Positions 1 through 64,000 of a stretch of DNA of 64,000 nt are shown in pieces. Source of the stretch: a virus (taxonomy: Duplodnaviria; Caudoviricetes); IMG/VR virus record IMGVR_UViG_3300021255_002239, positions 638-64,637 of that record, one strand, 5' to 3'. The position numbers and the translations under genes are program-made. Numbering within the stretch: the stretch's first letter is position 1; every line of letters begins with the position of its first letter. The notes beneath the pieces are model-generated. The model saw only the letters and a program-made list of their open reading frames with translations, did not search any database and had not been told where the DNA came from.

Positions 1-103
1 AAGCTTCATTGTCTTCTGGAGTACCGATTTCCTTCCGCAGATTCCAATACTCTGCCATGAAAGCAGACTCCATCGCTTTACGCTGTTCATCTATCTGAGC
101 CAT
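1..103 (-). CDS. Hypothetical protein, runs off the window start (partial)
   Basis: ATG at 103 just after the helicase stop, GAGGTGG RBS upstream, open to position 1 (MAQIDEQRKAMESAF...). Confidence 0.5.
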   Translation of the reverse strand, partial: MAQIDEQRKAMESAFMAEYWNLRKEIGTPEDNEA

Positions 104-113
104 GATTACCACC

Positions 114-2153
114 TCAATCGAATACTGGATCTTCACCCTTTGGCAAAGGTGTAAATCCATCAGATTTATCCCATCCGTAGATTTTGTTTTCTGTTGGATC
201 GTTCTTTAATCTCTTGGTTTCTACTTCATACCACAGCGGAATGAAGATGTCCTGGTTGCCACCATCACGATCTTTTGCGATCTCGATTACGTTTGTGGCC
301 TGATATAAAGGATTATCATCTCGCCATCCAAACATCGCTTTCGAAAGCCTCTGGAAGTCATTGTTATTCCTGTGAATGATGAATGCATTGTCAACAGCAT
401 TGCCAAGATCCGCAGTGCCGGAAATGTCATCCAGGCGAAGGAATCCAAGACTTTTTCGTGGATGCGCTACAAACAGGATGTGGATGCCAAGCTTTTCTGC
501 CATCTCATGAAGCGACCAGACGAAAGCTGTCTGTGCTTCAAACTTATTGTCAGATAAACCTGTGATATTGAATGCCATTAAGTTATCCAGGATAAGAAGC
601 TCCAAATGGTCGCTCTCGACCTTCTTCTGGAATTCTTCCTTAACCGCCATATAGTCATTGCCATACTCATTGTTATACAGAAAGAAGTTTTGACCCATCC
701 ATTCTGCGATCTGTCTTTGTGTATCACGGTTCACGTTATACCAGTTTGCGTACTGTGTAGGCTCTACATGACCTTTGCCGGCAGCTTGCAGATTTGTCCA
801 GCGCATATAATTCTTGGCAGATAACTCTCCAGAAAACACACCGACCTTATTGCCGTTATTGCAACACTCCAAAGCAATCCCAGACAGCCATGTAGACTTT
901 GCTGAACCTCTAAGTCCAGACAGAACACTTACGGTTCCTCGCTTTAGTCCACGGAGCCTTTTGTCGAGATTCGTAGTTCCGGTTCTGATAAATGACTCCT
1001 CTTCTTTTGGCATATCGATAATCTGTTTTGCTGTCATGAAGACCGGCAGACCTTCTTTAGGCTGGATTTTTTTGAACTCCTTCTGAGGCTTTGATTTCGA
1101 ATAAATCCGCTCCTCATAATCCATCTGCTTTTTTTCATAGGCATCAGGCTCAAACAGGACTCGCACATCTCGCCATTTTTTGTCAGAACAGCTGTTATGG
1201 AAACAGTGAAATCCTATCCTTCCATCTGCACTTTGAAAGATGACCGCATCCTTACCTTTGTGGTTTGTATCGAATGGGCAGTGATCCAGAATGTACTTGT
1301 CCCCACCCGAAAACGAGGATTTCTGATAGCCTACACCATACTTATCCAGCCATTCCTGAAGGTTAAAGTCTCTCGGACGATAATTGTTATATCGCTGTGG
1401 CTTCTCTTCCTGCGGATAGTATGTTACAAGCTTTTCAATGTACTTCCGGTCGGTAAACTTTATTACCTCTGGGACCACAAGTATCCGGCTCATTCGATGC
1501 CTTGCGAATTCAGAATCAACACCCTTTTGCGCTCTGGTTCCATATAACTTGCAGACCCTGGATGGATTGAAATTTTTCATATCAACATCGATGAAATCAT
1601 CAGCAAACAACATGTTAAGAGTCTTCAATGACTGTTCCAGTAACTTCTTGTTATCTGGATTGTTTGCCATATGTACCTTGTACAGAAGATGGTATCCATT
1701 GCCGCTGAATCCTACGATAGGCTTCTCAAAGCCAACATTATCTAGGAACTGCATGATCTTTCCGCAGAGGATCCTTGCCATCTCTATCTGCTCTTCTGTT
1801 GACGATGTTTTTGTCGGCCTTTTGGGATCTAGGTCAATCAAAAACCAGTCATAACCGATTACATCATTGTCACTGGTAGTGGCATCTGCATTCTTGACAA
1901 ATCTGTTCCTTTGGGACCTTGTGTAGCACTGTTCGTTCAGTGTGTTCAGCGTGATATAGATGTTACAATCACCGAAATCGACAATCTCTGAGAATGCGTT
2001 CCATAGGGCATCTGCTGACCGGAAGTAGCCGGAATACATTTTCTTGCTGTTGTATATCAACCTGCATTCAAACAATTGACCTTCCGGCTTCATCACCTGG
2101 ATGGCTTTGGCAATCTCTATGCCATTTAAAATCTCATCACTCATCATTGCCAC
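114..2153 (-). CDS. Primase-helicase fusion (primase/polymerase-like N-terminus, DnaB/SF4-like helicase C-terminus)
   Basis: N-terminal LIDLDPKRP and SGNGYHL motifs, central CPF..H..C.H..C zinc motif, Walker A SGLRGSAKST, LILDNL Walker B, HPRK motif. Confidence 0.8.
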   Translation of the reverse strand: MAMMSDEILNGIEIAKAIQVMKPEGQLFECRLIYNSKKMYSGYFRSADALWNAFSEIVDFGDCNIYITLNTLNEQCYTRSQRNRFVKNADATTSDNDVIGYDWFLIDLDPKRPTKTSSTEEQIEMARILCGKIMQFLDNVGFEKPIVGFSGNGYHLLYKVHMANNPDNKKLLEQSLKTLNMLFADDFIDVDMKNFNPSRVCKLYGTRAQKGVDSEFARHRMSRILVVPEVIKFTDRKYIEKLVTYYPQEEKPQRYNNYRPRDFNLQEWLDKYGVGYQKSSFSGGDKYILDHCPFDTNHKGKDAVIFQSADGRIGFHCFHNSCSDKKWRDVRVLFEPDAYEKKQMDYEERIYSKSKPQKEFKKIQPKEGLPVFMTAKQIIDMPKEEESFIRTGTTNLDKRLRGLKRGTVSVLSGLRGSAKSTWLSGIALECCNNGNKVGVFSGELSAKNYMRWTNLQAAGKGHVEPTQYANWYNVNRDTQRQIAEWMGQNFFLYNNEYGNDYMAVKEEFQKKVESDHLELLILDNLMAFNITGLSDNKFEAQTAFVWSLHEMAEKLGIHILFVAHPRKSLGFLRLDDISGTADLGNAVDNAFIIHRNNNDFQRLSKAMFGWRDDNPLYQATNVIEIAKDRDGGNQDIFIPLWYEVETKRLKNDPTENKIYGWDKSDGFTPLPKGEDPVFD

Positions 2154-2953
2154 CCTTCGGCATCATCAAACAAAGAACATTGATTATCATTGTTGTCATC
2201 TGACGATGTGTAATTATCATCTAAGTAGTCAACATATCCTGAGTTAAAGAATGTAGAACCATGCATGATAAATCTGTCTTCATATCCTTTTTCTTTAACA
2301 AACATCTTGTATCTTTCGATACATTTAATCATTTGTTCTTTGCCAATCTTAAACAAAACTTTTTTCTTTGATTTTGATACTTTACCTTTTCCTTCTTTTC
2401 TAGGATATAGTTTCCATATCTCATCAAAAAAAGATTCATAGTCATTTGACAATTCGTGGTACGATTCGTGGACGATTCGTTCATTCTCATTGTCATTATC
2501 ATTATTTATGTATTTATCATTTATATGTTCTAAATAATCTTTAATAGTTAAATTAAGATCATCTATGTTATTTAATGAATTAAATACATATGATAATAAT
2601 GATTTATCTTTAACCATTGATTCTTCTTTAAGCAAACAATCCATTACTGGTTTTCCACCTTTAACAATTGAATGCTTTAGGAAATTCTTAATGGCTATTT
2701 CAGATGTTTCTTTTGAGTAACGAATGATGCCGTATTTATTTTCGAACCTATCAAGAAGGACATTTACAGAATCAATCGAATACCCAAGTTCAAAAGCTGC
2801 TTTCTTCGGGACCAGTTGATATATTCCAAGTTGTGATGTGTGAGGATTTGTAAGAAGATAAAGCATAAAGTATTTGTCTTCTGGTGAAAAATCATTAACT
2901 ACTTTTTCGTCTTCCCAAAACCCTGTGCTTACCACTCTTGCATAGTGTTTCAT
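2144..2953 (-). CDS. Phage replication initiator / replisome organiser
   Basis: Start refined to MKHYARVVSTGFWED (ATGA overlap with upstream gene); C-terminal WKLYPRKEGK...HGSTFFN domain typical of phage Rep proteins; AT-rich central repeats. Confidence 0.7.
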   Translation of the reverse strand: MKHYARVVSTGFWEDEKVVNDFSPEDKYFMLYLLTNPHTSQLGIYQLVPKKAAFELGYSIDSVNVLLDRFENKYGIIRYSKETSEIAIKNFLKHSIVKGGKPVMDCLLKEESMVKDKSLLSYVFNSLNNIDDLNLTIKDYLEHINDKYINNDNDNENERIVHESYHELSNDYESFFDEIWKLYPRKEGKGKVSKSKKKVLFKIGKEQMIKCIERYKMFVKEKGYEDRFIMHGSTFFNSGYVDYLDDNYTSSDDNNDNQCSLFDDAEGWQ

Positions 2954-3699
2954 GTCAAACCCCTCATTTCTTCCTGGAACTCTGTCCAGTTTCTGCAAGA
3001 GGAGCAAATTGTTTTTATTTCATTGAAATCTGCACCTTTTTCCAGAGCTTCCTTAATGATCAAATACGCTTTTGATTTATTCACATATGTAAAGCGGTTT
3101 ATAAGGATTTTTCTGAGATAATAAATATTTTTTTGACTCTGATTCATCGGATTTCTTTTGTAAAATGCGATGGCAGAAACCTTTGATATCACTATGTTTA
3201 CAGAATTTTCTGAACCGTCATAATATTGGAGTAAAGCAACATCAAGAGCATCCAGAAGTTCCAAAATGCTATATGTATTAAGCAATTTTCTTATGTTTTT
3301 TCTTCCAACTTCCGTAAGATGATGATTATCTCCGCAGAAATCTTGAATCGTCTTTTCAAATGTATTTATTTCAGATTCCCTAACATTCTTTAAACTGTCT
3401 CTCCATTCAAGCATCATCTGGAGTTGTTCGTTTTTTTCTGCCAGATCTTGAATCTGTTTCTGCTGTTTTTGGACTGTAGAATTATCGGAAAGCGTTCTGT
3501 CACTTTTGCCCCTATTGCAGTCTTTGCAGGAAGTGATAAGATTAAGAATGTCGTTTCCACCACCCTTTGATATCGGATGGATATGATCCACTTCAAGGAT
3601 TACTTCTGGTGCAGACCGTCCACAGTACTGGCAAGTAAATTTATCTCTTTTAAATACTTCGAAACGTATTTTCTTTGTCAGTTTCCTTCTCTCAGCCAT
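2950..3699 (-). CDS. HNH endonuclease with helical C-terminal extension
   Basis: RDKFTCQYCG...EVDHIHPISKGG.N...NLITSCKDCN. Confidence 0.85.
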   Translation of the reverse strand: MAERRKLTKKIRFEVFKRDKFTCQYCGRSAPEVILEVDHIHPISKGGGNDILNLITSCKDCNRGKSDRTLSDNSTVQKQQKQIQDLAEKNEQLQMMLEWRDSLKNVRESEINTFEKTIQDFCGDNHHLTEVGRKNIRKLLNTYSILELLDALDVALLQYYDGSENSVNIVISKVSAIAFYKRNPMNQSQKNIYYLRKILINRFTYVNKSKAYLIIKEALEKGADFNEIKTICSSCRNWTEFQEEMRGLT

Positions 3700-4270
3700 G
3701 CCACGCACCACCTTCCAACAAAGCAACGATCACCGCACCTGCATGTTCCGGTCGGCAGAAGATGAATTCGCATTTATACTTGTACTCCATCGTCATGCAG
3801 CTTCTCATGAGTTGAACACCTCGCACAGCGTTCGGAAATGCCTGTTTTCCCTGTCTTCTGATCAACAGGCGAGGATTTATCCACCGATGCAATTCACGCA
3901 GTTCTGTGATGCCATCAGCGTTTTCTACGACCACATATAGTTTGATACCATTGTTCATTGCCAGAACACATTCATCTCTAAATCGCGCATGTTGTGGTCC
4001 GCAGACGTTTCCACATAACTCTTGGATATCCTTCTTGGAATCCACAGCCACATTGTAGGTTCCCATCAGATCCATCATCTTGACAGGAATGCCTCTTTTT
4101 TCTTTTCTGGCGAATACATCAGCGATCTTGTCATTGACAAGAACATAATCACCAACCGGAAGCCTTTGTCGAACGACCTGAATGCCATTCTGCATCCAGT
4201 AAGTGTTTTTCATCTTATGCTTTCCAGGTTTATTGTTTACGTCCTCAAGAATCACCATTACCTTTATCAC
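3692..4270 (-). CDS. ERCC4-domain nuclease (probable Holliday junction resolvase)
   Basis: ILEDVNNK, LPVGDY, VDSKKDIQEL, RFRDEC, LYVVVEN motifs. Confidence 0.7.
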   Translation of the reverse strand: MIKVMVILEDVNNKPGKHKMKNTYWMQNGIQVVRQRLPVGDYVLVNDKIADVFARKEKRGIPVKMMDLMGTYNVAVDSKKDIQELCGNVCGPQHARFRDECVLAMNNGIKLYVVVENADGITELRELHRWINPRLLIRRQGKQAFPNAVRGVQLMRSCMTMEYKYKCEFIFCRPEHAGAVIVALLEGGAWHG

Positions 4271-4664
4271 CGTCCTTTTTTAGCTCAGACCAGACATACG
4301 TTCTAGGCTTGTATTCCTTATCTTTTTCCAGACGTTCTTCTTCCATCATCTGCTGCTTGACCAATGTTTTTGCAGACTGTATGAACATTTTCGTCCGCTC
4401 ATTTCTGGAAAACTGGACTACATTTTCTAGTAGTTCCATCTGGTTTTTGGCTTTTCGTCTTTTTATACGGCTTTCATGGATAGCAGTTGCCGTTTTTGCT
4501 CTGGACTTGCTATCCGTGTCGAATTCAAGTAGATGCCAGAAGTCCTGATGTTTAGCTTCTTCTTCCCACACTTGATTCTTAGCCGTCTCATATTCTTTTT
4601 GGCACGATTTAAGGTAATCGAGAAATTCTTGAATGACTTCGGAAGGTTTCTTATCCTTTGCCAT
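4245..4664 (-). CDS. Hypothetical coiled-coil protein
   Basis: ORF tiled in operon with short overlaps. Confidence 0.6.
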   Translation of the reverse strand: MAKDKKPSEVIQEFLDYLKSCQKEYETAKNQVWEEEAKHQDFWHLLEFDTDSKSRAKTATAIHESRIKRRKAKNQMELLENVVQFSRNERTKMFIQSAKTLVKQQMMEEERLEKDKEYKPRTYVWSELKKDGDKGNGDS

Positions 4665-4678
4665 TCAATCACCACCTA

Positions 4679-5212
4679 TCAGGTAAAGGGAATGTCATCA
4701 CCGCTTCCTGGTGGAATCTGCATCCAAGGCTGTGGTGCATTGGACTGTTGCTGATAGGCTTGTTGTGGCGCATACTGAGGCTGTGCCGGAGCCTGTTGTG
4801 GCGCATACTGCTGTGGTGGTGCTTGCTGATACTGAGGCTGTGGCGCATTATACTGTGGCACAGGAGCTGGAGCCGGTGCAGGAGCAGCTGTCTGCTGAGA
4901 TGCTTTGCTTTCTACGAATTCACAGTTTTCTACGACCACATCTGTTGTGTACACCTTCTGGCCGTCTTTATTGGTGTAGGATCCAGTCTGGATGCGACCT
5001 GTGATACCAATCCTCTGCCCTTTGGCGAAATACTTGTTGATGAATTCAGCCGTCTTTCCGAAAGCCACGCAGGAGATGAAGTCTGCGTTCTGGTCGTTCT
5101 CACGCTTAAATCTGCGATCAACAGCCACTGTGATCCTTGCGACCTGTGTTTCACCGGCCTGTGTTAATGAAACGTCATTGCAAATGCGCCCGACTATACT
5201 CACGATGTTCAT
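4679..5212 (-). CDS. ssb: Single-stranded DNA-binding protein
   Basis: MNIVSIVGRI, ADFISCVAFGKTAEF, GRIQTGSY, Pro/Gln-rich linker, acidic DDIPF tail. Confidence 0.95.
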   Translation of the reverse strand: MNIVSIVGRICNDVSLTQAGETQVARITVAVDRRFKRENDQNADFISCVAFGKTAEFINKYFAKGQRIGITGRIQTGSYTNKDGQKVYTTDVVVENCEFVESKASQQTAAPAPAPAPVPQYNAPQPQYQQAPPQQYAPQQAPAQPQYAPQQAYQQQSNAPQPWMQIPPGSGDDIPFT

Positions 5213-5496
5213 GCTTCGTTCTCCTTATTCACAGCTTCTTTCAGGGTTTTACCAGGCTTGATAACCGGAAGAACCTTGCGAGGATAGATCGTTCTGCACT
5301 GCCTTGCAGGATTAAATGCTTCTCTTTCTTCTTTTACTTTTGTTTCAAACGTGCAGAAACCGGGAAGCTGCACACGATCACCGGCCACAAGCTGTTCCGT
5401 TACGATGTCAATAAATGCATACAGTGTCGGCTCGACCTTATTCATCGGGATCTTGGTTCTTTCGGAAATTGCATGGATAAGTTCGCTTCTTGTCAT
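5209..5496 (-). CDS. hup: HU family DNA-binding protein
   Basis: MTRSELIHAISERT, VQLPGFCTFE, AFNP, PVIKPGKTLKEAVN. Confidence 0.9.
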   Translation of the reverse strand: MTRSELIHAISERTKIPMNKVEPTLYAFIDIVTEQLVAGDRVQLPGFCTFETKVKEEREAFNPARQCRTIYPRKVLPVIKPGKTLKEAVNKENEA

Positions 5497-5498
5497 AT

Positions 5499-6194
5499 TT
5501 ACACCTCAATTCTTTTATTTTTTTCTGCGACCCAGACCTTAGTGAATGGAAACTCATCTTGCACTTCATTCAAAAACCTGTCTGGATCACCGTTAACCTG
5601 TGACAAGTGAATCAGTCCAATCGATTGTAGCTGTTCACTGTAGATGGTTCTCAGGAACCGTTTACATGTCTGAAGCTCCATGTGTCCACAGAGGATATGA
5701 TTTTTATTCACTTCGGTCATCTCCAGATAATCGATACTATAATTGCATTCGATCATCACATGGTTAATGCCAGCTTTTGACATATCGTATGGACACATTT
5801 CAGCATCAGTTATATATAACAGACTGCCGAATTCTGGATGCCGGATTAAAAATCCATCACAATCTGTCTCGTTGTGTGGAACTGAAAATGGAATCACCTC
5901 AAATCCACCTATCTTCTGTACCTTCATCCGTTCCATACACAGCACCGGAGTCTCTGCCCTACTTTCTGGTGTCATGTATATCGGGAATCCATACTTCAAA
6001 TAGTCTTTGACATATTGGACATGATCACTGTGAACGTGGGAAATGATGCAACCACACACGTTTCTCACATTAAAATTTATAGTTTTTAACAATTCCACTG
6101 ATCTTATCCCACATTCGATCAGCAACCATTCCCTTTTTGTTTGGATAAGGTAACCGTTTCCGTCTGAACCGGAACCCAAAATAGCAATCTGCAT
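5499..6194 (-). CDS. Metallo-beta-lactamase-fold exonuclease
   Basis: LGSGSDGN, SHVHSDH, VPHN, YITD, IECNY, IHLS motifs; sits beside recombinase and SSB. Confidence 0.88.
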   Translation of the reverse strand: MQIAILGSGSDGNGYLIQTKREWLLIECGIRSVELLKTINFNVRNVCGCIISHVHSDHVQYVKDYLKYGFPIYMTPESRAETPVLCMERMKVQKIGGFEVIPFSVPHNETDCDGFLIRHPEFGSLLYITDAEMCPYDMSKAGINHVMIECNYSIDYLEMTEVNKNHILCGHMELQTCKRFLRTIYSEQLQSIGLIHLSQVNGDPDRFLNEVQDEFPFTKVWVAEKNKRIEV

Positions 6195-6313
6195 ATATCA
6201 TTTTCTCACTTGTCTCTATCTCTATTTCAGACAGTAAATACGTTTTATGGTAGATTTACCTATCAAAAGGTAGTTACGCATTTTCTGTCGGTTTCTAAAC
6301 CGATGAAATCGAG

Positions 6314-6622
6314 TTATTTTTGATTCTGCGACTCTCTGTACCGTCTGAGGTTTTCTGCATAAGCTTTTTTCTGCTCTTCAGTCAGCTGTCTGCCTATTCT
6401 TTTCTTGTGCCGGAAGCTAATGAATTCTGCCGGACATTCATATGTATTGGACACCAAATCACCTTCGTGCATTTCCTGACTGATAAATCTCCATCCGCAG
6501 TCTTCTTTGACATACTTATCCAGTTTCGTAATTAACCGTTCATCACTGGTGTAGACACTAGCTGTCTTGTCTAAACGACCGATATTGATGACGGTTTCAC
6601 GTTCTTCAAGTGCCGGCCTCAT
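6314..6622 (-). CDS. Hypothetical phage protein
   Basis: ORF with ATGA overlap to upstream gene. Confidence 0.6.
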   Translation of the reverse strand: MRPALEERETVINIGRLDKTASVYTSDERLITKLDKYVKEDCGWRFISQEMHEGDLVSNTYECPAEFISFRHKKRIGRQLTEEQKKAYAENLRRYRESQNQK

Positions 6623-7599
6623 GACATCACCTCTGCTTCCCCTTCAATAAGGAATGGTGTCGAGTTTTCCTGCTCTGCGATCTCTTCTCTGGAAACCTTA
6701 TAGACTTCATCCATCTGGATCATTGACTGGTTCGCCAAAGTACTCATATCCTTCGGGAATCTACGGATAGCATTGTTCCGCATCTTCCTTATGATCATTG
6801 ACTCGGAAGAATCCAACCAGGCTGCGGAGATGTAAGGCTTTGCCACCTCGCACTTGAGCATGTCATCTACGGTTTCGCACTGCCTGAGAGCTTCGTAGAT
6901 TTCCTCTTTCTTTGCTTTTATCTTCTGGATCTGCTCTGCTGTGGCATCGTACCTGCTCTTACAGATACCAAATGTTTCATTCATCAGGTTCTGCCGGATG
7001 TGCGCCATCAGATTGACCTTTACGCTGTCACGTTCAGCGATCAGATAATCTTCTCCGTCTTTCCCTTTAAGCTTCACAGGATAAACGACTCTGATCACTT
7101 TACTGGATGTTCCTTTCGGCTCCCAGACAGGCGGTTCGACAGCAAGTCCTTTACGTTTCGGGAATTCAAACACATCCCCCTCGCAGACTTCCCAGACCGG
7201 ATAAACCTTCTGGACGTTCACTCCGAAATTTCTGAGAAGTGCATCGTATCCAGATCCCATGATGCCCATCTCTACTTCCTTTACCCAGTTAGTTCCAATC
7301 TTCTTATTCCGAAGCTGGAAGAAAACCTCTGCCGGAAATGATGTGGCTGACAGTTTAAGGGAAGCGCATCTAAGGACAATGTCTCTCAGATTTGATGTGT
7401 CAACCTGTGATAAATCAGCTTTGTCTGTGTTCTGGACAAGCTGATAAATGGCTCCCATCGCATCGACAGCACACTTCTTGGAATAATCGTCAAACTCGAT
7501 CATTCCAGAATCAAACTTGGCTGAAACCTCGTTCAAGGCCCAGTTCGTCCAGCCGCCCAAATTTGTTGTGGATGTGATCTGTATTTCGTTCTTTTCCAT
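6619..7599 (-). CDS. Putative single-strand annealing recombinase (RecT/Bet-like)
   Basis: Position between SMC-like ATPase and MBL nuclease/SSB; C-terminal ESMIIRKMRNNAIRRFP resembles the RecT signature. Confidence 0.55.
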   Translation of the reverse strand: MEKNEIQITSTTNLGGWTNWALNEVSAKFDSGMIEFDDYSKKCAVDAMGAIYQLVQNTDKADLSQVDTSNLRDIVLRCASLKLSATSFPAEVFFQLRNKKIGTNWVKEVEMGIMGSGYDALLRNFGVNVQKVYPVWEVCEGDVFEFPKRKGLAVEPPVWEPKGTSSKVIRVVYPVKLKGKDGEDYLIAERDSVKVNLMAHIRQNLMNETFGICKSRYDATAEQIQKIKAKKEEIYEALRQCETVDDMLKCEVAKPYISAAWLDSSESMIIRKMRNNAIRRFPKDMSTLANQSMIQMDEVYKVSREEIAEQENSTPFLIEGEAEVMS

Positions 7600-7610
7600 T
7601 TAATACCTCA

Positions 7611-7985
7611 CTATTCTTGTGATTTATTTATAGGTTCTGGCCACTTAAAAACTTCATCAAATACATCCAATACATCAACAGCACTTACGACATCTTTTGC
7701 TCCAAGAGTTTCATAGAATTGTAATCTTCTATCGTATTTTGGAGCGAGTTTAGCCATTCCGAATTTTTGAAGTATTGATCTTGGTGTCAATAAACCATGA
7801 CATTTTTTGCAAACAACGATCATGTTTTCTTCACAATCCAGTTCTGGAATATTTATCCTATCGTCAACTATTTTTAAAACTGCAATTGGAATAATATGAT
7901 GCACCTCAAGCGTCCTTTTGCTTCCACATAACTCACATTGTTTTATTTCTGCTAATAGATTATTGTTTATATTTTTATTTCTCAT
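7611..7985 (-). CDS. HNH endonuclease (AT-rich insert)
   Basis: CELCG..LEVHHIIP...ENMIVVCKKCH. Confidence 0.85.
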   Translation of the reverse strand: MRNKNINNNLLAEIKQCELCGSKRTLEVHHIIPIAVLKIVDDRINIPELDCEENMIVVCKKCHGLLTPRSILQKFGMAKLAPKYDRRLQFYETLGAKDVVSAVDVLDVFDEVFKWPEPINKSQE

Positions 7986-8175
7986 TGTTTTTAAAAATCA
8001 CAATAGAATCTAACATCACATACTCGTTGTTGTATTGACCTTCTAACCGGCATTTATCTATGGCATCTTCTAGGCTTGCAGCACTATATGTTTTTATGCG
8101 GTATTGACAATCACACCATCCACAAGCGTAATAATGAATTTCATATTTGTTATGCGTATTTTTTATTTGTATCAA
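7975..8175 (-). CDS. Hypothetical protein
   Basis: Short ORF in operon, AT-rich. Confidence 0.45.
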   Translation of the reverse strand: MIQIKNTHNKYEIHYYACGWCDCQYRIKTYSAASLEDAIDKCRLEGQYNNEYVMLDSIVIFKNNEK

Positions 8176-8381
8176 CTCCTCGTATATTTGAACTGCCAGA
8201 CTCTTGTCGGCATTAACTCCGTATCATCGCCTCTTTCGGCAAAGAACCTGCGCATCGCAGCAGACAGCTTTCCGGTCTTGTAGTATGCTCTTTTTCTGGT
8301 ACCTTTCTTGCCATCGCTACTGATTCTGGCATACTCAATTGTGGTTACTGTCTCGATTTTCTTCGTTTTTGTTGCGCCCAT
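8172..8381 (-). CDS. Hypothetical protein
   Basis: Short basic ORF with GAGG RBS. Confidence 0.55.
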   Translation of the reverse strand: MGATKTKKIETVTTIEYARISSDGKKGTRKRAYYKTGKLSAAMRRFFAERGDDTELMPTRVWQFKYTRS

Positions 8382-8887
8382 GTTGTACCTCTCTTTATTC
8401 CACCTGCGTTGGTTTTCTTGTATATCTGGATGTACAGTTTCGTTTTATCTGGTCCGTCTGGATGGTCATGAATCCATTCTTCCTCGCACCAGTACCGACC
8501 GTATAGATCTCCATCAACGATAATGTTGATACCACCGGTCATCTTCTTTGATGTGCTTAATACTTCCATCTCTGCCAGATTGATTTTCTTTAGAAGACTA
8601 AGCATCCGCTTTGCGGTTACAATGTCCTGATATGAACGATCAACCTGCACTCTTCTGGTAGATGATGTTTCCAGGATTGTTTTCCTGTTCAGCAACTCTT
8701 CGTGTAATTGCTGTGTTTCTTCCAAGATGCTCTTGCCTATCTGTTTGAAATCATCGTGTATATACGGCAGATTTTCCTTTAGCCAGCCACTGGTGGCGAT
8801 GAGAAAGAACCCACAGCCACCAGAGCATCCTATACAGACTTTTGTCTTGTCATCGTTTATACCGTTGACGTAATCTAGAAGAGTCAT
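8345..8887 (-). CDS. Hypothetical protein
   Basis: Start refined to MTLLDYVNG (ATGA overlap with AAA gene). Confidence 0.6.
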   Translation of the reverse strand: MTLLDYVNGINDDKTKVCIGCSGGCGFFLIATSGWLKENLPYIHDDFKQIGKSILEETQQLHEELLNRKTILETSSTRRVQVDRSYQDIVTAKRMLSLLKKINLAEMEVLSTSKKMTGGINIIVDGDLYGRYWCEEEWIHDHPDGPDKTKLYIQIYKKTNAGGIKRGTTWAQQKRRKSRQ

Positions 8888-10824
8888 GGCGATACAACCA
8901 GCTTCGGATCGTCCGTTACCTTCAAAAGGATTAACTGGCAATCCATCTTCGGAAGGTTGAAATCATTGACTGACTCTGCATTGTCGATAAACAACGGAGC
9001 TGTCACTCCAAGTTTTTTGGAGAAGGTTTTTATGATGTCCATTGCGCATACGATCCTGTGACCAGAATTCATATCCCGATATTTCACACCATTTAGCGAG
9101 ATCTCACACTCTTCCGTAATCCCACCGTTAATCTGCTGATTAAAAAGTGAGAAGTTGGTTACTTCGAAGCATGATGTAATCTTTTTCGACAGAAGCTCCG
9201 ATTTCTGGATGCTGAATTCTTCCAGAGTAATAAGCTTTTGTTCTGTATAAGCGATCTTCTGCCCAACGGTACGCTGTTCTTCTTCCAGTTCCTCTATACG
9301 ATGCGCTATGTCAGCATTCGTTGCTTTGATGGCATCAATCTCGGCTATCTGTTGCCGTACCGCATTCAGTTTTCCTTTAGTGCCGTTAATCTGGAGATTC
9401 ATCTCATCGATCTTCCAGGAGACTTCCTTGCTGGCACTGATTTTCTCCACGATGGATTCCAGTTCCTGATGCAGTGCAATCATCTTTTCATCTGCATTGA
9501 TATCCAAGTCAGGTCCGTATGCTTCATAAGCCTCATTGGCAGACCGCATCTCTGCTTTGGCTTTCTCAGATTCCTCTTCCAGAAGAGCAAGCGATATTTT
9601 TGCTTTTTCAAGATCCTGCTCGATGGAAGTAATGGAATTTTTAATTTCCCAACCTTTTGCTTTATGTGTTTCAAGATCCTGTTTTTTGAGATTTTCAAAG
9701 GCAGACTTTATTCTGGTGATCTCAGACTTCGGAAGCATCTGACCGCACGATTTACATACGGTCTGGCTTTCGTCAAACTCTCGACCGGCAGCTGCTTTGT
9801 ATGCCTGTCCTTCCGAATTAAGGCTTTCTCTCAGGACGGCAATCTTATTTGTATAGATGTCCACCTCTCCCTGGCATCTGGCACGTTTACGGTCGATATC
9901 CGAAAATGCAGTTTTCTTCTCGGAATAGATGCCATAAAGCCTATCCTTCTCGGATCTGCGCTTTGCAGACTCTTCCAAAATCTTGGCATTGATTTCATTC
10001 TGGATTTCAAGCTGTCTCTTGCGCAGTTCTGCCTCGGAAGAATCTGCCTTGAGAGCATCCATCTTCGCTGACAGTTCCGAAAGCTCTGCATCGAGATCCG
10101 CTTCATGATTGCGTAATTCTTCTGCGTCAGGCACTTCTCTGACCTGTTTGGAAACCTCGTCAACTCTTACCGGAAGTTCCTTCTGGAGTTTATTGAGATC
10201 ACGCAGTTCACGTTTTGCCTTTTCGGTGGATTTTTCCACACCGGCATTCAGAACATCTTCCCTGATGATTTCCCATCTGGTCGGATCGCTGTTAAGCACA
10301 TCCTCATCGGTCACATCACCGCAAAACTTTAACAGCAGTGCTTTCTTTTCCTGCCATTTCAGACCGGAGAAGTACCGAAGGTCCGCAATCAGACGGAAGG
10401 TTTCCTCTGGAAGGATCTCAGCGACCTTTGCTTTGTATTCTTTTTCGCTCTGGGGAAATCCGTTGATTTCAAACGCATTCGTGTTTCCTTCGAATGTCGG
10501 AGAAGTACTTCCTCTGCGCTTCGTCCACTTCTGCTTCTGGGTCTTTTTGAGAATGGTTTCTTTCCCATCTACATCCAGGACGGCTTCTACGGAGATCTCA
10601 ACGTTATCAATCTCTTTGCCGTCTGAACCAACAGGACGGATGCCAAAAGATGTGGCTCCTTGACTATCCTTGTTGAACAGGAGCCACAGAAACGCATCCA
10701 GAATACTCGTTTTGCCAGATGCGTTCTGACCGGAGATGGTGGTTACATCTCCAAAAGAAATGTCTGAAGATTTGCATCCTTTGAAGTTACGGATGCTTAA
10801 TGATTTCAAGATAATGTTTGACAT
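8884..10824 (-). CDS. SMC/Rad50(SbcC)-like AAA ATPase
   Basis: Walker A ISGQNASGKTS, long coiled coil with central CKSCGQ zinc hook, MNSGHR signature, LFIDNAE Walker B. Confidence 0.88.
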   Translation of the reverse strand: MSNIILKSLSIRNFKGCKSSDISFGDVTTISGQNASGKTSILDAFLWLLFNKDSQGATSFGIRPVGSDGKEIDNVEISVEAVLDVDGKETILKKTQKQKWTKRRGSTSPTFEGNTNAFEINGFPQSEKEYKAKVAEILPEETFRLIADLRYFSGLKWQEKKALLLKFCGDVTDEDVLNSDPTRWEIIREDVLNAGVEKSTEKAKRELRDLNKLQKELPVRVDEVSKQVREVPDAEELRNHEADLDAELSELSAKMDALKADSSEAELRKRQLEIQNEINAKILEESAKRRSEKDRLYGIYSEKKTAFSDIDRKRARCQGEVDIYTNKIAVLRESLNSEGQAYKAAAGREFDESQTVCKSCGQMLPKSEITRIKSAFENLKKQDLETHKAKGWEIKNSITSIEQDLEKAKISLALLEEESEKAKAEMRSANEAYEAYGPDLDINADEKMIALHQELESIVEKISASKEVSWKIDEMNLQINGTKGKLNAVRQQIAEIDAIKATNADIAHRIEELEEEQRTVGQKIAYTEQKLITLEEFSIQKSELLSKKITSCFEVTNFSLFNQQINGGITEECEISLNGVKYRDMNSGHRIVCAMDIIKTFSKKLGVTAPLFIDNAESVNDFNLPKMDCQLILLKVTDDPKLVVSP

Positions 10825-10925
10825 TATTTTTCTCCTCATTTATACTGAAGATGCCCGTTTTTGTTATATTTGTGGGTTTTCATAGTATGGATGTCTCATG
10901 GATCCCTCTATCTATGGGACATCTT

Positions 10926-11393
10926 TTAATTTGCGATTTTCATAAGGAAATCCCTTATGACTTTCTCGACATCAATGAGGTCCTTGTACTTCTTCTGGAA
11001 CATCTCCAGTTCCTTGTAAGCGTTTTCAAGTACCTTGTTCTTTGTGTCTTCATCCGAAAGAGCAACGGTGATAGGTCTGTACTTGGCCTTATCGTTGCGA
11101 TCATTGACAGAAACAAATGCTCTGACAGGTTCTGTCGGATATTCTTTCGAATCATCAACGGAAACGCATACCAGGTTCCCGATGATCATTTTGCTCTGGT
11201 GCAGACGATATCTCTCGGCTGCTTTGCCATCATCCCATTCATAACAAGAATGAAGTACCGCATCTTCCGGTCTTGAATCGTCCAGAAGAATCTGAGGAGT
11301 TACCTCTCCATAAATCTCATCCAAATGTTCTATGTGTTCTCCTGCTGTCTGTGCCGATACTTTGTATATCGGTGTCTTCCAATCGTAAACCAT
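10926..11393 (-). CDS. Uncharacterised protein directly downstream of the GGY-NN array (candidate accessory factor)
   Basis: Start refined to MVYDWKTP with AGAGAGGAG RBS; the longer ORF start lies inside the repeat. Confidence 0.7.
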   Translation of the reverse strand: MVYDWKTPIYKVSAQTAGEHIEHLDEIYGEVTPQILLDDSRPEDAVLHSCYEWDDGKAAERYRLHQSKMIIGNLVCVSVDDSKEYPTEPVRAFVSVNDRNDKAKYRPITVALSDEDTKNKVLENAYKELEMFQKKYKDLIDVEKVIRDFLMKIAN

Positions 11394-11431
11394 ATTGATT
11401 CTCCTCTCTTTTTGATTGGTGAAAGTTACAT

Positions 11432-11749
11432 GCCTGCCATACCATACCCTGCCCTGCCACACCGCACCTCACCAGACCGCACCGTGCCTTGCCTGCCGCA
11501 CCCCACCTTGCCTAACCTCGCCTCACCTTGCCTCACCTTGCCTTGCCTGCCACGAACAAGCCAAGCCTAACCTTGCCATACCCCACCTCAACTCACCAAA
11601 ACACACCGCTCCACACCTTGCCTGCCTTACCACGCCTCACCGCACCGAACCGCACCATGCCTTGCCATACCAAACCTGACCTGCCACACCCAACCACTAC
11701 CTACCGAACCGTACCGCACCATGCCAAACCAAAACCCACCATACCTGCC
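11432..11749 (-). repeat. GGY-NN pentamer array of five units (59, 54, 75, 59, 64 nt in plus order) delimited by GGCAGG; candidate guide-RNA array
   Basis: Plus strand parses as nn-RCC with 5-nt period; CCTGCC junctions at 11433, 11492, 11546, 11621, 11680, 11744; about 65 triplets, only 6 deviate from GGY. Confidence 0.95.
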
Positions 11750-11753
11750 GTGA

Positions 11754-12422
11754 TTATGCGTTGCTCAGTTCAAGATGATATCTTCCGAAATCTCCATCTT
11801 TCTCCGGCCTCCACTCACCGATACCGCAAACAAGACCACCGGCATCGATGCAGTTCAGAATCTGCTCGATTGTCATATTTCCGTTCTCGTTGTATTCCAT
11901 CAAAAATTCAATACTCCAGTTGCGGAATTCTCCACGATACCGCAGGTCGGCAGAACCGTTTCCGATGCGAACCATATCCTCACGCATGATTGGTGGATCG
12001 CTGATGATCTCTGCCATGTCACCATATGATGTTCTCAGGAAGTAAGAACCACGAAGTCCCATCTGATCTTTGACCCACTTCTGTCTGTACGCTGCACTGT
12101 TGGCAGCCTGTTTGATTCCTGTCAGCGGAAATCCGAATTTTGCACCGTTCTCAATGGCTTTCTGGAACTCTTCTGGTGTAGACTTGGGTTTATCTGTCAG
12201 CCAGTACATGGACTGAACGAAATCATCAAACGGATCCTTGGGGTCTTTTGCTTTGGTCTTCGTTTCGTTCGTCTGATTATCAATCATAATTTTTTTGGCT
12301 TTCTCGCTCCAGGCATGTACGATCAGTGGAGTATCTCCAACAATCTTAAGCGGGATGATTTTCATTCTTCTGGATTTGATCTCTACTAAAGTTGCTGCTG
12401 ACGATTTTGCTGCTTTTGCCAT
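11754..12422 (-). CDS. Stand-alone RAMP/Cas7-like RNA-binding protein (Vipr-like)
   Basis: IPLKIVGDTPLIVH first strand, FPLTGIKQAANSAA helix (cf. Csm3/Cmr4 iPGSSlKG), RYRGEFRNWSIEF strand, C-terminal Gly-rich loop GGLVCGIGEWRPEKDGDFGRY; no cas genes or CRISPR array nearby. Confidence 0.72.
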   Translation of the reverse strand: MAKAAKSSAATLVEIKSRRMKIIPLKIVGDTPLIVHAWSEKAKKIMIDNQTNETKTKAKDPKDPFDDFVQSMYWLTDKPKSTPEEFQKAIENGAKFGFPLTGIKQAANSAAYRQKWVKDQMGLRGSYFLRTSYGDMAEIISDPPIMREDMVRIGNGSADLRYRGEFRNWSIEFLMEYNENGNMTIEQILNCIDAGGLVCGIGEWRPEKDGDFGRYHLELSNA

Positions 12423-12517
12423 TGATTTCCTCTCTTTCTAGTGCTATACTGCACTTGTAGGCATAATTAGTTGTTATGTTTATACTTGCTGTGTCCTGAT
12501 GCTCTCGCCAAAGTCCA

Positions 12518-12802
12518 TCAGGGCATTTTTCTTTCTCCAAACATGAAGTCTCGGTTTCTCTGCTTGCGGTATTCCTCATAATCGATGACCTCTTCTTCCT
12601 GGTCTTCTTTTGTTTCCAATCTCTCATCGTTCCATCGGAAGAAAGTCTCCATCGCAAAAGCGACAGTAATTCCAATAATGACTCGATGAAACCATGTCAC
12701 ATCGATCCAGACACTTGACGCAGCAGCCAAAATGCCGATAACAACATCAGCCACATGCCGTGACCGAATTCTTGTGAGTTTTTCTAGTATTCTTCCCCTC
12801 AT
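12518..12802 (-). CDS. Small membrane protein
   Basis: Two hydrophobic segments, charged C-terminus. Confidence 0.6.
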   Translation of the reverse strand: MRGRILEKLTRIRSRHVADVVIGILAAASSVWIDVTWFHRVIIGITVAFAMETFFRWNDERLETKEDQEEEVIDYEEYRKQRNRDFMFGERKMP

Positions 12803-12820
12803 TTTTCTTCCCCCACATTC

Positions 12821-12964
12821 TTAGTGTTCAAGATAGTATTGGTAGTCCTCAACTATCTCTTTTCCCTGGCAACGAGACGGATCGTAGTTATCGTCCCAGT
12901 CATACTGGTCAATGCCGTACTCTTCCATTAACCAATCAAAAAATGTCATTTTCTCTGCTACCAT
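12821..12964 (-). CDS. Small hypothetical protein
   Basis: Start refined to MVAEKMTFF, overlapping upstream stop. Confidence 0.5.
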   Translation of the reverse strand: MVAEKMTFFDWLMEEYGIDQYDWDDNYDPSRCQGKEIVEDYQYYLEH

Positions 12965-13311
12965 TTTTCCAACCTCTCTTTCAGAACTTGCAGGACAATG
13001 TCCTTTATCTGTTCTTTGTCTGTTACTTCCGGCACTATATCCCACTGGTTGAGTGCCAGTTGCTTGATAATGATTTCTGGCTGATATTCTGGAACATGTT
13101 TTCTCATGCTCCGGTGCTGAAGGAGTCTTCTGTTACTTATGTAGTGAATAAATGCTGGGAGAAAAACTCTTGTTACACCGTCTTCCACCACTGCACTCTT
13201 TCCATATAGAAGATTTTCGTTCTTGAGTTCTTCGATGCGTCTACGGACAGTGATCTCAGACATTTCGAATTTCTCTGCCAGGGACTTTGCCGACATATAC
13301 ATTTTCCTCAC
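12958..13311 (-). CDS. HTH DNA-binding protein, excisionase-like
   Basis: SAKSLAEKFEMSEITVRRRIEEL helix-turn-helix; follows cro. Confidence 0.6.
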   Translation of the reverse strand: MRKMYMSAKSLAEKFEMSEITVRRRIEELKNENLLYGKSAVVEDGVTRVFLPAFIHYISNRRLLQHRSMRKHVPEYQPEIIIKQLALNQWDIVPEVTDKEQIKDIVLQVLKERLEKW

Positions 13312-13315
13312 CTCG

Positions 13316-13331
13316 GTTTAACGCTTTAAAC
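13316..13331. promoter_or_regulatory. Operator copy downstream of cro (GTTTAA-N4-TTAAAC)
   Basis: GTTTAAcgctTTAAAC, near-identical to the operator at 13598. Confidence 0.65.
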
Positions 13332-13334
13332 TAT

Positions 13335-13544
13335 TTAGGCAAAAAAATATATACCAGCTTCAGTAATTGGAATTTCAAGTGCATTGCACCATTGCACTAT
13401 ATCTTCCTGGTCGAACTGTACCCAACCATTCATCTTTTTGGATACAGAAACATCGGAAATTCCAAGGAATTCTGCGAATTTACCCTGAGAGCCAAATCGC
13501 TCTATGATCCTTCCTCGTAATTTGTCATATGTGTATCCAGCCAT
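13335..13544 (-). CDS. Cro-like HTH repressor (DUF739-like)
   Basis: YDKLRGRIIERFGSQGKFAEFLGISDVSVSKKMNG...F.Q.DI; divergent from cI. Confidence 0.85.
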   Translation of the reverse strand: MAGYTYDKLRGRIIERFGSQGKFAEFLGISDVSVSKKMNGWVQFDQEDIVQWCNALEIPITEAGIYFFA

Positions 13545-13596
13545 TATGTCACCCCTTTCTACGGTATTATGTAAATCATCCGTGTTTCTGATATGT

Positions 13597-13625
13597 AGTT
13601 TAACACTTTAAACCTACTATGTCAA
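13597..13625 (-). promoter_or_regulatory. Lytic promoter (TTGACA-17-TAAACT) overlapped by palindromic operator 13598-13613
   Basis: Minus-strand -35 at 13625-13620, -10 at 13602-13597; GTTTAAcactTTAAAC in the spacer/-10. Confidence 0.7.
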
Positions 13626-13665
13626 CACGTTTTTTCAAAAACGTTAAACTTTTTTTCTTTTGCTG

Positions 13666-13694
13666 TTGATTGTTTTAAACCGATGGTTTATAAT
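13666..13694 (+). promoter_or_regulatory. cI promoter (TTGATT-17-TATAAT) with degenerate operator 13665-13680
   Basis: Canonical 17-bp spacing upstream of the repressor RBS. Confidence 0.65.
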
Positions 13695-13730
13695 GGGTAT
13701 ACAATATAATATGAAGGGAGGCTTATTGTT

Positions 13731-14270
13731 TTGAAGACAGAAAGCGGTCCAGAATTAAGGGAAATATCTCAGAACAGAATAAAGCAATTGATTGACGAAC
13801 TTGCGAATGGTAGCCAGCAAGAATTTTCCGAACAGACAGGTGTAGCAAAAGCATCTATATCTCAGTATGTCAACAAAACAAATGCTCCCGGAAACATCAC
13901 TGCAGCCAAGATTGGTCAGAAGTATGGAATAAATCCGCTATGGATAATGGGATTTCCTGTTCCAAAAACCACCACAGATAATTCTGCTATTATCAATTTG
14001 CCAAATAAAAATAAAGATATCACTCTCACAAATCAGGAAATAGATTTGATTGAACGTTACCGCACCCTTGATGAGTACGGTCTTAAGATGATTATTACTG
14101 TTTTAGATATGGAATGCGAAAGATGTGAAGACGAAAACAATAGCACAATTTTCTTGCAACAGGAAGAAATCGAAAGTCTTCCGTTCAGAGATAGATTAGA
14201 AGCAATTAAGAACAGTGATGGATTCGGTGTCAAAGTTGCCAGAAAAAGTACAAGGGGGAATCAAAAATGA
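13731..14270 (+). CDS. CI-like XRE repressor
   Basis: SQQEFSEQTGVAKASISQYVN...INPLWIMG; divergent from cro, upstream of ImmA-like protease. Confidence 0.88.
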   Translation: MKTESGPELREISQNRIKQLIDELANGSQQEFSEQTGVAKASISQYVNKTNAPGNITAAKIGQKYGINPLWIMGFPVPKTTTDNSAIINLPNKNKDITLTNQEIDLIERYRTLDEYGLKMIITVLDMECERCEDENNSTIFLQQEEIESLPFRDRLEAIKNSDGFGVKVARKSTRGNQK

Positions 14271-14803
14271 AGAAAAAACTCATGGCTCTAATTTGTTGTC
14301 TTGTAATTACCACATCATGTGCTGCATATGCAGAAGAAACCACTACGGACCAAACTGAAACTACTGACGAAAACAATGCCACATTATCGGACGAAGACTA
14401 CAAAGCACAATGCCAAGAAACCTGGTACGATGACATTATTTTCGGTGACAGAAAAGACTTGACAGATACATATGTGAAACTTGATTTGTTTGTAGAAGAG
14501 ATCCGAATCTTTGATGCATTTGGATTGGATTACACAACAGAACAGTTGTTTAAAGATTATGACTTAGACCGTACTTTTTTCAGATGCGGTGTCAAACGTG
14601 ATGCAGAAACATGGAGTTATGTTGGACAGACGATTGATATGTTGATAAGTAATAGTGTTTATGGAGAAACAGACGTTTCAAACATTCATGCTGGTGACCA
14701 TTTAACAGTTTATTGCAAGGTTATTAGTTGCTTGTATGATGCATGGAACGGATATAATTCAGTATATGTATTGCCAAGAATAATTGAAAACAGAGGACAA
14801 TAA
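14267..14803 (+). CDS. Secreted/membrane-anchored lysogeny-module protein (possible superinfection exclusion)
   Basis: N-terminal signal peptide, acidic linker; function inferred from position only. Confidence 0.6.
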   Translation: MKKKLMALICCLVITTSCAAYAEETTTDQTETTDENNATLSDEDYKAQCQETWYDDIIFGDRKDLTDTYVKLDLFVEEIRIFDAFGLDYTTEQLFKDYDLDRTFFRCGVKRDAETWSYVGQTIDMLISNSVYGETDVSNIHAGDHLTVYCKVISCLYDAWNGYNSVYVLPRIIENRGQ

Positions 14804-14815
14804 TGAGGTGAAATC

Positions 14816-15001
14816 ATGGCCAGAATAAAATGTCCAAACATATTATGCCGTAGTGCAGATGTTTCTTTAATCGGTGAGAAGACAAAAACAAAACTTAATC
14901 TAAATCCTTTAAAACCATTTACTATAACCACAACCAAGCCAACAGGATCTCAAACGTTCAAATGTAATAAATGCGGTAAAGTTTTTAAGGCGAGGATATA
15001 A
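14816..15001 (+). CDS. Small zinc-ribbon protein
   Basis: CPNILC ... CNKCGKVF. Confidence 0.65.
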   Translation: MARIKCPNILCRSADVSLIGEKTKTKLNLNPLKPFTITTTKPTGSQTFKCNKCGKVFKARI

Positions 15002-15543
15002 TGTACGAATCAGAAGTTTTGGAAGTATATAAATTTAGCGATACAACATCTTTACCAGTCGATTGCAAAAAGATAGCTGACTCGATTGGATACAAAATAA
15101 AAACGTATCAATCCGCAGCATTATCAATCGAACATCTTTCCAGAATGATGCGTGTATCAAAGGATGCGTATGTGGAGAGGATCAGAAAATCAATTTATTA
15201 CAACGAGAATATAAGTAATAATTGTCGAATCAGATTCTCCCTTGCTCACGAACTTGGGCATGTAATCATGCTTACGGACAGTGAAGACGTTGCTGATATT
15301 TTTGCTTCCAATCTTCTTGCTCCAAGACCGATTGTATTTGCCCTACAACTGCGTACTGCGGTTCAGATTGCAGAAGTATTCAATATATCAATAACATCGG
15401 CAAACAAGGTTATCATGGACATGCATCGACATGGATTTTACAATCCTGGTAAGGCTGGCAACGAAATGATTGACTATTTCGGTTTAAGAGAATCCTGTCC
15501 ATCTTTGGATAACATCTGGAACAGAATAAGGATGGTGAGATAG
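15001..15543 (+). CDS. ImmA/IrrE family metallopeptidase (anti-repressor)
   Basis: RFSLAHELGH (HExxH), ADIFASNLLAP. Confidence 0.9.
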   Translation: MYESEVLEVYKFSDTTSLPVDCKKIADSIGYKIKTYQSAALSIEHLSRMMRVSKDAYVERIRKSIYYNENISNNCRIRFSLAHELGHVIMLTDSEDVADIFASNLLAPRPIVFALQLRTAVQIAEVFNISITSANKVIMDMHRHGFYNPGKAGNEMIDYFGLRESCPSLDNIWNRIRMVR

Positions 15544-16644
15544 ATGTGGGTAGAGAGGAAGAAGGACGGCAAGCTTCTTGCCAAGGAGCGTTATATCGAC
15601 CCATTAACAGGCAAAACGAAGCGAGTGGCAATTTCTATCGACCGTGACACAAAAGCCTGTAGAAAGACCGCTCAGAGCCTTCTGGAAGCAAAAATAGAAT
15701 CTCTGCTGTCTGTGCAGGACGATGCGAACATTACTTTGAAGGAATTGTCCGAAAAATACATCGAACGGCAGATGAAAAGCACTAGATCTCAGACATGGAG
15801 AAGAGATAAGTCTGTCATCGGTGTAGTTGTTCAGTTGCTAGGCGAAGATACGCTTGCGAATAAAGTGACCGCACGCTACGTTGATGAGACTTTTAGGTCC
15901 ACAGGGAAAGAGAATGTAACGCTTAACTCTTACCTGGAACAATTCAAACGGATGTATAAATGGGCATACCGTAATGATTTTGTTAATGACATATCCTTTT
16001 TGATAAAGTTGCAGAAATATCCAGATAATAAAAAAGAGCGGATCGAGGATAAGTTTTTATCATCAGATGATCTGTCGAAGCTGTTGTCCAGGATGAAAGT
16101 AACCAAATGGAGATTGTTGACTCACTTTCTTGCATTGTCTGGTCTTCGAATTGGAGAAGCTCTTGCTTTACTGAACGAAGATGTGACAGATGTGATTCGT
16201 GTCAATAAAACTTATGATGTACATGAAGGAAATGTGACAGACAGTGCCAAAACAGATGCTGGAAACCGTGAAGTTTTCATTCAGCCAGAACTGGCAGACG
16301 TTGTGAGTGACATCAGAGCATACATCAGAGAAGAATCGTTCGCCAAAGGATACAGAACGAACATTTTCATTCCTGACGAGGATGGAGACTATGTCAGATA
16401 TTTCGCTTATAACAAATATCTGAAAGAAAACACACTTGCTGTTCTGGGACGGAAATTGACACCACATGCTCTTCGCCATACTCATGTATCCCTTCTGGCA
16501 GAACAAGGATATCCACTGGATGCCATCAGCAGAAGAGTTGGTCATGAAGATAGTAAGATTACAAAAGCGATTTATCTCCATGTTACTGAAAAACAAAAAG
16601 AAAAAGACCGTCAGATGATGACGCAGATAAGGCTTTTGAAATAA
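15544..16644 (+). CDS. int: Tyrosine integrase
   Basis: SGLRIGEALAL, HALRHTH, RRVGH, IYLH catalytic residues; adjacent attP-like site. Confidence 0.95.
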   Translation: MWVERKKDGKLLAKERYIDPLTGKTKRVAISIDRDTKACRKTAQSLLEAKIESLLSVQDDANITLKELSEKYIERQMKSTRSQTWRRDKSVIGVVVQLLGEDTLANKVTARYVDETFRSTGKENVTLNSYLEQFKRMYKWAYRNDFVNDISFLIKLQKYPDNKKERIEDKFLSSDDLSKLLSRMKVTKWRLLTHFLALSGLRIGEALALLNEDVTDVIRVNKTYDVHEGNVTDSAKTDAGNREVFIQPELADVVSDIRAYIREESFAKGYRTNIFIPDEDGDYVRYFAYNKYLKENTLAVLGRKLTPHALRHTHVSLLAEQGYPLDAISRRVGHEDSKITKAIYLHVTEKQKEKDRQMMTQIRLLK

Positions 16645-16646
16645 TT

Positions 16647-16863
16647 TGCCCTACCAAATGCCCCACCAAGAGACGGTCTAAGCCTTGAAACCCTTGATTT
16701 TAAAGGGTTTCTTTTATTTTATCAATGCGGCTAACAGGCAGAAAGTTGATAACCAGAGATAACTGTAGAATATCAAATGTGTATTTTAACTGTGTTTTTT
16801 GTCTTTTTTGGCTTCAGATGTTATCAGAAGTTATCAAAATTTGCCCCACCATTTGCCCCACCA
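16647..16863. other. attP-like site with four arm-type repeats TGCCC(C/T)ACCA
   Basis: Direct repeats at 16647, 16659, 16842, 16854 (12-bp period within pairs) flanking a central region. Confidence 0.75.
16687..16720 (+). terminator. Intrinsic terminator after integrase
   Basis: GAAACCCTT / AAGGGTTTC stem followed by TTTTATTTT. Confidence 0.7.
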
Positions 16864-16866
16864 AAA

Positions 16867-18318
16867 TCAAACACGTTTGATGTATGTGCTGCACACGAAA
16901 CCGTAATACTTATCGGCAATCTTGACGTAGTACCAGATGATTCCGTTTTTGGCAATCACAGAATCGCAGATAGCGACCAAGTTGTCCTTATTCAGTTTCG
17001 GGTAGCTTTTAATTGTTGGATATTCCACTCCTGCCCATGTACGGACATTAAGTGTGGATGCGGTTACTTTTCCGACCCATTTCTGAGCCTTGGAAAGTGC
17101 GCCATTGTTGATGACGATTGTAGCACCGGCAGTCGCAGGTTTCGTTGCTGTGGATCCGTCAGAAAGCTCTTCCTTCGGTTTCTCAGGAGCGACCGGAGAT
17201 TCTGCCTTGTAATACTTCGGTCTGGCATAACCTCTGATGTATCCCCATCCAACAGGAATGGTTCGTCTGGACACTGAGTCTTTGTAGTTTCCTTCGATAG
17301 TGGTGATACTGCCGTTTGCCACCTTCTCGACAATGCCGATGTGATCACTGTAGCCATCATTCGGCTGAGTGGAATCATCCCAGTTAAAGACAATGATGTC
17401 TCCGGGAAGAGGAGCGATCTTTCCGTCCTCAATCCAGATGCCGGCAGCTTTGAATTTCTTTACATGTTCCTCTACACCGCATTCAGTGCCACCGATGATG
17501 TCCACGGCATTCAGTTTGATGAAAATGGCAGACACGCATGTATCGCACCACTGGTCTGTGTACTGCACCTTGTAGCCTCTCGCTCTGGGAGTATATGAAT
17601 TGTATAGGTCAATAATCATCTTGTGAGTGCCATTGGACTCTTTCCGGCCAAGCCAGCTTTGAGCCACAGAGATGGCATCCTGCGCCGTTACACCCATATG
17701 TTTATCCTCTTCTTTCTTATTGTTATTGCTCCAATCTGTGTAGAAGACATCCATGTCCACATTTGTGCTGATGCCGTCTACTTTACCCTTGCTGGAATAC
17801 TGCCATCCAATACCAAAGGAAGGACGGAGCCTTTCCACGATGATACCTGTGTCGTTGTTTGGATAAGCAGCAAGCCAGAAATCGTACTTGTGACAATCTT
17901 CTGGAATCACATTGTTATACCAATCTGTGTTGGAATAGATCCCAAACTTGTATCCGGCTGTTGTGATGACAGACCAGAAGGTTTTAATGATAAGGCCGAT
18001 GGTTTCCTTCGGAAGTTTCCGCTGTTCTTCCCATTCAAGATCATAGAAGACCGGAAGATCCAGTTTCCGACCGGCAAGCGTAGCGATCACATCGTCAGCT
18101 TCTTTCTTGGCTTCCGAAACATTTTTGGCATAGGAAAGCCTATATACACCGACTTTGATTCCATTCTGTTTGCACCCGACATAGTTGTGTTCAAACGAGG
18201 AATCCAGACCATAACGCTGTGTAATCCTCAGAACCGCCAACCGGATACCAGCTGCTTTGACTTTTTTCCAGTCAGGCTTTTTATTGTTGGATGAAACGTC
18301 AATCCCCTTGTACTCCAT
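16867..18318 (-). CDS. Endolysin: GH25 muramidase + CHAP + SH3b-like binding domain
   Basis: KGIDVSS, PVFYDLE, WQYSSKG (GH25); QWCD, GDIIVF, HIGIV, TIEGN (CHAP); LNVRTWAG...WYYV (SH3). Confidence 0.92.
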   Translation of the reverse strand: MEYKGIDVSSNNKKPDWKKVKAAGIRLAVLRITQRYGLDSSFEHNYVGCKQNGIKVGVYRLSYAKNVSEAKKEADDVIATLAGRKLDLPVFYDLEWEEQRKLPKETIGLIIKTFWSVITTAGYKFGIYSNTDWYNNVIPEDCHKYDFWLAAYPNNDTGIIVERLRPSFGIGWQYSSKGKVDGISTNVDMDVFYTDWSNNNKKEEDKHMGVTAQDAISVAQSWLGRKESNGTHKMIIDLYNSYTPRARGYKVQYTDQWCDTCVSAIFIKLNAVDIIGGTECGVEEHVKKFKAAGIWIEDGKIAPLPGDIIVFNWDDSTQPNDGYSDHIGIVEKVANGSITTIEGNYKDSVSRRTIPVGWGYIRGYARPKYYKAESPVAPEKPKEELSDGSTATKPATAGATIVINNGALSKAQKWVGKVTASTLNVRTWAGVEYPTIKSYPKLNKDNLVAICDSVIAKNGIIWYYVKIADKYYGFVCSTYIKRV

Positions 18319-18532
18319 CGTCATTCTCCTCGTTATTAAGCTTGTACTGAAGGTTGCTGATGCCCAGGAGCGCACCAAGGAATGTGTCTATGGCCGTGAT
18401 CGTGTAAACGATCTCTTCCGCATAAGGCCATCCCCATGTAGGGGCCAGAGCGCCGTACAGAGTAGCCAGTGCAGGAAGGACCACCAGAGCGATCCACTTC
18501 AGAATGTCGTACACTTTGTTATTAAACTTCAT
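18299..18532 (-). CDS. Holin (Dp-1-like)
   Basis: YDILKWIALVVLPALATLY...IDTFLGALLGIS; directly upstream of endolysin. Confidence 0.88.
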   Translation of the reverse strand: MKFNNKVYDILKWIALVVLPALATLYGALAPTWGWPYAEEIVYTITAIDTFLGALLGISNLQYKLNNEENDDGVQGD

Positions 18533-18954
18533 TTCCAGTCTCCTTTCTCCAGCCGTTCATCATAGCCGTGCCGGATGTGCCGGACAGTCGCTTCCGTCTG
18601 CCCGTTCTTGAATTTTGGATGTGATTCACAGTAATTGTTGTAGAAGTCGCAGTCACTAATTGCCTGATCCCACGAGTCTTTACTGTGGCGCTTGCCTTCC
18701 TGCAGTTCATCCTCGAAGTGTAGGATTCTGACTCTGGTGCTGACAGCAAAGCGCTCGTCGCCCTTGGAATCTACCTGGTCGATCTTTCCGTCCAGTACGG
18801 TGATCTTCGTGTCAAGGTTCTTGATTGCAGTCAACATCTCTCTGTTTTTGTCATGCCTGGAGTCATGGCGCTGAATGAGGAACTGAGCGAAGACCAGAAG
18901 CGAACCGACCACACCGGAGCTGATGACCGCTATCAGTATTGTTTGTACATCCAT
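18529..18954 (-). CDS. Membrane-anchored lysis-module protein
   Basis: N-terminal TM helix followed by coiled coil. Confidence 0.65.
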   Translation of the reverse strand: MDVQTILIAVISSGVVGSLLVFAQFLIQRHDSRHDKNREMLTAIKNLDTKITVLDGKIDQVDSKGDERFAVSTRVRILHFEDELQEGKRHSKDSWDQAISDCDFYNNYCESHPKFKNGQTEATVRHIRHGYDERLEKGDWK

Positions 18955-19021
18955 TGGAAAATACCTCTCTTTCTTTTTTTTGTATGTAAAAAGAGACAGC
19001 CAAAGCTGCCTCTCATAATTT

Positions 19022-19390
19022 TCAAACTGGTCTAAGTTTTGGGATCTTCATTCGGTCTTTGCCTTCCTGCTGATAGTTTCTGAAAGCGTCTTTCCGATAT
19101 CTGACAGGCCGTTTTCGTTCGACAAGTAAGAATTCCTCTTGCGGTTTTACATCTTTTTCATGCCTTAACAGTATTACGCTGCCTTCGTCCTTTTTATATA
19201 TCGGAATAATCAGTGCCTGTGATGGAACCCTGTCTTTATGCTTCTGGGCATAGCTTTGTGCAGATACTTCCGATGCAAAAATCGTTTCTGCATTCTGCAC
19301 TTTTTTAAAGAACACTCGTCCACGTTTCCCAATAAAAGTATATCTGTCTAATTGAATAACATAACCGATAATCGGAACTTCTGTAAACAT
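19022..19390 (-). CDS. Hypothetical protein
   Basis: ORF with RBS downstream of second recombinase. Confidence 0.55.
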   Translation of the reverse strand: MFTEVPIIGYVIQLDRYTFIGKRGRVFFKKVQNAETIFASEVSAQSYAQKHKDRVPSQALIIPIYKKDEGSVILLRHEKDVKPQEEFLLVERKRPVRYRKDAFRNYQQEGKDRMKIPKLRPV

Positions 19391-19404
19391 TTAGACACCC
19401 CCTT

Positions 19405-20415
19405 TTACGATCCGAAGCACTGTTTGTATTCGTACTGGACTTGCGACATGTCAATGTCCGCATAAATCAATGTGGTGTCGTAATTCACATGGCCAAGAAG
19501 TGTTTTAAGTTTATCAATCGACATTCCTCTTGCAAGAGCATGAGTGGCGAATGTGTGTCTAAGAACGTGCGCCGATACATGTGCATCCATTTTTGATCTA
19601 TAATCGATGCGTCTAATAAGACCACTTATTGCTCCTTTAGTTAGCTTGCTATATGGATAAACATTTGTCTGGAAAACATAGGTTGACGGAACCGGACATA
19701 CCGCTCGATATCTCAGTAAAGATACTTTTGCTCTGCTGTCGAAACAAGCAGTTCGATACTTACTGCCTTTTCCTAAAACAACGATTTCACGCTTATCCAT
19801 ATCGATGTCTGACCAATTAAGTCCTGCCAGTTCACTAAGTCGCATCCCTGTTGACAGAAGCACATCAACGATTGCACGTTCACGATATGTCTCGCAAGCC
19901 TCACGGAAGATTTCTACTTCTTCATCTGACAAAGGTTTTCTTGGTTTGGCAGTGTACTTGATGGGATCTATGTTTCCACAGAAGTTTCTCTCGATGTATC
20001 CTTCGTTCGCCGCCCATTGGAGAAAAGTGTTAATCACTATCCTAACCGAATCCAAAGTGCGATTTCCGATTCCGGTTCGCCTTTGATAATCATATAGATA
20101 GCGAATCATCATCGATGAATCCATCTGCTCCATTGGTGCAGGTTTGTTCAGAAAGAAATCCATCAGATAACGGTTATACAGTTTCAGTGTCTCCACGGTC
20201 CTTCCGGCGATCTTCTTCCAGGCTATGAATAATCCGTAGTATTCTGGAACGAAACTTTCCGCTGGAATCAGGTCTGTGTTCCGTAATTCTACTTCGTAAT
20301 CTGACACGATTTCCGTCAGAATGATGCGGATGTCATCCAGTTCCTCATTTGTCAGAGAAACCTTTTTCATAATCGCATCCAGAACAGACGCAATCATCTC
20401 ATTTCTTTTTGACAT
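19405..20415 (-). CDS. Second tyrosine recombinase (XerD-like) at the end of the tail module
   Basis: STGMRLSEL, VLGKGSKYR, HVLRHTFAT, LLGH, TLIYA. Confidence 0.92.
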   Translation of the reverse strand: MSKRNEMIASVLDAIMKKVSLTNEELDDIRIILTEIVSDYEVELRNTDLIPAESFVPEYYGLFIAWKKIAGRTVETLKLYNRYLMDFFLNKPAPMEQMDSSMMIRYLYDYQRRTGIGNRTLDSVRIVINTFLQWAANEGYIERNFCGNIDPIKYTAKPRKPLSDEEVEIFREACETYRERAIVDVLLSTGMRLSELAGLNWSDIDMDKREIVVLGKGSKYRTACFDSRAKVSLLRYRAVCPVPSTYVFQTNVYPYSKLTKGAISGLIRRIDYRSKMDAHVSAHVLRHTFATHALARGMSIDKLKTLLGHVNYDTTLIYADIDMSQVQYEYKQCFGS

Positions 20416-20480
20416 AAAAATCCCCCCTATTATTGAATTTTCGGAAGGATTATGTTAACATAAACATAACCCATAGTGGT

Positions 20481-20526
20481 GAGCCGGATATGTTCTTTGG
20501 TCGGAGCATCCGGCTCTTTTATTTTT
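20481..20526. terminator. Stem-loop between RHH gene and recombinase
   Basis: GAGCCGGAT / ATCCGGCTC followed by T-run on plus strand. Confidence 0.55.
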
Positions 20527-20683
20527 TCTCTTTTTTATCCAGATAATCAATGACTGATTTCTCCACGATTCTGCTCATCGGGATCATTGATCTCTCCGAA
20601 TATTCCTTCAACCTTTTGTAAAGGTCTTTATCAACAGTAACATCGATACGTATCCTGTTTTTAAGCTGACCACCCATTGCCAT
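20519..20683 (-). CDS. Ribbon-helix-helix DNA-binding protein
   Basis: LKNRIRIDVTVDKDLYKRLKEYSERSMIPMSRIVEKSVIDYL; GAAGGGAG RBS. Confidence 0.8.
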   Translation of the reverse strand: MAMGGQLKNRIRIDVTVDKDLYKRLKEYSERSMIPMSRIVEKSVIDYLDKKEKK

Positions 20684-20807
20684 CACTCCCTTCTCGTGCT
20701 TGTGTATGCTTGTGTATGCATTATAACACACCATGAAAGGATATGCAAGATGGGTTTTCACAACTTACAGTATTGCAGTGTGAGACAAATTACATTAAAT
20801 AGGCATT

Positions 20808-21338
20808 TTACGAGGCTTTTTTTCGAAAGAATCCGGTTACTCGTATATCTGTTCCAGCTGGAACCGTTGAACCGTTAGCCATCAGTCTGGTTCCTGATGC
20901 GGCCATATATCCATCGCATATAAATTCACCGCTCATCTTCATGATTGTAGTATCGTGTCTGTATAGCGTCGCAGTCGGGAACGTTAAAAACTCGGTATTG
21001 CTAGCGATAGCACTGGTAACACGGCAAGATACAGCATAAAAAACCATGTCGCCAATTGTCCACACGCTGTTTGTGTATACAGCTCCTATATAGCTTTGAT
21101 CAAGCGTACAGACAGCTTCTGAGAACAGCTTGCTATTTAACGTATTAATAGCATTGATCAGCGTCTGGCTGGAACCGGCCACAGTGTAATTCTTCGATGT
21201 AATTTTATTCAGAATGGCATCTGCCAAAGCATCGTAGTTTATCTTCTTGGTGTCTTCGGTATCTTCCAGGGCGAACACATCCGTACTGGCAGGAGTGGTT
21301 TTTGCGGTAAGCTGTCCTATCGCTTTCATATTTGCCAT
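20808..21338 (-). CDS. Small tail fibre / receptor-binding-type protein
   Basis: Follows large tail protein; linker INAINTLNSK then beta-rich C-terminal domain. Confidence 0.6.
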   Translation of the reverse strand: MANMKAIGQLTAKTTPASTDVFALEDTEDTKKINYDALADAILNKITSKNYTVAGSSQTLINAINTLNSKLFSEAVCTLDQSYIGAVYTNSVWTIGDMVFYAVSCRVTSAIASNTEFLTFPTATLYRHDTTIMKMSGEFICDGYMAASGTRLMANGSTVPAGTDIRVTGFFRKKAS

Positions 21339-21387
21339 ATGGATCACCTTTTCCTTTCATTATAAAAGGAGCCTGTTTAAGACCCCC

Positions 21388-24300
21388 TTAGTTTAAAAGT
21401 TTTTTCAGTTCTTCGATTTCGGCTTTCAGTCTGCGGATCTCTTTGTCCTGAATGTCGTTGCGTTCCTTCTGCTCGATTATCATGCCCTGATGAACAGATG
21501 CTAACAGATGGTAATCATAGTCATCGACCAGACCATCGCCGGTATACTTAACTGCGTTTGGAAAAACTTTCTCGATTTCTTCTGCGATAAGCATCGGCAT
21601 CTTCACACCGTTCCATTTATGGTCTTCCGGAAGATGACCTTCTTTGTAAGACGCAAGGACAGGTTTGACATTATAGAAGCCTTTCCAATTGTCTGAAGTT
21701 AAAGACCCATAAACATCTTTGTATCTAATAGAAGATCCGCTTGATATCGCTACTTTTGACAATCTGTTGTCACTATTCAAGCCAAGATAATACGTTGGTG
21801 CGCCGTCAGTCTGCAAATCGGTATAATATATATTTCTTCTGTTGTATGTGATTGATCTTCTTGTGAGCGTTGTGGGATTAGGGTTTTCCTCAAAAACAAC
21901 ATTTTTCTTAAACGTGGTCACACCATCGAAAATAGATTGCTGTTCTGCTGTGAAAGTACCAATTCTTACATTTACGTTTCCGTTCAACAGAATTCCATCA
22001 CAATTATTGGCTGTTATTGTTAAATATTTTGAGCTACCAGTACCAACTTGGGCAATTAAATCAATAACACCATATGTTTCTTCTGTATAGTTTTCTTTTA
22101 ATATTCCGGTTATAATACCGTCTTTCAAAGAAAGTGACTCCGTCCCCCAATTTCCATCAGAAGAAATCACAAGACCATTACTGTCAACACACATTATTTG
22201 TCTGTTGTTACTACTATAGACAGATATTTTTCCATAACCATCACTTGCGCCACCCAAATTCAAACCATCTGAATCGAATGATGCCGACACAGTCGATCCG
22301 CTTTTTAAATAAATACCATTAGAATTAATCAAAACATGCTTTCCGCTTGATGCTGCATCTTCACTAATAACAAGCCCTGTTCCGCTACTCCAATTAAGAT
22401 AATTAGAAGCTGTTTTTGCAGCATTTGCGCCAACCCCATCAGCGTAAGTTTTGGCATTACTCTCTGCTGAACTCGCCTGACTCGCAGCGTATGATTTTGC
22501 ATTATTTTCAGCACTACTAGCTTGAGTATCAGCATATGTCTGTGTTGCAGCTGTTGCCCCACCAATTGTAAGTGATGATACTTTAAGAGAAAGAGTTGAT
22601 CCATCCCATGTAACGCCAGTGCTGTTCGTTCCAAGACCAAATTTACCGTCAGATCCCAAAAAGAACCCCTGATTATTATTGTTATAGGATGACTTACTTC
22701 CACTGTAAATAGAGTTCTCTGTGACATGGATATTGCCAATAGTACCACTTTTTGCGGTAAGCGCACCGCTAGAGCTAACTATAAATTTGTTCGAAAGATT
22801 AATGCTACCTGCATTTAATGTAATACCACCATTATTCATCGTAATGACGGTATTATTACTCGCATCTTTTAATGCGAAAGTACCATTTGCATTATTTGCA
22901 CCACCAAGAACCAGTTCCTCGCCTTTCAGCATTGAACATCCTATATAAAAATGTCCTGCTCCATCTGTGTAAATACCTTGGTATGTACCATCAGATAATA
23001 TTCCAAGTACATCTTCGCCTGTCAGTGCTTCTACATCAATCATGCACTGGATCGTTTCTTTGTCAAGAATTGTAGTTCCAGAATAGTCATACATTTCAAT
23101 TACAACATAATCCAGAAGCGTCTGTGATGGTGTATAAGTGTATGTCTGTAGTGTTCCAGCATTTACTGCTCTTCTTGTAGTTGCTATACCATTTTTCCAC
23201 TCAACAACTTTTAATCTCCCTACATATAAAGAAGATGTATCTGTGTTACCATTTGTCTGTTTTAGATTTATGGTTACGCTAGATGGCACATAAACGTTGT
23301 TTGTGGATATCTTGAGATTCTTGGTAGACAGTTCCAAATAGAACCTACTTGCTTCTGTTCCTTCCTTAGATTTACTTACCGTAAATCGTCTTACCGCAGT
23401 GATTCCTTTATAACTGACCGTGATATCAGCGTATCCGTTATCAACAGTTAAACCGTTTACTTTATACCTCTTTGCCGTAGAGTCCCACGATCCTGTTAAT
23501 CCAGATGAAACAGAGACAGAATAAGTACAAAGGTCTGTAACGTTTATTTTGCCATAGAATGCCTGAATATATGTGTAACATTGACTATAATCAGGAATGC
23601 CACCATTATTCTCAGCAGTGACAGAAACGGTTTCATTTGTAAGAATCAAAACAAGTCCAGCACCTTCGCTTACAATCGGTACAGATTGTTGGTCAAGAAC
23701 GTTTGTCACACCACCAGCAGCATACATCGTACATCTCACCATGTTGGCTGTCGTGTTAGCACCTAACAGATAAGCTCCTGTCCGTGTGATCAGGTAGTCT
23801 GAACCGCCTTTTCGCATTAAAAATGCCCTACTAATATATTCGCAGGACGTTTCGTTTGCAGATGATTGATATACTGTTGTCCATGTGTTTCCGTCTGTAG
23901 ACTCTTCAATTTTAAATCGTCCCTGATAAGCTTGTCTTGCGCTTCCACCATCAGAGTAATAACCATGGAATGTTACTGACATCGGAGTGATGGAATTATT
24001 GTTCTCTCTGGTCATAGAGTTAACAGACGGCTCTACTGTATATACTCTTCCTGGCGCACCAGCCGCACCGGCAGGTCCTTGCGCTCCTGTGGCTCCTGTC
24101 TGTCCAGTTACACCTTGCTTGTTTTTAGAAATCGTATATCTCTTTGTTGCGGTAATGGAATTTAAATAAGTAGCCTGAATATCAACCCATCCAGAATCTG
24201 TTGATAATCCTGTCACTGTATATGTTCTTGTATTACTGCTCCACGTTCCAGTAACACCGCTGCTTTTCGTAACAGTATAAGTACATGACCCAGAAATGTT

Positions 24301-26595
24301 TGTGTGACCATAAAAAGCTTGCACAGTTGTTTGTATACCAGAAGGAAATGTAGTGTATTGCCCATTCGCATCTGTTGGAATTGAATCGTAATCATTTGTA
24401 AGCACTACGTTTAAAGCTCTGGCAGATTCAGCAAGCGCATACGCTTGATTTGCCCTGGTATCATCCGTATATCCAACACGCTCTTCCCAGTCGGCAGATG
24501 CATAAGCCTGTTGACTCGTTTTTGTGTTAACACAAACATAAAGCTTACCAGTGGAAGAATTTGTCCACAGATCACCTTCGTCATATGGTGGAACAGGAGT
24601 GGTCACAAAGTGCCGTATTTTTCCATCAGCAGCAGCTAACGCTTCACCAGCAAGTGCAAGTGCTTGTGTCGCTGCCGTGTCTGTGATTACTTGCCACTGC
24701 CAAACATTATTATCTTTTACAAAACGATACGACACACCTGTGGAAAGGTTTGTGAACGTGTCACCTTCATGCTCTTGTTTCAGTTCTTCGGTTGTCCATT
24801 CAGATGCCGGAAGATTAGAAAGCGTAGGATCATAGTTTTCATACCATGAATCTATGTGACCATCCAACTGTGCTTGCAAGTCTGCTATCTGTCCATCAAC
24901 CACAACTTTATATGTGTTAATAGCACCGTTAATAGCTTGTGTCAAAGACTGACTTGCCACACCACTGTATCCTTTAATTGTTACACCATCAGAAGAGATC
25001 AGCACTTGTTTTGTGTCTTTTGAGGCACTGAAGATTACATTCCCTTGTGAATCATATACGACAAATGTGCCAGCATTGATCCAATCTGCATTTATACCTT
25101 CGGCAGCCAGATGTTTAACAACAGCTTCGCCATCTGCTGTGATTCCTGCATTCCATGTTCGTCCACCATCTGTAGATACACTTCTGGTATCTGCTGTTTC
25201 TTTCCAGATTCTGGTAGATTCTTCCAGTGTTGGCTTATCATGCTGATATGTAATTATACTTCCGTCTGGCTGTTCTTCCTCAGTGATATAAAAACCACCG
25301 GCAGCATCAATTCTTTCGGAAAGTTCTTCAATACCTGCTTCATAAGCAGATTTTTCTTTCTGAATTATACTCCGAAGTTCCACATATGATTTTGTTACTG
25401 CCGAATACTTTGTGGCCGAGTTTCTGGCTGGCGGTTCCGCATCACAGGATATTTTTTCATAATCATCAATTCCAAAAGTATAGGATGTCACATAACTGCG
25501 ATAAACTTTGTTGTCTATCGGTGAGATGAAGTATATCCTGTCACCAGCTTCAATTGTAGGATCTGACAGACAGGAGACTTCCAAAGGACGGAAGGACATT
25601 CCGATGCATCTTTCACCAACAAGCGATGCCACAGTACCTTCTGAACCTTCATTAATAAATGGATTGTCTTCTATAGAAAGAATATATCCAGTAGTACCTT
25701 CTAAAGCCTTAATAGTTTCATCTTCACGCTTAACAACCACTTGCAGTCCGGTAATGACAACATCGTCCAGCGCAACGGTATGACTGTTGGTATGTTGAAT
25801 TTTGTGGACTACTGTGTAAATATCATCGCCACTAATAATTTCTTCATCGGTTGCCTCTCCGATTGCGCAAAGAAAATTGCCACTTTTTGTTTGGATAAAA
25901 TCACTGGCCGATTTAGTAATTAACTTCTCATACACCTGAATAGGTGCTGTGTTATACCAATTCAACACTAACTGACCATTTGTGTTTATCTTTGCCCAAC
26001 AACACGCAATCTGCGCCACATAGGAAACCACATCCATACAAGACAGCGCATCATCCGCAGGTCGATTAACAACCTGATAACTGCTGTTCGGAAATGCGGT
26101 GGTGCTAAGTGTAACTCCGCAAGCCGTACATACGTCATTCAGAATGGTGGCAAGAGTAGCCGGATAAACCGTACCAATATCACTGTACGGCTTATTGAAT
26201 TTGAACATCTTATCCAGACATTCAAGCGTGACTAGGCTAGAATTCTGCCCAGAAGCTTCTGTGACGGTATAGATACCTTTGTTTACACGCTCTATAGTGC
26301 TGTTTGGTAGTTTTATACCCAATTGCACTGTAACGATTGCGTCATCGAATATATAATCGGTGAAATCACCGTATGCGTTATTTAAAGTGATCGTAAGTTT
26401 ACTGGCGATTGCAGAACCGATGGAAAAATCAGAGGAATCCGATACGGACTCCTCTAACTTCAATCCACCGCCCCACAAATGCTCGTTCGTAAGGTTAAGA
26501 GCGGTTCCGTCAGCAAGTACGATATTTAAAAACGCATAATAGATGCGGTTACCATTATTCAGTTCCGCTCTGAATGCATCTGATACGTTTATCAT
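21388..26595 (-). CDS. Large tail tip/host-specificity protein with Ig-like repeats, short collagen stretch and C-terminal intramolecular chaperone (peptidase S74-like)
   Basis: Two homologous LTN..S...QAFYG..N...CTY.V..SSG.TG.W...Y.V.GL..D.G modules; GQTGATGAQGPAGAAGAPG; SSIRYKD...IAEEIEKVFP...coiled-coil end. Confidence 0.85.
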   Translation of the reverse strand: MINVSDAFRAELNNGNRIYYAFLNIVLADGTALNLTNEHLWGGGLKLEESVSDSSDFSIGSAIASKLTITLNNAYGDFTDYIFDDAIVTVQLGIKLPNSTIERVNKGIYTVTEASGQNSSLVTLECLDKMFKFNKPYSDIGTVYPATLATILNDVCTACGVTLSTTAFPNSSYQVVNRPADDALSCMDVVSYVAQIACCWAKINTNGQLVLNWYNTAPIQVYEKLITKSASDFIQTKSGNFLCAIGEATDEEIISGDDIYTVVHKIQHTNSHTVALDDVVITGLQVVVKREDETIKALEGTTGYILSIEDNPFINEGSEGTVASLVGERCIGMSFRPLEVSCLSDPTIEAGDRIYFISPIDNKVYRSYVTSYTFGIDDYEKISCDAEPPARNSATKYSAVTKSYVELRSIIQKEKSAYEAGIEELSERIDAAGGFYITEEEQPDGSIITYQHDKPTLEESTRIWKETADTRSVSTDGGRTWNAGITADGEAVVKHLAAEGINADWINAGTFVVYDSQGNVIFSASKDTKQVLISSDGVTIKGYSGVASQSLTQAINGAINTYKVVVDGQIADLQAQLDGHIDSWYENYDPTLSNLPASEWTTEELKQEHEGDTFTNLSTGVSYRFVKDNNVWQWQVITDTAATQALALAGEALAAADGKIRHFVTTPVPPYDEGDLWTNSSTGKLYVCVNTKTSQQAYASADWEERVGYTDDTRANQAYALAESARALNVVLTNDYDSIPTDANGQYTTFPSGIQTTVQAFYGHTNISGSCTYTVTKSSGVTGTWSSNTRTYTVTGLSTDSGWVDIQATYLNSITATKRYTISKNKQGVTGQTGATGAQGPAGAAGAPGRVYTVEPSVNSMTRENNNSITPMSVTFHGYYSDGGSARQAYQGRFKIEESTDGNTWTTVYQSSANETSCEYISRAFLMRKGGSDYLITRTGAYLLGANTTANMVRCTMYAAGGVTNVLDQQSVPIVSEGAGLVLILTNETVSVTAENNGGIPDYSQCYTYIQAFYGKINVTDLCTYSVSVSSGLTGSWDSTAKRYKVNGLTVDNGYADITVSYKGITAVRRFTVSKSKEGTEASRFYLELSTKNLKISTNNVYVPSSVTINLKQTNGNTDTSSLYVGRLKVVEWKNGIATTRRAVNAGTLQTYTYTPSQTLLDYVVIEMYDYSGTTILDKETIQCMIDVEALTGEDVLGILSDGTYQGIYTDGAGHFYIGCSMLKGEELVLGGANNANGTFALKDASNNTVITMNNGGITLNAGSINLSNKFIVSSSGALTAKSGTIGNIHVTENSIYSGSKSSYNNNNQGFFLGSDGKFGLGTNSTGVTWDGSTLSLKVSSLTIGGATAATQTYADTQASSAENNAKSYAASQASSAESNAKTYADGVGANAAKTASNYLNWSSGTGLVISEDAASSGKHVLINSNGIYLKSGSTVSASFDSDGLNLGGASDGYGKISVYSSNNRQIMCVDSNGLVISSDGNWGTESLSLKDGIITGILKENYTEETYGVIDLIAQVGTGSSKYLTITANNCDGILLNGNVNVRIGTFTAEQQSIFDGVTTFKKNVVFEENPNPTTLTRRSITYNRRNIYYTDLQTDGAPTYYLGLNSDNRLSKVAISSGSSIRYKDVYGSLTSDNWKGFYNVKPVLASYKEGHLPEDHKWNGVKMPMLIAEEIEKVFPNAVKYTGDGLVDDYDYHLLASVHQGMIIEQKERNDIQDKEIRRLKAEIEELKKLLN

Positions 26596-26601
26596 TTGAC
26601 G

Positions 26602-26970
26602 TTACCTCTCAATTATGTTGAATGCTATGCTTTCATACCGTTTGTTATTGACCGTCCAGATTTTGACCGGAATGTCCTGATCGCCAGAATAAAACGTCCT
26701 AGTAGCATTTGTTCCGTCAAGCGGATCGTAATACGTCACACTGAAATACTCAGCCGAAAACGCACCTAAGATCTCCTGTGCTTCTGCCGGAGTAGGATTC
26801 GACCACTGAAGGTCGATTTTCCTTTTTCTGGTGATCCTATTCTTATGCATCAGTGCATCTTCTGTACGTCCGGCATCTGACCGGGATACATCCTCAATGT
26901 GAACCGTCATAGAAGATGGTGACTTAATATAAGTACCATTCACTCTAATCATAGATCTGTTTGCACCCAA
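26602..26970 (-). CDS. Distal-tail-like protein
   Basis: Between tape measure and tail tip; SDAGRTEDA.MHKNRI motif. Confidence 0.7.
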   Translation of the reverse strand: MGANRSMIRVNGTYIKSPSSMTVHIEDVSRSDAGRTEDALMHKNRITRKRKIDLQWSNPTPAEAQEILGAFSAEYFSVTYYDPLDGTNATRTFYSGDQDIPVKIWTVNNKRYESIAFNIIER

Positions 26971-26983
26971 TTAAGCCACCCCC

Positions 26984-29900
26984 TTAAAATGCAGTCTCAA
27001 ATTTATAGCCTCTGCCAGACATTTTCTTAGCACCCTTCTGAACAGTTTTAAACATCGTTTCACTGTCAACTTTGAAGGTGTACTCAATGACAGGAGCCTG
27101 ACCATTGTTACTCTGCGAGGACATTGACATCGCCACATCCATCAGACTGTCGGTGAACGCTTCTTTCAAAGAGTTAACAATCTCTGTATTACTGTCGATA
27201 TGGGTCTTTCCACCCTTCTTATACATCAATTCAGGATTGTTATTTTCATTCATCCAGAACAGTTCACCAGCATTCGGAATACCACCTTTAGCATACCAGT
27301 TAACATATAACTGAGGTACTTCGAACCATTGTCTGTTATCAGCAGGTCCATAGGTAAGTCTTTGCCAATTCCACCCCACATGCGGAAGAGAAAGTCTTCT
27401 GGAAGAAATACCACTCTGTAGTCCATTGGTAATACTTGCGCCAAGACCGTACATGCCACTAACATTCATAGCTCTGTAAATGTTGTCGTATGTACCAGAA
27501 AAGTGACTGGCAATTGCTCCAGATACTCCAGCAAAGAAAGACGGAAGGTTTGTTCCAACATTCTTTGCGGTATTTGCCAGATTTACACCTAACTCTGTTT
27601 CAAGAGTTTTTGCAGATTCCACCGCAGGATTAAAATAACCTGCAATGTTGTTATTAAATTTAGTGATGCCGGCAGCGATACCAGCTTTTGCACCTTCAAT
27701 AGCAGCACTGACAAGTCTTTTTGTTTCATCCCACTTCGTTGTAACATGTTTCGTTGTCGAATCTGTTTTTGACTCAGCATCGCTCTTAATACCGGCAAAA
27801 GACGTTGCTATCGTGCCACTCATGCCGGCAACTTTCGTCACAGTACTGGACTGCATGTTACCAATGATAGTAGAGACATTCGTTTGCATGTCAGAAAACG
27901 ATCTCTTTACGCTTCCAACAGCACCGCTAACGCTTCCGCTCACCTGCGACACACCTGTTTTAACATATTCTGGGAAATAGTTTTTGAAGAAAGCTAGCAA
28001 CCGTTCTTCTGGAATATTAAGAGACTCCATAGCATCTTTGATTGCACCAAACCCAACTTCCGGTTTTGCGTCATCTTTTATGCTTGCAATAGCAGCCTTT
28101 AACTGGTTTTCTGCATTCTCTGCGTTTTCAGTTCCTTCATAAATTTCCCACAAATGATTGATCATTGTGTCTTTGAATTCACCAAATGTTTTACCTGTTT
28201 CAGTGAAATCAAGTTCCTCTTTATACACCTTGGTTTTGGCAGCATACCCTTCTGTTACAGATGAAAGCCATTCCATCTGAGTAGATGTCGCATTGATGTT
28301 CCCTATAACATTATTAAGAACTTTTTCAACATCTTCTGCTGGGATACCAGCCTCTTCCAGGCCTTGACGCAAAGTCGAAGAAAACTTTTCCGCAGGAGCA
28401 TTAGAGTTTTCCAAATCTTCCTTTATCTGGAATAATTTGTCATGAGTATCGCCCAGTTTCGGTCTGAGTTCGTCAATGACATAATCCCACATTTTGCCGT
28501 ATTCTGTGACAATGCCGTTTCCACCCTTAGCCTCATCCTGAATCTCGCCTATTTTCTTACCGATAAGCACAAGACCGGAAATTGTAGATGCGAAACCAAG
28601 TGATGCACCAAGTGCGCCATAGTCAAGAGATGTAAAAACTGGTTTTACGTTTGTGAGAGCATCTTTGATAGCGGTGGTTAATGGAACGAGTAGCGAAGAA
28701 ATCTTACCCTTCAGCAGAGCAATTCCACCAGTAATCACAGATGTAAGCATCTTCAACCCACCTGCTGCCATCTGCGCAATCACAAGTGTACTGTTCCCAA
28801 GGAATCCACTTATGCCACCAGTAAAACCGAGAAGTTTGGCAAATCCTTTAAAAAGTAAAAATCCCTGAATAATTCTACCAGCGAATGTTTCACCGAGTCC
28901 TTCCCATAATCCACCAACCATCGTAACCACAGTTCTCAATACAGAACCGAAAATAGATCCCCACGGCAATTCTTCAAGGAACACTCCAATGTCAATACCT
29001 ATCTGTCTCCAATCTATTCCAATTACCGTTTTTTCTATAACGCTGAGAATGCTCATAATAGCATCGCCAAGCTTTGATGCAGCAGCCCTGGGATCGAAAG
29101 ACCAAATCATCTTGTTTATTGCGCCTGTCAACTTTTTGGCAAGTGTTTTTGTATCTATGCCAGATATTGTAGTTAAAATAACATCTAATACTTTCCCAAT
29201 GCCAAGCATCAATGTGGCAGCGGCCTCTGCAAGATCAACCTTTCTGATAAACGCATTGATTGACCACCGTAGTTTGTTTTTCAACTCATCCCAATGGAAA
29301 TTAGTGATGAATGTTCTCAAAGACTCAAAAAGTCCATTAAACGTGATGGCAAGCGTGTTGGCAGCTTCCACAAGGTCAATTTTGGCAAGCGCACCATTCA
29401 AAAGACCAGATATACTGTTTCCGAGACTTTCCCAGATCACAGGAGTAGTCACAACACCACGAATGAAGCTGACCATCGCATTGAATTTGTTAACAAGCAA
29501 TTGACCAACACCAGTCCAGTTTACAGTGTCAAGTCCGGTCTTTAATGCTTTCCCAATCTTGGAACCAAGATTTCTGAAATCAAACGTGTCATACCATTTG
29601 TTAATAGTACTTGTGATACCGTTCAGACCTGTGGCAAATATCTGACCGATTATTGTCCAGTTTACCTTATCTACCAATCCATTAAGAGTCTTGGCTACGT
29701 TTCCAACGAACTCTGTAATCTTCGGTGATATGGCTTGTATTTTTTCATAGATCCAGTCAAGTCCCTGGTTGATTCCGCTTGCAATATAACCACCGAGTCC
29801 TGCCCAGTCTTTTGCTTTTATGAAATCATGAATCTTTCCGAAGACACCAGTGATCTTGTCTGCAATGGCATTCGCTTTGTCTTCCATCTTTTCGAAAGCT

Positions 29901-31432
29901 TCGTTCCAGACCTTTTCGTACTCATCGAGCATATCCAGAAGGGAAGCATCGAGAATGCCCTGTTCGCCAGCACCAAGACCAGTACCACCATTACCAGTGC
30001 CAGCCTTAGACTTACTGGAAGAATCATCATCATTTCCATTAAGGATGTTCAGTTCATCAAATGCCAGAACAGTTCTTTTCAGTTCTTTCAGTTTCTTGTT
30101 GGCATCATCAGAAGCGTTTCCGAGGTTGCCAAGAGACTCTGCACCATCATCACCGAAATCTGTAAATGTCTCACCGATGCCACCAATGCCAGAAGATGCA
30201 TCGCTGACCTTTACACCAAGCAGACCACCTACCCATTCGAACAGTTTACGAATAGCAATGATCAGTGCATTTACATACGGCAGAACCTTCTGCACAATAG
30301 GAAGGAAAACATTACCGATTGCTCTTGCGAGAGAAATTGTATTTTGCCTAATCAGACGCAACTGGTTCGCAGGAGTGTTTAGCGTGTTTGCGAGATCGCC
30401 CCACGCTACTCTGGACTGATCGAGAATGGTGATCATTCGCAGTTCGGCTTTTGCAGCTTGGTCCATCTTGGAAATGGATGTGGTGATTCCAAGATTATAT
30501 GCGGTCTGCTGAAGGGATGCCTGGGTAATGTCAATACCCAACGCACGAACCGCTCTGGACTGTCCGGCAAGACCGGAAGCCATCTTTTCAAATGCAGTTT
30601 CAAAATCTATGTTACGAAGGGATGACCAGTCTGTAGCAAGCATCGTCAGTGCCTTAGATGTGGCAAGTGCTGCTTCACCAGACATCCCTATAGAGTCCGC
30701 AATCTGACCGTACTGCGCCTGATACTGCATGACCATGTCCGCATCGACACCAAGGTTTTTCATGCCGTTTGAGCGATAGTTACCTTCTGAATCGAATGTA
30801 TAACCAGACATTTTCTCTGTCAGTTCCAGAGAACGCTTACGGAAGCTGTCGGCATAGGCTTCGGCAGAATCATATCCATATTCTGCAAAATCTTTCTTTG
30901 CACCTTCTCCGATCTTGCCGATTGCGACATCAAAGTAATGATATGTTTCAATCATTTCCATGCTACTTGTGAATGCCTTACCAAGACCAGAGAAAAGCCT
31001 ACGAATCATAAACAGCTTGAAATACAGATTCATGAATGTATTGGCAAGCTGACCTACGCTGAATCTTGCTGTGGTCATGTTCTTCGCAAGGCCGGCAATT
31101 CCTTTGGATGTATTTACGATGGCTCTTCTGGAAGAATTCAATGCACTCCCAAGATGCTTTATTCCGCTCGACAGATGGATAGTGCTGCCACCACCGCCAC
31201 CTCTACCACCAGAACCGCCACTGACCCCTGGGATCTTAACCCCTGTCAGTTTATCCAGATTAGATAAATCTACGTTGGCGAGTGCTTGTAGCTGACCAGT
31301 CAGAGATGATACATCGATTCCTGCAAGCTTCGTGTGAAGCTTATCGAGTCTGCGAATGAGTTTATCAATTTCCTTCGATGCTTTTTCTGCACTAGCTTCG
31401 ATTTGAATTGACAGTTCTGCTATATCAGTCAT
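26984..31432 (-). CDS. Tape measure protein
   Basis: About 1480 aa, helical Ala/Gly-rich with W-spaced repeats; follows tail chaperones. Confidence 0.92.
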   Translation of the reverse strand: MTDIAELSIQIEASAEKASKEIDKLIRRLDKLHTKLAGIDVSSLTGQLQALANVDLSNLDKLTGVKIPGVSGGSGGRGGGGGSTIHLSSGIKHLGSALNSSRRAIVNTSKGIAGLAKNMTTARFSVGQLANTFMNLYFKLFMIRRLFSGLGKAFTSSMEMIETYHYFDVAIGKIGEGAKKDFAEYGYDSAEAYADSFRKRSLELTEKMSGYTFDSEGNYRSNGMKNLGVDADMVMQYQAQYGQIADSIGMSGEAALATSKALTMLATDWSSLRNIDFETAFEKMASGLAGQSRAVRALGIDITQASLQQTAYNLGITTSISKMDQAAKAELRMITILDQSRVAWGDLANTLNTPANQLRLIRQNTISLARAIGNVFLPIVQKVLPYVNALIIAIRKLFEWVGGLLGVKVSDASSGIGGIGETFTDFGDDGAESLGNLGNASDDANKKLKELKRTVLAFDELNILNGNDDDSSSKSKAGTGNGGTGLGAGEQGILDASLLDMLDEYEKVWNEAFEKMEDKANAIADKITGVFGKIHDFIKAKDWAGLGGYIASGINQGLDWIYEKIQAISPKITEFVGNVAKTLNGLVDKVNWTIIGQIFATGLNGITSTINKWYDTFDFRNLGSKIGKALKTGLDTVNWTGVGQLLVNKFNAMVSFIRGVVTTPVIWESLGNSISGLLNGALAKIDLVEAANTLAITFNGLFESLRTFITNFHWDELKNKLRWSINAFIRKVDLAEAAATLMLGIGKVLDVILTTISGIDTKTLAKKLTGAINKMIWSFDPRAAASKLGDAIMSILSVIEKTVIGIDWRQIGIDIGVFLEELPWGSIFGSVLRTVVTMVGGLWEGLGETFAGRIIQGFLLFKGFAKLLGFTGGISGFLGNSTLVIAQMAAGGLKMLTSVITGGIALLKGKISSLLVPLTTAIKDALTNVKPVFTSLDYGALGASLGFASTISGLVLIGKKIGEIQDEAKGGNGIVTEYGKMWDYVIDELRPKLGDTHDKLFQIKEDLENSNAPAEKFSSTLRQGLEEAGIPAEDVEKVLNNVIGNINATSTQMEWLSSVTEGYAAKTKVYKEELDFTETGKTFGEFKDTMINHLWEIYEGTENAENAENQLKAAIASIKDDAKPEVGFGAIKDAMESLNIPEERLLAFFKNYFPEYVKTGVSQVSGSVSGAVGSVKRSFSDMQTNVSTIIGNMQSSTVTKVAGMSGTIATSFAGIKSDAESKTDSTTKHVTTKWDETKRLVSAAIEGAKAGIAAGITKFNNNIAGYFNPAVESAKTLETELGVNLANTAKNVGTNLPSFFAGVSGAIASHFSGTYDNIYRAMNVSGMYGLGASITNGLQSGISSRRLSLPHVGWNWQRLTYGPADNRQWFEVPQLYVNWYAKGGIPNAGELFWMNENNNPELMYKKGGKTHIDSNTEIVNSLKEAFTDSLMDVAMSMSSQSNNGQAPVIEYTFKVDSETMFKTVQKGAKKMSGRGYKFETAF

Positions 31433-31961
31433 TTTCCTTCTCACCTCTTTCCTTATCAGCTTTTGCCATGACATCAGGTTTCAGAGAAGCGACACCGTAC
31501 CTACGTTTATTGTCTTCCATGATGGATGCCCTAAACCGAATGGATGCATCTACGATCTTTTCTTCATCAGAATCTGTTTTATACAAATCTGGTGGAGCAT
31601 CTGGATACGGACATTTACTGCTACCGGAAAGACATGTTCCAACAGCCATCAGCACATACTGACCAAACAGCCATGCATCTTCTTGTTTGGTTTGTAATGA
31701 CCGTTTCTGCTGTTCTGCATAGTACGGAAGATTGCGCTCCAGTTTATTCGGATTCATTTTCCAGAAATCATCCATTGGCACTCCGTACTTAACAGCTATC
31801 GGTATCCATATTTTCTCAACAACATCGTGTGCGGATTCTATCTTCTGCGCCCTGATTCTGGCTACCTCAACAGCTCTTACTGTTGTTTCTTCTTGTGATC
31901 CTGCGGTACTACTCCGGCTTCTTCTGCCTTTGCCCTTTCTGTCAGGGCTTTGATAAAACCC
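31425..31961 (-). CDS. Tail assembly chaperone, frameshifted C-terminal part (gpGT-like)
   Basis: The -1 frame is open from slippery GGGTTTT (31961-31955) to the stop at 31425. Confidence 0.75.
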   Translation of the reverse strand, partial: GFYQSPDRKGKGRRSRSSTAGSQEETTVRAVEVARIRAQKIESAHDVVEKIWIPIAVKYGVPMDDFWKMNPNKLERNLPYYAEQQKRSLQTKQEDAWLFGQYVLMAVGTCLSGSSKCPYPDAPPDLYKTDSDEEKIVDASIRFRASIMEDNKRRYGVASLKPDVMAKADKERGEKEND

Positions 31962-32230
31962 GAATTAGACAATGCCACATTAAATGCTTCAACGATGGAG
32001 ATAAGATTGCCACCATTGACAATGTGGTTCTGGAGTTCGTCACCGGCTTCTTCGATATCTATGTCTTCAATCCAGGCGATGATTCCTCTCGCCACGGAAA
32101 GTGTGCTTTTCTTCTTAAAGTTCTTGCTGAAAATATCCAGGCCGTTATCTGCCAGGTCGATAATGGCATTGTTGTTCAGTTCCGGTACATCGTAGTCTCT
32201 TCCGTTGATTGTTACAGTGTTCTTCTTCAT
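31877..32230 (-). CDS. Tail assembly chaperone (gpG-like)
   Basis: Follows major tail protein; contains G GGT TTT slippery heptamer. Confidence 0.8.
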   Translation of the reverse strand: MKKNTVTINGRDYDVPELNNNAIIDLADNGLDIFSKNFKKKSTLSVARGIIAWIEDIDIEEAGDELQNHIVNGGNLISIVEAFNVALSNSGFIKALTERAKAEEAGVVPQDHKKKQQ

Positions 32231-32278
32231 AATAAAAAGTCCTTTCTAAGCATTCGCCTTATCAATGCGCCTTATAGT

Positions 32279-32312
32279 AAAAAAAGCGGATGACAAGTTA
32301 ATGCCATCCGCT
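32279..32312 (-). terminator. Intrinsic terminator after major tail gene
   Basis: AGCGGATG / CATCCGCT stem with minus-strand T-run. Confidence 0.7.
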
Positions 32313-32347
32313 AAAAGTTAGTGTATCTTTTTGTTTGTTGCCTGTGA

Positions 32348-32779
32348 TCAGGTCGTACCGGTGATCTCAGTTGCTGCGCCATCCACCCAGGGAGTGGAAC
32401 GTGCGATAGCAATGACCATTTCACGCACAGCATTCACATTGGATTCGGAAATCCTTACAGTGTGCTGACCTTTGCAGGAATAGATGCCATCTGCACCAGA
32501 ATCTCCAAACTCGACCTGATAGAACAGTTCCTTGCCGGCATCCGCTTTAACAGCATCGTAAAGCGTTTTGGTGTAGTTGCAGGTGAATTCCATAGAATCG
32601 CCACCCTGTTCGACGCCGTTACAGAAGGTCTGTGCGGTATCTTCAAGGTCGGTCGTTTCCAGCATATCCGGTGCGCCACCGATCTCAGGAACGGTCTTTA
32701 CCGGAGTTACCTTAGTGACGGCAGAAGCAGTCGTACCCCATTTAAGCACAGTACCAATGGTAGAAATACCCTGTCCCAT
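32348..32779 (-). CDS. Major tail (tube) protein
   Basis: VPEIGGAPDMLETTDLED...MEFTCNY; position in tail operon. Confidence 0.85.
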   Translation of the reverse strand: MGQGISTIGTVLKWGTTASAVTKVTPVKTVPEIGGAPDMLETTDLEDTAQTFCNGVEQGGDSMEFTCNYTKTLYDAVKADAGKELFYQVEFGDSGADGIYSCKGQHTVRISESNVNAVREMVIAIARSTPWVDGAATEITGTT

Positions 32780-32813
32780 AACTTATACCTCTTCTTTCAT
32801 ACAAAAAGGACGG

Positions 32814-33269
32814 TTAATTACCGTCCGTTGTACCAGTTTCTCCTGTCTCCGCAGAGACAAATCTATCGATAACGTCATTTGCACCAATCACCCTGGTGTA
32901 TCTGGCGATAACACGGTGAATATCTGGGGAAGTGAATGAGGCTTGCAGACTATCTGCACCATTTCTCTTCTCCCTTCGCTTGAAACCCATTCTGTACATT
33001 GCGCTGTTTGCCAATTCAAGGATTTTCATGGCATCAGCGTCAGACACCTTAGAGTAAACGTCTATCTGCACCACACAGCTAATGGCATTTTCTCCATCGG
33101 AACCGAGGTCGAGATCGTCAGCAATGGCAGGTGCTGAAACAACAGCTACACACACAGCCGGAAATTTCGCCGGCATATTAGTCGCTGTCGAAACAACTTG
33201 AGCGTTGGTATATTCCACTAATATTGTGATTTTGACATTTGTAAGGATTCTATTCTGCCAATTAATCAT
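32814..33269 (-). CDS. Tail terminator/completion protein
   Basis: Position; VQIDVYS...MYRMGFKR. Confidence 0.7.
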   Translation of the reverse strand: MINWQNRILTNVKITILVEYTNAQVVSTATNMPAKFPAVCVAVVSAPAIADDLDLGSDGENAISCVVQIDVYSKVSDADAMKILELANSAMYRMGFKRREKRNGADSLQASFTSPDIHRVIARYTRVIGANDVIDRFVSAETGETGTTDGN

Positions 33270-33826
33270 CCGAAAACACCTCTTGCGATGGATATGATTT
33301 CCATCTCCATTGATATCAATGCACTAAAGACCGGCATTGATGGCTCAATACCTGTCGATGAATGCCATTCTCCGTCTAAGTCTTGCCAGTGCCATCCACC
33401 TGCATCAAAAGCATGAGTCTGTCCTGGAAATGTTCCTTGCCCCATGCCAAGAGTAGTTGCTATATCAGCATTACCCTTACCAGAAGCATCAGAAGCCATG
33501 AAACCAGAACCAAACTCCGTCATTAACAATGGACTGACATCAGCAGATTTGACTTTGCCATATGACATCCACTGAACAGTAATCGTGCCGGAAGTAGCCA
33601 GAAGAATTGCTGTTGCGCCATACTGCGAAGGATTGACGGCTTTTGTGAAAGTGATGAATGCGCCATATTCACCGCCAGAATTATCCCTGGCGATCTGGAT
33701 TCCATGTTCCGTCAATTGCTCAACGAATCTGGCACATTTAGTCGCTATTTCATTCTTGTAGGCTTTCAGTTCACTGATGGCACGATTTAAGTCCTTCGTG
33801 GATAATGTGCATTTAATCGTCTTCAT
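33266..33826 (-). CDS. Neck/tail component (HK97 gp10-like)
   Basis: Position; PLLMTEFGSG, TGIEPSMP. Confidence 0.7.
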   Translation of the reverse strand: MKTIKCTLSTKDLNRAISELKAYKNEIATKCARFVEQLTEHGIQIARDNSGGEYGAFITFTKAVNPSQYGATAILLATSGTITVQWMSYGKVKSADVSPLLMTEFGSGFMASDASGKGNADIATTLGMGQGTFPGQTHAFDAGGWHWQDLDGEWHSSTGIEPSMPVFSALISMEMEIISIARGVFG

Positions 33827-34205
33827 TTATGGTCATCTGCCTTAATGCGTAATGCACTTGATAGTGGCCTCTTGCGATAGCAACCACACGATACTTTGCC
33901 GTCAAAGGATCCGCAGGAGTACCGTCCTCTTTGACTTCTGGCTCCTCATCCCAAAGGATTGTGCGTTCATCAATTCCGAGATCCATATCGGTCGTGGACA
34001 TGGTTTTTGAGTATTTCAGATTCGCTCCGAAAATCTCTTCTGCAAACGTTCCTCTCGATGGAGACAGGTTTGCTCTCTTCTTCTTGACTTCGCCATACTC
34101 GACAGCCGGTTCGCCAGTGTAGTCCCCATTCTCATCAACCGCTTCGCTTGCGTCCGAGAAGTTTGCAAACCACACGTTCTTTGAATCTATCCATGTGTTT
34201 AACAT
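33813..34205 (-). CDS. Head closure / head-tail adaptor protein
   Basis: Position in neck module. Confidence 0.65.
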   Translation of the reverse strand: MLNTWIDSKNVWFANFSDASEAVDENGDYTGEPAVEYGEVKKKRANLSPSRGTFAEEIFGANLKYSKTMSTTDMDLGIDERTILWDEEPEVKEDGTPADPLTAKYRVVAIARGHYQVHYALRQMTINEDD

Positions 34206-34550
34206 TTAAATCACCTCACACAAAGGAGTTACATCATGCAAGATGGTCATGTTCTTCCACATCCGGGTCGTACCAGCATCTGTAAGCATCGATAATCCTT
34301 CGGCTCCGATTCGCCCATACATCTCAGGTATGATCTCCATAGCGATGTTGCTTTTACGGACCGTAAAGTACCGAATGACATCTGCATCAATCATCTCCGG
34401 TGTATACCAGTCGGGAAAATTGCGCAAATTTTTGTAGTTGTCGATGACGGATTGGACAAGCATCAACAGGAAATCATCAGGAATGTCCTTATCCATCATT
34501 GTAAAATATGTTTTGGTCATCTGGAAAATTTCCTGAATCAGTTCGTTCAT
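34206..34550 (-). CDS. Head-tail connector protein
   Basis: Start refined to MNELIQE; YGRIGAEGLS motif typical of gp15/gp6-like adaptors. Confidence 0.7.
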   Translation of the reverse strand: MNELIQEIFQMTKTYFTMMDKDIPDDFLLMLVQSVIDNYKNLRNFPDWYTPEMIDADVIRYFTVRKSNIAMEIIPEMYGRIGAEGLSMLTDAGTTRMWKNMTILHDVTPLCEVI

Positions 34551-34567
34551 GTCCAACCTCTTTCTGG

Positions 34568-35152
34568 TCAATCGTACTTGAAATACTTGTACAAATGACC
34601 GCATTTAATTCTTGTGTCCGCATACAATTCATATCCGGCTTTTGACGCTTCCGAGCAGAAGTACAAGTCTTCACTGAGAAACGTGCCGGAATCGTAAGAA
34701 ACATACTTAAACCACGGATATTTCAGTTTAAGAAAAACTGAGCGATGTACGAAAGCGCAGCCAAAACCTGCACCTTTTATTTGCATCCTATCCACCGTCA
34801 GTTCTTTGTATGTAAAGCGCTTGGCGAAGTTTTGCTGACCGGTCTTATATACTTCTGCCATGCCATCCATATTGTTCTTGTGCGGATACAAACCGAAACA
34901 TATGTCTACCGGGAATTCAAGGAAATTCAAAAGCGTGTCTTTCGGCAGAATGATGTCACTGTCCACCATAAGGACATAATCATAATCGCCATCCAGCATT
35001 TTCTTGACGATCATGTTCCTAGCTTTCGCACAGTCATAACCTTTGACGAATTCAAACTGCACATCATGATTCGCTTTATCAAGATCATAGATGGATTTGA
35101 ATGTCTCTGGAACTATGTTTTCAAAAGTAGGAACTGCTACAAGAATTCTCAC
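34568..35152 (-). CDS. GT-A (family 2-like) glycosyltransferase within the head module
   Basis: ILVAVPT, ARNMIV, YVLMVDSD (DxD), GFGCAFV, SEDLYFC. Confidence 0.85.
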   Translation of the reverse strand: MRILVAVPTFENIVPETFKSIYDLDKANHDVQFEFVKGYDCAKARNMIVKKMLDGDYDYVLMVDSDIILPKDTLLNFLEFPVDICFGLYPHKNNMDGMAEVYKTGQQNFAKRFTYKELTVDRMQIKGAGFGCAFVHRSVFLKLKYPWFKYVSYDSGTFLSEDLYFCSEASKAGYELYADTRIKCGHLYKYFKYD

Positions 35153-35379
35153 GCTTTTGCCCTTCTCCCCGGCTTTTTTCTCTGCTTTACGGCATTTTCT
35201 TCCACAGCAGGTTCCACAATCGGTTCTGTCTTAGGCTCGATATCCAGTTTGACAGGTTTGGAAGGGACGATCTTTTTATCGACCGTCCCAGATTTAACCC
35301 ATCCGGCATGTTCGAATGCCATGACCTGAATTTCCGATGCGACCTGCATTGTGATGCCGTCCTTAGTTAAGACGTACAT
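35149..35379 (-). CDS. Small head-module protein
   Basis: Short ORF after major capsid gene. Confidence 0.55.
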   Translation of the reverse strand: MYVLTKDGITMQVASEIQVMAFEHAGWVKSGTVDKKIVPSKPVKLDIEPKTEPIVEPAVEENAVKQRKKPGRRAKA

Positions 35380-35403
35380 CCTATACCCCCATCAAAAAGC
35401 AGA

Positions 35404-36285
35404 TCAGTTAGTCTCGCCAGTCTCGCCAGTCTCGCCAGTCTCTCCACCAGGAACGAACGTGGTATCACCGATAACAGAGATGCCGTCTGCTTTCTGGTTA
35501 AGAACGAATGCGTCGTAACGGATGCGTCCTTCTACCAGTGCGCCATTGATTCCAGGCGGGTCCTGATGGATCTTATAGCTTTCCAGTTTGACCGGAGAAA
35601 CCATCGTCATTCTGTTGGTGATGACAGCTTCAACACCAGTCGGGAAGTAAGAGGCAGGAGCCTTAACGATGTAGACACCATCGATCTCGCCCACAACACC
35701 GGTGATAGCGATCCGCTGAGACATGTCAGACTTTTTAACGAAGTTTTCACTGAGCTTGATGAAGTTCAGGAATTTCGGAGTTACGATTGCGAAACGTCCG
35801 CCCTGCGGAACCTTTGCATTGTCCAGATCTTCCTGTCCGGCGAGGAACAGTGCGTAAGCGTTGATTGCAGACACATCTGCTGCATTGTGGACATGAGCCG
35901 CCTTCGCACCAGCCACGTATGTTGCGATTCTGTAAGTATCGACTTCCGGGATCACAATTTCATCGATCTGCCTACGAAGAGCCTTGCCGGCCTCCATAGT
36001 CATCATGGTGTCGTCATAGGACTTGCGGTCGATGGTGAAGGTGAACGATCTGTCCATCTGAACCTTCATTTCCTGAACAGCATTTTCCAGTTCTGCCGGA
36101 GTGCCGTATCTGGAAGCACCAGACAGGGAGTAGTTGTTCATAGATGCGGTCGGGATCGAGAAGACCTTAACACTCTCCACACCGATCCATTCATACTCGT
36201 TGTTGACCATTCCAGAGGTAAGCGGTCCAAGTTTGAATCGCTCATCTACCTTTGCGGAATACTTCTCAGCATATTCAGTTGCCAT
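35404..36285 (-). CDS. Major capsid protein
   Basis: Follows scaffold; IDEIVIPEVDTYR, GALVEGRIRYDAFVL. Confidence 0.88.
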   Translation of the reverse strand: MATEYAEKYSAKVDERFKLGPLTSGMVNNEYEWIGVESVKVFSIPTASMNNYSLSGASRYGTPAELENAVQEMKVQMDRSFTFTIDRKSYDDTMMTMEAGKALRRQIDEIVIPEVDTYRIATYVAGAKAAHVHNAADVSAINAYALFLAGQEDLDNAKVPQGGRFAIVTPKFLNFIKLSENFVKKSDMSQRIAITGVVGEIDGVYIVKAPASYFPTGVEAVITNRMTMVSPVKLESYKIHQDPPGINGALVEGRIRYDAFVLNQKADGISVIGDTTFVPGGETGETGETGETN

Positions 36286-36306
36286 TTTGGTTTTCCTCAC
36301 TTTCTC

Positions 36307-36852
36307 TTAAAACGCTGAATCAAACCCAGCCAGAAACGGATCATTAGCGGAATCGCCACCCCCATTACCAGCGTTGATCTCAGGACGATTCTTCAGCCAT
36401 TCAGCTTCTTTCGCCTTAATCAAAGCATCGGAATGCTGTTTCTGAATCTTCGCCAACGCATCGTAGTCTCCAGTCACTTCAGCTTCCGCAGCAAGCTTCG
36501 ACAGTTCTTCGTTCATGCCCTGGAGTGCATAACGTGCTTTGGCTTCCGCAGTCCTCTTGAATTTTTCAAGTTCTGCGACATAAGCCTTGTGCTGTTCTTC
36601 AGCTTTCTGCTTCTCTTCGTTCTGGATCTCCTCTGCGGACTGTTTCTCACGGAGAGCTTTCTTGTACTTCGCAGCTTCAGAAGATGCATTGTCGAACGAA
36701 TTTTTGTATTTCGTCTTCTCTGCTCTCTCCTTGGCTAGCTCTGCCATAAGCTCTTCGATCGTGGGAGTCTGGTCTTCCTGTCTCTCTTCGGGTTTCTCAG
36801 CTTCTTTTGTTTCTACTGCCTGTTCGGCAGTTTTTTTCATGTCATCACTCAT
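36307..36852 (-). CDS. Capsid scaffolding protein (DUF4355-like)
   Basis: Charged coiled coil upstream of capsid gene. Confidence 0.8.
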   Translation of the reverse strand: MSDDMKKTAEQAVETKEAEKPEERQEDQTPTIEELMAELAKERAEKTKYKNSFDNASSEAAKYKKALREKQSAEEIQNEEKQKAEEQHKAYVAELEKFKRTAEAKARYALQGMNEELSKLAAEAEVTGDYDALAKIQKQHSDALIKAKEAEWLKNRPEINAGNGGGDSANDPFLAGFDSAF

Positions 36853-36940
36853 GGTTTTTATTACCTTTCTGCGATTTGAGTCTTCTCTGACTTTTTGCGA
36901 AATTTGTAAAGCCCCTTCTCTGGGGCAAATATTTATATAA

Positions 36941-36973
36941 AAATAGCTACTTGATATTTAAATCAAGTAGCTA
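36941..36973 (-). terminator. Perfect 12-bp inverted repeat after NUMOD4-HNH gene
   Basis: TAGCTACTTGAT atttaa ATCAAGTAGCTA. Confidence 0.6.
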
Positions 36974-36976
36974 CTC

Positions 36977-37621
36977 TTATGCGTTACTTACATATTTCCA
37001 AACAAATCCTTTTGATACATATTGATCAGATACTCGTTTGTGTTTCTTTATTCTTCCAGACTCATTTAATCTGCAAGCTCTTGTAATAAGCGAATAATTA
37101 ATACCTGTTTTTTGACTTGCATCAATAGAATTATCAAATGTGTTTATTACTTCTCCAGAAACACTCATCTGAGCAACTTTTCTTGTATTAGCATGGACTA
37201 CATTTTTTCTTGTGTATGAACTAGTTAGTTCGTTTGTGGTTTTATCACGAAATCTTTTTGCATATTCTTTTTTTCTCTCTGGATCTTTGTTAAGATAATA
37301 TATTGAATTATATGATTTCGTACACCATTCTAAATTGTCCACATTATTATTCTTTTTATTTTCGTCTTTGTGGTTAACAAATTCGTATCCGTTTGGGTTA
37401 TCAATAAATGCCATTGCAACAAGTCTATGAACAAGATACTGTTTATGTATACCATTAAAAGACAATGTAATTACTGAATATCCGCTGGGATGATTGAGAA
37501 GAGACAATATCTTTTCTCTTTTCACACCTCTGTTATATAATGACCGTACTCTTCCTTCATTACTTACTTGATACTTACCTTCATACCCTTTAATATCTTT
37601 CCAAATTTCCATCTTTCCCAT
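36977..37621 (-). CDS. NUMOD4-HNH homing endonuclease
   Basis: EIWKDIKGYEGKYQVSNEGRVRS, VHRLVAMAF, VNHKDENKKNN.VDNLEWC. Confidence 0.92.
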   Translation of the reverse strand: MGKMEIWKDIKGYEGKYQVSNEGRVRSLYNRGVKREKILSLLNHPSGYSVITLSFNGIHKQYLVHRLVAMAFIDNPNGYEFVNHKDENKKNNNVDNLEWCTKSYNSIYYLNKDPERKKEYAKRFRDKTTNELTSSYTRKNVVHANTRKVAQMSVSGEVINTFDNSIDASQKTGINYSLITRACRLNESGRIKKHKRVSDQYVSKGFVWKYVSNA

Positions 37622-37725
37622 CCTTTTTCAAACAAAAGAACGGGAGTCGGCAGGAGTACACCCTGCCATTCGTAAACTCCAGTTGTTGTGCATTTCGCAG
37701 TTATATATCAAAAACTGCATATATC

Positions 37726-38439
37726 TCACGCAGCCCTTAATATAGCTTTAAATTCATCCTCAGTTAGATACCTTACCGTACATCTGCACGATATTATTTC
37801 CTCTGGATAATTGGCTCCGTAAAAGAGATCTTTTGGATATCGCAACAGTGCTTCGCCCACTTGGAAGAACTCATCAATCCTGACGATTGCGCCATCCACA
37901 AGGGAATGCGTATGACGCACACGTTCGTCCTTCATTGTGATCCATTGTTTGAATGCGTAACCGTTTCGGACGGCCTCTCTGTACTGTTCGTAGTTGAACA
38001 CCACGTTTGCTTCATTCTCAGCAATGAATCTCGCCCGGTCATCCGAGAAGAAGTAACCGCCTTTAGTATCCTCTGGAGATACATCCGGCTCAAATACGGT
38101 TCCAGTGTTCCGCAGAGTAGCCTCGACAATCTCATCACTAAGTGTTTCGGCATAACTCAGCAGAAAAGAGTCTGGAACAGTGTATTCATTGACGATTCTC
38201 AGGAATGCATCTCTCAGTCTGTTTTTGGCAGTCTGGATTTGATTTGTCCAGCCATTCTCGATGATCAGATACAAGAATGACAGGATAACAAACATCTCTT
38301 CCTGAAATTCTCTTGCAAAGTCTTTACGGACTTCTTTTTCAGACTCAGGCAGGTCCATCTCATCGAAGTACTTATCGATGTCGATACTTCTGTATCCGTT
38401 TGCCTCAACAAGCTTATTGATCTCATCAAATGCAAGCAT
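37726..38439 (-). CDS. Minor head protein (SPP1 gp7 / Mu F-like)
   Basis: KQWITMKDERVRHTH...EIISCRC. Confidence 0.85.
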   Translation of the reverse strand: MLAFDEINKLVEANGYRSIDIDKYFDEMDLPESEKEVRKDFAREFQEEMFVILSFLYLIIENGWTNQIQTAKNRLRDAFLRIVNEYTVPDSFLLSYAETLSDEIVEATLRNTGTVFEPDVSPEDTKGGYFFSDDRARFIAENEANVVFNYEQYREAVRNGYAFKQWITMKDERVRHTHSLVDGAIVRIDEFFQVGEALLRYPKDLFYGANYPEEIISCRCTVRYLTEDEFKAILRAA

Positions 38440-40028
38440 CAGACTTCACCACCTTGTGAATAGTCCGCTCCGGTAAGCTGTCCATCCAGAATTGGACTGT
38501 TAACACCCTGGTCTGTGGTGTCAGACATGATTCTGTCGTTGTCCACATTGCCACTGGCCTTGTTGATGATGGATGCCTGATACTGCTCGATGGTGTCCTT
38601 CGAATCTGCCCATGCCTGTGCGATATCGGGAAACAAATCAACGACCTGCATCGCAATTCTGCCATTGATGCCGGACTTGATCATTGTGACCATAGCATTT
38701 GTTTTTGTGCCAAGGTCGAACGTCTTCTGCCTTGTGAATTTTGGCTGGATATCAGATCTCTTCAGATCATACAGAACATGTCCTTCCGGCAGATTATGTG
38801 ATTTCTGGATGGCAAGCAGTTCCAGTTCAACAACATTCATCACAGCACTGCGGATGATGTCTTCCTGTTTTGCAGCAACAGCTTCGGCAGCACTCCATCC
38901 GGCAGACATTGACATTGCCGTAGCGGTCGAACCACCACCAGGCTCACTCTGTAACGGCACGAAGCATTTCTGGAGAATTGTGTTCCGTTTGCTGATGATG
39001 TTTGTCTCTACACCGTCATAGTTGAACGTACTGGACAATGCCTGAATGGTAGGACGATTGCCGTTCGGAGTGGTTTCCGTCTGCATCCACTGACCGGAGA
39101 CAGGTTTGATTTTTTTGCCGGTTTCTGGATCCTTCGGGAAGTCCGCATCGTTCATCCACCAGATTTCCTGAGTGTTCTGCGCCACACTGTTAGCGAAATC
39201 TGACACCTCGATGTTCAGCGCATCCATGTCTGGAATCTGTCTCTCAAAGACACCCATGCGGTCATATGCTCTGACGAATTCAACGACCGGCAGCTTGCCG
39301 AGCGGATTCTTTTCACCACTTCTGGGTAACTCAAACCACTTTTCTGTCTCATCACCATTGACGATTTCGATTTCGTTTTTTATCTCAAACCGTCTGTCCT
39401 TAGTGAAACAAGAGAAGTACTTGTCACCACTCTTGGTCTGGCGATATGTAACCGACATCATCGGTGTCTCACGGACATCATTGCGATACACAACGAACGT
39501 GTACATCGGATTTAGCGTTGCAAGGTCGAAGACGGAACCGCCATCTTCATAGTCACGCTTGATATCGATCATCTGGTAGCCGATACCGCAGATCTCAATG
39601 TATCTGGCAAGCTCCTGGTCCTTTGCAAAACAATGTTCATCCTCATTCATCTGGTTCAGAAGTGTGATAGCATCATCATCTGCATCAGGATCGTTTGCAG
39701 ATAAGTCCCTGTCACCTCTCTGGACAAGTGTTTTTGGATTGCCAAAAAAATAGCCGAGCCAAAATTCGGTCACTTGGTTGGCCACGTTGTCGCAAACACG
39801 GATATCGATATCTTTGCGAATCTCTTTCTTGCGCTTCAAAGGCTGGACACCTTTTTCGTAGTTCAGCAGAAACGCAATCGCTCTCCGGTTCTCTTCGTGG
39901 ATGACCATTGCATCCTGCAACACCTGAATGACATCGGTCCCGTTATTGATCTCAGACACATCGGTGTAGATCCGATGTCTGCCAAGCAGTTCTATATTGT
40001 CTTTTTCGTAAGCACCGCCATAGGTCAT
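38439..40028 (-). CDS. Portal protein (SPP1 gp6-like)
   Basis: 529 aa upstream of minor head gene; family-typical N-terminal and core motifs. Confidence 0.88.
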   Translation of the reverse strand: MTYGGAYEKDNIELLGRHRIYTDVSEINNGTDVIQVLQDAMVIHEENRRAIAFLLNYEKGVQPLKRKKEIRKDIDIRVCDNVANQVTEFWLGYFFGNPKTLVQRGDRDLSANDPDADDDAITLLNQMNEDEHCFAKDQELARYIEICGIGYQMIDIKRDYEDGGSVFDLATLNPMYTFVVYRNDVRETPMMSVTYRQTKSGDKYFSCFTKDRRFEIKNEIEIVNGDETEKWFELPRSGEKNPLGKLPVVEFVRAYDRMGVFERQIPDMDALNIEVSDFANSVAQNTQEIWWMNDADFPKDPETGKKIKPVSGQWMQTETTPNGNRPTIQALSSTFNYDGVETNIISKRNTILQKCFVPLQSEPGGGSTATAMSMSAGWSAAEAVAAKQEDIIRSAVMNVVELELLAIQKSHNLPEGHVLYDLKRSDIQPKFTRQKTFDLGTKTNAMVTMIKSGINGRIAMQVVDLFPDIAQAWADSKDTIEQYQASIINKASGNVDNDRIMSDTTDQGVNSPILDGQLTGADYSQGGEV

Positions 40029-40170
40029 CGGTCTTCACCCCCATTTATGGCAAATAAAAAAGCACCTAAATAGGTGCTGTGACGGTTTTTCCAAGCGGAG
40101 TCGAACCGCAAGGCGGTACGGTTTTTCGGTAGCTACCCTAGGCTCCGCTTATGACTTTTTAGTCATTTTA

Positions 40171-40217
40171 ATTATATATAAAACCCATACTGCAATTCAC
40201 TGCAATTTACTGAATTT
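40171..40217 (-). promoter_or_regulatory. Putative late promoter: TATAAT plus three 10-bp-phased repeats CTG(C)AATT
   Basis: Plus-strand ATTATA 40171-40176; repeats at 40190, 40200, 40210 just past the stop of the RinA/ArpU-like gene. Confidence 0.5.
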
Positions 40218-40228
40218 CTCAAAAAAAA

Positions 40229-40651
40229 TTATTTGTACAGATGACCGTGCTTTTTTTCAAACTTTTCCAGTGCTTCGGAGTGGATATTAAACACCTGTCT
40301 CTCCTGTTTGCCAATCACCAGGCTTATCTGGAAAAACGTCATACCGACAACATACCGGCCATACAGAACATCTGTGTAGACATTCTGACCCAAATCCTCT
40401 ATCTGCCGTCTGAGGATATCCTTGGAGTCTGTATATAGCAGGATCGTTGCTGCCAATGTGTCCTCTTTCTCCAGGATTGTTGCCACAGCATTCGCCAGAG
40501 CATCTTTACTCCCGGATGACTGCACTTTTTCCTTGGCAACATTCGCAGAAACCGATGTGGACAATTCACGCAGTTTGTCAATTTCGGTTTTGAGCATCTT
40601 GATTCTTCGATTCAACGAATTTGCTTGGTTTAGATATTGCTTGGTAGTCAT
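40229..40651 (-). CDS. RinA/ArpU-like late transcriptional activator (DUF1492-like)
   Basis: MTTKQYLNQ start; C-terminal sigma-70 region-4-like LYGRYV...RQVFNIHSEAL. Confidence 0.75.
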   Translation of the reverse strand: MTTKQYLNQANSLNRRIKMLKTEIDKLRELSTSVSANVAKEKVQSSGSKDALANAVATILEKEDTLAATILLYTDSKDILRRQIEDLGQNVYTDVLYGRYVVGMTFFQISLVIGKQERQVFNIHSEALEKFEKKHGHLYK

Positions 40652-40925
40652 CTCCCAGTATCTCCTTTTCCAGCATCTGTGCTATGACATCACCATTTGT
40701 GCCACTTAGTATTGCAAACCAGTCGGAAGTAAAAAACATTCGTTCCGACCGCAGCGAGTAGTAGCTCTCTTTCCTTCTCGTCAGTCCATGTGTGTTCTTG
40801 TACGCAATTAACGATGATCGATAATCATTCGCAGCCATCAGAATAATCGCATTCGCCAGATTTTCATACGGATCACCATTCTCCCTGGACGTTGCGGTTC
40901 CGAAGCTATTTGTGTATATCGGCAT
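40578..40925 (-). CDS. Hypothetical phage protein
   Basis: DPYENLANAIILMAANDYR...FFTSDWF motif. Confidence 0.65.
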   Translation of the reverse strand: MPIYTNSFGTATSRENGDPYENLANAIILMAANDYRSSLIAYKNTHGLTRRKESYYSLRSERMFFTSDWFAILSGTNGDVIAQMLEKEILGDDYQAISKPSKFVESKNQDAQNRN

Positions 40926-40934
40926 TTACTCACC

Positions 40935-41672
40935 TCACGCAGTACGTTGCTTCTCCCTTATCCGTTTCGCTTTTATGTTGCATTCGTGTCCGCAGTACTT
41001 CATCCTGAAACTGTTTTTCAAGAAGTGTTTTTGGCAAATCGGGCAATCTGCATACCCAAAATGCTCTTCTTTGTATTCTTTTGTGGTCACATCAACAGAC
41101 CCTGCCGGAGTATTAATAGCTTTTTCATAATCCCATCCAAGTTTTTTTATTCTATCTCTCAATGTGCATGGATTAATTCCACGCTCTTTTGCTATGCGAT
41201 TTATAGCTGTTTCATGGTCGAATAACGGCTCAGTAAATGCCTTATCCACCGGCCAACCTTTTGTAATTCTGTTATGTGTAGCGTCATACGGCAGATTAAG
41301 TTCATCACACCAGTCTCTTAAACATTTTGTTTGACCATTATACGTTATCAATACATTTGTGCGTTTATTTCTGTTTTGAACCTTTTTTGTAACCCATCTA
41401 CAGTTTTCGGGACCGTAATTTCCATCGTTATCAACTCTATCAATGGTTAGCTCATCCTCATAACCATTTAACAAAGCCCAGTCAACAAAATTATCAAAAT
41501 TCTCTAACCATTCTTCACACACAGCGATCCCACGGCCACCATAATCTTTGTATCTGGGTTCGCTTTTGCTATAACAACGTTTTTTAATACCGTGATATAT
41601 GCCATACAATCTCTTGTATTCCTTTGTAGGATACTTGTGAATGATATAATTTTCTCTCATTTCGATCCACAC
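40935..41672 (-). CDS. HNH-type homing endonuclease
   Basis: IKKRCY...YGGRGIAVCEEW...TIDRVDNDGNYGPENCRW. Confidence 0.85.
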   Translation of the reverse strand: MWIEMRENYIIHKYPTKEYKRLYGIYHGIKKRCYSKSEPRYKDYGGRGIAVCEEWLENFDNFVDWALLNGYEDELTIDRVDNDGNYGPENCRWVTKKVQNRNKRTNVLITYNGQTKCLRDWCDELNLPYDATHNRITKGWPVDKAFTEPLFDHETAINRIAKERGINPCTLRDRIKKLGWDYEKAINTPAGSVDVTTKEYKEEHFGYADCPICQKHFLKNSFRMKYCGHECNIKAKRIREKQRTA

Positions 41673-43309
41673 TAAAACGGACTCTCTATAATCCTCGATA
41701 CAGATCCTGTTCTGTTCTCGACAAACTCAGCAAACTGCGCCATGCCGTCCGGCACATCGTCAAAAGCGTTCTTTCCAGCTGTTGTATACGTCATCAGGAA
41801 CGACATTGCTTTGCCATAATCAGATTTGTTTGGATAAAGCGATTTGTCTTTGAACAAACAATGCTTTTTAACCCATTCTGCCCTGACAATAATCTTGGTT
41901 TCTTTGTTTTTGGTGGTATAGTGGTCAATTATTCCACAAGTAGATTTTCCGATGATCAAATCCGAAACAGCTTTCGCCACCCTACTACCACCATTATTGG
42001 ACTCAAAATCGACCATCTGCACCTTATGCTGGATAATTATGTCTGACAGCCGTCTGTACTGCACATCAAAATCCGTACTGTCATCACAAACACAGTCAAC
42101 CATGTAATAGTCAAACCCATACTGGTAGAACACCGGCAGAAACATATAGTCTTTACCAGAATTCTTTGTATCACAGATAGCCAAAACAGCATCTGGCTCC
42201 CTGTCTGGAAGCGTAAGATATCTCCTGACACTATCCTCTGGATATAACAGGCCATCTCTCTCTATAGGCTGACCTTTGTAAAGACATTTGTATGAGATTT
42301 CATCCATCGTGTCTTCCATGTCTTGGAAATACTCTTTGGAAAACCCATGACCGTATTTGTAATTAAAATTACTCTCTCCGGTATCTGGGTCCCTGTCAGG
42401 CACGACAATGAATTTTGCTTTTGGATCGTTAACATGGTCACGTTTCAGTCTGGATACAACATCGTGTATAGTCCAGATCGTTGCCACATGCAGTTCTTTG
42501 CACTTGTCCTTTTTTCTCTGACGCAGGTCAACAGTATATGTCATCCAAAGCTTATCCATCCGAGGTTTAGATATAGCCTCTTCCTGATTTCCGATAAGGT
42601 CATCAACCAGCAGATATTTATTGCACCGAACCTTACCTGCGTTCTTGGAGCCGACCGAAGTACATTGCAACGATTTAAACGGTTTGTACTTCCCAAAGTT
42701 CAAAGTCTCCATCTTTGCGTTTTCGGATTGCTTCTTCACCTCTGGGAAAATTTCTGCGAATTTATATTCGGCAGTACCGGTGATCGCATTGACCGCATCG
42801 TAAAACATTCTTGTAATGTCTCCAGAGTGCGATGCGAACAAACTATAACCAGATGGATCACGACCAATAATCCATGAAGTAAAAAACTCCTCAAGTGTTG
42901 TCTTTGCAGTGCCTGGTGGCATGGATATCGTCAGCAGATTATATTTCCCTTCTTCCAGATCTTGCAATGACTGTATAAGACCATGCTTCAGCAGAACATC
43001 TCGTCTTGGAAGATAAAACCTCTCTTTAGGTTCCCTTTCTCGCTCCATGTATAGCAAGTAGCTGTCGAAATCATATCTGGACAGCAGATATAACGATTGC
43101 CACCAGATTTCCATCAGCCTGGTATCACCATGAACATTCGCAAGACATCTGTCCCGAAGAAGCTTAGACCTTTCGACCAGATAGTCAGGATCCATGTCAT
43201 CTTCATCCTTGTACGCAAGAAGCATCTGTGCAAGGTAGTTCAGATTCGTGTAGACATTTAAGTCCCTGGACATTATTTGGTTGATGACATTTGTGATCTT
43301 CGAATCCAT
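41672..43309 (-). CDS. terL: Terminase large subunit
   Basis: ISMPPGTAKTT Walker A, LLVDD Walker B, C-terminal nuclease AICDTK...DDVPDG. Confidence 0.92.
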   Translation of the reverse strand: MDSKITNVINQIMSRDLNVYTNLNYLAQMLLAYKDEDDMDPDYLVERSKLLRDRCLANVHGDTRLMEIWWQSLYLLSRYDFDSYLLYMEREREPKERFYLPRRDVLLKHGLIQSLQDLEEGKYNLLTISMPPGTAKTTLEEFFTSWIIGRDPSGYSLFASHSGDITRMFYDAVNAITGTAEYKFAEIFPEVKKQSENAKMETLNFGKYKPFKSLQCTSVGSKNAGKVRCNKYLLVDDLIGNQEEAISKPRMDKLWMTYTVDLRQRKKDKCKELHVATIWTIHDVVSRLKRDHVNDPKAKFIVVPDRDPDTGESNFNYKYGHGFSKEYFQDMEDTMDEISYKCLYKGQPIERDGLLYPEDSVRRYLTLPDREPDAVLAICDTKNSGKDYMFLPVFYQYGFDYYMVDCVCDDSTDFDVQYRRLSDIIIQHKVQMVDFESNNGGSRVAKAVSDLIIGKSTCGIIDHYTTKNKETKIIVRAEWVKKHCLFKDKSLYPNKSDYGKAMSFLMTYTTAGKNAFDDVPDGMAQFAEFVENRTGSVSRIIESPF

Positions 43310-43421
43310 AGCAAAGGTCCTTTTTTGTTTTTCGGGAATTTTTTAAATGGCTGACACATAGCAGTCGTGCCAGCCACAAAGAGAGGGGAAAAATCCGTGC
43401 CGTCCAGCAGCTGACGGCAAA

Positions 43422-43496
43422 TCGCAGGAGTGGGATTTGAACCCACGATTTCCAGTGTATGAGACTGGTGAGATGACCGAGCTTCTCCATCCTGCA
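43422..43496 (-). tRNA. tRNA-Met (CAT), initiator-like features
   Basis: Cloverleaf TGCAGGA / GAGA-TCTC D stem / CCAGT CTCATAC ACTGG / GTGGG TTCAAAT CCCAC / TCCTGCG A; no encoded CCA. Confidence 0.85.
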
Positions 43497-43720
43497 ATGC
43501 CGTGACTTTCGAAACCATAACCCAAGCCACATGTCTGGGCAAACAAGGGAAAACCAGACGAGTTTTTCGTAGTGTGCCTGACAACTACTGGGAAACCGCC
43601 ACGGCACGTTGAAGTGCCTTTAATCAGAGCCATTCGCCCTATGGCGGTAGGAGGCAGCCTATGCCAAGGCTGACAAGTAGTGTTGCTGAAACATCCGCAC
43701 CCCACAACACGGATGATAAA

Positions 43721-44086
43721 TTACTCAATCGTTCCGACAAGACGATCAATTATGTCTACGGCTAAATCGTGAACATTGGTCCCGACATTGTGTTCCTTCA
43801 ACACTGACTCAATGCTGGTCAGAAAACCGTTGTAGTAATCACCCTTTTTCAACAGTTCGCTCCGAAGAACAGCATTTGATGACAGCAACGTATGCTCGTC
43901 AAAGCTGAAAAACGTCTGGCAAAACAAATCCCCAGAAAGTCCTTTCGCAACAGGCAGCTGCATCGTTACTCTTGGAATCTCATTCACCGCAGCATGAAAG
44001 TCTATTTTCTTACACGGAACCTCGACATTGTTTACTTTGATCTTTACTTGTCCAGGTAATCCGCATATATCAACATGATTAAACAT
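43721..44086 (-). CDS. Hypothetical protein
   Basis: ORF with RBS. Confidence 0.55.
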   Translation of the reverse strand: MFNHVDICGLPGQVKIKVNNVEVPCKKIDFHAAVNEIPRVTMQLPVAKGLSGDLFCQTFFSFDEHTLLSSNAVLRSELLKKGDYYNGFLTSIESVLKEHNVGTNVHDLAVDIIDRLVGTIE

Positions 44087-44124
44087 CGCTTATGTCCTTT
44101 TTGTTTTTTGGAAAAATTTTTGAC

Positions 44125-44649
44125 TTAGGGATATATCATATCAACTCGCTCACCGGATCCGTACACAACATACCCAACAGTACGACCGGAGTATAAAACT
44201 CCATTCTTCTCGATAACATCAACATTGTTCCGATAATGCTTTATATCATTGTCTTTGATATATTTCTTGAATTGCGGAGACGCATTTATCTTGTATACAT
44301 CAGACCAACCAAATCTTCTCTTCACCTCACTGGTCCCAATCTCACCAAGAAAATAACTATCAAGCACTTTCTTTGCTTCTTCATCACTCAGATTCGGTTT
44401 ACTGCCAACATTCTTCTTGTTCGTGTAATGACTGATGTGTCGACCGCAGTGCGCTGTTTTATGGCATCGGTGACACAAAGGTACTAGATTTGTGATCTCA
44501 TTAGTACCCCCAAGACTTAGCGGAACCACATGGTGGATCTCCAAGCTCTCTGTATCTCTACAATTAGCACATCTGTAATCGTAGGCAGCAAGCACTGTGT
44601 CCTTTATGAGTACATAATCATACTCATATCTCGTATGTCTTGCAGTCAT
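44125..44649 (-). CDS. HNH endonuclease
   Basis: CANC..LEIHHVVPLSLGGTNEITNLVPLCHRCH. Confidence 0.88.
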   Translation of the reverse strand: MTARHTRYEYDYVLIKDTVLAAYDYRCANCRDTESLEIHHVVPLSLGGTNEITNLVPLCHRCHKTAHCGRHISHYTNKKNVGSKPNLSDEEAKKVLDSYFLGEIGTSEVKRRFGWSDVYKINASPQFKKYIKDNDIKHYRNNVDVIEKNGVLYSGRTVGYVVYGSGERVDMIYP

Positions 44650-45129
44650 TCTGTTATCAATGTCCTTCTTAGATGTTTAGGCTATATATAATATATATTT
44701 ATATATAACCATGTATTATTACTATGTGTGATATAACAATGTGTTTTTAAATGTTATCCTAAAGTGCCTTTTTTGCTTTTGGAAATATTTAAGGGAGTAA
44801 AAACAAGGCAAGTTAGTTGTGTCTAAACCCCCGGCACGGTCACGCAAAACAAATAAGCACAAATTGGACTATAATGCGGACGTTACGACAGGATATAATC
44901 AAGGGGATATCATACATGTACAATGCGCTTGCAAGCTCTGTTTTGCATTTGCTTTCGTTCTCTTGTTTGGTGCAAATCATGCCATTAATAAATCTATTCG
45001 CATAATACTAATTATACGAACACATATGAACATTATGTTCTAGCATCTGTACATGATATACAAAAGCAATGCACTATAATATACACTATAAACAACTAAA
45101 AAACGAAAGCGCTTTCGGAACGTAAAGGA

Positions 45130-45669
45130 CTATTTTACCTCTTTATAATCGCTATCGACAGGCATATCTTCCAGTAACTTTTGTTGTATTTCATCGGCGG
45201 TCATATCGGCTTTTGGTGCATTGTTTGCGTCAATGTCAATGCGCTGGATATCTTCCAGGCCGTCATAGTTTTTTTGCCAAAAAATCAAAGTTGCGGGATT
45301 AAGTTTTCCGGTAGATCCTAACATCTCCCGGTATTCTGACATGTTTTTAACAGCTTTTTTTAAAAGTTGGATAACGTCCGCACTTGCTTTATTCTTATAC
45401 CGTCCATTTATGATATCATGTACTTCATTCTTGTTTAATCCTAGGGCATTATATAAGCCTAGGTTTCCAGGTCGTAAACCTCTTTTAATACATCGATTGA
45501 AATAATCATTTATAGCTTTTGTACATTGTTCTTTATCATGTAAATCCGGTATAGGTGCATTAAAAGAGTCAATTATACAAGATATCATGTTAGCATTTTC
45601 TTGTATATCAACCTCTGTATTATCATATAAAGGACTATTTAAATAAGCTTTATTATTTCCCTTTGCCAT
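45130..45669 (-). CDS. Terminase small subunit (P22 gp3-like DNA packaging protein)
   Basis: INDYF.RC, GLYNALG, ATLIFWQKN pattern; upstream of terL. Confidence 0.65.
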   Translation of the reverse strand: MAKGNNKAYLNSPLYDNTEVDIQENANMISCIIDSFNAPIPDLHDKEQCTKAINDYFNRCIKRGLRPGNLGLYNALGLNKNEVHDIINGRYKNKASADVIQLLKKAVKNMSEYREMLGSTGKLNPATLIFWQKNYDGLEDIQRIDIDANNAPKADMTADEIQQKLLEDMPVDSDYKEVK

Positions 45670-46149
45670 ATATACATCACTCTTTTATAATAATTTTTTG
45701 ACAGAGTATATTTATTATATATATAATATATATAAAGGACCGGGAGAAAAACTGCCGGCCGTTTTCATGCCTATAATGCTATCATGGAATTTTTAAAAGT
45801 ATCAACTTTTACGGCCGGATCCATCAAAAAAAGTTTTCTGTTTTCCTGGAAACAAAAAAGGACCGGCAAAAGCTGCCGGCCCGGATTGATCGTTTTATTC
45901 TGTTTTTATAGTCCTATATTACGGACTTTGATACATTATTGATCGTTTCAGAAAGTGCTAGGTATAAAGCGTTTTATGCCGTTTTAGAGTCCATTTTTAC
46001 GGACTCAAATAGAATATTGTAGAATTCACCGTTTAATATAACTAACGGCTCACCGCCTCTTTTTTCATATTCTTTGAGAATCCTCAAAAGGTCCTTTTCT
46101 TTGATTGTATAGTTATAATTATTATTGTATTGCATGATATAGCCCCCCT

Positions 46150-46338
46150 TTAATTATTCCCGAAAATGCCGGGAAAATGTTTTTCTACAATAATACTATT
46201 ACCGGCTACAAAATCTCCAATTATAGCCCCTGAAACGTCATACAAAAAGCCTCTATACATACAATCGCAATCTGAAAAGCTACAACTTGCACTTGCTACA
46301 TCTTTTAATTCATGATTATACCAAAGATCAAAACGCAT
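46150..46338 (-). CDS. Small hypothetical protein
   Basis: GGGGG RBS, 62 aa ORF. Confidence 0.55.
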   Translation of the reverse strand: MRFDLWYNHELKDVASASCSFSDCDCMYRGFLYDVSGAIIGDFVAGNSIIVEKHFPGIFGNN

Positions 46339-46578
46339 TTTTTAATCCCCCTTTTTTTCAAAGTATAGTGTAAACAGGTCTATAGACTTTTGTGCCTTTT
46401 TCGGCCCTTAAAAGAACCACATGCAAGCCTTTTATTACTTTATAGGTATATTTTTTAGTTTCATACATACCGCCGTTTTTAGCTGCCTTTTCTATTATCT
46501 TTTCGTATTTTCTCATGTTTTTTTGACCTCTTTTCTATTATGAGTGGGGCCGTTTTCAGGCCCCTGGATTGATATTGA

Positions 46579-47265
46579 TTAATGCTTTTTGAATGCGATT
46601 ATATCGCCCTTCCGGGCTTGCCAACACCCAACACCACGGCAGCCGCACTCAAAACAATTGCCGCCGCACAAAAGCCAATTTTCGGCCGGTTCCGTTTCAT
46701 ATACATTCGTTTCCGGCAGCTTATAAGGATTGACCGGACGCATGTTTTCCCAGCCCGAAAACAGTATATGCAAGTTTTCCGGTAGTGGGCCGCTTTCCCG
46801 GATCCATGCGTTTACTATCTCATATCTTTTCGTAAATGCTAGTATTTCACAATGCGGATTTTTAACCGCAACTTTTACCATGTGATCAAAATAATTTCTG
46901 TTGATGATATCACCGGAAACATGGAACCGGAAAAACCGAAAACCGGCAACGGCCTTTTCGATATCGTCCCAAAAAAGAGCCGGTTTATATAATGCGAGTG
47001 CGGTATTATTTGCATAACTTTTCAGCACTGACGGATAAAGATTTGCAATTTTTGCCGCATAGCATTCTTTTGCGCATGTTCCTTTACATCTGTCTGGGCA
47101 AGTGAAAAACGGCAGTGTTGACACGCTAGCGACGGCCCCCATTTTTTTATTACCTGTTGATATAGTAATATGGTTAACGGTTCCGGCCTTGACTGCCTGT
47201 TTTGCCTCTTTGAGTGCTGCCGTAAACTTTGCGATAGTTTTTTCATTATAATAATTTTTTGCCAT
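46579..47265 (-). CDS. Gp88-like Cys-rich phage protein
   Basis: TCPDRCKGTCAKECYA, FRFHVSGDI, AFTK; C-terminal CGGNCFECG...CW. Confidence 0.7.
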   Translation of the reverse strand: MAKNYYNEKTIAKFTAALKEAKQAVKAGTVNHITISTGNKKMGAVASVSTLPFFTCPDRCKGTCAKECYAAKIANLYPSVLKSYANNTALALYKPALFWDDIEKAVAGFRFFRFHVSGDIINRNYFDHMVKVAVKNPHCEILAFTKRYEIVNAWIRESGPLPENLHILFSGWENMRPVNPYKLPETNVYETEPAENWLLCGGNCFECGCRGVGCWQARKGDIIAFKKH

Positions 47266-47501
47266 TGCTTTACCTTTCCGGCCGTGGTACAATGACAACG
47301 GCCTATAAAATTTTGCATTTTTGGGCTGCCGGTCCTTTGAGTTTTCCAGGCTGAAAAGGGCCGGTTTTTTTTGTTGTTAGTTGCTATTCTGTTTTCAACG
47401 TGCGGCAAAAGGTGGATCCGGCTATTATGTTCCATATATGGCGCAAAGCTCATACATAGACCGCCGACCGGCCGTTCCTCTTTTCTTTTGATAAGTCTAT
47501 T

Positions 47502-47554
47502 ATAGTCTATTTTTCGACTATTTGCAAGTAAAAAATAGTCGTTTTTGCGACTAT
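47502..47554. promoter_or_regulatory. Two palindromic operators ATAGTC-N8-GACTAT
   Basis: 47502-47521 and 47535-47554; extra GACTATAATTATAGTC palindrome at 47574-47589; between divergent genes. Confidence 0.6.
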
Positions 47555-47723
47555 TTCATCTTTTCTACTTTTTGACTATAATTATAGTCTTTTATTAGAT
47601 TATATTATGCATTTTTCACAAAACAATTTATAATCAAAAAATAGACTTGTTTTTATCCGTTGTATATGGTACTTTCAAAGGGAAATTTATAACCGTTATT
47701 TTCTAAAAAAGAGGTAAAAAAGA

Positions 47724-47954
47724 ATGATAATAAATAGAGTTGATATACTGGAAGAATTAAAGAAAAAAGGTTTTTCTACATATGCCCTGACAAAAGATCC
47801 GGGCTATTTTTCGGCGCAAACAATACAGAATATAAGAAAAGGGGCGGTCCCTGGAGTAAAAACGCTTGATATAATCTGTAAACTATTAAATTGTCAGCCC
47901 GGACACATTATAAAATATGTACCGGACAAAGAACAGGACAATAAAACAGAGTAA
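47724..47954 (+). CDS. XRE/Cro-C1-type HTH protein
   Basis: LKKKGFSTYAL...QTIQNIRKG...TLDIICKLLNCQPGHIIKY. Confidence 0.85.
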   Translation: MIINRVDILEELKKKGFSTYALTKDPGYFSAQTIQNIRKGAVPGVKTLDIICKLLNCQPGHIIKYVPDKEQDNKTE

Positions 47955-48444
47955 AAGCCGGCTGCCGTCAATTCTGTTGTATATGGTCATACTATGGACT
48001 TTTTGCGCCCATTGCTTTACCTGGATAATAAACCGGACTTTTTGCCCGGTTCCGTTTTAGTGCATTTTACCGGTTCCGGTTCCGGTCCTGTTGTCGATCT
48101 GTTGACGGTTCCGGCTGTTTTCCGGTTCCGGTTATGCGCTGCCGGTCCTGACTATGTGAGCGGATCCACCGCCGGCCGGGCTGATCCTGACCAGGTCACG
48201 GGTATGCTTTAGTGCTGTGAAGTGTGACGGTTTCGGACTTTACCCTGCTGAAGTGTCGGGCTGTGAAATTTCACTGTATGAAAGTCTCCGGTCATAAAAA
48301 AAGGACGGATCCAGCGGTTTTGGATTTTCCACCAGATCTGTCCTATATAGAATTTTTGTGAACCCCATATGCGTGTGCGTGAGGATTTTTTCTGCTGTCC
48401 AGCTCGGACCTGGCGGATCCCTGGATATTTTTTCGGGAACCCCC

Positions 48445-48693
48445 TTATGCGCACGACAGTTTCGTCCGGAGTCTCACGAACTCAAACCACCTATAGGAGC
48501 GAAGGAACCCAGCCCCCATACGCACGGTCACATGGTAGCGGTCGATCCTGGTCACTCGCACGATCTCGGTCAATTCCTTTGGAGCCTTGCGGTCGTTGGA
48601 CTCCACACGCAGCCGGACGAGATCCCCTTCACGCACTTTATACTTATTACGCATCTGCTCCTGAATTTTCGGATACGGAGCCTTATATACCAT
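48445..48693 (-). CDS. Hypothetical protein
   Basis: Start refined to MVYKAPY. Confidence 0.5.
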   Translation of the reverse strand: MVYKAPYPKIQEQMRNKYKVREGDLVRLRVESNDRKAPKELTEIVRVTRIDRYHVTVRMGAGFLRSYRWFEFVRLRTKLSCA

Positions 48694-48697
48694 TCCT

Positions 48698-48961
48698 TTA
48701 CTCCTGCCTAGAATGACTTCTCGCATCAAGCGCATCCCACCTTTCTTTATCGATCACATTGCCGTCCCCACCGTTCAGGTAATTCGTGATCGCCATCGCA
48801 TCCAGAAGTTTTTCTTCTGGAAATCTAAAAACAGCTTTAAAAATGTTGTTAATTATATAGCCAATATATATTGCTTCATCATAAAAATGGATTACAAACA
48901 TCTTCGTCACCTTTGCAAAATAAAAAGCACCTCTCCTTTGTTTTGCGGACCATGTACGCAA
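48698..48961 (-). CDS. Hypothetical protein (true start likely downstream)
   Basis: ORF; AITNYLNGG motif. Confidence 0.45.
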   Translation of the reverse strand: MRTWSAKQRRGAFYFAKVTKMFVIHFYDEAIYIGYIINNIFKAVFRFPEEKLLDAMAITNYLNGGDGNVIDKERWDALDARSHSRQE

Positions 48962-49142
48962 GGGTGGGTGGGTTGAATCAAAGTCAAATGCACCTCTCCT
49001 TTAATTCTGGAAACATGGTGGAAAGGGTATGACCGGTATCTGAGCCAGACTACCCCTCGTTTTTCGCCACCATGCTCCAAAACAGGGTATGCACACCTCA
49101 CAGAATGCCTATAGAAAGCGTTTAAAGGCTGTTTAAGGCGCA

Positions 49143-49364
49143 TTACCCCTCGTTTTCGATATTTTCCTCACCTGAGTGGGTAACCGGCTGTGCTTCGGCG
49201 AATAACGTGATCATCTGGGCATTGTCTGCCACATTCATGTTCTCAAGTGTTACTGTGTAGTGATAGTCAGTAAGACCTGACGTAAGACACTCCACGATGG
49301 TGTCCGTCTGTGTTCCGCAATTAACTCTGATAATTCCTACTCTTTCCAGTTTCATTTGTACCAC
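49143..49364 (-). CDS. Hypothetical protein
   Basis: ORF with GGAG RBS after dnaN. Confidence 0.5.
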   Translation of the reverse strand: MVQMKLERVGIIRVNCGTQTDTIVECLTSGLTDYHYTVTLENMNVADNAQMITLFAEAQPVTHSGEENIENEG

Positions 49365-49373
49365 TCCTTTTCT

Positions 49374-50474
49374 TTAAGCCAAGTTTACTGGTAACACGAT
49401 GTATGTATAATCTTCATCGTCCTTAGTAATGTATATCGGTGATTTCGGACTGACAAAACGCATCTCGATTTCGTTATCATCGATGGCATTCAGTGCTTCC
49501 AGAATGAACCTGGCATTCATGCCTATCTTGAAATCCTGCCCCTCGTTTTCGATTTCGATGTCTTCCGTTACCTTTCCCAGTGTTGTTGTAACAGACAGTG
49601 TAGCGATATCGCCTTTTATATCGCATACCAGCGGTTTCCTGTCTCCTTCTCGGATCAGAACGGAGCATCGATTAACTGTACTCAGCATGTCATCCCTGTC
49701 TGCATAGATCTTCGTTGCGAAATCTGCACGTTCAAGCTTTGCATAGTCAAAATACTTACCGCTGATCAGGCGCACCACATATGCGCTTTCTGACGTTTCG
49801 AACATCGCATGGTCTTCTGTGAAGGTGACATACACTTTGTCATTCATCCCCCCATTTAAACTTTTAGCGATCTCGGAAATGGACCTGCCCGGTACGATGA
49901 ATCCAGCCTTGCTAAAATGCCCTTCAATTTTTGTAGCCTTGATTCCAATCCGATGACCGTCCAGTGCAACACATTTTAAGGTATTATTGTCCACCTCGAT
50001 GTATTCGCCTGTCAGAACCTTATTGGAATCGTTGACGGCAGCGCAGAAAATGGTTTTCATTATGATGTCCTTAAAGACCGGCTGTGCGATTTCGAATAAG
50101 ATCCCATCATCCACATCTGGGATATCTGGAAACTGGCTTGCATCTTTTCCTGGAATCTGGAATTTAGCTTTACCGCATTTGATTGTAATCTGGTAGACTT
50201 CATCCACATTGAAGTGAATTTCGCCGTCTGGAAGCTTGCGAACGATCTCGTTAAACAGCTTTGCATCCACACATACGGCTCCAGATTCTTCTATGTAACC
50301 TGTGCATGATGATTCAATGGCAAACTCCATGTCGTTTGATGACAAATTGATTGATATTTCGTGAGTGCTTATCTTGATGCATTCCAGAATGGGCATCGTT
50401 GTTTTGGCAGGTACTGCTTTCAGAACCACACCCAGTGCAGAAATCAGTTCACGTTTATCACATGAGAATTTCAA
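49374..50474 (-). CDS. dnaN: DNA polymerase III beta sliding clamp
   Basis: TTG start; KAVPAKTTMPILECI, ALDGHRIG, RLISGKYFDY, IGMNARFILEAL, YIVLPV. Confidence 0.95.
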   Translation of the reverse strand: MKFSCDKRELISALGVVLKAVPAKTTMPILECIKISTHEISINLSSNDMEFAIESSCTGYIEESGAVCVDAKLFNEIVRKLPDGEIHFNVDEVYQITIKCGKAKFQIPGKDASQFPDIPDVDDGILFEIAQPVFKDIIMKTIFCAAVNDSNKVLTGEYIEVDNNTLKCVALDGHRIGIKATKIEGHFSKAGFIVPGRSISEIAKSLNGGMNDKVYVTFTEDHAMFETSESAYVVRLISGKYFDYAKLERADFATKIYADRDDMLSTVNRCSVLIREGDRKPLVCDIKGDIATLSVTTTLGKVTEDIEIENEGQDFKIGMNARFILEALNAIDDNEIEMRFVSPKSPIYITKDDEDYTYIVLPVNLA

Positions 50475-50490
50475 AAGTATCCCCCCCTTT

Positions 50491-50943
50491 TTATTTTTTG
50501 CCAGTGCTACCAATGCCCCCACGGTCATCATTATTCAGTTCATCCACCTCGACAAATTCAATGTCAGGCTGATTTTTCAAGATTCTAAACTGACAGATGC
50601 GGTCATTCTTTTTGATGTATGCGCCAAGCACCCCATTCTTGATGTAGTTGCCTTTGACGCAATAAGCGAGATATCTCCAGACATCACCTGTGCCGTTATA
50701 GCTGTTATCAATGACTCCGATACTGTTGACCAGAATGATTCCATAATTCTTAAACGTACTGGATCTCGGTGCTACAATTGCTTCATATCCCTTCGGAAGC
50801 TCCATGCTGACTCCAAGTGAGAACATTTTGTATTCTCCCTGTGGAATAAACACATCTTCCGCTGCTCTCATATCGATCCAGTCACCGTGTTTTACAAGCT
50901 TATCAATGTCGGAATGATACTTAATCTTAATCTTCGCAGTCAT
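50491..50943 (-). CDS. dut: dUTPase (trimeric)
   Basis: DWIDMRA, APRSS, GVIDNSY.G, DRICQF, RGGIGSTG. Confidence 0.93.
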   Translation of the reverse strand: MTAKIKIKYHSDIDKLVKHGDWIDMRAAEDVFIPQGEYKMFSLGVSMELPKGYEAIVAPRSSTFKNYGIILVNSIGVIDNSYNGTGDVWRYLAYCVKGNYIKNGVLGAYIKKNDRICQFRILKNQPDIEFVEVDELNNDDRGGIGSTGKK

Positions 50944-51094
50944 CTTCAATCCCCCCTGGAAAAACATTCATGCTTCTTGGTCTGCCAAAAGGTGCTAATG
51001 CCATTCCAACTGACAAACCAGTGACCATTATAATTGCCAGAGTCCCAAGAAAATTTACTGGACTCGACAGTGCAAACTGAAAAAATTCAACCAT
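50927..51094 (-). CDS. Small membrane protein
   Basis: Single TM segment. Confidence 0.45.
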   Translation of the reverse strand: MVEFFQFALSSPVNFLGTLAIIMVTGLSVGMALAPFGRPRSMNVFPGGIEDDCED

Positions 51095-51674
51095 CTTTTT
51101 TACCCCACTTCTCTTGATATATCGCCCTGCGATGTGAGTACGCTTCACTTTCTGCATAGCCACATGGTTTCATCTCTGGGCAGAAACCTCTGTAAACGCA
51201 TTCTGGGACGCATACACTTGCGATCTCAGGTTCGTACTCTGCCAAACAGTCAATTACTTCACCCCATACCTGTCGAGTCTCTAGGCTTGCATGAGTACAT
51301 AAACGTTTGCGAGATATATTTATAAGAGCCTGTGCGTTTGCACGAATCCTGTGCGTCACAAGCGCACCCTGTGGTAAATTATCTCTGGCAACACCTGTCC
51401 GGTCTGTTCGCTGAGTGCTGACAAAATGAAGAATACCCAACCAATGACGTACAATATGCACCGATACCCAATACGGCAGATCATGAATAACAAATGTAAA
51501 CTCAAGGAGCCGTATCGGAGAATGTTCTGCCAGAAGGATCTTCTTCTTCCATTCAGAAGACGGATACTTTCCTGAGTCCTTCCCCATTGTGTTCATGGCA
51601 GCATCTTTGACATCTTGCCAATAATCATGATAGTTTATGATCTCGACTCGTCTTTTGTTGTCCACCTTCATCAC
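51087..51674 (-). CDS. thyX: Flavin-dependent thymidylate synthase
   Basis: AEHSPIR, HIVRH, STQRTD, NAQALINISRKRLC, PECVYRGFCPE. Confidence 0.9.
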   Translation of the reverse strand: MMKVDNKRRVEIINYHDYWQDVKDAAMNTMGKDSGKYPSSEWKKKILLAEHSPIRLLEFTFVIHDLPYWVSVHIVRHWLGILHFVSTQRTDRTGVARDNLPQGALVTHRIRANAQALINISRKRLCTHASLETRQVWGEVIDCLAEYEPEIASVCVPECVYRGFCPEMKPCGYAESEAYSHRRAIYQEKWGKKDG

Positions 51675-52264
51675 TTGACCTTCCCCCTTTCCATCGCTAT
51701 GTATGCCAGAATGCCACCTATAGCATTTCCGATTATGTTCGCCAGAAGGTAAATGATCATCGGAATACTGAATCGCAGTGCTGTTCCGAAATAAAACATG
51801 TTTGCTATGCAGTGTTCAGATCCACACAGGATGAATGCCATCACAGCCAGCACGATGATAAATTCATTCTGGAAACGTTTGTATCCTTCTACCGCAACGA
51901 ATATCAGAATGTTACATATAATTCCTAGTGGAACCAATTTCCACCCCTCGTTTAATTTTGCAGATGTCATCTTGAAAGCTTTGTCTGCGAGATCCGGTCT
52001 GATGAAATGGAAGATGATGCCCATCACATATGCGCTGATAAAGTTGAAAAGCAGAATCGTTCCGACCGTCTGGAAGTAATTTACTGTGTTTAGATACGGC
52101 ACTTTGCCAGTGAACAGCGCAAGTTTGAACATGCAGATAGTGACAAGACCAATACTGAAAATGAATGCTCCGGCCACTTTATTGTCAGATGCCAGATATC
52201 CCATTCCACCGATGCTTATCATGATGCCGGCCATCACTGAGTTAATCACCGTCTTCCGATTCAT
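51671..52264 (-). CDS. Formate/nitrite transporter (FNT) family channel
   Basis: AGIMISIG, FSIGL, LFTG, GIICNIL, FILCGSEHCIANMFY. Confidence 0.88.
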   Translation of the reverse strand: MNRKTVINSVMAGIMISIGGMGYLASDNKVAGAFIFSIGLVTICMFKLALFTGKVPYLNTVNYFQTVGTILLFNFISAYVMGIIFHFIRPDLADKAFKMTSAKLNEGWKLVPLGIICNILIFVAVEGYKRFQNEFIIVLAVMAFILCGSEHCIANMFYFGTALRFSIPMIIYLLANIIGNAIGGILAYIAMERGKVK

Positions 52265-52637
52265 TCTTTTTCTCCTTAATCAGATACTGGATTGCGACCG
52301 TATAGTCTTTTGCTCGGACACCTTCTGCCTTGAAAGCCATGACACCGACATTTGCTTGACTGATGCTTACTTCCACCTCTTTGGATAGCAGTTCTGTCAT
52401 CTCCTGATTGAATTCACTTACTTTATCTTCATCAATGTTAAAATTGTTGCCATCAATGGTTCCGTACTTTTTGATAATACGGATCCTTTGTTTTTCAAAG
52501 AAGTCCACTTCATCTGCAATGTTCCTCATCGTGATTGCGATCGCATAAGCTGCATCGATGTTGGAAACCTCACCCATGTGCCGTAACGAATCATACAAAC
52601 TGTACAACTCGTTGTAATTCATTCGTTTTTTCATCAT
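52242..52637 (-). CDS. Hypothetical protein
   Basis: ORF tiled in operon. Confidence 0.6.
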   Translation of the reverse strand: MMKKRMNYNELYSLYDSLRHMGEVSNIDAAYAIAITMRNIADEVDFFEKQRIRIIKKYGTIDGNNFNIDEDKVSEFNQEMTELLSKEVEVSISQANVGVMAFKAEGVRAKDYTVAIQYLIKEKKNESEDGD

Positions 52638-52963
52638 TCATCCCCCGAAAACTTCACTTGAAGTCCTGTTTTTTCGTACAGTTCAGCGACAAGATCATCT
52701 GCTGTTATATATCCTTCCAGAATCTGACCAAAAAGGTTATCTATGTCATGAAGCCGATCAACGATTTCATCCTCATTTGCGCCATATGAATCATGCAGTA
52801 CAAGCGCAAAACATGTCTGCATCAACTCGACATCAAACCTGGCTATCTTGTCAGCGATCATACGCTCATGCTTCTTTAGGTCTGCCGGTGATATCGAAAT
52901 GTTTCCCTTCTTTGTGAAGATCCTGTCTTGACGTTCCTGCCGTCTGCGCTCTGCCCTTCCCAT
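52634..52963 (-). CDS. Hypothetical protein
   Basis: Start refined to MGRAERRRQ. Confidence 0.6.
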   Translation of the reverse strand: MGRAERRRQERQDRIFTKKGNISISPADLKKHERMIADKIARFDVELMQTCFALVLHDSYGANEDEIVDRLHDIDNLFGQILEGYITADDLVAELYEKTGLQVKFSGDE

Positions 52964-52964
52964 A

Positions 52965-53501
52965 TCAACAGCACCCCTGTTCTTTGACATGCTGTTCTTC
53001 TGAAAGTGATTTGACATATTCTTTTTCGTCTGGCATCCATACACCATCATGATTGCGCCATACGATCTGATTATCAGACCCACACCAGTATCTCTGGATG
53101 TTTCGCTGCTCCTCGATGTATGGACCGTCCACTAGAACGTCTATAAGGCTCATAATCGGCTCTTTTTCGATTTCGTGGAAAAGATATCCAGTGTACATCC
53201 AAATCGTCTTAGAAGAGCCGTAACGCTGTCTGAAGTCTATGCACAAATCAGTGACATCCTTTCTGTTGAATGGATGCATAGGATCTCCACCAGAAAGCGT
53301 GAGTCCATCACAGTAATCCTTGTCAACGTAGGAGAACAATTCTTCTTCCGCTTTGATGTCAAAAGCAATGCCACCGTTTATGTCCCATGTGACAGGATTT
53401 TGGCATCCCTTGCAATGATGGTTACATCCAGCAAGCCAAAGGACAACTCTGATTCCAGAACCATTAAGCATCGATTCTTTTTCGATATTGTGATATCGCA
53501 T
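52965..53501 (-). CDS. nrdG: Anaerobic ribonucleotide reductase activating enzyme (radical SAM)
   Basis: MLNGSGIRVVLWLAGCNHHCKGCQNP, GLTLSGGDP, IWMYTGY, DVLVDGPY, GSDNQ. Confidence 0.95.
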   Translation of the reverse strand: MRYHNIEKESMLNGSGIRVVLWLAGCNHHCKGCQNPVTWDINGGIAFDIKAEEELFSYVDKDYCDGLTLSGGDPMHPFNRKDVTDLCIDFRQRYGSSKTIWMYTGYLFHEIEKEPIMSLIDVLVDGPYIEEQRNIQRYWCGSDNQIVWRNHDGVWMPDEKEYVKSLSEEQHVKEQGCC

Positions 53502-54045
53502 TCTCAAATTCATCCTTTCTCACAAATCTCATTCCTTTTACAAACTCTCTTTCTCCTCTTATCACTTTGCTTACATTTGCTTGTGTATAACCGTCTTTCC
53601 ATGCTTCTTCCTGAGATGGATATTCTTTTATATAATTCCATGCGGAATCAAACATTAGTATCGGTTTTGCTCTTTTTCCTTTATTAGCAATTGAGATCCT
53701 TTTTCCTCTCGTCCCATATTGACAGTTATACAAATTCGTACACCACTCCAAATTATCAACAGAATTATTGTTTTTATCCTCATCCTTGTGATTTACTTGT
53801 GGAAAACAATATGGATTAGGTATAAACTGCATGGCAACAACTCTGTGAACGACTATTTGATGATGTTCACCATCGTCTGCTCTGAGTCTAATTACCTTGT
53901 AGCCTTTTTGGTTTTTCCAACAGCTCATAAACTTATTACTAATTTTGGAATATATTTCTCCATTTGAGCATACAAGATAATTGCTAAATCCAGGTATTTC
54001 CTTGAATTGCAAATCCTCTTCGTGAGTAATATCATGGTATCTCAT
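53464..54045 (-). CDS. HNH homing endonuclease carrying an nrdG-like N-terminus
   Basis: VHRVVAMQF, VNHKDEDKNNNSVDNLEWC; starts MRYHDITHE like NrdG. Confidence 0.88.
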   Translation of the reverse strand: MRYHDITHEEDLQFKEIPGFSNYLVCSNGEIYSKISNKFMSCWKNQKGYKVIRLRADDGEHHQIVVHRVVAMQFIPNPYCFPQVNHKDEDKNNNSVDNLEWCTNLYNCQYGTRGKRISIANKGKRAKPILMFDSAWNYIKEYPSQEEAWKDGYTQANVSKVIRGEREFVKGMRFVRKDEFENAISQYRKRIDA

Positions 54046-54311
54046 TGTTTTGTCTCCCACTCTGTTGGACAACACTTCCAGTTGTTATTGCAATCCGTAA
54101 TAAAGATACATGTTCGGCAACTATTGTGCCTTGCCGTGTACTCTATGATTTTCTTCTTGGATCTTCTGGCCTCATCTGGAGAAATCTCCATATCCTTTAT
54201 ATCCTCATCACGGTCACGATCCGAAGCTGCGATTACAAGTGCCATTGACAGTACACCAAAAAGGCCACCGGCAAGTAACACAGCGATATACGAAGACACC
54301 ACTCCAATCAT
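54042..54311 (-). CDS. Membrane-anchored Cys-containing hypothetical protein
   Basis: N-terminal TM, CRTC...C...CC. Confidence 0.55.
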   Translation of the reverse strand: MIGVVSSYIAVLLAGGLFGVLSMALVIAASDRDRDEDIKDMEISPDEARRSKKKIIEYTARHNSCRTCIFITDCNNNWKCCPTEWETKQ

Positions 54312-54451
54312 TTCTCTTCATCTCCTTCCTGCACAACAAGTTCCCATTTTTCACATTTATCGTCTGGCTCTATAAAAACTCCATATTTGTCACATAATCC
54401 GCAGTCATTCCACACGCAAGTATCGCAACTTATCATCACTTTCTTTTTCAT
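54308..54451 (-). CDS. Small Cys-rich protein (not in ORF track)
   Basis: MKKKVMISCDTCVWNDCGLC...KCEKWE; ATGA overlap with next gene. Confidence 0.5.
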   Translation of the reverse strand: MKKKVMISCDTCVWNDCGLCDKYGVFIEPDDKCEKWELVVQEGDEEK

Positions 54452-54563
54452 CGTCTGTCTCCAGCCTGGAATCATAACCGCAAGTACAGTCTCACAGAGT
54501 GCGCTTATCCGTCAGCATGTACGGACGGAGTGGTTTTCCACAGACAGGACATTTAGGAGTCAT
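54405..54563 (-). pseudogene. Zinc-ribbon ORF interrupted by in-frame TGA
   Basis: MTPKCPVCGK...TL*DCTCGY; TGA at 54494-54492. Confidence 0.4.
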
Positions 54564-54783
54564 CTGCTTCACCTTCTTCCTGTCTTCTTAACCAATCACG
54601 GAGAAGATAGAAACATTCTCGCTGCGTATCGAAATCGACTTGTTTGATGTCTCTATCCTTGAGCCATGCTACGTCCCTTTTTATCGCCAAATTCTGTCTG
54701 TGAAGATTGATGGAATTCTGAATCAAACGGATTATTTGCGTCAGCACCAGTGCCGTTGTAATAACGCATAAGTATGTTATCAT
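54553..54783 (-). CDS. Hypothetical protein
   Basis: N-terminal hydrophobic helix. Confidence 0.55.
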   Translation of the reverse strand: MITYLCVITTALVLTQIIRLIQNSINLHRQNLAIKRDVAWLKDRDIKQVDFDTQRECFYLLRDWLRRQEEGEADDS

Positions 54784-55121
54784 TCTTGTTCACCCCATCT
54801 TTCTAGTTCATCAATTAGTCCAGTGACAAAATCATATAGTTTTTTATCTCCATGTCCGTTTGCTCCCCAGTTCGTGGAATATGTAAGCTGAAGATCTGCA
54901 AGATACATCATTAAGCGTTTCCATTTTTCTATATTCTGTTTCGGCCTTTCTTTTCTGAACATTTTCACACAATCATAGAATCCCTGATTATATAACGCTT
55001 TACTATGAAGTTTCATCCACTCTTCATCTCGAATATGCTGTTCGATTGGAGAGGATATTTCTTCGAATACAATCTTGTCTTCTGTTCCGTACAGATGAAA
55101 ATATTTGTCAATCTCTGCCAT
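54780..55121 (-). CDS. Hypothetical protein
   Basis: Start refined to MAEIDKY. Confidence 0.5.
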   Translation of the reverse strand: MAEIDKYFHLYGTEDKIVFEEISSPIEQHIRDEEWMKLHSKALYNQGFYDCVKMFRKERPKQNIEKWKRLMMYLADLQLTYSTNWGANGHGDKKLYDFVTGLIDELERWGEQE

Positions 55122-55132
55122 CGGTTCTCCTT

Positions 55133-55513
55133 TCACCATGCGACATATAGCAATGTTTTGGGAAACGTATTCCAACCACCCCAACCATTAGGATCTTCTA
55201 TATCGTCAATGCACTTCTTCAGCGATTCCAACGCTTTTAACGCACTCACAGTAGTCCCCCAACCATTCGGTGAATTATACTTTTCGTACTCTTCCTCATG
55301 CTCTCTCAGGTTGATAATCCCTCTGACGATATTCTGATAGACGTCTGAAACTCTGTAATATTCGCCCTGTTCAAAATCCCAGCCCATACATTTTCTCAGC
55401 ATTTCTCCTATGTTATAAGTCGGACTGGAAAGTTCTGGTTCTGCAATTACAGCATATTCATTTCCTTTTTCTGCACCATCAACCTTGACGGCTATTCTTA
55501 TGTCATAACTCAT
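55133..55513 (-). CDS. Hypothetical phage protein
   Basis: PTYNIGEM, YNSPNGWGT motif. Confidence 0.65.
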   Translation of the reverse strand: MSYDIRIAVKVDGAEKGNEYAVIAEPELSSPTYNIGEMLRKCMGWDFEQGEYYRVSDVYQNIVRGIINLREHEEEYEKYNSPNGWGTTVSALKALESLKKCIDDIEDPNGWGGWNTFPKTLLYVAW

Positions 55514-55841
55514 CGGTTCTCCTCTCCGCTTTGTTGCAAAAGCCATCCTGAGTAACTATTGGTTTAAATTTTTTGTAATAATAGCATCGCCAGTGTGCCG
55601 GGAAAGCCATATCACATGGATAGTACTTGTTAGGTCTTGCTGGGTTATAACCACCATATTTGCAATCCTTACACCTGATGATCTCTGGCTGTGCGGATGG
55701 CTGATTCCTCACCGCTTTCTCGCACAGATACATACCGTTCATAATAATGCTTGCTCTATGTGTATCATCCATCATCTGCACGCCCTGTCGTATCTTTTCG
55801 ATATGTTTCAATATTGCCTGTCTGCTTCTCATGTCACTCAT
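55503..55841 (-). CDS. Cys-rich hypothetical protein
   Basis: PSAQPEIIRCKDCKY...DGFCNKAERR. Confidence 0.65.
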   Translation of the reverse strand: MSDMRSRQAILKHIEKIRQGVQMMDDTHRASIIMNGMYLCEKAVRNQPSAQPEIIRCKDCKYGGYNPARPNKYYPCDMAFPAHWRCYYYKKFKPIVTQDGFCNKAERRTDEL

Positions 55842-56118
55842 CCCATTTCACCTTCCTTCCACAATCAGAGCAAAAGGTTACAGAACCTTTCTTGCCAAGG
55901 TGGTTTCCGCATTCGCACCAATAGTCAGATAGATATTTGTAATTCCTGTGCGGTGTTACTTCTTCTGATTGTGCGTGTGGCAGTGATGCAAGCAACCTTA
56001 CAATAGCTCTTTTTGTTCTGTGTATATCGCCGTCTTTTACTGAGTCCATTGCATTAATAATCAAGCTGTCATTCATTGCCGCATCAATCGCCGCCTGTCT
56101 TTCAATCGGATCAATCAT
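55834..56118 (-). CDS. Zinc-ribbon hypothetical protein
   Basis: RQAAIDA, CECG, FCSDCG. Confidence 0.65.
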   Translation of the reverse strand: MIDPIERQAAIDAAMNDSLIINAMDSVKDGDIHRTKRAIVRLLASLPHAQSEEVTPHRNYKYLSDYWCECGNHLGKKGSVTFCSDCGRKVKWDE

Positions 56119-56725
56119 TTACAAATCTCCTTCCGCATCCACTGCAAAATGTGTCTTTTTCATCCACTGGCTCATTACATGTATCACACTGATACCACAT
56201 CGTCATACCGTCTCTCGATTTTCCAACGATTCTTTTTGCAGTTTCTGGCTGTATCTCTGCTTGTGCATATTTGTGCAGGAGTGCATTATCCACGATGGAC
56301 AAGCATCGTTTGTGGCAGTATTCTTCAATCTGCTCCAAAGTTGGTTCTGGCTGTGCGGATGGTAAGTCTTCAATCGCATCAATCGCCTCAAGCACCCCGC
56401 CTGTCCATCCATTATCAAGGTTATGTTTTTGGACATACGCCCTTAAAGTTTTTTCATCCCCACAATTCGTGCAATTAGCAATCGCATCAATCGCCGCCTG
56501 TCTGCTTATCATGTCTCCGACATTAGTGTCGGGAACATCCTGCTTCTCAAGTGCGGAGATTGCCATCCGCAACGCTTCTATCTGTTCGCCTATAGTTCCC
56601 TGTTCATAGTTCAAATCGCACTTATAGCAGTTACGGAAATTACAATCGAAGTCTGTTCCGCTGACTTCACGCTTCATGCACTCAACTTTTGCTGTTAACA
56701 TCTTTGCGGCTTCTTCATTCGTCAT
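56111..56725 (-). CDS. Zinc-ribbon hypothetical protein
   Basis: RQAAIDA, LPSAQPE, CDTC, FCSGCG. Confidence 0.65.
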   Translation of the reverse strand: MTNEEAAKMLTAKVECMKREVSGTDFDCNFRNCYKCDLNYEQGTIGEQIEALRMAISALEKQDVPDTNVGDMISRQAAIDAIANCTNCGDEKTLRAYVQKHNLDNGWTGGVLEAIDAIEDLPSAQPEPTLEQIEEYCHKRCLSIVDNALLHKYAQAEIQPETAKRIVGKSRDGMTMWYQCDTCNEPVDEKDTFCSGCGRRFVND

Positions 56726-57018
56726 CCTTCGCCCTCCGTCCGATCAATGGCCTGACCGCAAAATTCGCATCTAATGCTGACTGACGCCATCCATGTGTTC
56801 TGAACACTTTTTGCTCTATATCCGACATACCTTCCGCAAGTCGGGCAGTCCAATCTATGCAAGTCGCTATTTTCAGGGTCTACGTTATCCACGGGTTTCA
56901 TCGGTATCTGCTTCTGCATCGCTTTCATCGCAATTTCCACCGCCCACGGGTCAACGTCCACGGCTGTCTGGATGTGCCGGATTGCACACTGAATGCGTTC
57001 AATTTCTTGTGGTATCAT
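56722..57018 (-). CDS. Zinc-ribbon hypothetical protein
   Basis: KQIPMKP, CPTCG, CEFCGQAID. Confidence 0.65.
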   Translation of the reverse strand: MIPQEIERIQCAIRHIQTAVDVDPWAVEIAMKAMQKQIPMKPVDNVDPENSDLHRLDCPTCGRYVGYRAKSVQNTWMASVSIRCEFCGQAIDRTEGEG

Positions 57019-57229
57019 CCTTCGCCCTCCTGTTCCACGCTTCGATTGCCATCCGTGGCTCTTCATATATCCCTATCTTACAGCCACATACATTATCTAT
57101 ACATTTAACTGTGTAAAAAAAGCCAGTTTCTCTTGCTTTGCCAAATACATCTGTATACGTAAAACTTGTATGCGCAAAATTCAATTCCGCTTGACCACCG
57201 CAAAACGGACATGGTTTCAATTCACTCAT
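56999..57229 (-). CDS. Lar-like restriction alleviation protein
   Basis: ELKPCPFCGG...C...C...AIEAWNRR. Confidence 0.8.
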   Translation of the reverse strand: MSELKPCPFCGGQAELNFAHTSFTYTDVFGKARETGFFYTVKCIDNVCGCKIGIYEEPRMAIEAWNRRAKDDTTRN

Positions 57230-57522
57230 TCTTCCACCCTTTCCGCTTTTATCTGGTCGATGGTAACCGGTGTTCCGTCCGCATTCAGTGCAACAGTTAT
57301 CCCTGCTCGTCTAAAACCATTGAATTGCAAATATACAACCCCAGTATTATTGTCTATTACATAAAAATAATCATATGAATCTGTGTCTTTAGCGATAATC
57401 GAAATATCAGGCGCGATATATTCGCTTGAATATCCGGGTGTTGAACTTGACTGTCCTTCTTTGCATCCTGCCAGCATGAACAGCATAGCAGTTAAGCATA
57501 TAATTGCTATCGTTTTTCTCAT
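57226..57522 (-). CDS. Lipoprotein (DUF6440-like)
   Basis: Lipobox LAGC; IDNNTGVVYL...GITVALNADGTP. Confidence 0.7.
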   Translation of the reverse strand: MRKTIAIICLTAMLFMLAGCKEGQSSSTPGYSSEYIAPDISIIAKDTDSYDYFYVIDNNTGVVYLQFNGFRRAGITVALNADGTPVTIDQIKAERVEE

Positions 57523-57577
57523 TCTTCCACTCCTTTTTAAGTTGCAATAAGTTGCAATAAAGTTGCATAACAATTGC

Positions 57578-58060
57578 TTATCCACCCATATTCGGAAACG
57601 GACAATCCCACTCCCAGTCCTCATATTTCTTAATATTCTCGACAGGTTTTCTTCCGCGAATGATAATAATCTCCTGCGTATATTCCATTCCGCACTCAAT
57701 CCCGAAAAGCTTGATATCCACATTGTACTCGTCAGAAATAGCCTTCCAGTTCGCAAGATCCTCTGTTTCTCTTCCTGTATCAAAGCCCCATGCCTGTTTG
57801 ACATCCACACAGACAACGCCTTCGTCTGCTTCCATGTATACGCAGCCATCTGTGATAAAAGCTCTTCTGGTCCCTTTGATGTGCGGCTCGTCTTTAAAAC
57901 GAAAATCAAGATATTCTTCGCCACTATGATCGAACACCTGTTCTTCAATCTTATTGGATTCTCCAGCCCACGAACTCGGATCAAGACCATCCTTGAAAAA
58001 CCTGTATATATCTTCACGCTTTCCACGAAGCTTCATTGTTCCTTTAATCCAATTTGGCAT
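57578..58060 (-). CDS. Hypothetical phage protein
   Basis: MPNWIKGTMKLRG, KQAW, FGIECGMEY. Confidence 0.7.
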   Translation of the reverse strand: MPNWIKGTMKLRGKREDIYRFFKDGLDPSSWAGESNKIEEQVFDHSGEEYLDFRFKDEPHIKGTRRAFITDGCVYMEADEGVVCVDVKQAWGFDTGRETEDLANWKAISDEYNVDIKLFGIECGMEYTQEIIIIRGRKPVENIKKYEDWEWDCPFPNMGG

Positions 58061-58110
58061 CACATTCACCTCTCATCTTTCCACCTCTCTCAAAATTCCG
58101 GCTGTTACCT

Positions 58111-58225
58111 CAGTAGGTAAAGATTTGCACTTTACATAGTTTTCGACTTGGTCGTCATAAGCTGTCACCTACTCTAAACCTCGCATTCTATTAGCTCAGC
58201 GTCTACCTATTCCGCCACCACGCAG
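58111..58225 (-). ncRNA. tRNA-like structured element
   Basis: D-arm-like TGGCGGAATAGGTAGACGC and T-arm-like GTAAAG TGCAAAT CTTTAC, no clean anticodon or acceptor arm. Confidence 0.4.
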
Positions 58226-58261
58226 GTCATTTAACTGGCTCTTAGTCAGCACCGGAAGAAA

Positions 58262-58426
58262 TCACATAATTACAACAGCTTCTTTGTTGAAATTTGTTTC
58301 TGGATAGTATTTTATCTCCGACACATTCACCATATCCTGTCCAATACGTATATAGATATCTGGGTTCCATAATCCTTCTGACATTTCAACCTGTTCGAGT
58401 TTTTCATAGAACGTTGCAATATCCAT
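58262..58426 (-). CDS. Small hypothetical protein (54 aa, not in ORF track)
   Basis: MDIATFYEKLEQV..., GAGG RBS. Confidence 0.5.
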   Translation of the reverse strand: MDIATFYEKLEQVEMSEGLWNPDIYIRIGQDMVNVSEIKYYPETNFNKEAVVIM

Positions 58427-58431
58427 CCTCA

Positions 58432-58644
58432 TCACCTCAAATCACTAATAGATAATGCCTTACGGCATTCCCAACAATAGATCAATGGATCGTCCCCGTG
58501 CGTCTCATACATGAATTTTCTTATTGGATTTTTTGACGCTTCCCCGTTTGATTTCATTTTATAAACGATTCCGTAATCTCCAAAATATTCCATCACTATC
58601 TGGCCGCCGCAATACGGGCATTTCACGGCTGTTTCCTCTTGCAA
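58432..58644 (-). CDS. Zinc-ribbon hypothetical protein
   Basis: CPYCG ... CWEC. Confidence 0.55.
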   Translation of the reverse strand: MQEETAVKCPYCGGQIVMEYFGDYGIVYKMKSNGEASKNPIRKFMYETHGDDPLIYCWECRKALSISDLR

Positions 58645-58740
58645 TTCCGGCCAACACAGTCGGCAACAGACAATCCCTTGCGTGCACTCAAGTTCTGCTC
58701 ACTGGACATTTAACTGACAAGGAAGTCAGCACCGTGTAAT

Positions 58741-58989
58741 TTAATACCATCCACCTGTCTTGGATTTCTTACCAGTTGCCTTTTTGAATACACCTGTTTC
58801 AACACATTTCGTGCCTACGCATGGTCTTGGCTTCTTCTCAATGACTATGTAGTAGCAACAGTTATCTGCCCAGTAATCACATTTTGAACAGACATTTTCG
58901 TGTAGTTTTCTGCGCCGTTCGTTCGTGATCTTTTTGAATTCTGCGACACGTTCTGCCATCTTTGCTCTGGCCACTAAATACTCACTCAT
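58741..58989 (-). CDS. Cys-rich hypothetical protein
   Basis: CSKCDYW..CCY...RPC...C. Confidence 0.55.
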   Translation of the reverse strand: MSEYLVARAKMAERVAEFKKITNERRRKLHENVCSKCDYWADNCCYYIVIEKKPRPCVGTKCVETGVFKKATGKKSKTGGWY

Positions 58990-59179
58990 CTTCCACCTCT
59001 ACTACCTTGAACCGCTTGATATAGCTTTTGTGGCTATAATTTGGATTCTTGCTTTTTGAAAAACACACCTTTGCGCTTTCATAACTGATGCCCATTTTGT
59101 CAGCGATTTCTTTGACGCTGGCTCCCACTATCTCAGGCAGTTCACATTCGTCTGGTGACACTATAAGATACAATTTCAA
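58982..59179 (-). CDS. Small HTH-like protein
   Basis: SVKEIADKMGISYES. Confidence 0.55.
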   Translation of the reverse strand: MKLYLIVSPDECELPEIVGASVKEIADKMGISYESAKVCFSKSKNPNYSHKSYIKRFKVVEVEDE

Positions 59180-59874
59180 ATCGCATCACTTCCCCTTATT
59201 TCGCTGAATGGAACCTTTTCATACTTCTTAACTAACGGAAGGTGATTCCACGCTTTGATTCCTGCAAAATGCTTTATCTTGCAAGCGTTTGGTCTGACAA
59301 CCCAATCATTATCGTTATAATCACTTGGCAACATAAGGATCCGTCCCTGACATAGATAGTTCATTACATCCTGGTCTACCCACCGGTAATAACTCCTGTT
59401 CAGAACATAAACCATCTCATAGGCTTTACCTTCATTCCGAAGCTTATCCAGGTTGAACATCGTAACTCCGGCATTACAATAGACCAGTCCGTTTCTTGTC
59501 CTGTGTGTCTCAGGAACAGCTGCGAAGTAATACTCATTCAAGTCCAGACCCCATAGATCTGAGATGTCTTTGTCAATTATCGTGTCCACATCCAACGACA
59601 AGATCCTGTCCAGATTAGGAAACACAAATGCCAGCGCAGCTCTCATCAGTGCCATGTACGAATAAGGTGTCTTCATGTTCGGACCATTTTTATGAAAATA
59701 TTTCTGGTTCTTCACATTGATTGTTTTGATACATTCTGGCAGTTCAAACGGAAACTCATCATCCTCTACAAGCAGATAAATGACATCTACGTTAGAATTG
59801 ATTAGCAGTGACTTTGATGCCGTCACCATGTCTGGATACAGATTTCGTGTCCCTGTGTATACCGCTGCTTTCAT
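59176..59874 (-). CDS. Glycosyltransferase family 8
   Basis: RILSLDVDTII (DxD), YCNAGV, DQDVMN, HFAG. Confidence 0.88.
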   Translation of the reverse strand: MKAAVYTGTRNLYPDMVTASKSLLINSNVDVIYLLVEDDEFPFELPECIKTINVKNQKYFHKNGPNMKTPYSYMALMRAALAFVFPNLDRILSLDVDTIIDKDISDLWGLDLNEYYFAAVPETHRTRNGLVYCNAGVTMFNLDKLRNEGKAYEMVYVLNRSYYRWVDQDVMNYLCQGRILMLPSDYNDNDWVVRPNACKIKHFAGIKAWNHLPLVKKYEKVPFSEIRGSDAI

Positions 59875-59877
59875 TTT

Positions 59878-60627
59878 TTATTTCTCCGTTTCCTCTGGAA
59901 AATGCTCTTTTGTTACTGCTATAGGAAACTCTTCAATTTCGGATGCCCATATAGCTGTTCCTTTTCCGTTGCACATCTCCCAACAATACGGGAAACCGCC
60001 TATACCATCGAACAATGATCCCAAAGTTGCCGGTCTTTCGTATTGCGCTGCGATTCTCCTGAGAAGGTAAAACCAGAACGGAATTGCAATGCTGTTTCCC
60101 AAAGCCTTATACCGTGCGCTATCTGAAACCTTCTTACGTTTACCATCAGTGCCGATGTAATAACGCTCAATCTCTACCACATTGCCGTCATCATCATATT
60201 TAGGCTGTGGCTCACCTATTAAAGTCCATCCATCAGGAAATCCCTGAAGACGTTCGCATTCCAGGGGAGTAAGTCTTCTCACAACTGTTTTACCGATAAT
60301 CGGTTTTTCTTTTTCCTGTGCCATAAGCGTTGTTGATACACCATTCTCTGTGATTCCATAATGGTCCTTCTGACTACTAATCACAGTAGGTTCATTGCTA
60401 TAGTCCAAGTTGTTTTCCCCCCCCGTATTACTATTTGAGGATCTTTGTAATCCCTTGCTTTTAACACTTGTGCCGACTCTTCCACTGCTGTTAAGTGAAA
60501 AGCTTCTAGTGTTATTGATTTCATCTCTCTTCTCCGTAACAAACATATCGTTATAAGCATCCTGTCCGCAGTAACTCCCCGGATGGCTGTTCGCCATCAG
60601 AGGGCCTGTTGTTTTCTGATAACTCAT
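59878..60627 (-). CDS. C5 cytosine methyltransferase part carrying motifs IX, X, I, II (circularly permuted)
   Basis: RRLTPLECERLQGFP (IX), YKALGNSI (X), LGSLFDGIGGF (I), WASEIEEF (II). Confidence 0.88.
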   Translation of the reverse strand: MSYQKTTGPLMANSHPGSYCGQDAYNDMFVTEKRDEINNTRSFSLNSSGRVGTSVKSKGLQRSSNSNTGGENNLDYSNEPTVISSQKDHYGITENGVSTTLMAQEKEKPIIGKTVVRRLTPLECERLQGFPDGWTLIGEPQPKYDDDGNVVEIERYYIGTDGKRKKVSDSARYKALGNSIAIPFWFYLLRRIAAQYERPATLGSLFDGIGGFPYCWEMCNGKGTAIWASEIEEFPIAVTKEHFPEETEK

Positions 60628-60826
60628 AAACTTTCCCTTTACAGATAGAACACAAGCATCCGTGTTCTTCATCGTATTTTTCGAGAATCTCAATGATATT
60701 GCTGAAGCACCAGGACGATTCGTTCAAATGAAAATTGATCTGTTCGTCATCCCACTCTTCCGGGAACTCCATCGGAAGGTTGATTTCTATCCTGACTGTT
60801 CGTTTCTGCCTCTGATAGGACAACAA
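60551..60826 (-). CDS. Hypothetical protein embedded in methyltransferase locus
   Basis: FHLNESSWCFSNI...GCLCSIC; protein-like, start uncertain. Confidence 0.45.
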   Translation of the reverse strand: MLSYQRQKRTVRIEINLPMEFPEEWDDEQINFHLNESSWCFSNIIEILEKYDEEHGCLCSICKGKVYELSENNRPSDGEQPSGELLRTGCL

Positions 60827-61616
60827 TCATCACTCCTTTGTAATCTCTGCTGTTCATTGTGAATGCAGTACCCCCTATACATATTTTCGGTGTAGGATGG
60901 TCTGCTATAAATCCAATCAATTCCATATCTCTATTATCAATTTGTCTTGCTCGACATACTGTCTGTTTGGTCCCTTGTAGTCATCGTATTGCAATGCTCC
61001 GACCGTTCGCTGGTATAAGAGATGATCAATACTTCTGACCCCCCCCATATGAACCGCCCTTATTTCTAAGGGTTACAGACACATCGTCTTCATGCCATTC
61101 AAAGAACCGTTTTTCGGTTAGTGTTATCTTCTTCGCCATGTATTTCAATCACCAACGGAACATTACCTCCCCAAGTTCCCATCCGCTGACTAAGGGTTTG
61201 GCATATGTCATCTTCAATAATCCGCACTCTTGAATCATTCGGATGATGTTCTAGCGGTATGAATCTCAACTATCGCCACCCCCCCCTGATTACAGGCCGG
61301 ATTTACGGTCATCACATCAAGTGTCCTCACTCTGTCTATTTCATGGGCATATGGAGTTTTGGATCGCAACGCACCTTCGCTGTTATAGCTGTGAATGCTA
61401 TATGCCACGCAATGTACTTCTGTAGAATTCAATGTGTACATCGCCCCCCCCCAATCTATATCCGTCACCTTTGTGTGATGGCCTTACTCCGTTTCCTTCC
61501 AGACAAACAATGTCTGATCCTGCAATGTGCTTAGTGTTGCTGATTTGTTCCATTGAACCAATGCACCTTTTCCACCGCCGTTACACCCCCCCCGAATTTT
61601 AAGTGTTGCTATGCAC
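60747..61616 (-). other. Methyltransferase variable region made of short modules in alternating reading frames with poly-G tracts
   Basis: Modules ATLKIRGGCNGGGKGALVQ, CLEGNGVRPSHKGDG, MYTLNSTEVH, LEHHPNDSRV..CQTLSQRMGT, TLRNKGGSYGG, GALQYDDYKGP, TMNSRDYKG; plus-strand C tracts at 61039 (8), 61279 (8), 61444 (9), 61586 (8). Confidence 0.7.
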
Positions 61617-62045
61617 TCCCTTCATCTGATTCTCCAAGGCTTCTTTCAGAATCTCTGGAAGTTGTTTCCCTCGTTTGGCAGCTCTGTTCAGGATTCCAGC
61701 ACAAGCCTTTGCGCTCAAATAGAATCTCTGGTGCGCTGAGTCCTCCAAAATCTGCGACAAGTGCGATTCGTTTTCTTCTTTGGGGGACTCCCCAAAACTG
61801 TGCATCGTGTACTCTCCAAGCAATGCTCCATTTTCCCAACTCATCGTAGATACATCCTGATTTGCTCCACCCCCCCCTGTCAGGCAAAGGCAGATTTGGG
61901 ATTGTTTTTTCTGACACTTTGATGATTTCTTCGATAACTGTCTTGAAATCTTTTCCTTTGTTACTGCTGAATGCTCCTGGAACATTTTCCCAGACCATGT
62001 ATCGAGGTCGAACAAGGAAACCTGTCCTTCCACTTGCCCTATCAC
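61599..62045 (-). CDS. Nested alternative-frame ORF resembling the beta polypeptide of heterodimeric C5 methyltransferases
   Basis: GKMFQEHS, LSQILED, YLSAKACAGILNRAAKRGKQLPEILKEALE; lies within the catalytic ORF in another frame. Confidence 0.7.
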   Translation of the reverse strand: MIGQVEGQVSLFDLDTWSGKMFQEHSAVTKEKISRQLSKKSSKCQKKQSQICLCLTGGGGANQDVSTMSWENGALLGEYTMHSFGESPKEENESHLSQILEDSAHQRFYLSAKACAGILNRAAKRGKQLPEILKEALENQMKGVHSNT

Positions 62046-62223
62046 GTTCTCTCATCTCCTTTACGATTCTTATCTGTTCCATGAATAATCCAGAACGTTC
62101 ACCTGACAACCCTTCTCTTTTTCCGGCGACTGACAAGTCTTGGCATGGCGAACCGCCTGTTATAACATCAACTATCGGAAGTTCATATCCAGATAGTTTC
62201 GTAATATCTCCATAGTGTTTCAT
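61609..62223 (-). CDS. C5 cytosine methyltransferase catalytic part (motifs III-VIII)
   Basis: GDITKL, GGSPCQDLS (IV), GLF, WENVPG (VI), AQFWGVPQRRKR (VIII). Confidence 0.92.
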   Translation of the reverse strand: MKHYGDITKLSGYELPIVDVITGGSPCQDLSVAGKREGLSGERSGLFMEQIRIVKEMRERDRASGRTGFLVRPRYMVWENVPGAFSSNKGKDFKTVIEEIIKVSEKTIPNLPLPDRGGWSKSGCIYDELGKWSIAWRVHDAQFWGVPQRRKRIALVADFGGLSAPEILFERKGLCWNPEQSCQTRETTSRDSERSLGESDEGSA

Positions 62224-62341
62224 TTGTTATCCTCGTCCTTCACAGTCGTCTCCGTCTGCTTCATCAGTTCTCTTCTGAGATTTCTAAGCTCTAGTGAAAC
62301 CTCTTTCACTGCTTTTATTAGTTCTCTAATATGGTAGTCAG

Positions 62342-62557
62342 TCAAACAAACTCACCTACCCCATCTCTATGCTTGATAAGAAATACCTTATCATCTACAC
62401 CTGAGTTTTTTGGAAACACGACAACTTCAATATTTGGGAATTCCTGTCTCAGAATAGGTGCGCTTTCCTGTGAACAGCACACTGTGAATCTGCCGATATG
62501 GTCATATACTTTGCTGATCTGATTGATAGTGTTCTGGATCATTTCAACAGTTATCAA
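62342..62557 (-). CDS. Hypothetical protein
   Basis: Short ORF with RBS. Confidence 0.5.
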   Translation of the reverse strand: MITVEMIQNTINQISKVYDHIGRFTVCCSQESAPILRQEFPNIEVVVFPKNSGVDDKVFLIKHRDGVGEFV

Positions 62558-62619
62558 ACAAGCTCACCTGCCTTAAATTTCGTGCTGATATGTAAACATC
62601 CTTTATTTTTCACTTTCTC

Positions 62620-62940
62620 CTATGCGTCTTTCGGAACGCTTATTCCGATGAACTCATCGAGGACAAGTTGCCCTTCAATTTGTTCATCTTCTTTCGGTTT
62701 ACGATTCAAAAATCTGACTTGCTTCACTATCGGATAATTTGTCAGGAGCGGAACATCAATCATTCCACAAGCCGTCCACTTCAATCTCCAGTCTGTGGCT
62801 TCTGATGATGACTCGCCGTACACAGCGCATTTGTACCATTTCCTGTTCGCCGTATATGAGCAAAGGTGCTGACAGTCCTTGCATTTCCTGTCTGGAATCT
62901 CACCGAAAAGACTATGCATTAGGTTAATTTTTCGAAGCAT
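62620..62940 (-). CDS. Cys-rich hypothetical protein
   Basis: CKDCQHL...WYKCAVYG...DWRLKWTACG. Confidence 0.65.
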   Translation of the reverse strand: MLRKINLMHSLFGEIPDRKCKDCQHLCSYTANRKWYKCAVYGESSSEATDWRLKWTACGMIDVPLLTNYPIVKQVRFLNRKPKEDEQIEGQLVLDEFIGISVPKDA

Positions 62941-64000
62941 TATTTCAAATACCTATCCGTTTCTGGTGTGCTATACTTCTCGATATAATACTCTTCGTTC
63001 GGAAAATACATTGGGAATCCACCGTATTTTCTGATCCAGAGATATATAAACCAATATCCCAAACCACCTTTAGGAACCCATAATCCACGTTCGTCAAACT
63101 CACCACCTCTAAGCTGCCAGTCAGCAAGATTTGGATTACTAAAGTCTATGGTTTTTTGAATTCTACAGTTACATTCTTTTTCGTGATGTGCGCCAAACCC
63201 ACATGCAAAACATCCTGTTCTTTCACATCCTGTTGTTTTAAGTAATGGCCGTTCCATGTCAAATATTCCGAAATCTTCCAAGTCCATCTGACCGTCTATT
63301 TCGTTTTCTTTTACGATTCGACCGTAAACAGATGCTATCTCGATATCTCTTCGGTACAAATACAGAAGCACATCCTGTTCAGTCCAGAACGACATTGGAT
63401 TGCTCATCGGCTTCTTTGCTTCGAATGCGTTACATCCCTGTCGAAGCCATATCTGAGTCCTGAGTCTGCTTTCGCTTGCCATCTGTGCTGTTATCGGCAC
63501 TCTACCTGTTTGCTTGGCATACCGGCTTGCAGGAGACTTCTTCATAACGTTGCAACACATATGACTTATTTCAAACGGAGCATCTAGCATAAACTGATAA
63601 CGTTCTTGTGAGAACATCGATTTATCTTTTTTGCTAGGGATATTCTCCATCGTTGCCATTCCCCTGGTCTGGAGAATGTTCATCATTCGTTGTACCCTGA
63701 AATTGTTTATAGTGGTTCCATAATCTTGCATCAATAGCGTTCTGAGCAGTAAGGATTCCATTGAGTAGCCCAAATCTTCTGACTTGTCCACCCCCCCGAC
63801 TCCTATTTTCTGACAATTCTGAATTGCTTGCCATATCTGCCGGTTCCGGTGAGTTTTTCCATCTCGAATAAATACCGATTCCTCTGAGTTTTCTGTACTT
63901 GTTGTCGTACCCCCCCAGTTAGCTTTCGCATACTTTCCGCATCCGCATAATCTTTCCAATCGGTATGAGTATGGCAGGTCGGTCGGTCGGTCGGTCGGTC
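62940..64000 (-). CDS. PAPS-reductase-like (PP-loop, Fe-S) protein, 3-prime part, 5-prime region frame-disrupted and running off the window
   Basis: CCNVMKKSP, TAQMASESRLR, SNPMSFWTEQDVL, RTGCFACGFG; upstream 63690-64000 has three overlapping frames. Confidence 0.8.
   Translation of the reverse strand, partial: PTDRPTDLPYSYRLERLCGCGKYAKANWGGTTTSTENSEESVFIRDGKTHRNRQIWQAIQNCQKIGVGGVDKSEDLGYSMESLLLRTLLMQDYGTTINNFRVQRMMNILQTRGMATMENIPSKKDKSMFSQERYQFMLDAPFEISHMCCNVMKKSPASRYAKQTGRVPITAQMASESRLRTQIWLRQGCNAFEAKKPMSNPMSFWTEQDVLLYLYRRDIEIASVYGRIVKENEIDGQMDLEDFGIFDMERPLLKTTGCERTGCFACGFGAHHEKECNCRIQKTIDFSNPNLADWQLRGGEFDERGLWVPKGGLGYWFIYLWIRKYGGFPMYFPNEEYYIEKYSTPETDRYLK
63977..64000. repeat. (GGTC)n tetranucleotide microsatellite, at least 6 copies, truncated by window end
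   Basis: ggtc x6. Confidence 0.9.

What the first reader, a model, noticed from the sequence alone, without database searches (positions are those of the whole stretch)
11432..12422. Stand-alone RAMP/Cas7-like gene plus GGY-NN pentamer array: candidate non-CRISPR RNA-guided system in a phage
Seen: 4 nt after the stop of a 222-aa gene begins a 318-nt array that on the coding strand reads GGY-NN-GGY-NN with strict 5-nt period. The triplet is nearly invariant (6 of about 65 deviate) while the dinucleotide varies freely. GGC-A-GGY junctions cut it into five units holding 12, 11, 14, 10 and 11 variable slots. Established: the protein carries hallmarks of RAMP (Cas5/6/7, Csm3/Cmr4) ferredoxin folds: TPLIVH first strand, FPLTGIK helix and C-terminal Gly-rich loop GIGEWRPEKDGDFGRY. 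Cas7-like proteins polymerise along guide RNA with a fixed nucleotide periodicity. Inference: each protomer binds one GGY and displays one NN, so each unit is a separate programmable guide and GGCAGG marks processing or boundary sites. No cas1/2, nuclease or CRISPR array is present, so the output is more likely binding or repression than cutting. It sits in the early lytic operon after cro/xis, fitting phage-versus-phage or anti-host use. This layout matches my recollection of recently reported VIPR (GGY/NN repeat) systems; I cannot verify that here, so treat the name as a lead.
Basis: partly seen in the sequence, partly recalled or inferred. Interest (0 to 1): 0.96.

Follow-up and report, generated by a model that had tools for sequence, protein, structure and literature searches.

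The report
Phage VIPR guide-RNA silencing system
This rumen/gut-type temperate phage carries a VIPR system (a CRISPR-like, RNA-guided DNA silencer first described in 2026), so it is a new member of a known family, and two of its five guides appear aimed at rival phages.

Summary

- **Relatives:** 78 of 80 viral relatives carry same-strand arrays, and 75 of 80 also carry a homologue of the downstream 155-aa gene, a likely accessory (vap-like) protein.
- **Guide 3:** under the published 1-nt-skip rule, its first 10 dinucleotides match exactly, in codon phase, a conserved HK97-type portal motif in at least 119 viral contigs. A reversed-order control gave 0 hits.
- **Guide 1:** it matches a near-identical sibling phage's allele of the gene upstream of vipr at 22/24, against 19/24 for the phage's own allele.
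- **Guides 2, 4 and 5:** no convincing target was found.

The kind is already published, and this scan has noted VIPR-like loci in more than 270 other genomes.

The parts
11754..12422 (-). vipr gene: 222-aa single-RRM RAMP (Cas7/Csm3-like) protein that should coat the guide RNA, one protomer per pentamer
11434..11749 (-). staggered vrRNA array: a leader GGCA followed by five GGY-NN units
   Evidence: There is no Rfam family or hammerhead. The RNA folds no better than shuffles, z +1.16.
11681..11745 (-). unit 1 (12 NN plus terminal GGCAG); the guide matches a sibling phage's orf94 allele
   Evidence: It scores 22/24 at L081:6305-6340(+), in codon phase and in coding sense. Nothing reaches 17/24 under 0- or 2-nt skip. 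Its own allele scores 19/24.
11622..11681 (-). unit 2 (11 NN plus GGCAG); target not identified
   Evidence: The full pattern gave 0 hits in viral contigs. The 18-base core gave 10 metagenome hits of mixed genes, about the number I would roughly expect by chance.
11547..11622 (-). unit 3 (13 NN, a degenerate 6-nt step, then GGCAG); the guide matches a conserved portal-gene motif
   Evidence: The pattern of NN1-10 (20 bases) has at least 119 exact hits in IMG/VR. All 80 fetched hits are in frame at about codon 250 with peptide KVAVLEEGMK[Y/F], and score 21-23/26 overall. Six of 6 ORFs tested are PF04860 Phage_portal. A reversed-order control gave 0 hits.
11493..11547 (-). unit 4 (10 NN plus GGCAG); purine-rich and low in complexity, target not identified
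   Evidence: The full pattern gave 0 hits in viral contigs. Local best scores do not exceed controls.
11434..11493 (-). unit 5 (11 NN plus GGCAG); only a chance-level candidate target
   Evidence: The 18-base core gave 1 hit, 19/22 and in frame, in a DUF1351 gene of a rumen phage contig (L127). I estimate roughly 1-2 hits by chance.
10926..11393 (-). 155-aa accessory (vap-like) gene of unknown fold
   Evidence: A homologue lies downstream of vipr on the same strand in 75 of 80 IMG/VR loci, either after the array or between vipr and the array. It is also adjacent to Vipr homologues in Gordonia and Mycobacterium phages. phrog_15946 matches at E 1.4e-17. There is no Pfam or PDB match. Conserved motif: H48, W53, D55, A58, R63, Q66.
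13597..13625 (-). probable early rightward promoter (TTGACA-17-TAAACT with TG) that would drive cro, hth117, orf94, vipr, the array and orf155
   Evidence: This is a consensus scan only. No other minus-strand promoter-like site lies between it and the array. Inferred.
12704..12739 (-). near-self site of guide 1 inside the phage's own orf94 (codons 22-33)
   Evidence: 19/24 = 79%, just under the published 80% cut-off, and in codon phase. Eight of 1000 order-shuffled guides reach 19.

Best explanation
This is a VIPR (Viral Interference Programmable Repeat) system of the staggered-array kind, carried in the early lytic operon of a complete 64.6-kb temperate phage of gut or rumen Clostridia. The operon transcript contains five tail-less vrRNAs. 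Vipr protomers bind one per pentamer, sequester each GGY through the conserved His, Arg and G-loop Glu-Trp-Arg residues, and present the NN pairs. The filament pairs with one strand of double-stranded DNA while skipping every third target base, and so blocks transcription. Guide 3 reads codon positions 1-2 of a conserved HK97-type portal motif, so synonymous change cannot evade it. It should shut down the late operon of many unrelated co-resident phages, while this phage's own portal is not detectably similar. Guide 1 is aimed at a sibling phage's allele of the small membrane-protein gene just upstream of that sibling's own vipr. The phage's own allele differs enough to fall below the published cut-off. 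The 155-aa gene is the clade's accessory protein. Shown here: homology, fold, array architecture, co-occurrence and target matches. Inferred: transcription, processing at GGCAG|G, DNA binding and silencing.
Against: No expression, binding or silencing data exist for this locus or for any staggered array; the preprint states that only the ribozyme-interspersed and single-vrRNA architectures were confirmed by sRNA-seq. Three of five guides have no convincing target. Guide 3's last three NN do not match the portal, at about 2 of 6 bases. Guides from relatives show no enrichment on this window or on the portal loci over controls. The homology to SUSP1 Vipr found by HMMER covers mainly the C-terminal 75 residues. 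The function of orf155 is unknown, so target destruction cannot be excluded.
Confidence: 0.88

Rival explanations
1. It is a VIPR-like complex that destroys its target rather than merely silencing it. In this reading orf155, possibly with the adjacent SbcC-like ATPase, acts as or recruits a nuclease, as proposed for VIPR types III-V.
For: orf155 is strictly linked to vipr across Clostridia and Actinobacteria phages and has no recognisable DNA-binding domain. A 651-aa SbcC-like AAA ATPase follows it directly.
Against: No nuclease motif or family was detected in orf155. The ATPase homologue is present in only 6 of 87 related loci, so it is not part of the module. VIPR-less siblings keep a distant orf155 homologue, so the protein can function without Vipr.
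Confidence: 0.12
2. The complex targets RNA, as type III Csm3/Cmr4 backbones do, rather than double-stranded DNA.
For: The closest solved folds are Csm3 subunits of RNA-targeting type III, type VII and Cas7-11 effectors.
Against: Both natural target matches have the same sense as the coding strand, so the guides are identical to the mRNAs rather than complementary to them. The homologous SUSP1 system binds dsDNA.
Confidence: 0.04
3. Guide 1 is autoregulatory. It binds the phage's own orf94 (19/24) to throttle transcription into vipr and the array, rather than attacking a sibling phage.
For: The own-genome match is in codon phase, lies directly upstream of vipr, and is reached by only 8 of 1000 shuffled guides.
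Against: The sibling allele matches better at 22/24. 79% is below the 80% cut-off at which the preprint found no self-targeting. The follow-up preprint reports self-match scores systematically lower than matches to rivals.
Confidence: 0.06
4. The array is an inert G-rich simple repeat or a recombination or G-quadruplex element, and its adjacency to a RAMP-like gene is incidental.
For: The array is 49% G and would be prone to G-quadruplex formation. No transcription data exist.
Against: Strand-specific co-occurrence with the gene holds in 78 of 80 loci from 39% to 77% protein identity. A conserved GGCAG terminator is present. The protein retains its GGY-reading residues. Two units match foreign phage genes exactly in the published code.
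Confidence: 0.02

Closest known systems
Type II VIPR of Escherichia phage SUSP1 and the Pseudomonas fulva prophage (bioRxiv 10.64898/2026.04.26.720920, .720927 and 2026.10.15.759431; PDB 36PP)
   Same: A homologous Vipr protein with the same GGY-reading residues. GGY-NN pentamer guides of 10-14 repeats. Phage-encoded, with no cas genes. Natural targets in rival phages obey the 1-nt-skip rule, with the skipped base at the codon wobble position. Self-match is lower than rival match.
   Different: Here there is no ~40-nt structured or pseudoknot 3' tail: units abut through GGCA|GG and the RNA folds no better than shuffles. The accessory gene is a different family, since orf155 homologues are absent from the 77 Escherichia phage records that hold Vipr homologues. 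The host is a Clostridia-type bacterium rather than a proteobacterium. One target is a structural (portal) gene.
'Staggered vrRNA arrays' described in fig. S18 of the VIPR preprint
   Same: Individual vrRNAs follow one another with a 1-nt overlap, so that the end of one marks the start of the next. This is exactly the GGCAG|G junction seen here.
   Different: The preprint did not confirm this architecture experimentally and, in the text available to me, gives neither its boundary motif nor its type number. Here the constant GGCAG terminal pentamer is documented across 154 of 223 units, and also in cellular relatives from several phyla.
Csm3/Cmr4 (Cas7) backbone subunits of type III CRISPR-Cas effectors
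   Different: Period of 5 nt rather than 6. No crRNA repeat handle, no Cas10, Cas5, Cas6 or Cas1 and no CRISPR array. Sequence identity is only 10-17%.
Unannotated Vipr-orf155 pairs in Gordonia phages (ODay, Pipp, UmaThurman) and Mycobacterium phages (Quico, Florinda and others)
   Same: The same two-gene pair in the same order, at 31-36% (Vipr) and 24-33% (orf155) identity.
   Different: The hosts are actinobacterial. All are annotated as hypothetical proteins. I did not inspect their arrays.

Membership tests
VIPR system | Sequence homology to an experimentally characterised Vipr | tested here: met
   PDB 36pp_D SUSP1 Vipr at E 1.4e-9 (single sequence) and 1.3e-10 (profile). The alignment covers mainly residues 145-219, plus the first strand.
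VIPR system | Residues that read G1, G2 and Y3 (SUSP1 H17, R138, D177, W178, R179, C173) | tested here: met
   They align to H36, R163, E203 (D to E), W204, R205 and C199. Five of the six are invariant in 41 homologues; C199 is conserved with SUSP1 but not invariant across them.
VIPR system | Adjacent tandem GGY-NN (YNNGG) repeats of at least 4 units, with conserved GGY and hypervariable NN | tested here: met
   63 repeats in five units. Relatives carry arrays with the same GGY but unrelated NN, and a sibling whose flanking genes are 97-100% identical (vipr itself 85%) diverges from the third repeat on.
VIPR system | A minimal locus without CRISPR array or cas genes, usually with one accessory (vap) gene, in a viral context | tested here: met
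   No Cas1 in the genome and no long tandem array. The neighbours are cro-like, cI-like, integrase and ATPase genes. The genome is a complete virus record with terminal repeats. orf155 is conserved next to vipr.
VIPR system | Natural targets at >= 80% NN match under the 1-nt-skip rule, with no self-target at >= 80% | tested here: met
   Guide 1 scores 22/24 in L081. Guide 3 scores 21-23/26 in at least 119 portal genes. The best self match is 19/24 = 79%. Three guides have no target.
VIPR system | vrRNAs are expressed, co-purify with Vipr and direct dsDNA binding or silencing | not testable with these tools
   This needs sRNA-seq, RIP and reporter assays.
Type II VIPR (SUSP1 / P. fulva clade) | Each vrRNA ends in a conserved ~40-nt structured 3' tail (a pseudoknot in SUSP1) | tested here: not met
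   Units abut directly through GGCA|GG. The array RNA folds no better than shuffles, z +1.16. No Rfam hit.
Type II VIPR (SUSP1 / P. fulva clade) | vap1-type accessory gene | tested here: inconclusive
   orf155 homologues were found only in Mycobacterium, Gordonia and one cyanophage record, and in none of the Escherichia records with Vipr homologues. I did not compare orf155 with vap1 directly.
VIPR types I-VII (type number) | Placement in the published Vipr phylogeny together with vap family and array architecture | not testable with these tools
   The type definitions are in figures and data files that are not held as text.
CRISPR-Cas class 1 | Repeat-spacer array plus cas operon (Cas1/2, Cas5/6, large subunit) | tested here: not met
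   No tandem repeat of score >= 80 in 64 kb. No Cas1. Neighbouring genes are phage regulators.

The most novel reading that the evidence does not exclude
In this widespread clade the guides are self-delimiting. A constant GGCAG pentamer followed by a 1-nt register slip would be the only boundary signal. It would break the Vipr filament and define vrRNA ends without any structured tail, ribozyme or Cas6-like handle. At least some guides would be built against protein-level conserved motifs (here the portal KVAVLEEGMKY motif), giving one guide reach over hundreds of divergent rival phages.
Probability: 0.4. Interest if true: 0.5.

Novelty: new member of a known kind. Interest (0 to 1): 0.35.

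Why it matters
VIPR is a very recent addition to the RNA-guided systems and has been tested experimentally only in two proteobacterial type II examples. This locus is a compact Clostridia-phage example of the untested staggered, tail-less array. It comes with a clear boundary motif and a defined accessory-gene family shared with cultivable Gordonia and Mycobacterium phages. It also offers two concrete natural targets: a conserved portal motif in many gut or rumen phages, and a sibling phage's divergent allele. These give ready-made substrates for testing how tail-less vrRNAs are matured and whether the 1-nt-skip code holds outside type II. It does not change the known picture.

Tried and rejected
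- **Single-sequence AF2 fold:** useless at pLDDT 34. I redid it with a 41-sequence alignment.
- **Exact IMG/VR scans:** full patterns for guides 1, 2 and 4, and a relaxed guide 1 pattern, gave 0 hits.
- **Guide 1 in related virus records:** 0 hits with up to 3 mismatches in 50 whole records.
- **Guide 2 core in JGI metagenomes:** 10 hits in mixed genes and frames. The best is 21/22 in a NeuB gene of a bacterial contig. I judged this to be about chance level by a rough estimate.
- **Guide 5 core:** one 19/22 hit in a DUF1351 gene, again about what I would expect by chance.
- **Guide 3 near-self site in hth117:** 18/26 and in frame. I tested it by collecting alleles of that gene; none matched better, so I rejected it.
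- **Guides of 80 relatives against this window, and 163 guides against the portal loci:** no excess over 0-nt skip, 2-nt skip or shuffled controls.
- **Other window guides against the 695 kb of portal-bearing fragments:** nothing above controls.
- **orf155:** no informative Pfam or PDB hit; PHROGs gives only an unnamed family. The protein atlas returned only unnamed viral clusters and one labelled DUF4494.
- **VIPR type number:** could not be read from the papers' text.

Full report
**Observation.** Read on the minus strand, the 222-aa ORF 11754-12422 ends in TAA. Four bases later a G-rich tract runs from 11749 to 11434. It parses into pentamers of GGY plus two free bases.
- Over 58 full pentamers, position 1 is G in 58, position 2 is G in 53 and position 3 is C or T in 56. 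Positions 4 and 5 carry 1.74 and 1.88 bits of entropy.
- GGY followed by GGY five bases later occurs 46 times, against 2.3 +/- 1.5 (maximum 10) in 2000 shuffles. Base identity peaks at lags 5 and 10.
- The register slips by one base at each GGCA|GG junction.
- A strict parser finds no other such unit on either strand of the 64-kb window.
- All three frames of the array strand contain stops. The RNA folds no better than shuffles, z +1.16. No Rfam family, including hammerhead ribozymes, matches.

**What the protein is.** Pfam has no match. PHROGs places it in an unnamed family, phrog_4652, at E 3.5e-29.
- Against PDB sequences it hits one meaningful entry, 36pp 'SUSP1 Vipr protein', at E 1.4e-9. 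A profile of 41 homologues hits it at 1.3e-10.
- A single-sequence fold failed. With the alignment the model reaches pLDDT 87.5.
- Foldseek returns 51 hits at E <= 1e-3, and all the listed top hits are Cas7-type subunits (Csm3, Cmr, type VII Cas7, Cas7-11).
- The cryo-EM preprint names the SUSP1 residues that read the repeat: H17 and D177 for G1, R138 and W178 for G2, and R179 and C173 for Y3. In the HMMER alignment these fall on H36, E203, R163, W204, R205 and C199. All of these except C199 are invariant in the 41-sequence alignment.

**The known system.** VIPR systems were described in 2026: bioRxiv 10.64898/2026.04.26.720920, structures in .720927, and phage-satellite competition in 2026.10.15.759431.
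- Vipr polymerises on a vrRNA of alternating GGY and NN.
- The NN pairs base-pair with dsDNA while every third target base is skipped.
- Binding silences transcription.
- Natural targets are rival phages and satellites.
- The preprint mentions 'staggered arrays' whose vrRNAs overlap by 1 nt, and says that the other two alternative architectures, not this one, were confirmed by sRNA-seq.

The GGCA|GG junction here is exactly such a 1-nt overlap.

**Relatives.** The family is large, with 6195 database proteins at E <= 1e-3.
- In 80 IMG/VR loci at 39-77% identity, 78 carry GGY-NN arrays on the gene's strand next to the gene, against 1 of 80 on the opposite strand.
- Of 223 units parsed, 154 end in GGCAG. 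Arrays start with GGCA right after the stop codon, as here.
- Most of the 28 cellular relatives carry similar arrays, typically GGCAG-terminated. They come from Clostridia MAGs and, more distantly, Alphaproteobacteria and other phyla.
- NN content is unrelated between loci.
- A sibling phage contig, L081, is 97-100% identical to the window in the lysogeny genes and 85% in vipr. Its array differs from the third repeat on.

**The third gene.** The 155-aa gene 10926-11393 has a homologue downstream of vipr in 75 of 80 loci, either after the array or between vipr and the array.
- It is also adjacent to Vipr homologues in Gordonia and Mycobacterium phages, where both are annotated as hypothetical.
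- It has no Pfam or PDB match. A conserved H..W.D..A...R..Q core is visible.
- I read it as this clade's vap-type accessory protein, of unknown activity.
- VIPR-less siblings (L082-L087) lack vipr and the array but keep a 32%-identical homologue. The protein is therefore not strictly dependent on Vipr.
- The SbcC-like ATPase further downstream is present in only 6 of 87 related loci and is not part of the module.

**Targets.** I converted each unit to the published query (NN, one free base, NN, and so on) and searched for matches.

- All 80 fetched hits lie in frame, with NN at codon positions 1-2, near codon 250 of 420-485-aa ORFs. The peptide is KVAVLEEGMK followed by Y or F.
- Six of 6 ORFs tested are HK97-type portal proteins, PF04860 at E about 1e-130.
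- The eleventh dinucleotide, which the search did not require, also matches in 59 of 80 hits. The last two dinucleotides do not. Totals are 21-23 of 26.
- The same ten dinucleotides in reversed order gave no hit.
- The window encodes no detectable homologue of that portal.
- The closest annotated phages carrying it infect Oscillospiraceae, Ruminococcus, Acutalibacteraceae and Clostridium. This is the host class of the nearest cellular Vipr relatives.

*Guide 1.* Its best site in its own genome scores 19/24, in codon phase, inside orf94, the small membrane-protein gene just upstream of vipr. Eight of 1000 order-shuffled guides reach that score.
- Among the four database homologues of orf94, one allele predicted a better match.
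- Its DNA in sibling L081 matches at 22/24, in phase. Nothing reaches 17/24 under 0- or 2-nt skip.
- orf94 is a divergence island between the two phages, at 67% nt identity between flanks of 97-100%.

Both targets are in coding sense, so the guides cannot pair with the mRNAs. This fits DNA targeting.

Guides 2, 4 and 5 gave nothing above chance.

**Context.** The record is a complete 64.6-kb virus genome with terminal repeats. The module sits after a cro-like gene, an HTH gene and orf94, downstream of a divergent promoter pair facing a cI-like repressor, with an integrase beyond. Expression early in lytic growth is therefore likely, but it is inferred.

**Mechanism proposed.**
- The early transcript carries the five units.
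- Vipr assembles one protomer per pentamer. The filament stops where the register slips at GGCAG|G, and the exposed junction is trimmed.
- Each RNP scans dsDNA and locks on sites that match its NN string with one skipped base. This blocks RNA polymerase in the rival's late operon (portal) or in a sibling's early operon (orf94, upstream of its vipr).

Homology, architecture and the target matches are shown here. Processing, binding and silencing are inferred from the SUSP1 work.

**Verdict.** This is a genuine VIPR locus and a new member of a published kind. It is not type II, because it has no structured tail and a different accessory family. This scan has already flagged VIPR-like loci in more than 270 other genomes. 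Earlier follow-ups there also reported guides that spell conserved protein motifs, so the finding is not new to the scan. Its residual value lies in three things: the documented GGCAG boundary, the orf155 accessory family shared with cultivable actinophages, and the two concrete targets.

Noticed in passing
L082-L087 (ENA rumen metagenome contigs) versus window 10859-12962: Sibling phages are about 95% identical in the lysogeny module but lack vipr and the array. They go from the orf94 homologue straight to a 150-aa gene that is a 32%-identical homologue of orf155. No GGY-NN unit is present on these contigs.
   Followed up: partly
window 12518-12802 (-), orf94: This small two-TM-like protein gene is a sharp divergence island between sibling phages: 67% nt identity while cro and hth117 are 100% and the adjacent intergenic region is 99%. 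It has only four database homologues and no family match.
   Followed up: partly
L107:10145-10204 versus L134:2944: A guide from a Christensenella MAG VIPR array matches a site downstream of the portal gene in one of the portal-bearing viral contigs at 20/22 under the 1-nt skip. It is the only hit at >= 90% among 163 guides; the controls had none.
   Followed up: no
L089:1079-1111 (+): Guide 2 matches a NeuB (sialic-acid synthase) gene of a bacterial metagenome contig at 21/22, in frame. The number of core hits was about what I would roughly expect by chance, so I do not claim it.
   Followed up: partly
window 8884-10839 (-): A 651-aa SbcC-like AAA ATPase (AAA_15/AAA_23, phrog_77) lies directly after the VIPR module. 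It is present in only a few related loci.
   Followed up: partly
window 11394-11411 and 12423-12440 (-): vipr and orf155 have very similar purine-rich ribosome-binding regions (AGAGAGGA..AATCAAT before the ATG).
   Followed up: no
Gordonia phages ODay, Ecliptus, Pipp, UmaThurman; Mycobacterium phages Quico, Florinda and others: Cultivable actinobacteriophages carry the same Vipr-orf155 gene pair, annotated as hypothetical proteins. In the Gordonia phages there is a gap of about 280-390 nt between the two genes that could hold an array.
   Followed up: no

What the first reader, a model, noticed from the sequence alone, without database searches (positions are those of the whole stretch)
11432..11749. 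Decoded NN strings read like codon positions 1-2: a gapped guide that may skip the wobble base
Seen: in coding-strand order the NN strings are U1 AT GG TT TT AT GC AC TC AG GT TG GT; U2 CA TT AT AA AT GC TC GC GA GT AA; U3 AA GT GC GT TT GA GA GG AT AA TA TT TT (CGT); U4 AA AA GA AA GA GA TA AA GG GC; U5 AA AC GC CT GA GC GT AG AG AT AT. All five differ, so this is not simple slippage expansion. Inference: written as NNx codons they allow protein-like peptides, e.g. U2 QLIKIASAEVK, U3 KVAVLEEGIKYLL, U4 KKEKEEYKGA, U5 KTALEAVRRII. These readings are chosen among degenerate options, so they are suggestive only. If targets are recognised as NN-x-NN-x in register with codons, synonymous third-position changes could not provide escape. 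I found no convincing self-target by eye but could not search exhaustively.
Basis: partly seen in the sequence, partly recalled or inferred. Interest (0 to 1): 0.82.

Follow-up and report, generated by a model that had tools for sequence, protein, structure and literature searches.

The report
Phage VIPR guide-RNA array (staggered form)
The five-base-periodic tract is the guide-RNA array of a phage VIPR system, a CRISPR-like RNA-guided DNA silencer described in 2026 preprints.

Summary
Window 11434-11749, minus strand, holds about 57 GGYNN pentamers in five blocks of 12, 11, 13, 10 and 11 units. Each block ends in GGCAG, whose last G is also the first G of the next block.

The upstream 222-aa gene (11754-12422, minus) is a Vipr protein. 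Its family profile hits the solved SUSP1 Vipr (PDB 36pp) at E 4.7e-37, its GGY-contacting residues are conserved, and its predicted fold is Cas7/Csm3-like. Protein and array go together in both directions: 75 of 80 homolog loci carry same-strand arrays, and 83 of 120 loci found by the DNA pattern alone encode a homolog.

Three 2026 bioRxiv preprints describe this system as VIPR. NN dinucleotides pair with DNA, one target base is skipped per unit, and that base usually lies on the wobble position. They also describe staggered arrays with a 1-nt overlap.

In this clade the NN composition matches codon positions 1-2 of the sense strand (r 0.84) and no other phase.

I found no significant natural target for the five guides. 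The best matches are at chance level.

The scan had already met VIPR in at least 49 other genomes. Verdict: a new member of a known kind.

The parts
11754..12422 (-). vipr gene: 222-aa Vipr protein, a minimal RAMP/Cas7-like subunit that binds one GGYNN unit per protomer
   Evidence: A profile of 71 homologs hits PDB 36pp_D 'SUSP1 Vipr protein' at E 4.7e-37; the single sequence hits at 1.4e-9. AF2 model has pLDDT 93.5. Top Foldseek hits are Csm3/Cas7 subunits of type III and VII CRISPR complexes. H36, R163, E203, W204 and R205 align to SUSP1 H17, R138, D177, W178 and R179, and are conserved in 65, 71, 71 (E or D), 50 (63 if F/Y are counted) and 71 of 71 homologs. It matches phrog_4652 and no Pfam family.
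11434..11749 (-). Staggered vrRNA array: five guide blocks of GGYNN units, each closed by a GGCAG unit that overlaps the next block by 1 nt; a GGCAG also precedes U1 at 11745-11749
   Evidence: The GGCA|GG boundary makes up 386 of 508 4-nt slips in relatives' arrays and 208 of 280 in arrays found by pattern alone. This matches the 'staggered arrays' of fig. S18 of the VIPR preprint.
11681..11745 (-). vrRNA U1: 12 guide units plus terminal GGCAG; units 3 and 10 are degenerate
11622..11681 (-). vrRNA U2: 11 guide units plus terminal GGCAG, all canonical GGY
11547..11622 (-). vrRNA U3: 13 guide units (three degenerate), then an irregular GTTCG-T, then GGCAG
11493..11547 (-). vrRNA U4: 10 guide units plus terminal GGCAG; purine-rich and low-complexity
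11434..11493 (-). vrRNA U5: 11 guide units plus terminal GGCAG
10926..11393 (-). Candidate vap (vipr-accessory protein): 155 aa, with a winged-helix-like N-terminal part
   Evidence: A homolog lies on the same strand as vipr in all 102 loci where both were found: 77 of the 80 Vipr-homolog loci and 26 of the pattern-found loci, at a median of 227 nt downstream. AF2 model has pLDDT 93.8. VIA-align gives Z 5-6.8 to many winged-helix domains over residues 1-113, and Foldseek gives only E > 0.2 to MarR/MecI. It matches phrog_15946, no significant Pfam family and no PDB sequence relative.

Best explanation
This is a complete VIPR (Viral Interference Programmable Repeat) locus in the early operon of a temperate gut or rumen phage of Clostridia. 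It consists of vipr, a staggered array of five vrRNAs, and a vap-like gene. By homology with the characterised SUSP1 and P. fulva systems, the array is transcribed with the operon and cut at or near the GGCAG|G junctions into about 55-70-nt vrRNAs. Vipr protomers polymerise along each vrRNA, one per pentamer. They sequester each GGY and present the NN dinucleotides. The filament binds double-stranded DNA whose sequence reads NN-x-NN-x, skipping one base per unit, and silences transcription of a competing mobile element. Because the skipped base usually falls on codon position 3, synonymous mutations in the target do not give escape. Shown here: family membership, array anatomy, co-occurrence of protein, array and accessory gene, and the codon-1-2-like composition of the NN. 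Inferred: transcription and processing, the 1-nt skip in this clade, silencing, and the identity of the targets.
For: Vipr homology to the solved SUSP1 Vipr. Cas7/Csm3-like fold. RNA-contact residues named in the cryo-EM preprint are conserved. 75 of 80 loci encoding a homolog (down to about 40% identity) have GGYNN arrays on the same strand, mostly just downstream. In the other direction, 83 of 120 viral contigs found with the DNA pattern alone encode a homolog. Guides in the clade mostly have 9-16 units, as published. NN positions are hypervariable between loci. The conserved GGCA|GG boundary fits the published staggered arrays. NN composition equals codon positions 1-2 of the sense strand. 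No self-target reaches 80% NN match, as the preprint reports for its systems. Phage context: integrase, HTH repressor and IrrE-type protease lie on the + strand and the early operon on the minus strand.
Against: No natural target was found for any of the five guides, so the 1-nt skip and wobble register are not demonstrated for this locus or clade. The 310-guide all-against-all scan of 1.6 Mb showed no excess at skip 1 over skips 0, 2 and 3 or over shuffled guides. The 3' pseudoknot tail of the characterised type II vrRNAs is absent, and by the preprint's wording the staggered form was not among the architectures confirmed by small-RNA sequencing. The composition test could in part reflect constraints on the RNA itself; for example, C is depleted at N4 (0.126 vs 0.212).
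Confidence: 0.93

Rival explanations
1. It is a VIPR-family locus, but this tail-less, staggered-array clade decodes differently from type II. It might use another skip length, target RNA rather than DNA, or have a function other than silencing competitors.
For: The skip rule was demonstrated only for type II systems. No target was found here, and there was no skip-1 excess in the local scans. The tail that caps the type II filament is missing.
Against: The residues that hold G1, G2 and Y3 are conserved. The preprint states that all seven types use GGY/NN or a related consensus and applied the 1-nt rule to types III and V. N4 and N5 follow codon positions 1 and 2 rather than any other phase, as a 3-nt target period predicts.
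Confidence: 0.05
2. The tract is a protein-wrapping RNA with no guide function. On this view it is a TRAP-like site in which a ring or filament protein binds GGY triplets spaced by 2 nt, in order to regulate translation of the downstream gene.
For: The period is 5 with a conserved triplet and a 2-nt spacer, in blocks of 10-13 units, and it sits just upstream of a gene start. This was my first working idea.
Against: The partner protein is a RAMP homologous to a solved Vipr, not a TRAP-like protein. The spacers are hypervariable between relatives and have codon-like composition, which a pure spacer would not need.
Confidence: 0.01
3. It is a DNA-level element: a G-rich non-template strand that forms two-tetrad G-quadruplexes or R-loops and acts as a replication origin or recombination hotspot next to the SbcC-like ATPase gene.
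For: There are GG runs every 5 nt on the non-template strand, and the position is in the replication and recombination module.
Against: This does not explain the strict GGY, the GGCAG boundaries, the tight linkage to a RAMP gene across hosts from Clostridia to Alphaproteobacteria, or the published RNA-protein structures.
Confidence: 0.01

Closest known systems
VIPR systems with staggered vrRNA arrays (fig. S18 of bioRxiv 10.64898/2026.04.26.720920)
   Same: Vipr protein, GGYNN units, consecutive vrRNAs that overlap by one nucleotide with no tail in between, and a phage location.
   Different: I could not see the figure or the type table, so the type number (I-VII) of this locus is not assigned. 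In the preprint's wording the staggered form was not among the architectures confirmed by small-RNA sequencing.
Type II VIPR of Escherichia phage SUSP1 (Vipr structure PDB 36pp; vap1; four vrRNAs)
   Same: Homologous Vipr with the same GGY-contact residues, vrRNAs of 9-16 GGYNN units, a small accessory gene predicted to bind DNA, and a phage-borne locus.
   Different: SUSP1 vrRNAs are about 100 nt with an invariant 3' tail that forms a pseudoknot, and they are separate units. Here five guides abut with only a GGCAG unit between them, and the array lies between vipr and the accessory gene. Vipr identity is low outside the C-terminal third.
Cas7-family backbone subunits of Class 1 CRISPR effectors (Csm3, Cmr4, type VII Cas7)
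   Same: RRM core, glycine-rich loop and thumb. The subunits polymerise on the guide with periodic base flipping. These are the best structural matches (for the comparison made in the preprints).
   Different: There is no CRISPR repeat-spacer array and no other cas gene at the locus. The guide period is 5 nt, with three bases sequestered and two read, rather than 6 nt with five read. The target period is 3 nt.
TRAP (trp RNA-binding attenuation protein) binding sites
   Same: A conserved triplet plus a 2-3-nt spacer, about 11 repeats per site, and an RNA wrapped on an oligomer (textbook knowledge, not tested here).
   Different: The protein fold is unrelated. The TRAP triplet is GAG or UAG and its spacers carry no information.

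Membership tests
VIPR system | A Vipr protein: a minimal RAMP with RRM core, G-loop and thumb, homologous to characterised Viprs | tested here: met
   Profile hit to 36pp_D at E 4.7e-37 over profile positions 20-206 of 211. Single sequence at 1.4e-9. The AF2 model's top Foldseek hits are Csm3/Cas7.
VIPR system | Residues that hold the GGY motif (SUSP1 H17, R138, D177, W178, R179) | tested here: met
   They align to H36, R163, E203, W204 and R205. Among 71 homologs: H 65, R 71, E or D 71, W 50 (plus 13 F/Y), R 71. Residue roles are taken from the cryo-EM preprint.
VIPR system | vrRNA genes beside vipr: tracts of about 9-16 GGYNN units with conserved GGY and hypervariable NN | tested here: met
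   Five tracts of 10-13 units lie 5 nt downstream of vipr. NN strings are not shared with relatives. Arrays accompany homologs in 75 of 80 loci.
VIPR system | A vipr-accessory (vap) gene in the locus | tested here: inconclusive
   A 155-aa gene co-occurs on the same strand in 77 of 80 relatives and has a winged-helix-like fold at modest Z 5-6.8. Sequences of the published vap1-6 were not available, so homology to them was not tested.
VIPR system | vrRNAs are expressed, processed and bound by Vipr | not testable with these tools
   No RNA run holding the stretch was listed. The runs that could be laid are contigs, which cannot show RNA ends.
VIPR system | Targets follow the 1-nt skip rule, with skip bases on the wobble position | tested here: inconclusive
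   No significant target was found. Indirect support comes from NN composition, which matches codon positions 1-2 of the sense strand and no other phase.
Type II VIPR (SUSP1 / P. fulva clade) | An invariant structured 3' tail (pseudoknot) after each repeat tract | tested here: not met
   Blocks abut with only a GGCAG unit between them. Only about 40 nt of non-repeat sequence follows U5 before the next gene starts. No Rfam family matches.
CRISPR-Cas (Class 1) | An array of direct repeats of about 25-40 nt separated by unique spacers | tested here: not met
   Only 5-nt and derived periods are found in 10000-13500. The tract is a continuous pentamer lattice.
TRAP-type RNA site | A TRAP-fold oligomeric protein partner and GAG/UAG triplets | tested here: not met
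   The triplet is GGY. The conserved partner is a RAMP.

The most novel reading that the evidence does not exclude
In this tail-less, staggered-array clade the guides are overwhelmingly sense-oriented copies of codon positions 1-2. One guide of this phage (U1) also has an in-phase 19 of 24 match to the small membrane-protein gene just upstream of vipr. This could mean either partial-match autoregulation of the VIPR operon, or that guides are born from, or aimed at, orthologues of the phage's own early genes in competitors. Either would bear on how vrRNAs acquire new specificities, which the preprints leave open.
Probability: 0.08. Interest if true: 0.55.

Novelty: new member of a known kind. 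Interest (0 to 1): 0.25.

Why it matters
However, VIPR and its wobble-skipping code were published as preprints in April-October 2026, and this scan has already met the system in at least 49 other genomes.

This locus adds three things:
- A clean example of the staggered, tail-less array form in a gut or rumen Clostridia phage.
- Clade-wide figures for the linkage of array, Vipr and the 155-aa accessory gene.
- An internal, target-free test (NN composition against codon phase) that supports the codon register outside the type II systems where it was shown.

The staggered form has not been confirmed by RNA sequencing according to the preprint. A locus with five sharply bounded guides is therefore a convenient substrate for that experiment.

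Tried and rejected
**Databases with no match**
- Rfam at permissive thresholds gave nothing relevant.
- blastn of 10000-13500 against the phage records gave no match.

**Working ideas dropped.** I first considered a TRAP-like wrap, a G-quadruplex or R-loop origin, a single-strand-annealing-protein site and a Chi cluster. All were dropped once the partner protein proved to be a Vipr.

**Local target scans**
- The five guides were scanned against the phage's own genome and 1.6 Mb of related loci at skips 0-3. Best scores equalled those of shuffled guides, except the U1 self-match.
- 310 guides from all loci were scanned against the same 1.6 Mb. There was no excess at any skip, and the top hits showed no pattern.

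**Exact sub-pattern scans of the viral-contig collection**
- U5 gave 6 hits, U2 31, U1 30, U3 3 and the full U4 pattern 0.
- The counts for 16 fixed bases imply about 1e11 searchable positions. On that basis about 12 sites at 20 of 22 or better are expected by chance.
- The best U2 hit is 20 of 22, in phase, in a DUF669 gene at L217:7511-7542. This is chance level, with 1.2 such extensions expected.
- The best U1 hit is 21 of 24 in two homologous contigs, with 0.8 expected.
- No locus collected good matches for two or more guides.

**Other collections**
- The metagenome scan for nine U5 units gave 11 hits. Three reached 21 of 22, against 0.56 expected, but they lie in three unrelated ORFs.
- The full U2 pattern with up to 2 mismatches found nothing in 239 genomes of the order of the closest host MAG, and nothing in five host MAGs with up to 3 mismatches.

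**Expression and other attempts**
- No RNA holder was listed for the stretch.
- The one run labelled metatranscriptomic is probably DNA and is kept as contigs, so it says nothing on expression.
- The residual-dinucleotide test did not separate codon phases well.
- Supplementary tables of the preprint are not held, so no type number could be assigned.

Full report
**1. What is in the sequence**

Window 11432-11749 is the intergenic space between two minus-strand genes, 11754-12422 (222 aa) and 10926-11393 (155 aa). On the minus strand it is an uninterrupted lattice of GGYNN pentamers. A six-unit GGYNN pattern with up to one mismatch matches 28 times. All matches lie in 11436-11745 on the minus strand, and 100 shuffles gave none. 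It is the only such tract in the 64-kb window.

The lattice slips by -1 four times, always at GGCA|GG. This can be read as a GGCAG unit whose last G is the first G of the next block. U1 and U3 contain a few degenerate units, and U3 ends with an irregular GTTCG-T before its GGCAG.

**2. Context**

The window is a virus record of 64.6 kb. It is a temperate phage. An integrase (15544-16644), an IrrE-type protease and an HTH repressor lie on the + strand. A leftward early operon starts near a promoter-like site at 13597-13625. The operon runs in this order:
- an HTH protein
- a 94-aa membrane protein
- the 222-aa gene
- the array
- the 155-aa gene
- an SbcC-like ATPase

The closest relatives of the 222-aa protein in cellular genomes are in MAGs of Clostridia, Eubacteriales, Oscillospiraceae, Acutalibacteraceae and Faecalibacterium. 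The stretch is held whole by two runs labelled gut metagenome, which may be its source. Bovine and sheep gut runs hold small shares of it.

**3. Protein and array are a conserved pair, shown from both sides**

- *From the protein:* of the 80 viral-contig loci that encode a homolog of the 222-aa protein (77% down to about 40% identity), 75 carry arrays of ten or more GGYNN units. Every array is on the gene's strand, and most lie just downstream.
Of these, 54 encode a homolog by one-pass search and 83 after iteration.
- *The third gene:* the 155-aa gene co-occurs on the same strand in 77 of the 80 loci and in 26 of the pattern-found loci, at a median of 227 nt downstream of vipr.
- *The boundary:* GGCA accounts for 386 of 508 four-base slips in the relatives' arrays and 208 of 280 in the pattern-found set.
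- *The guides:* none of about 330 guides is shared with the window, and only one pair is shared between any two loci.

**4. Identification**

A profile of 71 homologs hits one solved structure, 36pp chain D, 'SUSP1 Vipr protein', at E 4.7e-37 over nearly its whole length. The single sequence hits it at 1.4e-9. The AlphaFold model is confident (pLDDT 93.5). Its best matches in the fold library, which predates 36pp, are Csm3/Cas7 backbone subunits of type III and type VII CRISPR effectors.

**5. What is published**

A full-text search found three 2026 bioRxiv preprints on VIPR, Viral Interference Programmable Repeat systems.
- *10.64898/2026.04.26.720920* describes a phage-borne Vipr protein and vrRNAs of 9-16 GGY/NN units. 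It shows by pangenome search, competitive binding and GFP repression that only targets with one skipped base per unit are recognised. The skip bases fall overwhelmingly on codon wobble positions, and the authors say this would defeat escape by synonymous mutation.
- *The same paper* lists seven types and several array architectures. One is staggered arrays in which consecutive vrRNAs overlap by 1 nt (fig. S18 legend), which is the anatomy seen here.
- *10.64898/2026.04.26.720927* gives cryo-EM structures. One protomer binds per repeat, GGY is flipped out and held by H17, R138, D177, W178 and R179, NN is presented for pairing, and one target base is extruded.
- *10.64898/2026.10.15.759431* shows wobble-aligned targeting of a satellite recombinase and of rival vipr genes.

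In the window's Vipr those five residues align to H36, R163, E203, W204 and R205. They are conserved across the 71 homologs.

**6. How it most likely works here**

By homology, the array is transcribed with the early operon and cut at or near the GGCAG|G junctions. Each 55-70-nt vrRNA is then coated by 10-13 Vipr protomers. The filament binds duplex DNA that reads NN-x-NN-x and blocks transcription of a competing phage, prophage or satellite in the same Clostridia host.

The 155-aa protein is the likely accessory factor. Its N-terminal 113 residues resemble winged-helix domains at modest scores (Z 5-6.8; Foldseek E > 0.2). That agrees with the DNA-binding Vaps the preprint predicts for several types, but it does not prove homology to them.

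- *Shown here:* membership, anatomy and linkage.
- *Inferred:* expression, processing, the skip length in this clade, and silencing.

**7.

*Mismatch-tolerant local scans.* I scanned the phage's own genome and 1.6 Mb of related loci with the five guides at skips 0-3. Best scores equalled those of shuffled guides. The same was true for 310 guides from all loci. These collections are too small to be a fair test.

*Exact sub-pattern scans of the viral-contig collection.* These gave 6, 31, 30, 3 and 0 hits for U5, U2, U1, U3 and the full U4 pattern. The counts for 16 fixed bases imply about 1e11 searchable positions, so about 12 sites at 20 of 22 or better are expected by chance (my arithmetic).
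- The best U2 hit is 20 of 22. It is therefore not significant.
- No other guide matched that contig.
- U1 reached 21 of 24 in two homologous contigs, with 0.8 such extensions expected.

*Other collections.* A metagenome scan with nine U5 units gave 11 hits. Three were at 21 of 22, against 0.56 expected, but they lie in three unrelated ORFs. Nothing was found for U2 in 239 genomes of the order of the closest host MAG. So no natural target is established.

**8. An indirect test that does not need targets**

If NN strings are copies of codon positions 1-2, their composition should follow those positions and no other phase.
- For 105 guides from the window's relatives, the 16 NN frequencies correlate with sense-strand positions 1-2 at r 0.84. 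The other values are -0.04 (positions 2-3), -0.21 (3-1), and 0.09, 0.39 and -0.64 for the antisense phases.
- N4 has the G-richness of position 1. N5 follows position 2 to within about 0.03 for each base. Neither looks like position 3.
- In a per-locus likelihood classification, 137 of 284 guides are called sense phase 0. That is the same rate as true pseudo-guides cut from genes in that phase (136 of 284).
- In the relatives' set the rate is 63 of 104, and the four auto-called window guides all classify this way.

It also suggests a sense-strand bias in this clade. RNA-level constraints may contribute, since C is depleted at N4, and the residual-dinucleotide version of the test did not discriminate well.

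**9. A loose end**

The best own-genome match of any guide is U1 at 12705-12739 on the minus strand, at 19 of 24. It is in phase and in sense inside the 94-aa membrane-protein gene just upstream of vipr. Only 0.8% of 1,000 NN-order shuffles of U1 reach 19 in this genome. That is about 0.04 after correcting for five guides. It falls below the preprint's 80% threshold and may be chance. I record it as a lead.

**10. Verdict**

The element is a new member of a known, very recently described kind. The scan has already reported VIPR loci in at least 49 other genomes, including a staggered-array case.

Noticed in passing
window 12705-12739 (minus), inside ORF 12518-12802: Guide U1 matches its own phage at 19 of 24 NN positions under the 1-nt skip. 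The match is in codon phase and in sense, in the 94-aa two-helix membrane-protein gene immediately upstream of vipr. Only 0.8% of 1,000 shuffled U1 guides reach 19 in this genome. It could be chance, autoregulation, or a trace of the guide's origin or of its intended orthologous target.
   Followed up: partly
window 11260-11523 (run X3, record 14): A bovine-gut run from another study (2025) holds a 267-nt contig covering the vap start, U5 and part of U4, with five differences in all. Three are listed individually, at 11295, 11428 and 11465. The one at 11465 falls on an NN position of U5 and changes GC to AC in the guide; the other two lie outside guide NN positions.
   Followed up: partly
window 11457-11580: In both runs that hold the phage, the assembled contigs end or overlap inside the array. 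X1 has pieces ending at 11580 and starting at 11555; X2 at 11474 and 11457. The pentamer lattice breaks short-read assemblies, so such arrays are probably under-represented or truncated in metagenome contigs.
   Followed up: no
L183-L200 versus L121-L182 (loci): Gene order differs within the family. In closer relatives, and in this window, the array lies between vipr and the 155-aa gene. In the more distant ones the 155-aa gene follows vipr directly and the arrays come after it. Some loci (L145, L146, L150, L151, L156, L158, L163, L170, L178, L180, L196) also or only have arrays upstream of vipr.
   Followed up: partly
L283-L298: Vipr homologs at 37-42% identity occur in Alphaproteobacteria genomes (Rhizobium leucaenae, Methylobacterium, Martelella, Mesorhizobium, Neotabrizicola). 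The family therefore spans Firmicutes and Proteobacteria phages.
   Followed up: no
window 13597-13625 (minus) and 13666-13694 (plus): Back-to-back promoter-like sites lie between the HTH repressor gene (13731-14270, plus) and the leftward early operon that contains the VIPR locus. This is a typical lysis-lysogeny switch layout, identified by consensus matches only.
   Followed up: no
L217:6910-7608 (minus), site 7511-7542: The best near-match of guide U2 (20 of 22, in phase, sense) lies in a DUF669 gene with an acidic tail, in a 61-kb viral contig. It is statistically at chance level, and no other guide matches that contig.
   Followed up: yes
guides of L001-L200 and the window: C is under-represented at the first variable position (N4: 0.126-0.147, against 0.21-0.26 at codon position 1). 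The second variable position tracks codon position 2 closely. This may be a constraint of the Y3-N4 step in the Vipr filament, or avoidance of CNN codons in targets.
   Followed up: no
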